Part shown: positions 1-32,000 of the stretch, one piece after another
Position numbering within the stretch: position 1 is the stretch's first letter
Layout of the letters: each line of letters opens with the position of its first letter
Assembly: GCA_008080745.1 (NCBI GenBank)
Contig: SHMX01000001.1
Coordinates: 240,001 to 272,000 of the forward strand
Direction: 5' to 3'
DNA: 32,000 bases
Source: Candidatus Thorarchaeota archaeon
GTDB taxonomy: Archaea > Asgardarchaeota > Thorarchaeia > Thorarchaeales > Thorarchaeaceae
Program-made: the position numbers and the translations under genes
Notes under the pieces: model-generated
Database searches by the model: none
Seen by the model: only the letters and a program-made list of their open reading frames with translations
What the model was told of the DNA's origin: nothing

Positions 1-2
1 AA

Positions 3-284
3 GACAAAAGAACATTGGTACTTCATACCGGTGACGAATCAATTGATATGGCACTTGAACTAACATCGGTCACAGAACGGGTAATCTTACTCACCCCCGC
101 AGAAATGATTCACACCACAGAGGAACTTGCAGAAGAATTAGCCAATTCAAGTGTGAAGGTATTGACTCAATCACGTTTACTTGAGGTGCGTGGTGAGTTT
201 GAGGTTGAGCGGGTCCTAGTCAAAAATTTGGATGAGGACGAGGATTACGAACTACATGTTGATGCGGTTGTCATAATCGATTAG
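3..284 (+). CDS. 5'-partial thioredoxin-reductase-like (pyridine nucleotide-disulfide oxidoreductase) NAD(P)-binding domain protein with a degenerate motif
   Basis: Frame is open to the window edge. DKRTLVLHTGDESIDMALEL..RVILL...VERVLVKN...ELHVDAVVII aligns with the TrxB NADPH domain (GKxVxVIGGGxSAxExAL ... LxVDGVFIxIG). Confidence 0.6.
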   Translation, partial: DKRTLVLHTGDESIDMALELTSVTERVILLTPAEMIHTTEELAEELANSSVKVLTQSRLLEVRGEFEVERVLVKNLDEDEDYELHVDAVVIID

Positions 285-288
285 ATAT

Positions 289-1254
289 TTATTGTCCATA
301 GTACGGTGATTTGGCTAGGAGCCTTCGTCGTACTAATGGGCGGAATAGCATTGCAAGATACCTTTTGATTCCAGCTAGTTCCTTGTATTCTTCAAGAAAG
401 TCTTCAAAGTCATGTTTTTGAAAGTCTAGGATTTTTTGAGACTCCTCTGTATCCATCCAATCAGTGTGAAACCAATCTTCATCACATGTGACTTCTTTAA
501 ACGCAGAGTCCGGAAGCATTCCTATACCCATCGCATCCAACATCTTGCTTACAAAATGACGATACGTCATTCTGCACGACTCACCACCCCCAAGTAGAAG
601 AATCTTCTCTTGAGCATCTACCTCCACCGCATTGGCACAAGCCAGACCAATATCACGAGTATGGACAAATTCGATTCTTTGTTCTAGAGGGATTTCGAAC
701 ATTATGGGATCCACATCCATACCAATCGATAATGGTGTTACGACCCCAAATCGCAAAATTGTCCAAGGTAAATCACTTGCTTTGACCAGCTTTTCACATT
801 CAATCTTATGTTCAGTGTATGGGTCTGTAGCCTGTTGTGGATCTGAAGCAGTTTTTGGAGGGCCTTCTCCAGTGCAATGTCCATAGGTAGCAATGGAGCT
901 AGCATAGATGAACTTCGGAGGGGATTCCATCTCCTGTGCAGCCTTCAAAAGATTGGAGGTTCCTCCAACGTTGACCTCTCTGGCTAAATCGGGATTTATA
1001 TCTGAAACTGGAGGTATAATTGCAGCAAGATGGATTATAGTTTCCATATTGAGAGCTGCCATTGATACTGCATCATAATCACGTATGTCACCCCACACAG
1101 TCTGAAAATCCCCAATTTCTTCCATTTTTTTCTGGGTCTTTTCATTCCTTTTTGTGGGAAGGTCGAAACATCTTATGTAGTACCCCTTCTCTAGAAGTGC
1201 CATCAGCGTACTCTCGCCGACATTTCCAAAAGCTCCAGTCACCAATACCTGCAT
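289..1254 (-). CDS. NAD-dependent epimerase/dehydratase (extended SDR)
   Basis: TGAFGNVG Rossmann motif, IIHLAA, YASS, catalytic YxxxK (YTEHK), TILRFG. Confidence 0.9.
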   Translation of the reverse strand: MQVLVTGAFGNVGESTLMALLEKGYYIRCFDLPTKRNEKTQKKMEEIGDFQTVWGDIRDYDAVSMAALNMETIIHLAAIIPPVSDINPDLAREVNVGGTSNLLKAAQEMESPPKFIYASSIATYGHCTGEGPPKTASDPQQATDPYTEHKIECEKLVKASDLPWTILRFGVVTPLSIGMDVDPIMFEIPLEQRIEFVHTRDIGLACANAVEVDAQEKILLLGGGESCRMTYRHFVSKMLDAMGIGMLPDSAFKEVTCDEDWFHTDWMDTEESQKILDFQKHDFEDFLEEYKELAGIKRYLAMLFRPLVRRRLLAKSPYYGQ

Positions 1255-1315
1255 AATGAAAAACTCTCACAATTACTTATCTCAGTTATGTTTCTTTTTA
1301 GAGGTTTGTTGGACG

Positions 1316-2164
1316 TCACAAGTTGGCAACTCTGTGCACGGTCTGTACAAAAGCATCAAGTGAGTCTAAACGCATCATATGTTCAGGTTCAAATGTGAAA
1401 ATTCCAGAATATCCCCAGTCATCCTGTATTTTTCTAACCGCTTCATCAAATGTGAACGGGGCATTATCCAGAGTATACTGATTCCCCTGGAGAGTTCCAC
1501 GTAGATGAATGTTAGCAATTCGATCTACCACTACGGAAAATTTCTCAAGTTCGTCATACAATGCGGCCCATCGAATATCCAAGGTAATGGCATTAAAATG
1601 ACGAATCAAATCGAAAGGAGTCGAACCTTCAAGATGTGTAGGAACATTTTCCACACTTCCTGTAATGGATGGATATTCCTTAGAAACATCAGCTAAAGTT
1701 GTCTTCAAAAATTCAATATCAAAATGTTTCTTGTAAGTATCCCAGAAATGGAAAACAATTACTTTAGCACCAACAGATTCTGCCAAATGGAACGTATCAC
1801 GAACCATATCTTTGCCAATTTCACGCTCACGCGGATTTTCTGAACAGAGACAAATGCCCACATCACGATTACCGTGAATTGACATAATAGGAAGATCAGC
1901 TGCTTTGAGTATATCCACAATATTTTGAATCGAGTGTTTTTCACTCTTCTTCCAGGTTTCAGGTCGGTGTCCTTTTGTCTTATTATCACGAGGAGGACAT
2001 GCCCTAACCCATTCTGCCATATTCTGAAATTCAAAATTAATTACAGGACACATTTTTTGTAATATTTTTGCCCCCTGTATGATCCCATATAAATCATAGT
2101 AAGGAAATTCGCCAAGAGAAGCAAGTGGTGTTGTAGTGATTGATACATGATTCACGGGAATCAT
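1316..2164 (-). CDS. Sugar phosphate isomerase/epimerase (xylose-isomerase-like / AP endonuclease 2 TIM barrel)
   Basis: SIHG, VIVFH, SVEN, TLD, NIHL and FTFE metal-ligand pattern. ATG at 2164 preferred over TTG at 2176. Confidence 0.75.
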   Translation of the reverse strand: MIPVNHVSITTTPLASLGEFPYYDLYGIIQGAKILQKMCPVINFEFQNMAEWVRACPPRDNKTKGHRPETWKKSEKHSIQNIVDILKAADLPIMSIHGNRDVGICLCSENPREREIGKDMVRDTFHLAESVGAKVIVFHFWDTYKKHFDIEFLKTTLADVSKEYPSITGSVENVPTHLEGSTPFDLIRHFNAITLDIRWAALYDELEKFSVVVDRIANIHLRGTLQGNQYTLDNAPFTFDEAVRKIQDDWGYSGIFTFEPEHMMRLDSLDAFVQTVHRVANL

Positions 2165-2233
2165 ATCAAAGTGCAATCTAGGAAAAGAAAAATCTTGGCT
2201 TAGTGGAAGAATACAAGGCTAGTAATAATCATA

Positions 2234-2764
2234 CTATTTGTTCTTTTTTTCTCCTGTGTTTTCACGTAGAGATAGAAGCTCTCGTTCGCATCGTCTGACA
2301 AGAGATAAGCCAGATATCAAATCATCTTTGAATTTATTTATAAAAGCAAAGTCACTTGCTGATAGCTCTTTATTAAATAATATATCTAAATCATTACTCA
2401 TATAGTTGAGTTCTAGAACAACTCGTCTTAAACTGAATCGTAGAATCTCATGAAAACCATCCTCTAGTCCGTATAGTTGACGCCTTCGCCCAGTGCTCTG
2501 GTTAGTTGCGTCTGATTTAGATAGGAGTATATTCAAACTCTTCAGTTGTGATAGAACCACACTGACAGTGCTACGGGCATAGCCTGTTAGATCACATATA
2601 CTATCAGCATACAGCCATTTCTGACCAGTATAATGACAGGCAACGACTGCAGAAAGGATATCTAGTGTGGCATCTGATTGATTTAACCAGTCAATATGGC
2701 GTTTCGTAATTCGTCTGATTTCTTCAAAAGACTCAGTGACAGGCTCTTCCAGAAGAATACACAC
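2234..2764 (-). CDS. MarR/GbsR-like winged-helix transcriptional regulator
   Basis: ICDLTGYARSTVSVVLSQLKSLNIL HTH, then GRRRQLY wing, then helical C-terminus. Confidence 0.7.
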   Translation of the reverse strand: MCILLEEPVTESFEEIRRITKRHIDWLNQSDATLDILSAVVACHYTGQKWLYADSICDLTGYARSTVSVVLSQLKSLNILLSKSDATNQSTGRRRQLYGLEDGFHEILRFSLRRVVLELNYMSNDLDILFNKELSASDFAFINKFKDDLISGLSLVRRCERELLSLRENTGEKKNK

Positions 2765-2995
2765 TCCATGTATTTAATGTAGATTTGGGTTTAATACCCA
2801 AGGCACCACCATATCATTCTATAATTAAACAAGTGTATATAGAATTATCCCACGCATTATCAAAAATTCTGATATTTCTGTTTTTTCAGTTTTTTCATAT
2901 ATCCGTGAAATATTTAATAGCCAAAATAGCTGTACTTGGATTGGGACCGGACTCTGTATTCAAACAGGGTGTTTTTCCCAAGGGGACTAAAAAAT

Positions 2996-3463
2996 ATGGA
3001 ATATAAAGAACTACTAGATGTTAGCAACATCATCGTTGCCACACTCTCCAAATCCATGACTCGAATGGGTCTGAGCGGAGATTTCATTGTGACTCAGATG
3101 GCTGAAGAATTTGGTTCAGCGGATATCCGTGAACTTGTGATTCATGCTGCTGGGGATATAACCAGTGAAACTGTCGATGGTGTATTGGAAGAGTATGCTA
3201 CTATTATGGACGAACTGATGGCGGTTCAAGAGTTCGAGGTTCTTGAAAAGACTGAATCTCAGATCAAATTGAAACTAAAACATTGTGCTTTTGCTACTGT
3301 TTCTACCATCATACGGGACGGAGATAAAACCAAGATTCCTCCCTGTCCATGGATAGCTCTACTAACTTCAGCACTCAACAGACAAACCGAATCTAAAGCA
3401 TATATTGAGAGTAGCGAATGGGATGAGGATACAAACACATGCCTCATGACAATATCTCTCTAA
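2996..3463 (+). CDS. V4R / methanogen-output-domain-like small ligand-binding protein
   Basis: LKLKHCAF...PCPW...C Cys pattern and alpha/beta layout. ATG at 2996 preferred over the ORF-track start at 2936. Confidence 0.55.
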   Translation: MEYKELLDVSNIIVATLSKSMTRMGLSGDFIVTQMAEEFGSADIRELVIHAAGDITSETVDGVLEEYATIMDELMAVQEFEVLEKTESQIKLKLKHCAFATVSTIIRDGDKTKIPPCPWIALLTSALNRQTESKAYIESSEWDEDTNTCLMTISL

Positions 3464-3475
3464 GGAGGTGAAAAA

Positions 3476-3709
3476 ATGGCAAAGAAAACCTGTCTCGATT
3501 GTCGATTTGCTGGCGAACTGAATCCACAGCAGATGGTCTACTGTAAGAAGTTGAACATTTACGTCGATGATGATACACAACACGAATGTGAAGACTACAA
3601 AGAAAGGAGTGAAAAACAGGAGAAGATAGAAGAACCTGTCAAAATAGATGAAGATGGCACTCCAAAGGAAGGGAAGACCAAAACCAGTAAGAAAACCAAG
3701 AAGGAATAA
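3476..3709 (+). CDS. Small Cys-rich (CxxC...C...C) protein with a charged Lys/Glu tail
   Basis: AGGAGGTG Shine-Dalgarno upstream of the ATG; CLDC..YC..EC; sits tightly between neighbouring + strand genes. Confidence 0.7.
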   Translation: MAKKTCLDCRFAGELNPQQMVYCKKLNIYVDDDTQHECEDYKERSEKQEKIEEPVKIDEDGTPKEGKTKTSKKTKKE

Positions 3710-3718
3710 AGGAGTTGA

Positions 3719-4399
3719 ATGATTTTGAAGAGTAATAGTCTTATCGCTGAATTCGTCGGCACATTCACTCTTGTTCTATTTGGCGCTGGGACAGCTGCGG
3801 TCACAGGTAGTGTATTGGCAGCTGCCTTAGCTTTTGGATTCGCCCTCATGGTGATAGTTGTACAATTTGGAAAAATATCGGGTGCACATGTGAATCCTGC
3901 AGTGACATTAGGTCTTCTGGCCGATAAAAAGATCGAGAGAAAAACCGCTATTGGTTATATTCTCTTTCAATTGGCTGGAGGCGCATTTGCGGGTCTAGTA
4001 TTATGGCTAGTATTACCACCCAGTTTTGCTAGTACATATGGAGCGACAACTCTTACGAGCGGACTACAAGTCTATCAGGGATTTGTCATTGAAATGATTC
4101 TCACATTTCTACTCGTTGGTACAATCTATCAGGCAGCTGTGAATAAGTCAGGCGGTGCTCTTACCCCTGTTATTATCGGAGGTGCACTTACGGTCGCGAT
4201 TCTTCTGGGTGGAACTTTGACTGGAGGTTCTCTCAATTTTGCACGAACATTAGGCCCACTAATCAGTGAGGCTCTAGCTGGGACATTAGCAATCGGTAGT
4301 CTTATCGATGTAGCAATTGTCTATGGAGCTGGAACCCTGGCGGGTGGCATTCTTGCAACATTGGTCCATTCAAAGATATTCAAAAATCCAGAAGAATAG
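3719..4399 (+). CDS. Aquaporin / MIP family channel
   Basis: AEFVGTF, SGAHVNPAVT (NPA1), GGSLNFART (NPA2 variant), about six hydrophobic helices, GGAG RBS upstream. Confidence 0.92.
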   Translation: MILKSNSLIAEFVGTFTLVLFGAGTAAVTGSVLAAALAFGFALMVIVVQFGKISGAHVNPAVTLGLLADKKIERKTAIGYILFQLAGGAFAGLVLWLVLPPSFASTYGATTLTSGLQVYQGFVIEMILTFLLVGTIYQAAVNKSGGALTPVIIGGALTVAILLGGTLTGGSLNFARTLGPLISEALAGTLAIGSLIDVAIVYGAGTLAGGILATLVHSKIFKNPEE

Positions 4400-4422
4400 T
4401 CCACCAAACAAAATTTGTCCCA

Positions 4423-4459
4423 AGGGAATATGATTGTTATCATATTCCCTGTTTTTTTC
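4423..4459 (+). terminator. Putative intrinsic terminator: 11-bp perfect hairpin followed by a T-run
   Basis: AGGGAATATGA (4423-4433), loop TTGTTA, TCATATTCCCT (4440-4450), then GTTTTTTT, just downstream of the aquaporin stop. Confidence 0.6.
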
Positions 4460-4548
4460 GTTATTTTCTATAATAGAACACAAAAATTTAATCGGAGGTT
4501 AACATCATTATCACTACGTTTGGATTAGAAGAAGAACCCCACTATTTA

Positions 4549-5289
4549 TTGAAAGTGGTAATAATAAGCCAAAACAAACTACTAACAAGAGTCATTTCAG
4601 ATGCCTTTTCCACTCTAGAAAGACAATATCAGCTTGAGAAATATGAAAGTATTGATAATATCATAAAAGGTACCAATTCTAGACAAATTGACGCTATATT
4701 CTGCGACCTATCTCATGACTCTATTGAGGCCCTTGATTTGCTTGAGAAGATAAGAACAATATCCAAAGAGATTCCGTTTATTGTAATAACCGATAAACAT
4801 TCTGAACGAGATCCAACATTGTTCTTGAATAGAGGAGCAGATTATTCTCTTTGTACTGAAGATATAGAAGACATCGACTTTGAAAAATTGGTAGAATATG
4901 TGGTACATATGTTCTTGAAACGGTTTAGCTATAGAATAATCAAGAAATATGAGATGTTTATTGCGAGTATGTTCAGTAAGTCACCATTACCAACTCTAAC
5001 ATGTGATTTAGATGGAACTGTTCGAAGCTTCAATAATAAATTTGGAGATATCCTATGTAAATCCGAGAATGTAGAACCATTTAACATATATCAATTGATT
5101 GAATCGGAGGGTAGGAGAATATTTCCAGATATACTTGAAAAATTAGAAATGAAAGAATACTTACAAGTAGAAGTTCAAATAATCTGTAAATTACATGAAG
5201 AGTGTAAGGAATGGTCGGGAGAGTTAACTCTTTACCCCGTAAAACAAGATACCAGAAAAGAGTTAGTATTTATTTTTAAACCAGATTAG
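4549..5289 (+). CDS. Atypical response-regulator receiver fused to a PAS-like domain
   Basis: IDAIFCDL (phospho-acceptor Asp), IPFIVIT, GAD; C-terminal SPLPTLTCDLDGTVRSFN...FGDIL is PAS-like. TTG start. Confidence 0.65.
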   Translation: MKVVIISQNKLLTRVISDAFSTLERQYQLEKYESIDNIIKGTNSRQIDAIFCDLSHDSIEALDLLEKIRTISKEIPFIVITDKHSERDPTLFLNRGADYSLCTEDIEDIDFEKLVEYVVHMFLKRFSYRIIKKYEMFIASMFSKSPLPTLTCDLDGTVRSFNNKFGDILCKSENVEPFNIYQLIESEGRRIFPDILEKLEMKEYLQVEVQIICKLHEECKEWSGELTLYPVKQDTRKELVFIFKPD

Positions 5290-5403
5290 AACTGTTATTG
5301 AAACATCCCAATCGAGTAATTAGGAAATGGTTATGTGGATTGGGATGTAGCTTTTCATTCACATCTATCATTAATGAGGGACTTTTATATCATGATATGT
5401 ACA

Positions 5404-6261
5404 TCATCCTTTAGCGATACTTTCATCTTGTTTTTGAGATGGGCTATTATCTAAGTTAGGACCATAATAGATAGAGATAGCTACAGCAATCAAGACAATT
5501 ATGATTGTCGAACTGAATGCAACCTCAAATGACTGCAGAGGAAGAAAGACCCACAATATCCAGTTCAAAGAGGTATGTAACATCAGAGTAGCAAAGACAC
5601 TGCCCTTTGTATTGTTGTAGATCCAAGTGAAGAGTATCGAGGAGAAGATGACTGATATCACCATAATCCAGACTGGCTGGTCATAGTAGAATGCACTACC
5701 ATCGCCTGGAGATGGGAGGAAGAACAGAGGGAAATGCCAGAGAGCCCAAGCCACACCAACTATGAAAGAAGTCACTATAGCATTGTATTGCTCCTGAAGT
5801 TTTGGAACCGCATAACCACGCCAGCCAAATTCTTCTTGGAGAGGCCCCGCTGTCAATAAAATTACAAAGAACCCAATAGTAATCACTTCGGGGTGGGCCA
5901 AAATCTCCAAGTCCGGAGAAAATCCGAATGGAATACCCACTAGCATCGAAACAAGAAATATTGCGGGATAGAGAAGAAACATCGGAAGTACCCATTTCTT
6001 GGCAAAATCAACCATAATTCCCTTTTTCAGGAGATTCTTGATGCCTTTCAGACCATTCTCTTTAACTACCAAAAGTATTGCTGCAACTAAAGGCCCAAAG
6101 GCAGCAATATTGAAAGGACTTGATAGGAATTCCGTAAAAACAGAATCCGCAATAATTCCCATGCTATTCAATACCTGAGGAACCCAGAATATCCAAGAAA
6201 AGACATAGGTGATTATGAAAAACACAAGAGTATTACGTAGACTGTTCTCAGCTGAGGACAT
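5404..6261 (-). CDS. CPBP family intramembrane glutamic endopeptidase (CAAX protease/Abi)
   Basis: EEFGWRGY, WALWH, TWIYNNTKGS...LH motifs; multi-pass membrane protein. Confidence 0.92.
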   Translation of the reverse strand: MSSAENSLRNTLVFFIITYVFSWIFWVPQVLNSMGIIADSVFTEFLSSPFNIAAFGPLVAAILLVVKENGLKGIKNLLKKGIMVDFAKKWVLPMFLLYPAIFLVSMLVGIPFGFSPDLEILAHPEVITIGFFVILLTAGPLQEEFGWRGYAVPKLQEQYNAIVTSFIVGVAWALWHFPLFFLPSPGDGSAFYYDQPVWIMVISVIFSSILFTWIYNNTKGSVFATLMLHTSLNWILWVFLPLQSFEVAFSSTIIIVLIAVAISIYYGPNLDNSPSQKQDESIAKG

Positions 6262-6343
6262 GTTATCTCCATCCTGACAGGTAGGAAAAATTCACCGGTA
6301 AAAACTTGTTGGGAGTTTATCGAGTACTAAGATGTGAACAAAT

Positions 6344-6880
6344 ATGATCAACAGGGAGAAATTAAGCCGATATCTATCGTATTTGCTCAGGCATCACCCT
6401 GAGAAAGCAGATCTAGAAATTGATAGACTTGGAGGATGGGTTTCGGTTGAAAAACTCCTTGCACACCTGAATATCAGCCTAGAAGACCTCAAAGAGATTG
6501 TTGCTAAGGACAAAAAGAGACGTTATTCATTTGAGGGAGATAAGTTCGAACGAATAAGAGCTAATCAGGGGCATAGTGTTGATGTCGATTTGGAACTTAG
6601 AAAAGTGATACCTCCAGATATTCTATATCATGGTACCGCATTCAGACATTTACCAGAAATCAGAAACGAGGGTCTCCAGAGTATGGGACGGCATCATGTT
6701 CATTTATCCGAGACCTACGAAGATGCACTAAAAGTGGGAAATCGACATGGAAGACCTGTTGTTATTGTCATTGATTCTGCATCCATGCACCGGGATGGAA
6801 TCGAATTTTATATCTCCGAGAACAATGTCTATCTTATAGAGCAGGTACCACCAAAATATTTCCTTGAAATAAAGTCCTAA
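6344..6880 (+). CDS. kptA: RNA 2'-phosphotransferase (Tpt1/KptA)
   Basis: LSYLLRH, KKRRY, IRANQGHS, LYHGT, HVHLS and VPPKY signature motifs. Confidence 0.95.
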   Translation: MINREKLSRYLSYLLRHHPEKADLEIDRLGGWVSVEKLLAHLNISLEDLKEIVAKDKKRRYSFEGDKFERIRANQGHSVDVDLELRKVIPPDILYHGTAFRHLPEIRNEGLQSMGRHHVHLSETYEDALKVGNRHGRPVVIVIDSASMHRDGIEFYISENNVYLIEQVPPKYFLEIKS

Positions 6881-8049
6881 CGTTCAAAGACAATGAGAGG
6901 CACATACATTTCCTCCTCAGAGACCCCTCCATGATGCCCAAGGATAATCTTACGGTTTCGTCCAGGGAAATGATTAAGGTAAGCATAGTTCTCCTTCATC
7001 ATCAGGACATAATCCCCAATACGTCCTTCAAAAGTGGGACTTGGTGTTTTGTATCCAAACCAACCCTCATCAACTAATTCACTACTCTCTCGCACATAAC
7101 AGGCATGACTCAAGTTATCATCTATGTAATTCAGAAAATTATCAACCCTAGATGGGCGAACATAGCAATAACCCGTCCGAGTGTCCCCACAAACGGGCAT
7201 GGTAAGGGTATCAGTTAGTGCGGGATGGTCTTCGCCGAGAATCAGGGTATCACGAGTGGCATCGACCATACCATGATCTGCAGTGATAATTACCCTAACA
7301 TCACGGGGAAGGTTATGCTCCAAAAAATTACCTATCTTCTCATCAATTAGTTCTAAATGATTCAAAGTCTTTTCATGTTCACATCCGAATTTGTGTGAGA
7401 GATGGTCTAGTTCACCATAGTAAGCATAGACGAATTTTTTCCCTTTTCTAGATAGCTCGAAGGACAGACTATCAATAAGGTCTCCAAGTCCTTCATATCC
7501 CTCTCTATGGCTATGTCCAGACATATAGGAAGAATATTTCGAGTCCACTATATCTTCAGGTTGTACAGTTACAGACTTCACCCGGGGAGCCCTTAAGATA
7601 GAAGAAGACCCAATGAAATCGGATATCTTGATGTCCATCGGATGATTATTAGCCATTGTAACAAAAGGCAGGAACTGTGTAACAACTCCCAGCTCCTTGA
7701 GATACACGTACCAACCTGTAATTCCATGTTGAGCTGGAGGAGTTGCAGTAAAAAGGGAAGATATGACAGGTCCTGTGCTAGGAGGAAAGACGCTAGTTAG
7801 ACGAGCGGTCAGGTTGTCTCTAAGAGGTCCAGAATGGATTTGCCGTCGAAGACAATTGTAACCAAGTCCGTCTATAACCAACAGCAACAGAGAGCTGTGT
7901 GTATCTGTTATCGATTGGTCACCAATAACAAGTTCGGGATAAGAGGATTGATTCCCAATATAACTTGCAATAGCGCTACTGAGATTAACTAAAGATTGTT
8001 TCTCATAGTCAGGTCTGATTGACATTAAGCCTAGATAGATATAGTACAA
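6877..8049 (-). CDS. Alkaline-phosphatase superfamily nucleotide pyrophosphatase/phosphodiesterase
   Basis: VIDGLG, SVFPPST, ELDHLSH, ITADHG and GHHGG metal-binding motifs. Confidence 0.88.
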   Translation of the reverse strand: MYYIYLGLMSIRPDYEKQSLVNLSSAIASYIGNQSSYPELVIGDQSITDTHSSLLLLVIDGLGYNCLRRQIHSGPLRDNLTARLTSVFPPSTGPVISSLFTATPPAQHGITGWYVYLKELGVVTQFLPFVTMANNHPMDIKISDFIGSSSILRAPRVKSVTVQPEDIVDSKYSSYMSGHSHREGYEGLGDLIDSLSFELSRKGKKFVYAYYGELDHLSHKFGCEHEKTLNHLELIDEKIGNFLEHNLPRDVRVIITADHGMVDATRDTLILGEDHPALTDTLTMPVCGDTRTGYCYVRPSRVDNFLNYIDDNLSHACYVRESSELVDEGWFGYKTPSPTFEGRIGDYVLMMKENYAYLNHFPGRNRKIILGHHGGVSEEEMYVPLIVFER

Positions 8050-8219
8050 TATCAGTCTAATGGAATATTGATTATCTAACGGAGGGGTTTCAAACAGATG
8101 CTAAAAACTTGGACATATCTGGACAAAAAACGACAGGAGCTTATATAGGGTGATCCAGAATGGAGTACTGGTTGCAAGACATAGAATCCCTGACCAGGAC
8201 AGAGATTCACCCAGTGCCG

Positions 8220-8423
8220 TTACCTGGGAGGACAACGCTCTGATGTCCAAGATTGTCCATAAAACAATGAACGGTAATCGTCTGAGATATATGCTTTCAT
8301 CTCCTCCGAAACCTCTGGATATCTCACTAGTGTTTCATCGTCCACTATTTCTATATCGTAACCTAGCTCCTTGAAACTCTGTTGAATAGAAGGAAATCTA
8401 CTCTCATAAATCTCTGTAAACAC
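8220..8423 (-). CDS. Small hypothetical protein (possibly a gene remnant)
   Basis: 67-aa ORF with protein-like acidic composition, co-oriented with its neighbours; no recognisable motif. Confidence 0.35.
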   Translation of the reverse strand: MFTEIYESRFPSIQQSFKELGYDIEIVDDETLVRYPEVSEEMKAYISDDYRSLFYGQSWTSERCPPR

Positions 8424-8477
8424 TTTATGAGCAGAGAGAATTCGGAATCCGTGAGCAGTTAACCAAATGTCGATAAG

Positions 8478-8996
8478 CTATAGGTGTCTTTTCTCATGAT
8501 AGAATTTCATGATGTCTTCATCCCGAAAGATACCCAGAAAATCATCACGCCATACATGTTTACCAACTCGAATACAAGGAGTCTTCAGTTTCCTCTCCTT
8601 CTTTATGACATCATGTGAGCCTACAACAACAAGCTGAATTGGTTGATTTTCAAAGGTGAGTAGTTTTCCAGTTGATTTGTCGATTATCCGATATTCTGGA
8701 ATTTTACCTGTCAATCGTAACGAATGTACTGTCAACATGACAGATTGATCCGTCAGTTCGAAATGAAGTCCCGTATCCCCATCAAAAGGACTAGGTCTGC
8801 TTTTTCTCTCCTCAATATGTGCTTGAATCTTTTCGGCAGAATATCCCTTTTCGGTCATCTTGGTGATGAACATCATGTCAGTCATCACATCAGCAACCTT
8901 CAGCTGCTTCTTCGCAATCTTTGATTCATCCACGCTCTCAACATAGACTGTTAGAATCCTGTCTTCGTCCCATTCCCTAGGTGTTCTTCCAAACAT
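8478..8996 (-). CDS. Hypothetical protein
   Basis: 172-aa ORF, ATG start with upstream GAGGAA-like RBS; no family recognised. Confidence 0.65.
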   Translation of the reverse strand: MFGRTPREWDEDRILTVYVESVDESKIAKKQLKVADVMTDMMFITKMTEKGYSAEKIQAHIEERKSRPSPFDGDTGLHFELTDQSVMLTVHSLRLTGKIPEYRIIDKSTGKLLTFENQPIQLVVVGSHDVIKKERKLKTPCIRVGKHVWRDDFLGIFRDEDIMKFYHEKRHL

Positions 8997-9194
8997 ATCT
9001 CTCAGTTCCTCTCAGTTTTTTAAAATACTACCAACTGATAGAGCTTCTCATATTGAGACCTTATCAAGTGTCTGGATTTCACACTCAGGGAGTAATCAAA
9101 ACAGCTGAAGAAACAAAGTGAAAAAGAATCGGATACAGTCACGATGGAAAATGTAAAAGTAACTCTTATCTAATAGAAACTAATCATTCACCTT

Positions 9195-10175
9195 ATGACA
9201 CCAGCAATTTCCGTGAGTGAACTGACAAAGATGTTTGGAGATTTTACTGCAGTGGACCATATCTCCTTCGATGTAGAGCAAGGAGAAATATTTGGCTTTC
9301 TTGGACCAAATGGTGCAGGAAAGACTACCACAACACGGATGTTGACAGGAATCTCGACACCAACCGAGGGTTCAGCACATATAATGAATCATGATATCCA
9401 GAGGGATTCCTTTGCTGCTAAGGAAAGAATGGGTGTAGTTACAGATCTCTCGAACGTTTACAATGATCTATCCGCTTGGGAGAATCTCATCTTTACAGGA
9501 AAACTGTATGGCCTTGGAAAAGCTAAACGAGAAAAGAAAGCGGATGAACTTCTAGACATGTTTGCTCTACAAGAGGTACGGAGTGAAAATGTTAGAGAGT
9601 TCTCAGGAGGAATGAAACGCCGTCTTACAATAGCAATGGCTTTGATCAACGATGCTGATGTGCTATTTCTTGATGAGCCTACAACAGGTCTCGATGTCCA
9701 AAGTGTCAGAACAATTCGAAATCTCATTCGGCAATTAAATGAGGAGGGCACAACGATTTTTCTTACTACTCATAATATGCACGAAGCTAATGAGCTTTGT
9801 ACTCGAATCGCTATCATCAATCAAGGACGTATTGGAATCATAGGTACTCCTGAAGAATTGAAGCAAGCAATGGAAAAGACCCACTCCATTGAGGTGATCT
9901 TTGAGAATAAAGAAAGCGAAAATCTTCAGATGTTGGAATCTATGAAGAGTGTTCGAGAAGTACAAAGACATGGTGAAAAGTACAGGTTGTATACAACAGA
10001 GCCTGCTGACGCTCTTAGAGAGGTCTTTGAAACTGCGCAGAAACACGGGAAAAGATTGCTATCAGTCAATACCCTGGTTCCAACTCTAGAGGATGTTTTC
10101 TTAGAACTCACTGGAGAGAAGATTGTTCATCGAGGGAAATTTCAGACTGCAAAGGGGAAGAAAAAGAGGCGATAA
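9195..10175 (+). CDS. ABC transporter ATP-binding protein (DrrA/ABC-2 type)
   Basis: Walker A GPNGAGKTT, signature FSGGMKRR, Walker B LFLDEPT, TTH switch, C-terminal TLEDVF. Confidence 0.97.
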   Translation: MTPAISVSELTKMFGDFTAVDHISFDVEQGEIFGFLGPNGAGKTTTTRMLTGISTPTEGSAHIMNHDIQRDSFAAKERMGVVTDLSNVYNDLSAWENLIFTGKLYGLGKAKREKKADELLDMFALQEVRSENVREFSGGMKRRLTIAMALINDADVLFLDEPTTGLDVQSVRTIRNLIRQLNEEGTTIFLTTHNMHEANELCTRIAIINQGRIGIIGTPEELKQAMEKTHSIEVIFENKESENLQMLESMKSVREVQRHGEKYRLYTTEPADALREVFETAQKHGKRLLSVNTLVPTLEDVFLELTGEKIVHRGKFQTAKGKKKRR

Positions 10176-10176
10176 G

Positions 10177-10947
10177 ATGAATACGGACACAGGTATAATC
10201 GACCGGTTACGAAAAGAGGCTTCTCGTGCAATCGCTATTGGATGGAAGGATATCAGAGTCTACTATCTCTCTCCACCTACCATGATGTTTGGCGTTATGT
10301 TCCCATTTGCGTTGTTCTTCACATTCACAGTGGGGAGAAATCTAAGTATCACTGAGATGTTTCCAATCCTTTTCTCACAGACAGTCTTCTGGGCAGCCTC
10401 CACAGTGGGCCCAGTTGTTATTCCCTTGGAACGTAGAACCAAGACCTTCGACAGGTATCTCTCGGCACCAATGTCGCTCATTTCAGTCATCCTAGGAAAA
10501 TCCATGGCAGGAGTGGTGTTTGGTCTTGTAGTATCGGTGGTTCCACTCGTTGTTGCATGGTTGTTCTTCTCTCTTCAGATTGTAGATATATTGCTCTTCT
10601 TTCTAGGTATCTTTCTCTCGTGTATAGCATTTGCAGCTATGGGAATAATGTTCGCAAGCATACCTACTGACAGTGTAGGCAATATCATGATGCCGATGAA
10701 CTTTGTTCGGATTCCACTCCTGTTCATAAGCGGTATATTCATACCCATTGAGACCCTCCCACTACTGGGTCAGATGGTCTCACTGCTCTCACCCCTGACT
10801 CACACATTGATACTGATACGTCTAGGTCTCGGTCTGGCCTCGTATCCAATATCACCAGTTATCAGTGTGATTGCACTCATACTCACCAGCCTTCTGTTCT
10901 TTCTAGTAAGTAGACAGTTCCATGAGATCAATAAGAAACGGGAATAG
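10177..10947 (+). CDS. ABC-2 type transporter permease
   Basis: ERRTKTFDRYLSAP, LGK, SGIFIP, PLTH; six TM helices. ATG 1 bp after the ATPase stop. Confidence 0.93.
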   Translation: MNTDTGIIDRLRKEASRAIAIGWKDIRVYYLSPPTMMFGVMFPFALFFTFTVGRNLSITEMFPILFSQTVFWAASTVGPVVIPLERRTKTFDRYLSAPMSLISVILGKSMAGVVFGLVVSVVPLVVAWLFFSLQIVDILLFFLGIFLSCIAFAAMGIMFASIPTDSVGNIMMPMNFVRIPLLFISGIFIPIETLPLLGQMVSLLSPLTHTLILIRLGLGLASYPISPVISVIALILTSLLFFLVSRQFHEINKKRE

Positions 10948-11008
10948 ATTACAAACAGGACTCACAATTCAAATAATCTTTATATCTTGCAGAGGAAATT
11001 AATCAATT

Positions 11009-11749
11009 ATGGCATGTGGTAGAAAAATCTTGGCGACAGGATTGCTAACAGTTGGCCTAATTCTGATTATATTTTCATCCATCATATTTGTAGGTCCAGC
11101 GCTTGTTCCAAATGCAACCAAAAGTTACGAGCATATTTGGGGTGGGGAAACAAAACTCTACATTGCCAAATTGGAAGCAGGTAACTGGACAGTAACCGTA
11201 TCATCCAATCCGTTTTGGGATTTAGAGATTGATATCCAAGTAACAGCTGGCAACATGCTTGTACCTTATACCATCGCAATTGCTGAAAATAGCTATACCG
11301 TGACCTTCACTCTGACTGAACCTACAGCAGTGCATATCAGATTGATAGAGAGTTCTGTCTATAGCGACTCATCTGGATTCTACAGCATCCAAATTACAGG
11401 AGGTGAGGCAGCTAATCTGCCAATTCCCATTGTACTTCCATCCTTCTCATTATTCTTACTGGTCCCCTTTGCATTTTGTATCTCCATAGTCATCATTACC
11501 CAAGTAGGTGTTAGAAGGCTGAAGCATACTTCTGAAACATCACATGTAACTAGCACCTCAACAGGAGACGTTATGCCCAGTAGAACAATATCAAGCGATA
11601 TACCTGATTATCGATCACCTCGATTGCCTTCGAAATGTCCAAATTGTGGCTCTAACTTATCAGAATCTAACGTTGATTGGGTGGGTCCATTGGAGGCGAT
11701 CTGTCTGCATTGTGAGGCTGTAATCAAGGCAAAGTTTGAACGTCTCTAA
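11009..11749 (+). CDS. Membrane protein with an extracellular beta-rich domain and C-terminal zinc ribbon
   Basis: N-terminal hydrophobic helix, beta-strand-rich middle, second TM helix, then CPNC...CLHC. Confidence 0.7.
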   Translation: MACGRKILATGLLTVGLILIIFSSIIFVGPALVPNATKSYEHIWGGETKLYIAKLEAGNWTVTVSSNPFWDLEIDIQVTAGNMLVPYTIAIAENSYTVTFTLTEPTAVHIRLIESSVYSDSSGFYSIQITGGEAANLPIPIVLPSFSLFLLVPFAFCISIVIITQVGVRRLKHTSETSHVTSTSTGDVMPSRTISSDIPDYRSPRLPSKCPNCGSNLSESNVDWVGPLEAICLHCEAVIKAKFERL

Positions 11750-11883
11750 AGATATTCTAAGAAAAACTCGCTCTGACATGGGTTGATTCCTACGGAAAAT
11801 TCACTTCGTATTGTTTTATTAGTAAGTTCAAGAAATGTATGTAATCCATTAGAGTATATCAATCACTTTAGCTAGGAGGTTTC

Positions 11884-12093
11884 TTGATGAAGAAAAGACA
11901 TGGTCTCATTAAGCGAGTATACATTTTACTTCTTCTCTATTGGTTTTATGTAACATACAATATACTAATACTCTTTTCAGTAGCTGAAGGGCCTGTTGCT
12001 GATGCTCTCTTTATCCAAGCTCTAGGTAATTTTCTTATGATACTGCTATTAGGGCTACTTGTTGCTGAAGTCACAGAAAAAGAGCAAAACTAG
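11884..12093 (+). CDS. Small two-TM membrane protein
   Basis: AGGAGG RBS upstream; two hydrophobic segments. Confidence 0.6.
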   Translation: MMKKRHGLIKRVYILLLLYWFYVTYNILILFSVAEGPVADALFIQALGNFLMILLLGLLVAEVTEKEQN

Positions 12094-12148
12094 AGCGGCT
12101 TGAAGAACCAAGACAGGATCAAACCACTCTAGATGAGTTTACTTACGA

Positions 12149-14290
12149 TTAGACTCCGTACCTATGACGATCTAGAAATTCCTGCTTCTTGGAGGGATTC
12201 CAGCTCGAAATTGACTGGACGTACCCCGTTACGCGGCTGAATACCTCTACACCTATATACCCGCACCGAGGACAGGGGATACGGCTGAGGTCTTCGATGG
12301 AACCGAACTTGGCGGTACGCCAGTCGATGCCGGCCTGATAGGAGCAGGAGGGGCACTGAAGAACGTCTTTAGTGAAGCTGAAGTAGGAGTTCAGAGTGCC
12401 CTTGGCGATTTTCTTAGTCAGAGCCCAGAGAGCATCAGGGTCCGGGTTGGCCTCACCGAGAAAGATGTGGGTGAGCGCTCCGCCGTCCATGTAGGGATGG
12501 AACATACCTTCCTTCTTGATACGCTCAGTAAGTGGAATCTGAGCACCAACGTAGAGAGTGGTGCTATTGGAGTAGTAAGGATTCTCAACATCGCCTTTGA
12601 GATACTTGCGAATACCAGGATAGGAACGATAGTCTTTCTTGGCAAGTCGTCCAGCCGCACTCTCTGCAGGGGTACGAGTCACGCCAAAGGAGAGACCGGT
12701 TTCTTCCTCGAATTCGCTAGCACGTTCTTTGAGGTATTTTAGAACCTTGATACCGAAACGGGTACCCTCGCGTTCATGAAGATGATAACCTGTAGCAATG
12801 TGAGCCATCTCCTCGAATCCGACGGTTCCCAGAAGGAACTCTCGTTTGGACATCTCAATGAGAGGGTCTCCATTTGGTTTTGGTTGCGTGTAGAAGGGAA
12901 CGCTACCACTGGCAATGAGTCGATCCATGAGCTGTTTCTTCTCAAGAATGACTTCTTTTGATAGTTCGATGTATTCATCAAGTTTTGAGAAGAGTCTGTC
13001 CTCATCAGCTCGACCGATCCATGCAGCACGTCCGAAGTTGGGAGTCACCATCTGCGAGGCACCAAAGACCATGTTGCCAGTGAGGAATTCTTCCATCTCT
13101 TCGTCGTTGCTTGCGGTCCAGAGGTGAGAGCAACAGCTGCTGCAACCAGCCTCGATACTGGAACGCCAATTGAGATAGTTCTCGAAATAGGGAGAACCAT
13201 GTTTTGCGGTCAGTTCTGCAACAAGCCGCCAAGATTCGTCATATTCAGGTTTCATGAATTCTTCTCGAAGTACGATATTTGGTTTTGGAAAACTGAAACC
13301 TTTACCCTTTGCATCGCCCTTCATCATGACCTCCATGAAAGCGTTGAAGAATTGACGAGCCTCATCCTCAAAGTCACCATAGGTTGTCTCGGTCTCTTTG
13401 CCACCGGGTAGGACGGCTGGCACGTCGCGCATGATTTTTGGAATTCCGGGTGTAAGATCTACGCTTGAGAAGATGACCTGTCCACCACGAGCTACATATT
13501 GTTGGGTAAGTGTGAAGATGAGCTGTTGGGCAGATTGTTTGATTTCTTTGTAAGACATACCCTGCATAAATGGTGCGAGGAATGTATTGAAGAAGAAATA
13601 TCCTTGACCACCCGCAAAGGAACTCTGTGCAGCTGCAAGCCAGATGGCTGAATGGTTCATTGCCACCGCAAGATGCTTAGCAGGACCTGCAGCACTTGAG
13701 TGCATTCCACCGAGACCATCTGGTGCGATACCAAGTTTCAGAACTTGACGAAGGTCCCATGTGGCACAATAATCACGAGTTGAGAAGTATTCTCGGTCTT
13801 TGATGTAAATATCGCCCTTCATATGGGCATCAGCTAGATGGGTAGGGATGCTAAGGTATGTGTGCTGCTCCATCACTTGGTCGTGAACCAATTTTGCGAT
13901 GGTTTCAGGATTACGCATAAGATTTGCATTTGATGTGTGGTCGCCAGGATCATGAATAAGTTGACTGAGATCATGCATTGGAATTCCTACACGAGTGTAG
14001 AGAATACGTTCTTTTTCGAGACCCATTTCAGCAAGAACACTGTTACACATCTCACGAATAAGAGGGCCTGATAGGAATCTGATTCCTGATGCAACTATTC
14101 GGTCCATGACACGAACCGCCACTAATTGAGCATCAGCACGACTCAGATGTGCTTCTAGGATAAGACTCTCAATAATACAACTCGCATCGAAGGGTTCCAT
14201 GGTTCCGCTGGTCGTTCTAACCCTGGGTAGTTTCTTCTCTCTCATTCGGATTTCCTCCGAATCAATGATAGTACTACGAATATCAGTCAT
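12149..14290 (-). CDS. nrdD: Anaerobic (class III) ribonucleoside-triphosphate reductase with N-terminal ATP cone
   Basis: ATP cone (VRTTSGTMEPFD...LSGPLIREM), AHMKGDIYIKD, finger-loop SCC, TPAES, YMDGG, CPSC/CPRC Zn site, glycyl-radical RVTGY. Confidence 0.95.
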   Translation of the reverse strand: MTDIRSTIIDSEEIRMREKKLPRVRTTSGTMEPFDASCIIESLILEAHLSRADAQLVAVRVMDRIVASGIRFLSGPLIREMCNSVLAEMGLEKERILYTRVGIPMHDLSQLIHDPGDHTSNANLMRNPETIAKLVHDQVMEQHTYLSIPTHLADAHMKGDIYIKDREYFSTRDYCATWDLRQVLKLGIAPDGLGGMHSSAAGPAKHLAVAMNHSAIWLAAAQSSFAGGQGYFFFNTFLAPFMQGMSYKEIKQSAQQLIFTLTQQYVARGGQVIFSSVDLTPGIPKIMRDVPAVLPGGKETETTYGDFEDEARQFFNAFMEVMMKGDAKGKGFSFPKPNIVLREEFMKPEYDESWRLVAELTAKHGSPYFENYLNWRSSIEAGCSSCCSHLWTASNDEEMEEFLTGNMVFGASQMVTPNFGRAAWIGRADEDRLFSKLDEYIELSKEVILEKKQLMDRLIASGSVPFYTQPKPNGDPLIEMSKREFLLGTVGFEEMAHIATGYHLHEREGTRFGIKVLKYLKERASEFEEETGLSFGVTRTPAESAAGRLAKKDYRSYPGIRKYLKGDVENPYYSNSTTLYVGAQIPLTERIKKEGMFHPYMDGGALTHIFLGEANPDPDALWALTKKIAKGTLNSYFSFTKDVLQCPSCSYQAGIDWRTAKFGSIEDLSRIPCPRCGYIGVEVFSRVTGYVQSISSWNPSKKQEFLDRHRYGV

Positions 14291-14292
14291 AT

Positions 14293-14592
14293 CTATTCAA
14301 CTCCCACATCCTTGCGGATACCATCAATGGTTGGAATCGTACCAGAATATAGCATCTTTAGTGAACCATCATTCTCCATAATTATCGAGGGCGTACTAGC
14401 AATGAAAACTTGTTCTTCTAATAATCTAAATTCCAAATCAGGGTCCATTTCTTGCAGATCAACTGTTTTCACAATGACTTCTCCTTCAGCAAACGCTTCC
14501 TCTAAGACTGCCTTAGCAGCAGGACAGTTCACACATTGCTCCTGCGTGAATAGGTATAGAGTAATATCTGTCGTAGTGATTCCTCCCGGCAT
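14293..14592 (-). CDS. Thioredoxin/glutaredoxin (NrdH-like) protein
   Basis: LYLFTQEQCVNCP CxxC motif and STPSII cis-Pro loop; 2 bp upstream of nrdD. Confidence 0.8.
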   Translation of the reverse strand: MPGGITTTDITLYLFTQEQCVNCPAAKAVLEEAFAEGEVIVKTVDLQEMDPDLEFRLLEEQVFIASTPSIIMENDGSLKMLYSGTIPTIDGIRKDVGVE

Positions 14593-14597
14593 ATGAT

Positions 14598-14710
14598 GTT
14601 TGCCCGGTCCTCTCCCCGGCGCAAACTATCTCAAATTTGCAATCTTCGCATAAAAGATTTGTCGCACCGTAATTGCCTCTCTGAGTGCATTCTAGTAGAA
14701 TCACAGAGGG
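14598..14710 (-). promoter_or_regulatory. Putative structured 5' leader (three hairpins) of the trx-nrdD operon
   Basis: Inverted repeats GTTTGC-CCGG/CCGG-C-GCAAAC (14598-14626), AATCTT/AAGATT (14641-14659), and an imperfect CTCTG..ATTCT/AGAAT..CAGAG stem (14677-14710). Confidence 0.35.
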
Positions 14711-14993
14711 TCGAAAAGAGGAAATGGTCATGACATGAATAAGTCACCTATAGTGCCTAATAACCTCCGATAATAATCTACACAATCCAAGGCTTAACTA
14801 TGTTAATACTCAAAGATTGTGCAGTTGCATCTAAGAACATGCCTTGAGTTTGGTAGTTCTTTGTAGCGCCCTAGGCATTAGAAAATAGAGTGGTTCTCGC
14901 GCCAATTGAGCGTGTACTTACGAGCATAAGAAAGATACTGCAAACAATGATAAGCCAAATGAAATCGAACAGTAAACGAAGGTTGATACAAAA

Positions 14994-15617
14994 ATGCCAA
15001 CTTATCTTAGAGTAAAGACCCCAGTGGATGGTTGGATACGGATAGTAAGAAAGATCATGTCCACGGGAATAACTCGACAGGATGAACGAAATAGTGATAC
15101 TCGCTGGTTGGATAATGTAATGATTCATATCATGAATCCCTTTGATGATCGGGTAAGTGAAATATACCCCTTCAGTGAGAAGGTACTGAAAGAGAAGTAT
15201 TCCACCCAATTACTAAATCCAGATAGGTTGGATTTTGACTACACTTATGGGGAGCGATTGAATGCTTGGGGAGAAGAAACTATCAACCAAATTGACTATG
15301 TCATTTCAAAGCTGAAAAGCAATCCACACACAAGACGTGCTGTTGCTACCACTTGGGATCCGAGAAAAGATATTCAAGTGGATGAAGTACCATGTCTGAA
15401 TCATTTTGTATTTATGAAAAGATTAGACCAGTTAGATATCTCCGTGATGATTAGGTCAAATGATATGTACGGTGCATGGCCTGCCAACGTCTATGCTCTA
15501 GGGGATTTGTTAAGATATGTTTCAGATGGGACCAATTTAATGCCGGGCACCATAACAACACTCTCTGTAAATGCCCATATCTATAAACATGATTGGGAAT
15601 CAGCTAACAAGGTCTAA
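14994..15617 (+). CDS. thyA: Thymidylate synthase (archaeal ThyA type)
   Basis: YTYGERL, TRRAVA..WDP, catalytic PCL, RSND, AWPAN, NAHIY. Confidence 0.93.
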   Translation: MPTYLRVKTPVDGWIRIVRKIMSTGITRQDERNSDTRWLDNVMIHIMNPFDDRVSEIYPFSEKVLKEKYSTQLLNPDRLDFDYTYGERLNAWGEETINQIDYVISKLKSNPHTRRAVATTWDPRKDIQVDEVPCLNHFVFMKRLDQLDISVMIRSNDMYGAWPANVYALGDLLRYVSDGTNLMPGTITTLSVNAHIYKHDWESANKV

Positions 15618-15654
15618 TAAGAGTAAGATAAATTTTTAACTATGACAGCGTAGT

Positions 15655-16302
15655 ATGTTTCCTACTGTAACTATGATGGAGTCGCCGAATTTGGACAATC
15701 ATGACAAGCAAATTATTTCGATGTTACTTGAAGACGGAAGAAGAAGCCTTTCGGAGATTGGCGACAAAATTGGGATGTCCCATGTTGCTATCAGCAAACG
15801 ATTAGATAGATTGCTTAGTGAAGATCAGATAAAGATTCAAGCAGCTGTAAATGCAGATTCTATCGATGCGAAGATTCTCTTTGTGGGCCTTGAGACGGAA
15901 AATATGGAAGTTACTGAACACCTCATTGAGAAATACAAGGACTGTCCCAGAATAATAACCTTAGCACCAGTCACCGGACGATACAATCTATTTGCAGTGA
16001 TGGTTGTTGAGGATACATGGACCTTAGAATCCATAATTGGTACCTGTAGTATGAGTACAGAAAAGGGAGTTAGAAAATCAGAGTCTTGGTTTGGCAATGC
16101 CCCAGCAATACCAAAATATCTACCTCTTGATCTTAGTCCCGAACAGACGGATAGCAAAACCCCCTGTGGAAGAGATTGTGCAACATGCAGAAGATATGAG
16201 ATTGACAAATGTGTTGGATGTCCGCCTTCTAGTGTTTATGAGGGGTTGCTTTGGAAATCTGATAAAACAAAACCACGCAGAAGAAGAAAAAGCAGAACCT
16301 AG
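15655..16302 (+). CDS. Lrp/AsnC family transcriptional regulator with a C-terminal Cys cluster
   Basis: LDNHDKQII..LLEDGRRSLSEIG..IGMS..AI.KRL HTH, VTGRYNL RAM domain, tail CGRDCATC-x7-CVGC. Confidence 0.88.
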   Translation: MFPTVTMMESPNLDNHDKQIISMLLEDGRRSLSEIGDKIGMSHVAISKRLDRLLSEDQIKIQAAVNADSIDAKILFVGLETENMEVTEHLIEKYKDCPRIITLAPVTGRYNLFAVMVVEDTWTLESIIGTCSMSTEKGVRKSESWFGNAPAIPKYLPLDLSPEQTDSKTPCGRDCATCRRYEIDKCVGCPPSSVYEGLLWKSDKTKPRRRRKSRT

Positions 16303-16347
16303 AGTAAGAGTTAACTTGGTTGATTCAGTCAATTCCTTGTGTGAAAA

Positions 16348-16935
16348 ATGGCAGATTACTTTGTTCACGATAAAGCAATTGTAGATGAAGGAGCAGAAAT
16401 AGGAAAAGATACGCGAATATGGCACTTTGCTCACGTGAGAGGAACTGCCAAGATCGGTAGCGGTTGTAATATTGGTAAGGATGTCTACATTGATGCAGAG
16501 GTGGTTATTGGCAACAGCGTAAAAATCCAGAATGGAGTGTCTGTTTACCATGGTGTTACCATAGAGGACGATGTGTTCTGCGGACCGCATATGACCTTCA
16601 CAAACGATATGTATCCCAGGGCATTTGGAAACTCTTGGGAGGTCGTGGAAACCCTCGTAAAGAAAGGAGCTTCTATCGGAGCCCATGCAACTATCGTCTG
16701 TGATACGATATTGGGCGAATATTGCATGGTGGGTAGTGGTGCAGTTGTTACCAAGAATGTGCCAGCTTATGGGTTAGTAGTAGGCAATCCAGCAAAACTA
16801 GTTGGTTTTGTCTGCAAATGTGGAATTCCACTCAAAGAAGAAGCAAGCATCACAGATCAGGAAGTAGTATTCAAATGCAGTAGTTGTGATGAAGAGATTG
16901 TCATTCCAAGAGATGTTTACGACCAGGTTGGGTAG
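16348..16935 (+). CDS. Hexapeptide-repeat N-acetyltransferase (WbpD/WlbB-like) with C-terminal zinc ribbon
   Basis: IWHFAHV, VKIQNGVSVY, FTNDMYPR, GASIGA, VVGNPAK, then CKCG...CSSC. Confidence 0.88.
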   Translation: MADYFVHDKAIVDEGAEIGKDTRIWHFAHVRGTAKIGSGCNIGKDVYIDAEVVIGNSVKIQNGVSVYHGVTIEDDVFCGPHMTFTNDMYPRAFGNSWEVVETLVKKGASIGAHATIVCDTILGEYCMVGSGAVVTKNVPAYGLVVGNPAKLVGFVCKCGIPLKEEASITDQEVVFKCSSCDEEIVIPRDVYDQVG

Positions 16936-16941
16936 TAACCA

Positions 16942-19023
16942 GTGTCTCATCTATACAAGAAATTTGTTTCCGAACGAGTTATTGGTCTTGTTAATGCAAC
17001 CAATAGGATCAGAAATTGCACTGTAATAGCGCATATAGATCACGGAAAAACAACTCTGACTGATTCCTTGATAGCTGCATCGGGTCTTCTATCAAAAGAA
17101 GTAGCCGCAAGTGCACGATTGATGGATTATGATATGATTGAACAGGAGAGAGGTATTACAATCAAGGCATCTAGTATCTCACTGATCCATGATTTCGATG
17201 GTGAAGAGCATCTGATTCATCTCATAGACACACCCGGACATATAGACTTCTCTAGCCATGTCACAAGAGGATTGAGGATGACCGATGGGGCAATTGTGGT
17301 GGTTGATGTCATAGAGGGAATAATGGTTCAGACTGAAACTGTAACACGACAGGCTTTGGATGAGCTTGTTCGACCTATACTATTTGTCAATAAGGTTGAT
17401 AGGTTGATCACAGAGAAAAAATTAGATGTCATGAAGATTGCAAAAGAGATTAACAAGACCGTAAAAGAGTACAATGACCTTCTTGGTAAATATCTTTCAG
17501 AAGAGGAGTTGGAAAAGTGGGATATTTCATTTGTTTCAGGAAACCTTAGCATTGGATCAGCCCTCGATAAATGGGGATTTGGACTAGATATACTGATGAA
17601 AAAAGCTGGGACTAAACGACCAAAAGATTTAGCATCGGCATTTATTGAGATTCTCCAAGAGATTGTTGAAATCTACAAAGCAGGAAGAGAGAAAGAACTT
17701 GCGGAAAAGTATCCTGTTGCGAAAGTAGTGCTTGATTCAGTAGTAAAGAAGTTGCCAAGTCCGAAAGAGGCACAATTGTACAGAGTACCTAAATTCTGGA
17801 CCGAAATTGCTGACTCGAGTATTTATGAGAATATGATAGAATGCAGCTCTGAAGGGCCCTGTGTTGTGGTTGTCAGTAATGTCCAACCAGACAGGCATGC
17901 TGGTAATGTAGCCACTGTACGAGTATATTCTGGAACACTAAGAAGAGGAACACCGTTAAGAAATATCAGAACCAATCAAGTTGACAAGAGTCTGCAGATA
18001 GGAATACAGATGGTCAAAGCAAGAGCAGCACTACAAGAAGTGCCTGCTGGAAATCTTGCCTTTGTGACAGGGGTGAAAGGAGTAGCAATAGGTGATACAT
18101 TGGTAGATGATGTGAAGGATACAATCCAAGCTATGTCTGTTCTCCAGTATCCAACTGAGCCCGTAGTAACCTATACTATTGAACCAAAGAAACTTTCAGA
18201 ATTAGGATCTATTGCGGACCCTATTGAAGAATATGCACAAACAGATCCAGCATTAGAATTCGAACTCAATCCTGAAACCGGAGAGATGCTCCTGTCAGGA
18301 GCAGGGGAGCTACATGTAGAAATCAGTATGAAAATGCTGGAGAGGAAAGGTGTCGAGATAAGATTAGGACGACCGATGGTTCTGCTAAAGGAACAGCTGA
18401 CTCAAGGTGGGGAACCATGTTCTGCAGGAAGTATACCTCATAGCGAATTTACGGTGGTAGCTGCTATCACCCCGGAGGGAGAAAAGGAGTTCGAGGGACC
18501 GGTACTTGCTAAGAACTCTCAGACTGATTGTTATTTGATTGATAAGACTAATTCAATTAATTCTGCAAGCGATGAAGCTGAATGGATTCGAGAAGGGTTC
18601 AGATATTTGATTCAACAGGGACCTGTAAAAGGGGAAAGAATGAGAAGACTCACACTCAATATTGAAAGAGTTAGATTGAGAAGCGAGGTGCCCGAAACAT
18701 CATGGACAGATGTAACATCTCCGTTCATTCGTGCATCACGAGCCAGCATCAAGACAGGAAAACCGCAAGTGCTTGAACCGTGGATCAAGATGGAATTCAG
18801 CAGTCCCGAGGAGTATGTGGGAACACTCACATCAATTTTAGCAAAGCGAAAAGGAAGAATCATCACAATCGACTCGCTAAGAACGCTATACAGGGTAGAG
18901 GCAGAGTTACCAGTAAGCGAATCCTTTGGATTGGCAAATGAGATGAGAACAGCAACTTCTGGGTGGGTCTCGTGGGGTGCAGAAGCAGGAGGATATAGGG
19001 CCCTTGATGCAAAATACGAATGA
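16942..19023 (+). CDS. Translation elongation factor 2 paralog (aEF-2p-like), diphthamide motif absent
   Basis: AHIDHGKTT, ERGITI, DTPGH, NKVD G motifs; domain III EPVV..EP..DP..GELHVEI; domain V VLEPW...ESFG; no HxDxxHRG loop in domain IV. Confidence 0.9.
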   Translation: MSHLYKKFVSERVIGLVNATNRIRNCTVIAHIDHGKTTLTDSLIAASGLLSKEVAASARLMDYDMIEQERGITIKASSISLIHDFDGEEHLIHLIDTPGHIDFSSHVTRGLRMTDGAIVVVDVIEGIMVQTETVTRQALDELVRPILFVNKVDRLITEKKLDVMKIAKEINKTVKEYNDLLGKYLSEEELEKWDISFVSGNLSIGSALDKWGFGLDILMKKAGTKRPKDLASAFIEILQEIVEIYKAGREKELAEKYPVAKVVLDSVVKKLPSPKEAQLYRVPKFWTEIADSSIYENMIECSSEGPCVVVVSNVQPDRHAGNVATVRVYSGTLRRGTPLRNIRTNQVDKSLQIGIQMVKARAALQEVPAGNLAFVTGVKGVAIGDTLVDDVKDTIQAMSVLQYPTEPVVTYTIEPKKLSELGSIADPIEEYAQTDPALEFELNPETGEMLLSGAGELHVEISMKMLERKGVEIRLGRPMVLLKEQLTQGGEPCSAGSIPHSEFTVVAAITPEGEKEFEGPVLAKNSQTDCYLIDKTNSINSASDEAEWIREGFRYLIQQGPVKGERMRRLTLNIERVRLRSEVPETSWTDVTSPFIRASRASIKTGKPQVLEPWIKMEFSSPEEYVGTLTSILAKRKGRIITIDSLRTLYRVEAELPVSESFGLANEMRTATSGWVSWGAEAGGYRALDAKYE

Positions 19024-19024
19024 T

Positions 19025-21313
19025 TCACTGACGAAGATAATAACGTTTATTCATCTCTTGACCTAAACGATTTAGAACCCGTCTGTCAACTAAAGCAATA
19101 TTGTCCATCATAATCAATGCACGAGTGATATTGGAAAATACAGCATTTAGGTAGGGTTGTGCCTGTGAGAATTCAGACTGCTCCACCATCTGAAGGTAGG
19201 CTTCTGCAATTTTAGTTAGTCCCAACCAATCTTCTGTAAGAATAAAATCGAACCTTGCAGGTACTTCTATTTTGGTAAGTTTATCTTCACCCCATTCAAT
19301 ATCAGAATTATAGTGGGTCTGCAAAGCTAGAGCAAAGCGAAGGAGAATATTTGCTAGAGAACCCGCAGTTGCAGTGATAAATTCAGAGGACTCGTCGTAA
19401 TCCGTTTCAACTCGGGAAACTACATCAAAAGCTTTTGCTGATTGATAGAGTCCATTGGATAATTTAGAATAATCATGATTATCATAAAACGCCTTGATAG
19501 TTTGGGCAAGATTAGTCTGTCCAATCCAATAATGTGCCAAGAGGTCATCTACTTGATGAAGTGCACTGTCAACTGGCTCATGGATTGTCACCCCCATTTG
19601 CAGGTTAATTGTTTCAAGGTTCATCTTTGCGATAGCCATGGCAGATAGAAGGTGACAGACATCAGCCAAGGCTTTATTCTCCTTGGCAAATCTTCGAGTC
19701 TCATCTCTCAAATCTTTCCAAGACGACTCGACATAGGGAATAAGTAGAGAGAGACCACGAATGAAAACAGTATCACCATCCACCTGATAATCAGATAACA
19801 TTCTATTCAGATCATCAAATAATCGCAGAAGTCGAGGGTTAAGTGGTTCATTGTGTCGAAGAGTTAGCCAGACAATATCATAAGTGGCAATAGCAACTTC
19901 GATAAAAGTACGAGTATCTGTCGGGAATAAGGGAACGTATTGAGTAAGGATCATCCTTAATTGTTCTTGATAATCGCCCTCGTTCATGCGCAGGTCCAAT
20001 AGTTTTCTACCTAGGAGAGTTCCAAGAAGTTCTATTTCTGCAATTGAACCAATTTTTCTTAGTTCTTCTCGTATCTGAATAGACCGATCAAAGGCCTCTT
20101 GCCCGATAGACCAGAACTCATCAGATTCCGTGGATAGACAAATCCAACCAAGAGCATTTTCAGTTCTTCCAAGTTCAATCCTGATATCACGGTCAAATTT
20201 TTCCAATTTGACTAATACTGATTTTGCCCGAGACATAAACTCAACACTACGAGTTAAATTTTCATGGTCACCAAGCATGCCATGAGAAAATCCCAGACAG
20301 ACCAGACATTTGTAATGGTTCAAGATTTGATTAGGGTTTGATTCGTCTAATGTTTCATAGAAATCTAAGGATTCAGATAACCATTCGATAGCTTGTGGAA
20401 CCCCTTCTCGCCATCCGTTTGCAAGGATATTAGACCCAATGATGACTCCTGCTAATGCAGTAAAATCTTCATCACACTCACCAGCTTCTACCGCCTCTTT
20501 ACAGGCCTTTGCAGATTTCTTTGCTAAGGCTCTCGCAGTATCATAAGGAACAGATTCATCCCGTGTTTCATTTACACTTAGTTGCAACAATACAGATGCA
20601 GTAAGAATGGGCTTTTTCAACTCTTCAGCCTGTTTTTCTAAATCTCTTAGTAGTTTTCGAGCTTCATCATACATTCCAAGCTCAGTAAGTACAAGAGATG
20701 CATTTAGACTAACTTCGATATTGAGATCATCAAGTCCTAGTTTCTTGGTTCGTCGCATGAGAGAGTTCAGTAAAGCATCTGCACAGTCGAATAAACCCAC
20801 TTCAATCAACTTCCAAGCGAGTTGATGAGCTTCGTGTAATGTCATTATTGAAGAGAATCTGTGGCCACGGCTCAGAATGGCATCAACAATTGTAATAACT
20901 TGATCCGTCAAGAAAGGTATCAGAGGACGAAGATTAAGCCTTAAGGCGCTCTCCATACCCATTCCATATTCCCCCATTATGTCGAGCAGCTGGGGAATGG
21001 CATCCATATCAGGAAGGATATCCAGCTCGCTCAGACGATAGCCACTGGTATAGCGGGTATCAAGAAGAAGAAGGAGTTCTGGTAGAACCCGATCTTCACT
21101 GAATGATAGACGAACAACAAGTTCAGTAAGCTTGGTATTAGCGACCTCGGGACGGCGTAAAATTATTTCTTCAATTGACCGTGCAATCTCAAAATAGAGC
21201 TCAGAATCAGTAGATGCACTAATGCCTAAAGTTTGTATAGTTGATAATCCATCATCAAGAGACATTGATGCATATAGTATGTCTCGAATGGTGGCATTGA
21301 GTGCTGACTCCAA
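19025..21313 (-). CDS. Large alpha-helical repeat (TPR/solenoid-like) hypothetical protein
   Basis: 762-aa Leu/Ala-rich ORF with TPR-like segments (LTELGMYDEARKLL; LGRTENALGWI...AFDRSIQIREEL). Confidence 0.7.
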   Translation of the reverse strand: MESALNATIRDILYASMSLDDGLSTIQTLGISASTDSELYFEIARSIEEIILRRPEVANTKLTELVVRLSFSEDRVLPELLLLLDTRYTSGYRLSELDILPDMDAIPQLLDIMGEYGMGMESALRLNLRPLIPFLTDQVITIVDAILSRGHRFSSIMTLHEAHQLAWKLIEVGLFDCADALLNSLMRRTKKLGLDDLNIEVSLNASLVLTELGMYDEARKLLRDLEKQAEELKKPILTASVLLQLSVNETRDESVPYDTARALAKKSAKACKEAVEAGECDEDFTALAGVIIGSNILANGWREGVPQAIEWLSESLDFYETLDESNPNQILNHYKCLVCLGFSHGMLGDHENLTRSVEFMSRAKSVLVKLEKFDRDIRIELGRTENALGWICLSTESDEFWSIGQEAFDRSIQIREELRKIGSIAEIELLGTLLGRKLLDLRMNEGDYQEQLRMILTQYVPLFPTDTRTFIEVAIATYDIVWLTLRHNEPLNPRLLRLFDDLNRMLSDYQVDGDTVFIRGLSLLIPYVESSWKDLRDETRRFAKENKALADVCHLLSAMAIAKMNLETINLQMGVTIHEPVDSALHQVDDLLAHYWIGQTNLAQTIKAFYDNHDYSKLSNGLYQSAKAFDVVSRVETDYDESSEFITATAGSLANILLRFALALQTHYNSDIEWGEDKLTKIEVPARFDFILTEDWLGLTKIAEAYLQMVEQSEFSQAQPYLNAVFSNITRALIMMDNIALVDRRVLNRLGQEMNKRYYLRQ

Positions 21314-21367
21314 TTTTCTTTCTCCTATCAGTTATCTTTGCTCTAATATTATCTGCCAATAAGTCTT

Positions 21368-22078
21368 TCATTTAGAACCAATGATGAAGGGGTGCCATTC
21401 TCGTGATGTATCTGTACCGCGCATTCGTTCCATCCGAACACAAAATTTGGAATCTTCACAGTCTGTGTTGAAGCGAAGCACCGCATCAGCAAGATAGGAA
21501 AAAGTTGCATAGGTCTTATCATCATGTACACCTTCTTCAAGGATGAACATAATGCTATGCGAATTTTGTGTTACCCTTCCACTCAACCTTTGCATAGATC
21601 GTGGCATTGTCAAGGGATTAGAATGAAGTATGAGTGTTGAGAGGCTATCTACAACAATTCTTGCACATACCAACCCCTCTAGGGCATCAAAAAGAATGAT
21701 TCCTAACTCACTAATATCATCAATCTTTGATAGAGAATATGATGCACCCGTCATAGGGGCACCCATCCGTTCAGAATAACCATCTATGAAGATAAATTGA
21801 CTACTAAGTTCGTATTCTTCAACAGACCATCCATGTCGACTCATATCATTCCTTATGACCCTAGGAGATACATCAGTTGTAACAAAAATTGCGGGAAACC
21901 CAAGTTTTAGTCCTTCAGCAAGAAACGCCTCTGCATAAGTTGTTTTCCCAGATCCAAGAGGCCCAAGCAGCATGTATGAAACTTGAGTAAGCTGTCCAAA
22001 CTTAACGAGATCGCTAATCATAGGGCTAGCTATCGGGTTACTGCTAGTGGACATTGATTGTGTTGCTTCTTTCTCCAC
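21368..22078 (-). CDS. KaiC-like / RAD55 RecA-superfamily ATPase (degenerate catalytic-Glu site)
   Basis: Walker A GPLGSGKT, Walker B VVDSLS, RMRGT arginine finger; FVTTD in place of the usual xVTxEE. Confidence 0.85.
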   Translation of the reverse strand: MEKEATQSMSTSSNPIASPMISDLVKFGQLTQVSYMLLGPLGSGKTTYAEAFLAEGLKLGFPAIFVTTDVSPRVIRNDMSRHGWSVEEYELSSQFIFIDGYSERMGAPMTGASYSLSKIDDISELGIILFDALEGLVCARIVVDSLSTLILHSNPLTMPRSMQRLSGRVTQNSHSIMFILEEGVHDDKTYATFSYLADAVLRFNTDCEDSKFCVRMERMRGTDTSREWHPFIIGSK

Positions 22079-22099
22079 ATTTGGAACCTCATTATGATA

Positions 22100-22849
22100 T
22101 TATACACCCGGACTTATTTCACCTGGCCATACTCTTATACCTTCGTCAGTGATTCTCATAGAATGAATCCGTGAACTATGTTTCGAACCCCGCAGTTTGA
22201 GAACCTCTACTGAACGTGATCGAGTAGTTTCACTAATTTTTTCGTTATAGAGTACTATCACACCGGAGGCCAGGAATGCCTCGATATCAAAAACCCCAAG
22301 ACCATCATTTTGAGCTGGAATCTCACTTGTAAGAAGGAGAGTACAACCAGAACGAGTAATATTTGCGGTCAACTTGAAAAATTCTTCACGGAGGATATCT
22401 CGGCTTTTGAATTTATACGCCATGATAGATAGGGTGTCAATGACAACACGTTTTGCTTTCATTCGCTTAACGTGATTCAGTATGATTGCTTCCAGACCGG
22501 ATAGATCAAAACTGGGATATTCGCCGATACTAACTGGTGTAGCTTCTTTTGATGGAGAAAGGTCCACTATAGCAAGCATTCCTTCTTCCTCCAATTTTCC
22601 AAAATCCATTCCAAAACGCATCATATTACGCTTAATCTTCTCAGGAGATTCTTCTAGAGTCACCAGAACTCCTGGTTCACTATACTCTATAGCGCCCCGA
22701 TAAAGGAACTGGTTAGCAAGAATGCTTTTCCCAGTGCCAGCCTTCCCAGCAATTAGTATAGTATCACCTAGGGGAAATCCTCCCTCAATCAATTCATCAA
22801 GACCAGGGATACCTGTTTTTACTCGCTCTATTGAATAGTCATCAGACAT
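22100..22849 (-). CDS. KaiC-like RecA-superfamily ATPase
   Basis: KTGIPGLDELIEGG, GKAGTGKS, VTLEE, VVIDT, LLLTSE, KLRGSKH. Confidence 0.93.
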   Translation of the reverse strand: MSDDYSIERVKTGIPGLDELIEGGFPLGDTILIAGKAGTGKSILANQFLYRGAIEYSEPGVLVTLEESPEKIKRNMMRFGMDFGKLEEEGMLAIVDLSPSKEATPVSIGEYPSFDLSGLEAIILNHVKRMKAKRVVIDTLSIMAYKFKSRDILREEFFKLTANITRSGCTLLLTSEIPAQNDGLGVFDIEAFLASGVIVLYNEKISETTRSRSVEVLKLRGSKHSSRIHSMRITDEGIRVWPGEISPGV

Positions 22850-23166
22850 TATTTTGCACCTCGTCGCTGTCTAGCTTTTGCTCCCAGTATCATTTTGAAA
22901 ATCATCCCAGGCTCGGGAATACCTGTGACCGATACGCCGCCGATCATAATGGTCGGAAGAGCAAAGACCCCATATTCCTCTCCTTTTTCAGGATTCTTAC
23001 TTACATTTATTGTTTCTAGACGAAATGTATTCTCTTCGAAATCACCTATCGTTTCAAGCAGAACTTCTTCTGCTCGAGGACAAAATGCACATGTATCGGA
23101 CTTGAAGAAGACAATCTCGATTCTGGTGTCTTCATCATTTGCTTCTATGCTATCGTTGTTCGACAC
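22849..23166 (-). CDS. Thioredoxin-fold protein (CAFC), KaiB-resembling
   Basis: VFFKSDTCAFCP..., INVSKNP..GEEYGVFALPTI. GTG at 23166 follows an AGGAG RBS. The stop codon overlaps the kaiC-like ATG. Confidence 0.82.
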   Translation of the reverse strand: MSNNDSIEANDEDTRIEIVFFKSDTCAFCPRAEEVLLETIGDFEENTFRLETINVSKNPEKGEEYGVFALPTIMIGGVSVTGIPEPGMIFKMILGAKARQRRGAK

Positions 23167-23256
23167 AATATGCACTCCTAGAATAGGATAACTTCGAACA
23201 TCACTCGTGATAGAAATCACTTGAATCTTTTGACGGGGTTGAATATCAACTGTTAC

Positions 23257-23640
23257 TTACCGATATCCCAGTATTCTACGTATTCTGGTTCCTGCCTTCC
23301 CAATAGGTCGTGCATGATATCTCACATTTCGGGGCATTATAGCAGCCAAGATAAGAGGTTGATATCCTTTTGCGGACACTTTTTTGAATACTGCTTTCCC
23401 CATAGAACAGCGCACCGCAATGTCTTTTAAATCGCCTAGATTCAACTCATTTCTCATTCGCTCTACAGAATCAGCTACATAACCAGACATTGCTGCTACA
23501 ACTTCACGATTCGTTGTGGGAGATGCAGCTGATGCCAGCAGAAGCCCATCATCCCGAGCCAATATCGAGGCAATAAAGCCTCCCTCTTTATTCATTTTCT
23601 CTAATACTTCTGCCAAGGCACGGTAGTCTGGTCTTTCCAT
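23257..23640 (-). CDS. Roadblock/LC7 (MglB-like) domain protein
   Basis: ASILARDDGLLLAS...AAM...ERMRNELNLGDLKDIAV..SMGK roadblock pattern. ATG at 23640 preferred. Confidence 0.88.
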   Translation of the reverse strand: MERPDYRALAEVLEKMNKEGGFIASILARDDGLLLASAASPTTNREVVAAMSGYVADSVERMRNELNLGDLKDIAVRCSMGKAVFKKVSAKGYQPLILAAIMPRNVRYHARPIGKAGTRIRRILGYR

Positions 23641-23809
23641 GTTATTACCCCTAGACTTCTGGTCACATTCTCGATTGCGCAATTCCTTATTAAATCATAG
23701 CGTTCCTAATTTGTATAGACAAGAGATAAAAAAGAGAACATGAAAGCATATTTACAGTATTGTTTTAAGTATCAATATCTATCATGGGACAATACGAGGG
23801 AACAGGAAC

Positions 23810-24361
23810 ATGTCAGCCGAATATCGCTTTAAGATTGTGATGCTGGGAGATGGTGCTGTCGGTAAAACAGCACTAACCACACGGTTCACACAAGATCATT
23901 TCGAAACTGACTATAAGCGAACTATAGGCAGTGATTTTGCTGTTAAACGATTAGAGGTGGAGGAAAGGAACGCCAATGTCACCTTGCAGGTTTGGGATCT
24001 TGCGGGACAGAAGAGATTCGAGATTGTTCGGCAGTCCTTCTATCGTGGTGCAAGAGGTGGACTATTGGTCTATGACGTCACCAGAAGACGTACTTTCATG
24101 AATCTTGAAACATGGAAAAAAGAGGCATACGAGAATGTTGGTAAAGAAATTCCTTTGGTCATCGTAGCTAACAAGGTAGACCTTGAAGATAGTAGAGTGG
24201 TTACGACGGAGGAAGGTAAAACATATGCGGAAGGCCAAGGTTTTCTCTATGCAGAGTCAAGTGCGCTAACAGGCAAGAATGTCGAAGAGGCATACAAAAA
24301 ACTATGTATGGCGATGATTGATACCTCAAAGGAACAAAAAGACTCGAAAACAATGATATAG
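23810..24361 (+). CDS. Rab-like small GTPase
   Basis: G1 GDGAVGKT, G2 TIG, G3 WDLAGQ, G4 NKVD, G5 SA; RabF-like IGSDF, FYRGA, LVYDVT. Confidence 0.95.
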   Translation: MSAEYRFKIVMLGDGAVGKTALTTRFTQDHFETDYKRTIGSDFAVKRLEVEERNANVTLQVWDLAGQKRFEIVRQSFYRGARGGLLVYDVTRRRTFMNLETWKKEAYENVGKEIPLVIVANKVDLEDSRVVTTEEGKTYAEGQGFLYAESSALTGKNVEEAYKKLCMAMIDTSKEQKDSKTMI

Positions 24362-24367
24362 ATTCAT

Positions 24368-25495
24368 CTATACTTTCCGAGGTCTTCCCTTCAGTAAACC
24401 AAGAGCATTCTTACATTGCCACATGATATAGAATACCCGTTTGTCACGAAGAGTTCGCTCATCATATCTATCTCGCAATTCGTGAAACTTCTGAACATGT
24501 GCCTCACGTTTTGCTCCTTCGGAATCAGATTCTATCTCCTCAAGAAGGTCTTGGAAAGGTCTGAGAAACGCTTCTAGTTCTTTTACTTCCCACCGAATAA
24601 GTGCACCAGCACCATCTGAGCTGATAAACTGTTTGCTATCAGGATACCATATTAGTTCATCAACCTCACCTATGAGAGATGCTTCGCCTTCTACAGTACC
24701 ACTTTCAAGGCTCCAAACATAGACATCTTTATCATTTGAGCCCGATGCAAGGTATTTTAGGTCAGAGCTGAAAGATACCGCTCGAACCTCATCTGTATGC
24801 CCCAATAGAGTCTTTTCTTCTTCTAGCTTGTCCTTTGTTGCATCCCAGACAATGATGCTCAAATCCGAAGAACCCGATGCTGCCTTTGAGCCATCTCGGG
24901 AGAATCTGATTGTCTTTACTGCAGTACGATGATATTGAATCATCTCGATTGGTTTCTCGGAATTTGGATTCCAGATTCCAATCTTTGCATCAACTCCACC
25001 AGAGATGATACGATTACCAGTAGGATCCCAATCACATGTCACAACATAGAGGTCGTGACCTTTGAGGGTTCTAATCCGGGCTTGTTCATCTACATCCCAA
25101 ATACCAAGAGTAGTATCTCCACTACCGGAAACGAGACGATCTCCATCTGGAGAGAAGGAGAGGGCTAGAATAGGATAGGAATGTCCCTCTAACGTGGCAA
25201 TACAATCACCCGTCCGGATATCCCAGAATTTTATGACCCGTTCAACACTTCCTGATGCCACAATATCTCCACGAGGGGAAAATGCAAGTGAAGTACACAG
25301 TGCATCGTCTTGGAATCGTTGAATTTCCTCTCCCTCCTGAGAATCCAATAGACGAATGGTCTTGTCCTGCAGACCTATAGCAATGAGCCGTCCAACTTGA
25401 TTCATTGTGCATCTTCGAGTAATTTCTGACCCGTGTTCAGCACGTGTTTTCAAAGAGGTGGGTTGGAGAAATAGAGAGAGTTCCTTTGATTCCAT
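24368..25495 (-). CDS. WD40-repeat beta-propeller protein with helical C-terminal extension
   Basis: About seven repeats (GH...SFSPDG..LVSGSGDTTLGIWD; GH..EV.AVSFS...ASGS.DK.V.VW). Confidence 0.95.
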   Translation of the reverse strand: MESKELSLFLQPTSLKTRAEHGSEITRRCTMNQVGRLIAIGLQDKTIRLLDSQEGEEIQRFQDDALCTSLAFSPRGDIVASGSVERVIKFWDIRTGDCIATLEGHSYPILALSFSPDGDRLVSGSGDTTLGIWDVDEQARIRTLKGHDLYVVTCDWDPTGNRIISGGVDAKIGIWNPNSEKPIEMIQYHRTAVKTIRFSRDGSKAASGSSDLSIIVWDATKDKLEEEKTLLGHTDEVRAVSFSSDLKYLASGSNDKDVYVWSLESGTVEGEASLIGEVDELIWYPDSKQFISSDGAGALIRWEVKELEAFLRPFQDLLEEIESDSEGAKREAHVQKFHELRDRYDERTLRDKRVFYIMWQCKNALGLLKGRPRKV

Positions 25496-25614
25496 TTAGT
25501 TCACCATCTGGATTGAGTGGCTCTACAACAGCCCATCAAAGATTTGATGCTAAAAAGATTGTGAATAGAGAAATAGCATAGTAAATTAGCACAAACATTA
25601 TTTGAACTGACTAA

Positions 25615-26877
25615 ATGGAAACAGCTAGGGGAGCAAATATTGTGTCTCGTGAACCCGAACGGCTACCATCCGTAACAGATGTTACTCGTACTGTCAAAAA
25701 ACTAGGAAAGAGCTTAGCAAAGATATTCAAAGGCTCATCCGAAAAGTTAGAGAATGATTTGAGGCTACTACAATCAATACAAGCATGTAAAGACGCTTCA
25801 TTGACAGGAAATGAGGATAAACGACTTCTTGCTGTATGTCGTTTATGCGAGTTTGGAGAGAATGCACAAGAATCACTCGAGTTGACCCTATTAGATGATA
25901 GTGAAGTCATTCGGGCAGCTTCAGTAGGAATGCTCATGTTTCTACACAATACAGAGTGTCTAGAAATCATCAAGAAACACAAAGGAGATTCCAGTCCCAA
26001 AGTAAAGGCAGTCGCCAATTATGCCTTCGAGTGGCTTAAGACACAATTAGATGCCGTTCCAGAACCAATGCCAAGCAAAGTAAAGGTTTTGGGAACAAGT
26101 GACCCAAACAAATCAGATGCTGTGGAAGTCCCACTAAAATCTAGTGACGATGTTCCAGTTAAAACCGACTACACTGATATGAATGGTGCAATTGAATTTT
26201 CCGTCATCGTAATAAATGGCATGTCTGAAGAAATTCGCGATATCGAGGTGCAAATTTTAGCATACCCAGGAGATAGTCTGAATCTTACTTCTCGCTCTAA
26301 GGAGATTATTGAACGAATCGGCCCTGGAGGTAGTGAAGAAGTTGTCTTTAAACTTGAAAAGACATCAGAAGCTATCGAGGGGGAATTCATTAGCTCCGTA
26401 ACATTTGTTGACCAAAGTGGCGAAAGAATTGCAGCGAAGACCGGTAACCGTTTGATAAGATCATTTTATGCACAGATAGAACCCCTAGAGAGCAGCTCAG
26501 AAGACTATCACGATCTAAAAAGTAAGATGAAGCATTGGAGCAGGGAACATGTGGTCCCAGAAGACCCTGAAACCCTCTTCGACCAAGTCAAGGCGCTAAT
26601 GAAAAACAAGAATCTATTCATTTTGAATTCAGAGATTTCAAAAAGAGACTCTATGTACATGGGCGTCATAACTGGTATGGGCAAGGGGAAATATGTTGAT
26701 GCTAGAATTGCTGTAACATTAACAGTTCTTGGAAGGTCCAATGAAAATCTATCGAAAATGAGGATTGATGTTATATCTGAAGAGAGTACATTTGTAAATA
26801 CTGCTGCTAGTGAGATATATACTTCAATCCAAGATGTAGTTGGTGGAGATATCCTGCTAGAAACGGATAAACTCTAA
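25615..26877 (+). CDS. HEAT-repeat + linker + adaptin/coatomer appendage-like (Ig sandwich plus platform) protein
   Basis: aa ~65-142 HEAT repeats (LLDDSEVIRAAS, GDSSPKVKAVA); Pro-containing linker; aa ~180-282 beta-sandwich; aa ~284-415 platform-like region starting FYAQIEPLESSSEDYHDLKSKMKHW. Confidence 0.6.
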   Translation: METARGANIVSREPERLPSVTDVTRTVKKLGKSLAKIFKGSSEKLENDLRLLQSIQACKDASLTGNEDKRLLAVCRLCEFGENAQESLELTLLDDSEVIRAASVGMLMFLHNTECLEIIKKHKGDSSPKVKAVANYAFEWLKTQLDAVPEPMPSKVKVLGTSDPNKSDAVEVPLKSSDDVPVKTDYTDMNGAIEFSVIVINGMSEEIRDIEVQILAYPGDSLNLTSRSKEIIERIGPGGSEEVVFKLEKTSEAIEGEFISSVTFVDQSGERIAAKTGNRLIRSFYAQIEPLESSSEDYHDLKSKMKHWSREHVVPEDPETLFDQVKALMKNKNLFILNSEISKRDSMYMGVITGMGKGKYVDARIAVTLTVLGRSNENLSKMRIDVISEESTFVNTAASEIYTSIQDVVGGDILLETDKL

Positions 26878-27440
26878 ACCATTCCACCAGCTTCTAAAAT
26901 TTTGATTGCTAGTTCTAAGAAAGCAGCCTCAACATTTGTACCAGTTTTAGCTGAGGTCTCAAGAAATGAGGCATGAACACCTGAAGCAGTAATTTTATCA
27001 GCAAATGCCTGACCTTCCTCAGTAGTTACAATAGTCTGCCTCATCGCTTCGTTATCTTTGAATTGTTCACGAAGGTCTATTTTATTTCCGATAACAACCA
27101 CAGGTACCTTTCTACCAGTATTGCCCCAACACTCCTCCAACCAGTTCTCAAGGTTCTCAAATGAGGATCTCTCAACCGTGGAATAAACTGCTAGAGCGCC
27201 CTGAGCACCCATATAGAAACTTGATCGCACATTCTTGAAATGTTCCTGTCCAGCAAGGTCCCATATTTGTATACTTACATCATGCCCACCAGCTAGTTTG
27301 AGCTTTTTCACAGCAAAGTCAGCTCCAATTGTGATGTGATATGATGCTCTAAATCCTTCTCCCATGTATGTTCGTCTTAGGCTAGTTTTTCCAACTGAGC
27401 CATCGCCCATAAGAACCACTTTGAATAATGCTGTGACCAT
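26874..27440 (-). CDS. Rab-like small GTPase
   Basis: GDGSVGKT, TIGADF, WDLAGQ, FYMGA, NKID, ETSAK. Confidence 0.95.
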   Translation of the reverse strand: MVTALFKVVLMGDGSVGKTSLRRTYMGEGFRASYHITIGADFAVKKLKLAGGHDVSIQIWDLAGQEHFKNVRSSFYMGAQGALAVYSTVERSSFENLENWLEECWGNTGRKVPVVVIGNKIDLREQFKDNEAMRQTIVTTEEGQAFADKITASGVHASFLETSAKTGTNVEAAFLELAIKILEAGGMV

Positions 27441-27705
27441 GTGTATACAACCACCTGGTGATGTCGCTGATGTGCGAGCGTTATGTTACATTTCGGCTAT
27501 TTTAAGCTATGCCGACTATACGAATCTGATTGGAATAATACCAGATAAAGAAACTCAGTGTAGACTATTAATCATACTTTCGGTTATCAGTCCCCCTTGA
27601 GAATGTTCACTAAAATGAACAAAAATACATGAAAAATATCAGTAAAGCTCGTGAGATTATAGAATTACAGACCAACCGCGCCACTAGCAGATAAGGTGTC
27701 ATAAT

Positions 27706-27981
27706 ATGGGAAGGACGGTAAGAACATTTCGAGATGCGGTTGATTACGAAGAGAAAAAGTGGATGGGATTTAGACGTACTCTAGGGAAGAAACACCGTAA
27801 CAATGTTGACACAATCTTTGATAGTGCTAGAAAAATGGCTGATGCTGGCACCATGATTGTAACACCACGAACAATGGAAGTGATACTATTCTCAGCAATA
27901 TTGGAGATTCTTGAACGATTTGAGATAATCGAGGAGAAAATTGAGAGTCTGGAAGGTCGTATCAAGGAGCGGACTGAATGA
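27706..27981 (+). CDS. Small PolB2-associated protein (arCOG07300-like)
   Basis: MGRT..R......W..FRR.L...D..F..AR...A......E.ILFS.ILE pattern; ATGA overlap with the polB gene. Confidence 0.75.
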   Translation: MGRTVRTFRDAVDYEEKKWMGFRRTLGKKHRNNVDTIFDSARKMADAGTMIVTPRTMEVILFSAILEILERFEIIEEKIESLEGRIKERTE

Positions 27982-30251
27982 AAGATAAAGGATGGCTACT
28001 TGATGCTACTATTGACTATGAGAATCGGGAACTGATACTCTGGATAAAAAAAGATGGAAGAACCAAAGGATATTCGTATAACAAATTCTACCCCTCCATC
28101 TTTATTCATAAAGAGTTGGACCGCGATACAGGATGGACATGGAATCGCTTTATCCAATCGGTGAAAGAACATCCAAAGATAGTTAATGTGGAAAGAGAAA
28201 AGAAGTATGTGAGCATATATGACAGGGAGAAAAGTCCAGTAATCAGAATATATACCACTGTAGATTCGCAAAGAGAAGTGGCCCGAGACCTTGAGGACAG
28301 ATTACATACCCCAGTATATCATGCGGATATCAGCCCGATTCAACAATTCTTTATCGAGAACGAAATGTTCCCATTTGGTAGAATAGAATTTGAACGGATT
28401 GGAAACAAGATTACATCCATCACATCGCTAGACGACAGAGAAGCGATAGAATATGAATTGCCAGATTTGGAAGAAATAGGAATTGAGGTCCTAATTCAGA
28501 CAGAGGCGTTTTTTCCCCAAGATAGTGATCCGATACATAATATTGTATTATTCCATAAAGGGAGGAAAATTCGTATCAGAGAAGAAAACGAGGAGAAAAC
28601 TCTTTGTAAACTGCAAGAATACATTGATAGTATAGATCCGGATGTCATTGTAACTCAAGGTGGTGACAATCAACTATTTCGATACTTGTTTCTCAGAGCA
28701 AAAAAATATGATATCGAGTTATCCTTTTCTAGAGATCGAACACGATTGACAGTGCAAGAGGGGAGTCCCGGTTCATATTGGCAGTATAATCAGATAGTAT
28801 TTCGCTCTGGAAACCAAGTGACATTTAGAGGGCGGATTCATATTGATAATAGTGGTAGTCCCTATTATTCACCCTCAGGAATAGAGGGAGTTATTGAGGG
28901 TTGCCGTCTCGCATTCGCACCACCACAGAGAGTTTCAAGAATGACGATTGGTGCGGTTAACGCTGCGGTACAATTCTATAATGCATACAAAATGGACATT
29001 CTAATTCCACCTATTAAAAAAAACCCAGAATATCTCAAATCAGCAAGCGAGATTGCCAATATTGACAGGGGTGGCCTCATATTCCAACCACGTCCAGATA
29101 TTTACGAAAATGTGGTGGAATGTGATTTTGCATCGATGTATCCAACACTCATGGTCACCCGCAATATCAGTCCTGAAACCATTTGTATACGTACTGATTG
29201 TCCCTATGACTATCGCCATTGTATCGACGTTCCAGAATTGCAATTCAGGATATGTGGGCGTAAACGAGGCTTGGTTGCAGAATCACTGGAACTTATTATT
29301 AGGAAAAGGGATGGATTCAAGAAACTCATTTCGGATGGTCAAATGGCTTCTAAATACAAGAAGATGCAAAATACTCTGAAAGGGATTCTCGTATCATGTT
29401 TCGGATATTTGGGATTCAGAAATGCCAGATTTGGAAGAGTTGAGGCACATACTGCAGTCACCGCCTTCGCACGAGAGGTGTTACTGAAAACCCGCGAGAT
29501 TGCAGAAGAGATGAATCTAGAAATAGTACATGGTATCGTGGACTCGATATGGATACGAGGGAAGGATATCAGTCACGACCATATCCAAGAATTCTGTAAT
29601 CGGGTTTCAGAGAGAGTTGATATCAAGATGTCAATGAAGGGTGTTTATCAATGGCTTGTCATCCCATCATCCCGCACACATCCGGCAATCGCCCCCCTGA
29701 ATCGATATTATGGTGTCTTCATCAATGGGAGCATAAAGACCAGAGGAATCGAAACCCGTCGTCGCGATACCTGCCTCTATGTAGGAGACTGTCAAAAAGA
29801 GATGATTAGGACACTAGCTCGAGGAAAATCCAAGCAAGAATTCATACGGAGAATTATCAAAGCGTACCAAGTCTGTCAACAGTACATTGAACGACTACAA
29901 GCTGGGGATGTGGACATTCGAGACCTAGTACTTCATTCTAGACTGACACGAGACCCAGATCAGTATCGAGCTACATCTCGTTCTGCATTGGTTGCAAAAC
30001 AGCTTGTGAAGATTGGCCGCGATATACATGCAGGACAAAAGGTACGATATCTTATGACTGAGGCGGATTCAGAGACCCCAATAAGAAGAGTATGTGCACT
30101 AGAATTAGTCAAGGAGAGCACCCGCTACGATGTTGAGGCATATTCAAGACTCTGTATTAGAGCATTTGAAAATCTTATCCCAGCACAGTATCTTGACAAG
30201 AAGTGCTATGACCAAGACTATGAAGAGATGCTTCTGACAGATTTTTGCTAG
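27978..30251 (+). CDS. polB2: Family B DNA polymerase, PolB2 group
   Basis: Motif A DFASMYP; motif B Q..LK.IL..CFGYLG; motif C HGIVDS in place of YGDTDS; KTRGIE..RRD; degenerate exonuclease motifs. Confidence 0.88.
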   Translation: MKDKGWLLDATIDYENRELILWIKKDGRTKGYSYNKFYPSIFIHKELDRDTGWTWNRFIQSVKEHPKIVNVEREKKYVSIYDREKSPVIRIYTTVDSQREVARDLEDRLHTPVYHADISPIQQFFIENEMFPFGRIEFERIGNKITSITSLDDREAIEYELPDLEEIGIEVLIQTEAFFPQDSDPIHNIVLFHKGRKIRIREENEEKTLCKLQEYIDSIDPDVIVTQGGDNQLFRYLFLRAKKYDIELSFSRDRTRLTVQEGSPGSYWQYNQIVFRSGNQVTFRGRIHIDNSGSPYYSPSGIEGVIEGCRLAFAPPQRVSRMTIGAVNAAVQFYNAYKMDILIPPIKKNPEYLKSASEIANIDRGGLIFQPRPDIYENVVECDFASMYPTLMVTRNISPETICIRTDCPYDYRHCIDVPELQFRICGRKRGLVAESLELIIRKRDGFKKLISDGQMASKYKKMQNTLKGILVSCFGYLGFRNARFGRVEAHTAVTAFAREVLLKTREIAEEMNLEIVHGIVDSIWIRGKDISHDHIQEFCNRVSERVDIKMSMKGVYQWLVIPSSRTHPAIAPLNRYYGVFINGSIKTRGIETRRRDTCLYVGDCQKEMIRTLARGKSKQEFIRRIIKAYQVCQQYIERLQAGDVDIRDLVLHSRLTRDPDQYRATSRSALVAKQLVKIGRDIHAGQKVRYLMTEADSETPIRRVCALELVKESTRYDVEAYSRLCIRAFENLIPAQYLDKKCYDQDYEEMLLTDFC

Positions 30252-30254
30252 AGT

Positions 30255-31607
30255 CTATTCGGTTATAGCATGGGCTTGTAGAGCAATACGGGGTTTTAGT
30301 TCACGGATAGAAATTCCAGTTTCTTTCGCGACTTTGAGTACATCATCTGCTTCGGGTTTGATATTGATAATGCTTCCATCAAGTGCTCGGGATACCTTCA
30401 CACGCACCATGAATTCTTTATCATCAATCTCTAGTTTACAGACAATTGTTTCACGTACCGCCTTCAAACGTTCCCAATTGGTATATCGAATTCCAATGGT
30501 ACCTAAATGCCGGATAAGAATCTCTGCAATAGTCTTCAAACCTGATTTGGGAGCAATAACCTTGACAACAAAACAGGGCCGATTCTTCTTCCCAAAGGCA
30601 GGAATGACTACAACATCGTAGGCTAGGCCTTCAGATAGTAAAAGGTCAAATACGCTTCCGATTGCCTCACCATCGGTATCATCGACATTTGTTTCGATTA
30701 CAATTACTTCGTCTGCGTTCCATCCCTCTTGCATCTTCTTTCGTTCCTCTGCTTGTTCACTTGTTGTAGGAGTTGTAGGTTCTTTTGTTTCTATGGCGGT
30801 AGGTGTTGAAGGTTCTGTCTTTTGTGCTTCTTTGGTTGTTGATTCTTCAAACTCAGCTTCTCCGATAATAATTCGCATTACATTTGGAATATCAAGTTCT
30901 CGAATGCCAAAGCCAGCACCTTGGTTCATAGGTATAAAACCCTCTGCAGATTCGACAAATACGTCTGCTAATGTGACTAAGATTGCAGCACCAGTAGGTG
31001 TTAGGACTTCTGTATGGGCATCCCCTGGGTGAAAAGGCACATCGTGAGCTAGAAGAATCTCCTTAACAGCAGGTACAGGAACATCAAGCAATCCGTGTTC
31101 GGTCTGGATAGTTCCATTTCCTACAGCTGCTTTCGTGGAGTAAAATGTTGTGTCGTCCAATAAATCTGCAGATTGAAGCAGATATGCGGTCCCCACCAAG
31201 TCAAGAACAGTATCAATAGAACCAGTTTCATGAAGGTGTAACTTGTCAATAGGAACTTCATGAGCTCGACTCTCAGCTTGCAGAATCTCATTAAAGGCAT
31301 TTGATGCGAATTCCAGAGCCTTTTTCGATAGTTCAAGTTCTTCTGCGACTTCCTTGATAACCCGTTGCATCGAGGATGGAGAGAATCTTACAGATTGATC
31401 ATGGGAAACCTCAAGATGACAACCAGTATTGGTACCTGAACTACGAGGGACTGTCTTTACTCGCAGTGTGGGATCGTATATCAAAAGACTAGCAGCAACA
31501 GGGAGAAGGTTGTCTTCCTCACCTATCAGGTCAACCAATGCAGCTAGAAACATATCCCCAGAGGCCCCAGCAGTAGAAACATCGATTAGAACATGTTTTT
31601 TACTCAA
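30255..31607 (-). CDS. larC: Nickel pincer cofactor biosynthesis protein LarC (nickel insertase)
   Basis: GASGDM.LAAL.DL, HLHETGSIDT..D..G, TPTGAAI, G.GFG, ETNVDD, KKNRP, TIGIR, KPEADD. TTG at 31607 follows AGGAG. Confidence 0.92.
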   Translation of the reverse strand: MSKKHVLIDVSTAGASGDMFLAALVDLIGEEDNLLPVAASLLIYDPTLRVKTVPRSSGTNTGCHLEVSHDQSVRFSPSSMQRVIKEVAEELELSKKALEFASNAFNEILQAESRAHEVPIDKLHLHETGSIDTVLDLVGTAYLLQSADLLDDTTFYSTKAAVGNGTIQTEHGLLDVPVPAVKEILLAHDVPFHPGDAHTEVLTPTGAAILVTLADVFVESAEGFIPMNQGAGFGIRELDIPNVMRIIIGEAEFEESTTKEAQKTEPSTPTAIETKEPTTPTTSEQAEERKKMQEGWNADEVIVIETNVDDTDGEAIGSVFDLLLSEGLAYDVVVIPAFGKKNRPCFVVKVIAPKSGLKTIAEILIRHLGTIGIRYTNWERLKAVRETIVCKLEIDDKEFMVRVKVSRALDGSIINIKPEADDVLKVAKETGISIRELKPRIALQAHAITE

Positions 31608-31755
31608 TCTAATTATTCTCCTAGTTGTGGGTCTGCAAACTGAGCAGGTATTCCTACCTTTTCTTTCTTTTGAGGACGAGTTCTCAGAAAGCACGCCATA
31701 TTGAAGGTGAAGGCTGTCTTAAATAACGTTGTGTAAATGAACTCTGAGCACTTGT

Positions 31756-31998
31756 TCAATCTTTCTTTCCTTTACGTCTCCATTGGTCAAATATTGCCAT
31801 ATACATACATTCAGTGGGACTAATCCACATTTCTGAAGAGTCGTATGATTGGTCTGAGAGTTCTACGGGTGCATTTCGAATCAGTGCAGCAGGAATTGAT
31901 TCGTCCGATTCACCCATGACGGCTGTACAGGCGGAGGCCAAATTATCCGCTATAGCCCTTCTTGTTATTCGCATTTCATTACCAAAGAGGTCCTTTCT
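31756..31998 (-). CDS. cofE: Coenzyme F420-0:L-glutamate ligase, C-terminal part (gene runs off the window)
   Basis: Reading to the window edge gives RKDLFGNEMRITRRAIADNLASACTAVMGESDESIPAALIR, matching the CofE DLFG.EL..T..A.ADE.A.A...VMGE..E..P...IRG pattern. Confidence 0.85.
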   Translation of the reverse strand, partial: RKDLFGNEMRITRRAIADNLASACTAVMGESDESIPAALIRNAPVELSDQSYDSSEMWISPTECMYMAIFDQWRRKGKKD

Positions 31999-32000
31999 CC

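Follow-up and report, generated by a model that had tools for sequence, protein, structure and literature searches.

Archaeal KaiC-like ATPases have been proposed to act as hubs of signal transduction (Makarova, Galperin and Koonin 2017, as cited in PMC5847659), and almost none of their inputs are known. The solved representatives PH0284 (PDB 2DR3) and PH0186 (PDB 2ZTS) are single-domain ATPases of the KaiC family, and the hubs are accompanied by degenerate ('inactivated') KaiC-like partners and by varied input and output genes; the locus described here shares these features with them. The papers that could be searched, a set to which Makarova 2017 does not belong, make no mention of a thioredoxin as input of such a hub or of its connection to a Rab-like GTPase and a Roadblock protein, and no published description of the Thorarchaeota module analyzed below was found in a literature search. 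On the side of the GTPase, the locus resembles the GTPase-Roadblock pairs of the MglA/MglB type and the crystallized Thorarchaeota Rab (Thor-Rab, PDB 7EZB) in having a Roadblock gene next to a small GTPase gene. Asgard GTPases are generally hard to pair with their regulators by gene order, and the paper on Thor-Rab mentions neither KaiC nor thioredoxin (PMC10933270).

The window, i.e. the whole stretch of 32,000 nucleotides of Thorarchaeota DNA that was analyzed, contains a co-directional array in the order Roadblock, thioredoxin (Trx), KaiC-A, KaiC-B and a TPR-type solenoid, next to which an orthologue of Thor-Rab is encoded divergently (Table 1). The stretch is present in two DNA runs, which belong to one marine-sediment study, possibly the one from which the assembly derives; no RNA run was found among the matches listed.

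Table 1. Positions in the window of the genes of the array, of the divergent GTPase gene and of two segments within them
Feature	Positions	Strand	Details
Roadblock/LC7 gene, head of the array	23257..23682	-	PF03259 26 bits, cut-off 23
Trx (MJ0307-type thioredoxin)	22849..23166	-	105 aa; Pfam Thioredoxin_3, PDB best match 1FO5
Trx CAFC codons (Cys26-Cys29), followed by Pro30	23080..23091	-	read from the sequence
KaiC-A, single-domain CI-like ATPase	22100..22849	-	249 aa; PF06745 237.5 bits
KaiC-A residues 103-122, B-loop-equivalent segment	22484..22543	-	core of the modelled Trx interface
KaiC-B, divergent KaiC-like protein	21368..22078	-	236 aa; PF06745 94.7 bits, DUF7504 27.6 bits
TPR-type solenoid, last co-directional gene	19025..21313	-	762 aa; AF2 model and Foldseek
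Rab-like small GTPase, divergent from the Roadblock gene	23810..24361	+	Pfam Ras 179 bits

The genes for Trx and KaiC-A are tightly coupled. Trx starts with a GTG codon 7 nt past a GGAG sequence, and its stop codon shares one base with the ATG of KaiC-A (TAATG, position 22849). KaiC-B starts with a GTG at position 22078, preceded by GAGGT and exactly 21 nt past KaiC-A; both the overlap and this spacing are as the earlier note had read them. The overlap between the Trx stop and the KaiC-A start was found in 51 of 58 Thorarchaeota loci, and is of the ATGA type in 44. The arrangement of Trx and kaiC-A is beyond chance.

The trx-kaiC-kaiC order, whose conservation had been put forward earlier as a check on the coupling, is conserved throughout Thorarchaeota and also in a second family of this taxonomic order, whose Trx is only 49% identical: all Thorarchaeota loci that were examined (19/19, 5/5 and 65/65) have the arrangement Roadblock-Trx-KaiC-A-KaiC-B. 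Trx orthologues were detected in all 24 genomes of the family, and a distant orthologue obtained in an exhaustive profile search lies in an operon of the same make-up. Most of these loci belong to related genomes of a single class, so that synteny alone is weak evidence, and the adjacency of Trx and KaiC might reflect an inherited gene order devoid of functional coupling. We give this explanation hardly any credence. The overlap persists in loci between which the neighboring TPR gene has diverged to ∼45% identity, and linkage of a Trx to KaiC was found again in three further Asgard families, where the arrangements differ and different KaiC subfamilies are involved. In one family (f13) Trx is followed by a single KaiC and then by a Gtr1/RagA-like GTPase; another (f18) has a Cys-less Trx, a Trx, a KaiC-A-like gene and a KaiC-B-like gene; and in the third (f5) a two-domain fused KaiC is followed by a Trx. 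The latter shows that two-domain KaiC forms accompany a Trx. The fused KaiC of f5 is no nearer to KaiC-A than is a paralogue from the genome to which the window belongs, and the possibility that its C-terminal domain corresponds to KaiC-B was rejected, as a comparison of profiles assigned it a probability of only 6.7%. A 153-aa gene upstream of Trx in family f13 was likewise rejected as a Roadblock candidate; it has no similarity to Roadblock and no Pfam match. In a Trx tree the KaiC-linked sequences form three clades on an unresolved backbone, which is compatible with one origin of the linkage as well as with three, and neither shows nor excludes either of them.

Linkage to KaiC is not a general property of MJ0307-type thioredoxins, since no KaiC gene was found near eight of ten homologues in a representative sample, nor near any of eight Thorarchaeota paralogues of Trx. 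Other small thioredoxins are encoded elsewhere in the source genome. In addition, Asgard genomes encode fusions of related Trx domains with V4R domains and with sensor proteins of the PAS-histidine-kinase type, in keeping with a sensory role of the domain.

Both KaiC proteins score well above the cut-off for the KaiC family (PF06745, 26.6 bits), and each has conserved Walker A and Walker B motifs and a conserved Arg finger. KaiC-A contains Walker A GKAGTGKS (residues 35-42), the Glu pair E66/E67 in VTLEE, of which E66 is invariant among orthologues, Walker B residue D138 and R220 in KLRG. The corresponding elements of KaiC-B are GPLGSGKT (residues 39-46), D144 and R218/R220 in RMRG, but it has VTTDV (T68 D69 V70) where KaiC-A has LEE; in the aligned Thorarchaeota orthologues T67 and D69 are invariant, and T68 and V70 almost invariant. 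This is what had been noticed at first sight, namely that KaiC-A keeps VTLEE and that KaiC-B has FVTTD yet retains the Walker motifs and an Arg finger. Because it has D69-V70 instead of the Glu pair, KaiC-B is best seen as a degenerate member of the KaiC family.

The earlier note had also considered that the two proteins mimic the CI and CII domains of KaiC. This stands for KaiC-A, which is CI-like (184 bits against CI and 86 bits against CII of solved KaiC), but not for KaiC-B, which with 59.9 bits against CI and 37.2 bits against CII is nearer to CI as well, and which has Asp-Val at the position of the CII Glu pair. These comparisons bear on the possibility that the operon encodes genuine homologues of KaiB and KaiC that form a proto-clock or hourglass, with Trx as an early KaiB, KaiC-A in the place of CI, and KaiC-B in that of CII and subject to a phosphorylation cycle. 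We regard this as very improbable. Residues Ser194-Tyr195 of KaiC-B do align with the Ser-Thr phosphorylation sites of CII, in what is a weak alignment. Against circadian KaiC models, however, KaiC-A obtained 166.2 bits (TIGR02655, cut-off 546.25) and 202.6 bits (NF006799, cut-off 408), and KaiC-B 30.3 and 55.5 bits, respectively. With separate single-domain genes and scores far under these cut-offs, the KaiC-A/KaiC-B pair is, judged by sequence, outside circadian KaiC.

The case for an early KaiB depends as well on the identity of Trx. Its active site is CAFCP (residues 26-30) and its cis-Pro loop ALPT (residues 69-72); C26, C29, P30 and P71 are invariant in an alignment of 20 Trx sequences, and none of 66 orthologues lacks either cysteine. 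The Pfam family Thioredoxin_3 (PF13192) was matched by the window Trx with 28.6 bits (cut-off 24.8) and by all 20 aligned orthologues. The score against NCBIfam TIGR00411, 48.9 bits, is under the equivalog cut-off of 92.75, and we therefore regard Trx as a member of the family and not as an equivalog. The best match in a profile search of the PDB was the MJ0307 thioredoxin 1FO5 (E 6e-17). The AF2 model (pLDDT 87.2) displays the beta-alpha-beta-alpha-beta-beta-alpha core of a minimal thioredoxin fold, with an acidic disordered N-terminus and a basic C-terminal tail, and its best 50 Foldseek matches are nearly all thioredoxins, thioredoxin-like proteins or disulfide oxidoreductases. The resemblance to ordinary archaeal thioredoxins of the MJ0307 type, conceded from the outset, is hence confirmed by Thioredoxin_3, TIGR00411 and the PDB profile search, and on sequence grounds Trx is an MJ0307-type thioredoxin that falls outside the KaiB family.

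A likeness between Trx and cyanobacterial KaiB had been noticed by eye. It is real but weak: residues 44-73 match positions 22-55 of the 82 positions of the Pfam KaiB model (PF07689) with 20.2 bits and E 4.9e-4, under the cut-off of 27, and the higher score of Thioredoxin_3 means that the comparison of the two models identifies a thioredoxin and does not support membership of the KaiB family. Several observations are in line with an early KaiB nonetheless. The operon Trx of 11 out of 32 Thorarchaeota genomes scores just over the KaiB cut-off (27.2-28.7 bits, positions 11-55 only), and KaiB matches at E ≤ 0.01 were obtained for 20 of 20 aligned Trx orthologues compared with 1 of 10 unlinked Trx paralogues. 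Also, the order of Trx, KaiC-A and KaiC-B parallels that of a genuine Asgard kaiB-kaiC pair (locus L157), in which a small thioredoxin-clan gene likewise lies directly upstream of KaiC domains. Against this, Thioredoxin_3 outscored KaiB in each of the 11 operon Trx proteins whose individual scores were read, and the KaiB model also gives sub-threshold matches in M. jannaschii and other genomes, so that the resemblance may in part come from the usual cross-matching between families with a thioredoxin fold. Moreover, KaiB lacks the CxxC: the KaiB of L157, which matches the model with 60.7 bits over essentially its full length (positions 2-76), has none, and its KaiC is a single two-domain protein of 484 aa, unlike the split KaiC-A and KaiC-B. 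No KaiB was present among the best 60 matches of the PDB profile search with Trx or among the best 50 Foldseek matches of the Trx model. When the Foldseek matches were aligned a second time, fold-switched KaiB reached Z 12.5-12.6 (rmsd 1.8-2.0 Å) and the best thioredoxins Z 13.0. This near tie agrees with an early KaiB, but as KaiB and the best thioredoxins differ by less than one Z unit, comparison of folds fails to separate the two families.

A thioredoxin might bind KaiC-A without being a KaiB. Structure prediction of Trx with KaiC, which the earlier note had envisaged for a hexamer or larger assembly, was carried out on the pair of Trx and KaiC-A, and the model passed its controls: the complex scored 0.72 and the best control 0.25, the controls being unrelated proteins. 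Of 80 solved complexes, 58 attain the score mark of this test, compared with 2 of 110 mismatched pairs. At least 98% of the contacts are common to the runs, and partner pLDDT is at least 83. In the modelled interface residues 103-122 of KaiC-A lie against residues 23-28, 62-72 and 76-85 of Trx; the Trx side is thus the CxxC and cis-Pro face, with C26 and F28 inside the interface. Residues 105-116 of KaiC-A align with residues 116-123 of S. elongatus KaiC, and F114/D115 with F121/D122. Substitutions at the equivalent F122/D123 weaken the binding of both KaiB and SasA (bioRxiv 10.1101/2020.06.17.158394). The model therefore suggests that Trx sits on the B-loop equivalent of KaiC-A, which in KaiC CI is the docking site of KaiB and SasA, and from it we infer that Trx binds KaiC-A.

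Several considerations speak against a dedicated partnership. The support for binding is entirely computational, and the controls contained no thioredoxin paralogues. As the complexes of KaiB with CI (5JWO) and of the SasA thioredoxin domain with CI (6X61) have been solved, the high score may represent recall of a known pose of a thioredoxin fold on a B-loop. In addition, the loop has a core, FDLS, that is conserved among KaiC proteins at large, including a paralogue that has no Trx neighbor. Finally, KaiB and SasA need no cysteines, so that the CxxC of Trx may do ordinary reductase work on another client.

That work could be the whole function of Trx. It would then be an ordinary disulfide reductase for proteins of the same operon or the GTPase and make no stable contact with KaiC, an explanation that we consider possible though rather unlikely. 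Trx is a thioredoxin by every sequence measure, with CxxCP and cis-Pro loop intact, and single conserved cysteines are present in the Roadblock protein (Cys92, 98%), the TPR protein (Cys392, 92%) and Rab (Cys166, 95%). The source genome has a canonical thioredoxin reductase gene elsewhere (G000:C3:315701-316597, 356.9 bits); a search of this genome (98% complete) gave no ferredoxin:thioredoxin reductase. The KaiC proteins themselves were rejected as disulfide substrates, as no conserved cysteine is present in the orthologues of KaiC-A or KaiC-B. One cysteine per protein would make an atypical thioredoxin substrate unless an intermolecular disulfide is formed, and it is with kaiC-A specifically that the Trx gene overlaps. 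In other Asgard families, Trx is kept together with KaiC where Roadblock, TPR and Rab genes are missing or different. The result obtained with the modelled complex also argues against a reductase that makes no stable contact with KaiC.

The remaining components of the locus are the Roadblock, Rab-like GTPase and TPR genes. The likely start of the Roadblock gene is the ATG at position 23640, as the orthologues begin with MERPDY; the gene lies upstream of Trx in 65 of 65 loci, in most of them at a distance of 63-120 nt, and the Rab gene adjoins it in most loci. The Rab-like GTPase matches PDB 7EZB, 'Thorarchaeota Rab', with 292 bits (E 8.7e-87) and is, by this match, an orthologue of the crystallized Thor-Rab. 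The TPR gene was found downstream of KaiC-B in every locus whose contig extends that far. Its product gave no match in Pfam; the AF2 model (pLDDT 87.8) is all-helical with ∼33 helices, and its Foldseek matches are Ctr9, Ski3, TTC7B, LGN and TPR proteins, all with low TM-scores.

Together, these results lead us to favor, with moderate confidence, the view that the array is a conserved signalling operon of Thorarchaeia in which Trx is a dedicated partner that docks on the B-loop equivalent of KaiC-A, gates KaiC-A by its own redox state and has its output at the GTPase. Trx and KaiC-A would be made together by virtue of their overlapping stop and start codons. The active-site face of Trx (CxxC, cis-Pro loop and beta3-beta4 turn) would dock on the exposed B-loop equivalent of KaiC-A and, since a conserved cysteine is absent from both KaiC proteins, Trx would not act by reducing them. 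Instead, cellular thioredoxin reductase would set the redox state of the Trx CxxC, and this state would alter either the binding of Trx to KaiC-A or its effect on the ATPase cycle. KaiC-B, which keeps the nucleotide-binding motifs and has lost the catalytic Glu pair, is probably a regulatory partner of KaiC-A, and the two could assemble into a mixed or stacked ring. The TPR and Roadblock proteins would pass the state of the module on to the Rab-like GTPase.

If this is correct, a KaiC-type ATPase senses the redox state of the cell, which would provide an input for the abundant archaeal KaiC-like ATPases. The proteins of the operon, including Roadblock and the TPR scaffold, would then be candidate upstream partners of Thor-Rab, the only Thorarchaeota Rab that has been crystallized; Asgard small GTPases have been hard to pair by gene order (PMC10933270). 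Trx would also bear on how KaiB, a protein of the thioredoxin clan, came to bind KaiC. A more far-reaching proposal, which we consider improbable, is that Trx represents a redox-active ancestral state of KaiB, a 'proto-KaiB': thioredoxins of the MJ0307 type would have been the first, redox-dependent ligands of the B-loop, KaiB and SasA would later have lost the cysteines, and the Asgard module would be a redox-gated KaiC switch by which, via Roadblock and a TPR scaffold, the state of a Rab-like GTPase is set. This would unite a prokaryotic clock-type ATPase with membrane-traffic signalling of the eukaryotic kind. All components of the module are small, soluble and expressible in E. coli.

Among known systems, the nearest sequence relative of Trx is the MJ0307 thioredoxin (1FO5; TIGR00411), with which it shares CxxCP, the minimal fold and a similar size, and from which it differs in having an acidic N-terminal and a basic C-terminal extension and a gene that is fixed to kaiC. 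With cyanobacterial KaiB and SasA it shares the position of a gene for a small thioredoxin-fold protein beside that of a KaiC-type ATPase, and the CI B-loop segment with its F/D pair is the site on which Trx is modelled. Unlike KaiB, a metamorphic protein that has a ground-state fold and an active, thioredoxin-like one, Trx has a CxxC and cis-Pro that are invariant, its sequence is that of a thioredoxin, and with a single confident thioredoxin fold from AF2 it gives no indication of a fold switch; unlike the cyanobacterial Kai system, the Thorarchaeota module has a single-domain KaiC partner, has no KaiA and gives no sign of a clock.

A precedent for the proposed docking comes from outside the Kai proteins. 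E. coli thioredoxin, itself redox-active, is a structural subunit of T7 DNA polymerase, and its active-site face clamps an exposed loop of its partner without reducing the enzyme, much as proposed here for Trx and KaiC-A. The fold matches of the Trx model include PDB 1T7P and 1T8E, which we take to be T7 DNA polymerase with E. coli thioredoxin. The T7 case is a pairing of phage and host proteins and concerns an unrelated enzyme, whereas Trx and KaiC-A are encoded in one operon and their pairing is a predicted one.

Five co-directional genes lie on the minus strand of the window, and encode a Roadblock/LC7 protein, a small thioredoxin (Trx), two KaiC-like proteins (KaiC-A and KaiC-B) and a 762-aa protein. 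The earlier note had described the segment from Trx to KaiC-B, and re-reading of the sequence showed each of its details to be correct: the Trx stop codon and the ATG of KaiC-A have one base in common (TAATG), and 21 nt separate the KaiC-A stop from the start of KaiC-B. A GAGGT precedes the KaiC-B start. The source genome, of Thorarchaeota (Asgard archaea), was assembled from metagenomic data (3.16 Mb, 19 contigs).

Features of the window and of related loci (L-numbers; f5, f17 and f18 are other Asgard families)
Feature	Location	Strand	Remarks
EF-2-like GTPase paralogue	window 16942-19023	+	693 aa; convergent to TPR gene
762-aa protein (TPR-type solenoid)	window 19025-21313	-	no Pfam match
KaiC-B	window 21368-22078	-	236 aa
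KaiC-A	window 22100-22849	-	249 aa
Trx	window 22849-23166	-	105 aa
Roadblock/LC7	window 23257-23682	-	likely start 23640
Rab-like GTPase	window 23810-24361	+	divergent from Roadblock gene
WD40 propeller	window 24368-25495	-	beyond the Rab-like GTPase
420-aa protein	window 25615-26877	+	beyond the Rab-like GTPase; no Pfam match
Second Rab-like GTPase	window 26874-27440	-	beyond the Rab-like GTPase
Cys-less thioredoxin-fold gene (f18)	L130:4274-4627	-	117 aa; overlaps start of CxxC thioredoxin, ahead of KaiC pair
KaiC-linked thioredoxin copies (closed f5 genome)	L135:4077-4325 and 7077-7325	+	identical; exactly 3000 nt apart
Rab-like GTPase, Cys-less thioredoxin-fold protein, CGPCP thioredoxin (f17)	L138:4017-5356	-	same layout at L148
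ORF with CPC...CPC motifs (f17)	L138:3637-4002		121 aa; resembles ferredoxin:thioredoxin reductase subunit, by eye only
Trx-V4R proteins	L149:1929-3587	+	N-terminal CxxCP thioredoxin domain, two V4R domains at end
	L150:2227-3729	-	as L149
	L152:2047-3495	-	as L149
PAS + HATPase_c histidine-kinase-type proteins	L151:3258-4985	-	with thioredoxin-like domain
	L153:1628-3610	+	as L151
	L154:2839-4647	-	as L151
Other strong KaiC-like gene of source genome	L155:4618-5810 (G000:C2)	-	235 aa, 37% identical to KaiC-A; preceded by 156-aa ORF (Lrp/AsnC-type regulator by eye); no thioredoxin near
kaiB directly upstream of two-domain kaiC (another Asgard family)	L157:16-1740	-	kaiB 83 aa, 60.7 bits, no CxxC; kaiC 484 aa; both genuine

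By the earlier note's own criterion, absence of Trx-KaiC linkage in relatives would have counted against its idea; the linkage was present in every Thorarchaeota locus examined. The arrangement Roadblock-Trx-KaiC-A-KaiC-B was present in 19/19 loci of the window's family, in 5/5 further loci, including a second family of the same order (Trx 49% identical there), and in 65/65 Thorarchaeota loci of a species-genome collection. A TPR gene comes next after KaiC-B wherever the contig extends far enough. In 51 of 58 loci the stop codon of Trx overlaps the start codon of KaiC-A (by ATGA in 44), and this overlap persists while identity of the TPR protein falls to about 45-50%.

A search beyond Thorarchaeales did not reveal a true Trx orthologue. 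The nearest thioredoxins of other Asgard families again adjoin KaiC genes, in different layouts: Trx followed by a single KaiC and a Gtr1/RagA-like GTPase (f13); a Cys-less Trx, Trx, and KaiC-A-like and KaiC-B-like genes (f18); a fused two-domain KaiC followed by Trx (f5, eight loci); and a Rab-like GTPase followed by a Cys-less Trx and Trx (f17). One metagenomic fragment contains a further Trx-KaiC pair with overlap. Comparison placed the fused KaiC of f5 no nearer to KaiC-A than a paralogue of the source genome, and its second domain could not be equated with KaiC-B. The two identical f5 thioredoxin copies spaced 3000 nt apart point to either a recent duplication or a repeat in the assembly. 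Linkage to KaiC is not general to this kind of thioredoxin: of 10 representatives taken from an exhaustive profile search, 8 lack a neighbouring KaiC, and 0/8 Thorarchaeota Trx paralogues have one nearby. In the Trx tree the KaiC-linked members form three clades whose deeper branching is unresolved, so that the linkage is either ancient or has arisen repeatedly; both options point to function.

Judged by its sequence, Trx is a thioredoxin and not a KaiB. It matches Pfam Thioredoxin_3 above the cut-off (28.6 bits), whereas the Pfam KaiB model reaches 20.2 bits against a cut-off of 27 bits and covers ~30 residues. Among NCBIfam models, that of the MJ0307 thioredoxin family scores highest (48.9 bits, under the equivalog cut-off). 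A PDB search with a profile of 20 orthologues retrieved 1FO5, the MJ0307 thioredoxin (6e-17), followed by protein disulfide oxidoreductases and ordinary thioredoxins, and KaiB was absent from the best 60 matches. The alignment shows no variation in CxFCP or in the cis-Pro loop, both cysteines are retained in 66/66 orthologues, and the AF2 model has a minimal thioredoxin fold (pLDDT 87). A KaiB match at E <= 0.01 was nevertheless obtained for 20/20 aligned orthologues, and in 11 of 32 Thorarchaeota genomes the operon Trx lies barely over the KaiB cut-off (27.2-28.7 bits), these matches spanning only the N-terminal two thirds of the model; small thioredoxins unlinked to KaiC gave a KaiB match of any kind in one case out of ten. 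Because the KaiB model also gave sub-threshold matches in M. jannaschii and five more control genomes, the resemblance may partly reflect cross-matching among thioredoxin-fold families. Structure cannot tell KaiB from thioredoxin here, as fold comparison with the Trx model resulted in a tie (fold-switched KaiB, Z 12.5-12.6; best thioredoxins, Z 13.0). Thus, what stands of the KaiB likeness noticed earlier is a weak resemblance and not family membership.

KaiC-A is a full-strength family member (PF06745, 237.5 bits) with Walker A GKAGTGKS, the Glu pair E66/E67, Walker B D138 and R220. KaiC-B is divergent (94.7 bits, plus a DUF7504 match); it retains Walker A, Walker B and the Arg finger, and Thr-Asp-Val replaces the Leu-Glu-Glu of KaiC-A, a replacement kept among 13 aligned Thorarchaeota orthologues. 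The proposal that the pair mimics the CI and CII domains of KaiC agrees with the CI-like character of KaiC-A (184 bits against CI, 86 bits against CII of solved KaiC) but not with KaiC-B, which is also closer to CI (59.9 bits) than to CII (37.2 bits) and hence is not a CII equivalent. One detail of KaiC-B speaks for the proposal, in that its near-invariant Ser194-Tyr195 align, though weakly, with the phosphorylated Ser-Thr positions of CII. KaiC-B resembles the degenerate KaiC-like partners known from archaeal work that PMC5847659 cites.

Prediction of a KaiC-A-Trx complex, with an alignment supplied for each protein, gave a median-run score of 0.72 (best control, 0.25), a mark that 58 of 80 solved complexes attain, compared with 2 of 110 mismatched pairs. 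Contacts agreed between runs for at least 98%, with partner pLDDT of at least 83. The modelled interface comprises KaiC-A residues 95-97, 101, 103-122, 124-125 and 146-147 and, on Trx, the CxxC region (23-28), helix plus cis-Pro loop (55-72) and beta3-beta4 turn (76-85). KaiC-A 105-116 aligns with the B-loop of S. elongatus KaiC CI (residues 116-123). F114 and D115, which make the contacts of lowest error, align with a Phe-Asp pair of S. elongatus KaiC whose substitution reduces KaiB and SasA binding (bioRxiv 10.1101/2020.06.17.158394). Such an interface is what the idea of a KaiB-resembling input predicts. As complexes of CI with fold-switched KaiB (5JWO) and with the SasA thioredoxin-like domain (6X61) are solved, the model may merely repeat a pose already in the structural record; proteins unrelated to Trx, rather than further thioredoxins, served as controls. 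The score makes Trx-KaiC-A binding likelier, short of proof.

No conserved cysteine was found in the orthologue alignments of KaiC-A or KaiC-B, which indicates that KaiC is not a substrate for reduction by Trx. Roadblock (Cys92), the TPR protein (Cys392) and Rab (Cys166) each have one conserved cysteine, and a classical reductase role for Trx towards another operon product is therefore a live alternative. Three observations support a redox-sensing module: the source genome encodes, elsewhere, other small thioredoxins and a canonical thioredoxin reductase; related Trx domains of other Asgard genomes are fused to V4R or lie inside PAS-histidine-kinase proteins; and Cys-less copies adjoin CxxC copies in f17 and f18. 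The Trx-V4R proteins (480-550 aa, three other Asgard families) may be a sensor family responding to redox state or to small molecules. The thioredoxin-like domain of the PAS-HATPase_c proteins is C-terminal in Thorarchaeota, and another family has it between the PAS and the kinase portions. The Cys-less protein of f17 has KaiB as its best Pfam match (21.7 bits, under cut-off), and a second Rab-like protein at that locus bears PPEIPE repeats.

The model of the 762-aa protein is confident (pLDDT 87.8), has about 33 helices and matches TPR solenoids, Ctr9, Ski3, TTC7B and LGN among them; the TM-scores are low, which is common where solenoids are flexible. The GTPase on the opposite strand is the orthologue of Thor-Rab, a crystallised Thorarchaeota Rab-like GTPase (7EZB, 292 bits), whose structure paper does not mention KaiC or thioredoxin; Asgard GTPases are hard to match to regulators by gene order (PMC10933270). 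Most Thorarchaeota loci, and also the second family of the order, have the EF-2-like gene at the corresponding place, and the three genes beyond Thor-Rab are conserved in many loci.

The sequence facts of the earlier note are thus borne out, and its interpretation in part. The most likely reading, which we hold with moderate confidence, is that Trx is a dedicated partner of the KaiC-like ATPase pair. Its contact with KaiC-A may be gated by redox state, and the state of KaiC would be handed over to the GTPase. Our literature search, whose coverage did not include the 2017 KaiC-hub paper, found no publication describing the Trx-KaiC pair. Three known systems come closest: KaiB and SasA on KaiC CI, with which Trx shares the fold, the modelled site and the gene order; the MJ0307-type thioredoxins, to whose family it belongs; and the archaeal KaiC-like hubs. 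What sets the present case apart is a thioredoxin, predicted to be redox-active, whose gene stays with two separate, non-clock KaiC genes within a Roadblock/Rab neighbourhood.

Follow-up and report, generated by a model that had tools for sequence, protein, structure and literature searches.

Gene content and layout of the locus

The window analysed here is a 32,000-nt stretch of a Candidatus Thorarchaeota archaeon genome (GCA_008080745.1, SHMX01000001.1:240001-272000), numbered from its first letter. Within it lie five adjacent genes on alternating strands:

23257..23682, minus strand: Roadblock/LC7, ORF of 141 aa (Pfam PF03259)
23810..24361, plus strand: Rab1, a Rab-like small GTPase, 183 aa (Pfam Ras)
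24368..25495, minus strand: WD40 beta-propeller protein, 375 aa (Pfam WD40)
25615..26877, plus strand: HEAT-hinge-ear protein ("mini-adaptin"; HEAT-ear below), 420 aa (AF2 model, HEAT_2 matches in orthologs)
26874..27440, minus strand: Rab2, a second Rab-like GTPase, 188 aa (Pfam Ras)

The ORF coordinates bore out the layout described in an earlier, sequence-only reading of this DNA, including the 6-bp gap between Rab1 and WD40 (24362-24367) and the 4-bp overlap of HEAT-ear and Rab2 (26874-26877). Its five domain identities were also correct, four of them being backed by Pfam and the HEAT-hinge-ear architecture having been called by eye. As the strand layout of the ORFs shows, the five genes are separate transcription units, no pair of which is co-transcribed. 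With approximately 30 small GTPases, 14 Roadblock genes, 2 WD40 proteins and 5 ear proteins in this genome, about 4e-6 runs of five consecutive slots filled from these classes are expected per genome, a rough figure that takes no account of tandem duplication; by that estimate, the clustering of these four rare gene classes far exceeds chance.

The Roadblock ORF matched Robl_LC7 (PF03259) above the gathering threshold (26 bits against a cut-off of 23), and a search of PDB sequences returned weak matches to Roadblock proteins and LAMTOR2. Since alignments with its orthologs (56-80% identity, 48 loci) begin at residue 14-16, translation probably begins in fact at the ATG at 23640, giving a protein of 127 aa. 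A distance of 127-169 bp separates the gene from Rab1, which is on the opposite strand; transcribed divergently from Rab1, it heads a co-oriented Roadblock-trx-KaiC-KaiC-TPR operon, the rest of which occupies 19025..23220. The genes flanking the five were as follows:

22849-23220, minus strand: thioredoxin-like protein (trx; Pfam), Roadblock operon
22100-22849, minus strand: KaiC-like A (kaiC_A; Pfam), Roadblock operon
21368-22078, minus strand: KaiC-like B (Pfam), Roadblock operon
19025-21313, minus strand: 762-aa TPR-like alpha-solenoid (AF2 model), Roadblock operon
27706..30251, plus strand: conserved 91-aa ORF and family-B DNA polymerase (Pfam DNA_pol_B), divergent from Rab2

Spacing within the operon ranges from a 1-nt overlap (trx/kaiC_A) up to 54 bp. 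The 762-aa alpha-solenoid had no match in a Pfam search; its AF2 model (pLDDT 88.9, 33 helices) matched generic TPR scaffolds in Foldseek. On the other flank, synteny showed that the 91-aa ORF and the DNA polymerase accompany Rab2 in most genomes.

Conservation across Thorarchaeaceae

Conservation of the neighborhood, which the sequence-only reading had set as a check on its proposal, was found in related genomes, albeit in one family only, Thorarchaeaceae (16 genera). There, the five genes are embedded in a collinear block, 16 kb long or more, alongside PolB, an EF-2 paralog, the KaiC operon, a nickel-insertion protein and regulators. On one side the block reaches two or more genes upstream of the EF-2 paralog, on the other the nickel-insertion gene; because gene order holds over this whole length, unrelated genes included, the synteny is not specific to the five genes. 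No comparable neighborhood was found outside Thorarchaeaceae with these queries.

The order Roadblock-Rab1-WD40-(HEAT-ear)-Rab2 was kept in the 15 genera with the locus read, among proteins that are only 31-84% identical. Few genes of the block are as conserved as Rab2 (71-84% identity between orthologs, median 81%; kaiC_A, 83%), WD40 orthologs are 53-62% identical, and HEAT-ear evolves fast. Nevertheless, for each of the five genes there is some lineage that lacks it at the locus or has it elsewhere. Nine of the 16 genera have no HEAT-ear gene but retain Roadblock, Rab1, WD40 and Rab2; in these nine, Rab2 and WD40 share an orientation, with approximately 90 to 460 nt between them, and form a possible operon. 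Wherever it is present, HEAT-ear adjoins Rab1 or WD40, and it also lies beside Rab2 except in genus g12, where the two are 15 kb to about 850 kb apart. In two genomes in which HEAT-ear persists (G368 and G370), no WD40 ortholog was detected at E <= 1e-30. The back-to-back Roadblock-Rab1 pair, intact in 13 of the 15 genera, is split by insertions of 1.2-1.5 kb in g10 and g14 and broken in g16, and is therefore not inviolable. In genome G392, the block breaks exactly at the Roadblock/Rab1 boundary, the trx-KaiC-KaiC-TPR segment remaining with Roadblock.

Rab1, Thor-Rab and an MglA-type arginine

Both GTPases matched Pfam Ras (E-values of 7e-53 for Rab1 and 8e-47 for Rab2), and the G1-G5 motifs (GxxxxGKT, the switch-I Thr, DxxGQ, NKxD and SA[KL]) are invariant in the two ortholog alignments. 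The closest solved relatives of the pair are Rab11, Rab14 and Rab1, with E-values of 1e-41 to 1e-32, and neither protein has a Cys for geranylgeranylation among its last six residues. Over residues 1-176, Rab1 also matched Thor-Rab (PDB 7ezb_A) at 8.7e-87, and the Thor-Rab gene on contig LRSL01000056.1 (locus L009) holds the same position in the syntenic block; Rab1 is thus the ortholog of the crystallised Thor-Rab. That protein, from Candidatus Thorarchaeota SMTZ1-45 (PDB 7EZB/7EZD/7EZE), binds GDP and GTP-gamma-S, hydrolyses GTP slowly and likewise ends without a C-terminal Cys (Tran et al. 2024, PMC10933270). Its Arg37, which Rab1 shares along with syntenic position and the absent C-terminal Cys, was equated with Arg53 of MglA and was unique among Thor-Rab paralogs; the same study called the pairing of GTPases with regulators from genome layout difficult, and Thor-Rab's gene neighbors went undiscussed (PMC10933270). 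Thor-RB, crystallised in that work, differs from the Roadblock adjoining Rab1 and is not the same protein.

Arg37 lies in switch I, immediately before the switch-I Thr, and is kept in 32 of 33 Rab1 orthologs, whereas Rab2 has Ile at this position and a longer G4-G5 loop. Only four of the 30 small GTPases in this genome carry the arginine, and three of these, at three separate loci, have a Roadblock gene no more than 1.6 kb away; none of the other 26 is within 3 kb of one. The two other Roadblock-paired GTPases have an MglA-like switch I (RTLFFD and RTMFCD). Because the switch I of Rab1 is Rab-type (KRTIGSDF, not the RTLFFDF type of the MglA family) and true MglA-like paralogs occur elsewhere in the genome, Rab1 is not an MglA family member, yet it may work like MglA. 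The proposal that Roadblock folds regulate the small GTPases here gained independent support for Rab1, and for Rab1 only.

The HEAT-hinge-ear and WD40 proteins

Five sections can be delimited in the HEAT-ear protein:

Residues 20-37: basic N-terminal helix
Residues 40-146 (25732-26052): HEAT repeats
Residues 148-168: disordered hinge, pLDDT below 50, between two confident domains
Residues 175-290 (26137-26484): beta-sandwich
Residues 295-409 (26497-26841): beta-alpha-beta4-alpha platform

Its AF2 model (pLDDT 83) matched adaptin and COPI appendages and, as in the adaptin/COPI large subunits, the C-terminal appendage combines a beta-sandwich with a platform subdomain. The C-terminal tail is disordered and carries ILLETD; orthologs differ in the length and sequence of the hinge, and many have a conserved acidic-hydrophobic short motif in either hinge or tail. 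A Pfam search with this copy (420 aa) gave no match, while 45 of its 47 orthologs matched HEAT_2 and 15 of the 47 matched Coatomer_b_Cpla (PF14806) at E-values of 0.0024 at best, below curated significance. A profile search of PDB sequences found no adaptin, and language-model features placed the protein at 0.84-0.89 relative to adaptin/COPI ear clusters, under the 0.9 mark. Adaptin_N (PF01602) had no match in this protein or anywhere in the genome; the PF01217 query (mu/sigma, longin-type) had none in the genome either, but was uninformative since control genomes were likewise unmatched.

The ear domain family comprises 387 representative clusters, including four paralogs in this genome, none of which has a GTPase within 9 kb. 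Elsewhere, the ear is joined to very different N-terminal modules (beta-helix, SBBP propeller, LRR), so the ear alone does not imply GTPase-linked trafficking. The HEAT-hinge-ear architecture is confined to one orthologous group.

The WD40 protein matched Pfam WD40 at 4e-49, with five repeats over threshold and matches to many propeller families, and is one of only two PF00400 ORFs found in a genome-wide search. Its C-terminal tail extends approximately 70 aa past the propeller.

Interpretation of the locus

We tentatively read the locus, at a probability of about 0.45, as a vertically inherited, Thorarchaeaceae-specific island of small-GTPase signaling genes and not as a demonstrated coat. 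Gene structure, domain identities, the appendage fold, the pattern of synteny, the orthology of Rab1 and Thor-Rab and the fact that some parts are dispensable are established. The stable core consists of Rab1, with its intrinsic MglA-type arginine, back-to-back with Roadblock and tail-to-tail with WD40, the latter lying in most genera directly downstream of, and co-oriented with, the very conserved Rab2; HEAT-ear, between Rab2 and WD40 in part of the family, is an optional part. We infer all physical interactions among the products, and any membrane link. A Roadblock dimer would regulate Rab1 as MglB does MglA, placing the Arg and Gln that the GTPase itself supplies so that hydrolysis can proceed, or might alternatively serve as a GEF. 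GTP-bound Rab1, Rab2 or both would then recruit the WD40 propeller, and, where present, HEAT-ear, whose ear could collect partners via short motifs in the manner of adaptin ears; WD40 and HEAT-ear are accordingly candidate effectors.

It is unlikely, though far from negligible, that the synteny reflects descent only, in a slowly rearranging region without functional coupling beyond that of ordinary neighbors. The mixture of unrelated functions in the collinear block would fit, as would five separate transcription units on alternating strands and the loss or displacement of every one of the five genes in some lineage. Descent alone sits less well with five consecutive genes of four rare signaling classes (approximately 4e-6 by chance), with the three separate loci of this genome at which an Arg-type GTPase is paired with a Roadblock gene, and with a HEAT-ear gene that is always beside Rab1 or WD40, plus Rab2 except in g12. 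A rather improbable variant has two unrelated modules abutting, such that Roadblock serves the KaiC ATPases or the solenoid instead of Rab1, and Rab1, WD40 and Rab2, with or without HEAT-ear, make up a separate GTPase module. The tight spacing of Roadblock with trx, KaiC, KaiC and TPR, the G392 break that leaves Roadblock with the KaiC operon, and the 1.2 to 1.5 kb insertions in g10 and g14 all favor such a division; the back-to-back pair in 13 of 15 genera speaks against it, as does the MglA-type arginine of Rab1, which otherwise marks Roadblock-neighboring GTPases in this genome.

The sequence-only reading had gone further and proposed that the five products may form a single complex, a minimal coat or adaptor regulated by GTPases; such a proto-coat on membranes we consider improbable to a high degree. 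All the fold types of AP/COPI coats are indeed present within 4.2 kb (small GTPases, propeller, HEAT repeats, hinge and ear), a 762-aa alpha-solenoid lies 2 kb away, and the acidic-hydrophobic motif recurs in many HEAT-ear orthologs. However, nine of 16 genera do without HEAT-ear while keeping the other four genes, WD40 was not found in G368 and G370 where HEAT-ear persists, and no operon links the five genes. A sequence check of the five proteins found no anchor in the form of a transmembrane segment, an amphipathic N-terminal GTPase helix or a prenylation cysteine; the trunk is short, without an Adaptin_N match, and propeller and solenoid are in different polypeptides. Very little weight, finally, goes to the idea that HEAT-ear shares ancestry with the C-terminal half of adaptin/COPI large subunits and acts as a Rab-recruited adaptor, its HEAT repeats binding a neighboring GTP-bound Rab, a hinge or tail motif docking in the WD40 propeller as a clathrin box does in the clathrin terminal domain, and the ear gathering cargo or accessory factors. 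If that were true, it would be a minimal GTPase-adaptor-propeller system older than eukaryotic coats.

The origin of vesicle coats and adaptors is an open question in eukaryogenesis, and published surveys report Asgard adaptin domains only as separate pieces or as fusions with ESCRT modules (10.1101/2020.10.19.343400; 10.1101/2024.02.06.579148; PMC10307638). At this locus, a natural protein has HEAT, hinge and ear in order, with a Rab-like GTPase to either side and a propeller next to it. As the parts are separable and lineage-specific, Asgard gene adjacency should not be read as a coat. With Thor-Rab already purified and crystallised, the hypotheses are cheap to test, and two questions are sharp: is the neighboring Roadblock the missing GAP of Thor-Rab, via Arg37, and are the propeller and mini-adaptin nucleotide-dependent effectors?

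Comparison with known systems

In the MglA/MglB systems of Myxococcus and Thermus, a Roadblock dimer is the GAP for a small GTPase with its own arginine finger. The present locus resembles them in that a Roadblock gene adjoins a GTPase with Arg immediately before the switch-I Thr, but Rab1 is Rab-like in sequence and structure (TIGSDF switch I), with eukaryotic Rabs as nearest PDB relatives, and the Roadblock and Rab1 genes are divergent instead of sharing one operon, the GAP role being putative here.

The adaptin large subunit has approximately 900 aa, and its trunk of approximately 500-600 aa (PF01602) holds the mu and sigma subunits. Compared with the AP/COPI large subunits (alpha-, beta- and gamma-adaptin; beta- and gamma-COP), HEAT-ear has a trunk of approximately 110 aa as opposed to approximately 600 aa and a total length of 420 aa as opposed to approximately 900 aa, and its neighboring GTPases are Rab-like, not Arf-like. 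A protocoatomer combines propeller and then alpha-solenoid in one chain, whereas the WD40 protein here is without a solenoid, the 762-aa solenoid being a separate gene in another transcription unit.

Among Asgard systems, an operon of LAMTOR1-like Roadblock, Rab-like GTPase and DENN has been described (Liu et al. 2021, 10.1101/2020.10.19.343400). In both cases, a Roadblock-superfamily gene adjoins a Rab-like GTPase in a conserved Asgard neighborhood; here, however, there is no DENN, Roadblock is the first gene of an operon with thioredoxin, KaiC, KaiC and TPR, and the cluster is restricted to one family instead of being Asgard-wide. Asgard and archaeal ear domains have been reported fused to ESCRT-I (Vps28/Vps23), UFM1-ligase, zinc ribbons or GOLD, or standing alone (10.1101/2020.10.19.343400; 10.1101/2024.02.06.579148; PMC10307638), and Eme et al. 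2023 described AP domains as "not fused to each other", with no appendage downstream of Adaptin_N (PMC10307638). HEAT-ear shares the two-lobed ear with these adaptin-appendage-like domains, but only in its own orthologous group does the ear follow a HEAT array and a hinge.

Gene layout and conservation of the neighbourhood

Our ORF list reproduces exactly all five genes of the locus, in the order and on the strands described by the sequence-only reading, which took them for a minimal GTPase-regulated coat or adaptor whose products might form one complex. Also as described there, Rab1 and WD40 are convergent across a 6-bp gap, and HEAT-ear and Rab2 are convergent with a 4-bp overlap.

Genes of the locus (window coordinates and strand from the ORF list; median identity of relatives' proteins to the window protein)
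23257-23682, minus strand, Roadblock; 66%
23810-24361, plus strand, Rab1; 71%
24368-25495, minus strand, WD40; 57%
25615-26877, plus strand, HEAT-ear, 420 aa; 37%
26874-27440, minus strand, Rab2; 81%

The domain calls agree with Pfam for Roadblock (Robl_LC7, 26 bits; cut-off, 23), both Rabs (Ras; E 7e-53 for Rab1, 8e-47 for Rab2) and WD40 (WD40, E 4e-49); the window's own 420-aa protein gave zero Pfam matches. The Roadblock ORF as listed opens with TTG, and because its orthologs align only from residue 14-16, the true start is probably the ATG at 23640 (127 aa), window 23640-23682 being the disputed N-terminal stretch. No transmembrane-strength hydrophobic segment was found in any of the five proteins, nor a C-terminal cysteine at the end of Rab1 or Rab2. 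Besides the WD40 gene of the locus, its genome (G000; C denotes a contig) encodes a single further protein with canonical WD40 repeats (301 aa, G000:C9:66875-67492).

Across forty loci from species-level genomes, we observed a long collinear block running through two upstream genes, an EF-2 paralog, a 762-aa protein, KaiC-B, KaiC-A, a thioredoxin-like gene, Roadblock and Rab1, and onward through WD40, HEAT-ear, Rab2, a 91-aa ORF, PolB and a nickel-insertion protein. The conservation of gene order in relatives is real, but the five genes share it with the rest of the block. No gene of the block evolves faster than HEAT-ear; across 400 genomes searched in the phylum, its full-length orthologs were confined to 7 genera, all from a single family with 16 genera, and ear-only paralogs were widespread.

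Beyond Rab2, the 91-aa ORF (window 27706-27981, plus strand) is Pfam-negative with 45-60% identity across the family; this conservation and its 4-bp overlap with the PolB start make it probable that the ORF is a genuine small gene sharing a transcript with PolB. Five relatives' loci (L008, L012, L014, L030 and L054) have insertions of 1.5 to 6 kb at its junction with Rab2, making that junction a local rearrangement hot spot.

Separability of the five genes

The 762-aa protein, found in 16 of 16 genera, served as the anchor by which the locus was fetched from the remaining genera. Nine genera carry Roadblock-Rab1-WD40-Rab2-ORF91-PolB without a HEAT-ear gene, with Rab2 and WD40 co-oriented and spaced about 90 to 460 nt apart. 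Genome G392 has the block broken between Roadblock and Rab1, Roadblock remaining with the KaiC operon; genera g10 and g14 have a 1.2 to 1.5 kb insertion between the same two genes, and in g12 the distance between Rab2 and HEAT-ear ranges from 15 kb to about 850 kb. No WD40 ortholog was found in genomes G368 and G370, both of which retain HEAT-ear, and with these queries neither WD40, the 762-aa solenoid nor the syntenic block was found in the sister family (G311) or four other Asgard families. Compared across genera, no two of the five genes prove to be obligate partners. On a tree of three locus proteins whose root is not fixed, HEAT-ear must have been gained or lost at least four times, at least two of these changes being forced by well-supported branches; since this gene is found at one and the same site throughout, a single gain and several later losses would explain the pattern most simply.

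Roadblock and Rab1

Rab1 is the ortholog of Thor-Rab, the crystallised GTPase of Candidatus Thorarchaeota SMTZ1-45 (PDB 7EZB, KXH73347.1; E 8.7e-87), whose gene sits at the Rab1 position of the relative's locus L009, on contig LRSL01000056.1, where a Roadblock is encoded about 135 bp upstream of it. According to Tran et al. (PMC10933270), who purified the protein, Thor-Rab binds GDP and GTP-gamma-S, its intrinsic hydrolysis is slow, and its Arg37 occupies the position of MglA Arg53 and is shared by none of its paralogs in that genome; that study did not examine gene neighbours and deemed regulators unmatchable from genome layout. We found R37 kept in 32 of 33 Rab1 orthologs. The only one with His instead of Arg belongs to genus g15 (L057:4845-5384), whose HEAT-ear (31% identity) and Rab2 (71% identity) also diverge the most.

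Within the genome of the window, an Arg precedes the switch-I Thr in 4 of 30 small GTPases, and three of these four (Rab1 and, on contig 2, two MglA-like paralogs) have a Roadblock gene no more than 1.6 kb away; for the remaining 26, there is no Roadblock gene within 3 kb. MglB, a Roadblock dimer, is known to activate MglA by bringing the Arg and Gln of the GTPase itself into place. This mechanism, Arg37 of Rab1 and the adjacency of Arg-type GTPases to Roadblock genes together support an MglB-like role, and we infer that the neighbouring Roadblock may act as such a regulator of Rab1. What speaks against this role is that Roadblock clearly heads an operon of five genes. The two contig-2 loci (G000:C2:194416-196459 and G000:C2:419609-422056) look like classical MglA/MglB-type modules; their GTPases have the switch-I sequences RTLFFD and RTMFCD, and one locus has three single-domain Roadblock genes as partners, the other a single double-domain gene.

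The operon (window 19025-23682, minus strand) is tight and co-oriented, comprising Roadblock, a CxxC thioredoxin-like protein, two KaiC-like ATPases and the 762-aa protein, with neighbouring genes at most 54 bp apart and, at the closest, overlapping by 1 nt. Its last product, with zero Pfam matches, is predicted to be a confident all-helical TPR-type solenoid (33 helices, pLDDT 88.9), for which fold searches returned generic TPR scaffolds (Ctr9, Ski3, LGN, TTC28) and no specific coat or tether family.

Architecture of the HEAT-ear protein

Clustering at 90% gave 52 HEAT-ear relatives, all from Thorarchaeota or unclassified Promethearchaeota and most annotated simply as HEAT-repeat proteins. 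An AF2 model (pLDDT 83) was built from an alignment of 47 rows.

Elements of the HEAT-ear protein (residues, AF2 model)
20-37, helix
40-146, paired HEAT-type helices
148-168, disordered
175-290, beta-sandwich
295-409, beta-alpha-beta4-alpha unit

The name given to this protein proved apt, its C-terminal half having the fold of an adaptin-type appendage. Foldseek ranked COPI and AP2 appendages highest in the PDB (E 7e-11 to 1e-8), with BBSome subunits next, and alignments to Swiss-Prot models of gamma-COP, beta-COP and AP2 alpha span the HEAT part through the ear. HEAT_2 was matched by 45 of 47 orthologs and the beta-COP platform family, weakly, by 15 of 47 (best E 0.0024); language-model features (0.84-0.89 to adaptin/COPI ear clusters) offer a lead only. 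Because a profile search of PDB sequences with the ear gave only chance-level matches and no adaptin, homology of the ear rests on the fold and on the weak Pfam and language-model signals. With a trunk of only ~110 aa, this is no adaptin large subunit, and Adaptin_N was matched neither in the protein nor anywhere in its genome.

Ahead of the HEAT array, residues 20-37 (window 25672-25725) form a conserved Lys/Arg-rich helix; none of the five proteins offers another candidate element for binding a membrane or a partner. A motif, [IFM]L[LIV]x[TS][DE] (e.g. ILLDTD), occurs in the disordered hinge (about residue 156) of 26 of 47 orthologs. The window's protein lacks it there and has ILLETD in its disordered C-terminal tail (residues 413-418, window 26851-26877), where its nearest relative has ILLDME; this pattern suggests a mobile short linear motif. 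The motif looks similar to a clathrin box but does not actually match one. With respect to WD40 presence, g11-type orthologs have the motif, g1 has it as a C-terminal tail, and g12 orthologs lack it with or without a retained WD40.

Interpretation of the locus

We favour, with a probability of about 0.45, a family-specific Rab signalling island with a Roadblock regulator, a WD40 effector and an optional mini-adaptin. Here Roadblock would be an MglB-like regulator of Rab1, the WD40 propeller a candidate effector of the flanking Rabs, and HEAT-ear an optional, fast-evolving mini-adaptin hub. Pure synteny by descent, for which the extension of the collinear block past the five genes speaks, is unlikely but deserves serious weight; two unrelated modules abutting at the locus, favoured by the breaks and insertions between Roadblock and Rab1, seem a still more doubtful explanation.

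A five-part proto-coat appears very improbable. Its inventory of folds is suggestive, and the sequence-only reading is partly supported, but a membrane anchor and a long trunk are missing, propeller and solenoid are not fused, no operon unites the genes, and the parts are freely lost among relatives. Searching the genome for a mu/sigma partner detected none, a result made uninformative by the query (PF01217) being equally blank in control genomes. Predicting a complex of Rab1, Rab2, two GTP and HEAT-ear, with alignments as input and without controls, gave an ipSAE of 0.00 in both runs, which speaks neither for nor against binding. Looking for expression data turned up two DNA runs from marine sediment, which may be what the assembly was built from, and no RNA.

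Comparison with known adaptin-like proteins

An exhaustive profile search recovered 387 representative clusters with this ear, whose highly diverse N-terminal partners (beta-helix, SBBP propeller, LRR, zinc ribbon) indicate a promiscuous archaeal module. The genome of the window encodes four other ear proteins.

Other ear proteins of the same genome
G000:C4:175037-177388, 783 aa, two matching stretches
G000:C3:363979-366267, 762 aa
G000:C1:540589-548694, 2701 aa
G000:C6:477-3440, 987 aa

No small GTPase lies within 9 kb of any of these four, and a general link between ear domains and GTPases was therefore rejected.

Asgard AP domains have been described as "not fused to each other", with no appendage 3' of Adaptin_N (Eme et al. 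2023, PMC10307638), and the ear as fused to ESCRT-I or other modules (Liu et al. 2021, 10.1101/2020.10.19.343400; Makarova et al. 2024, 10.1101/2024.02.06.579148). The HEAT array is confined to ear orthologs of about 400 aa, and the order HEAT, hinge, ear represents a narrow and new variant.
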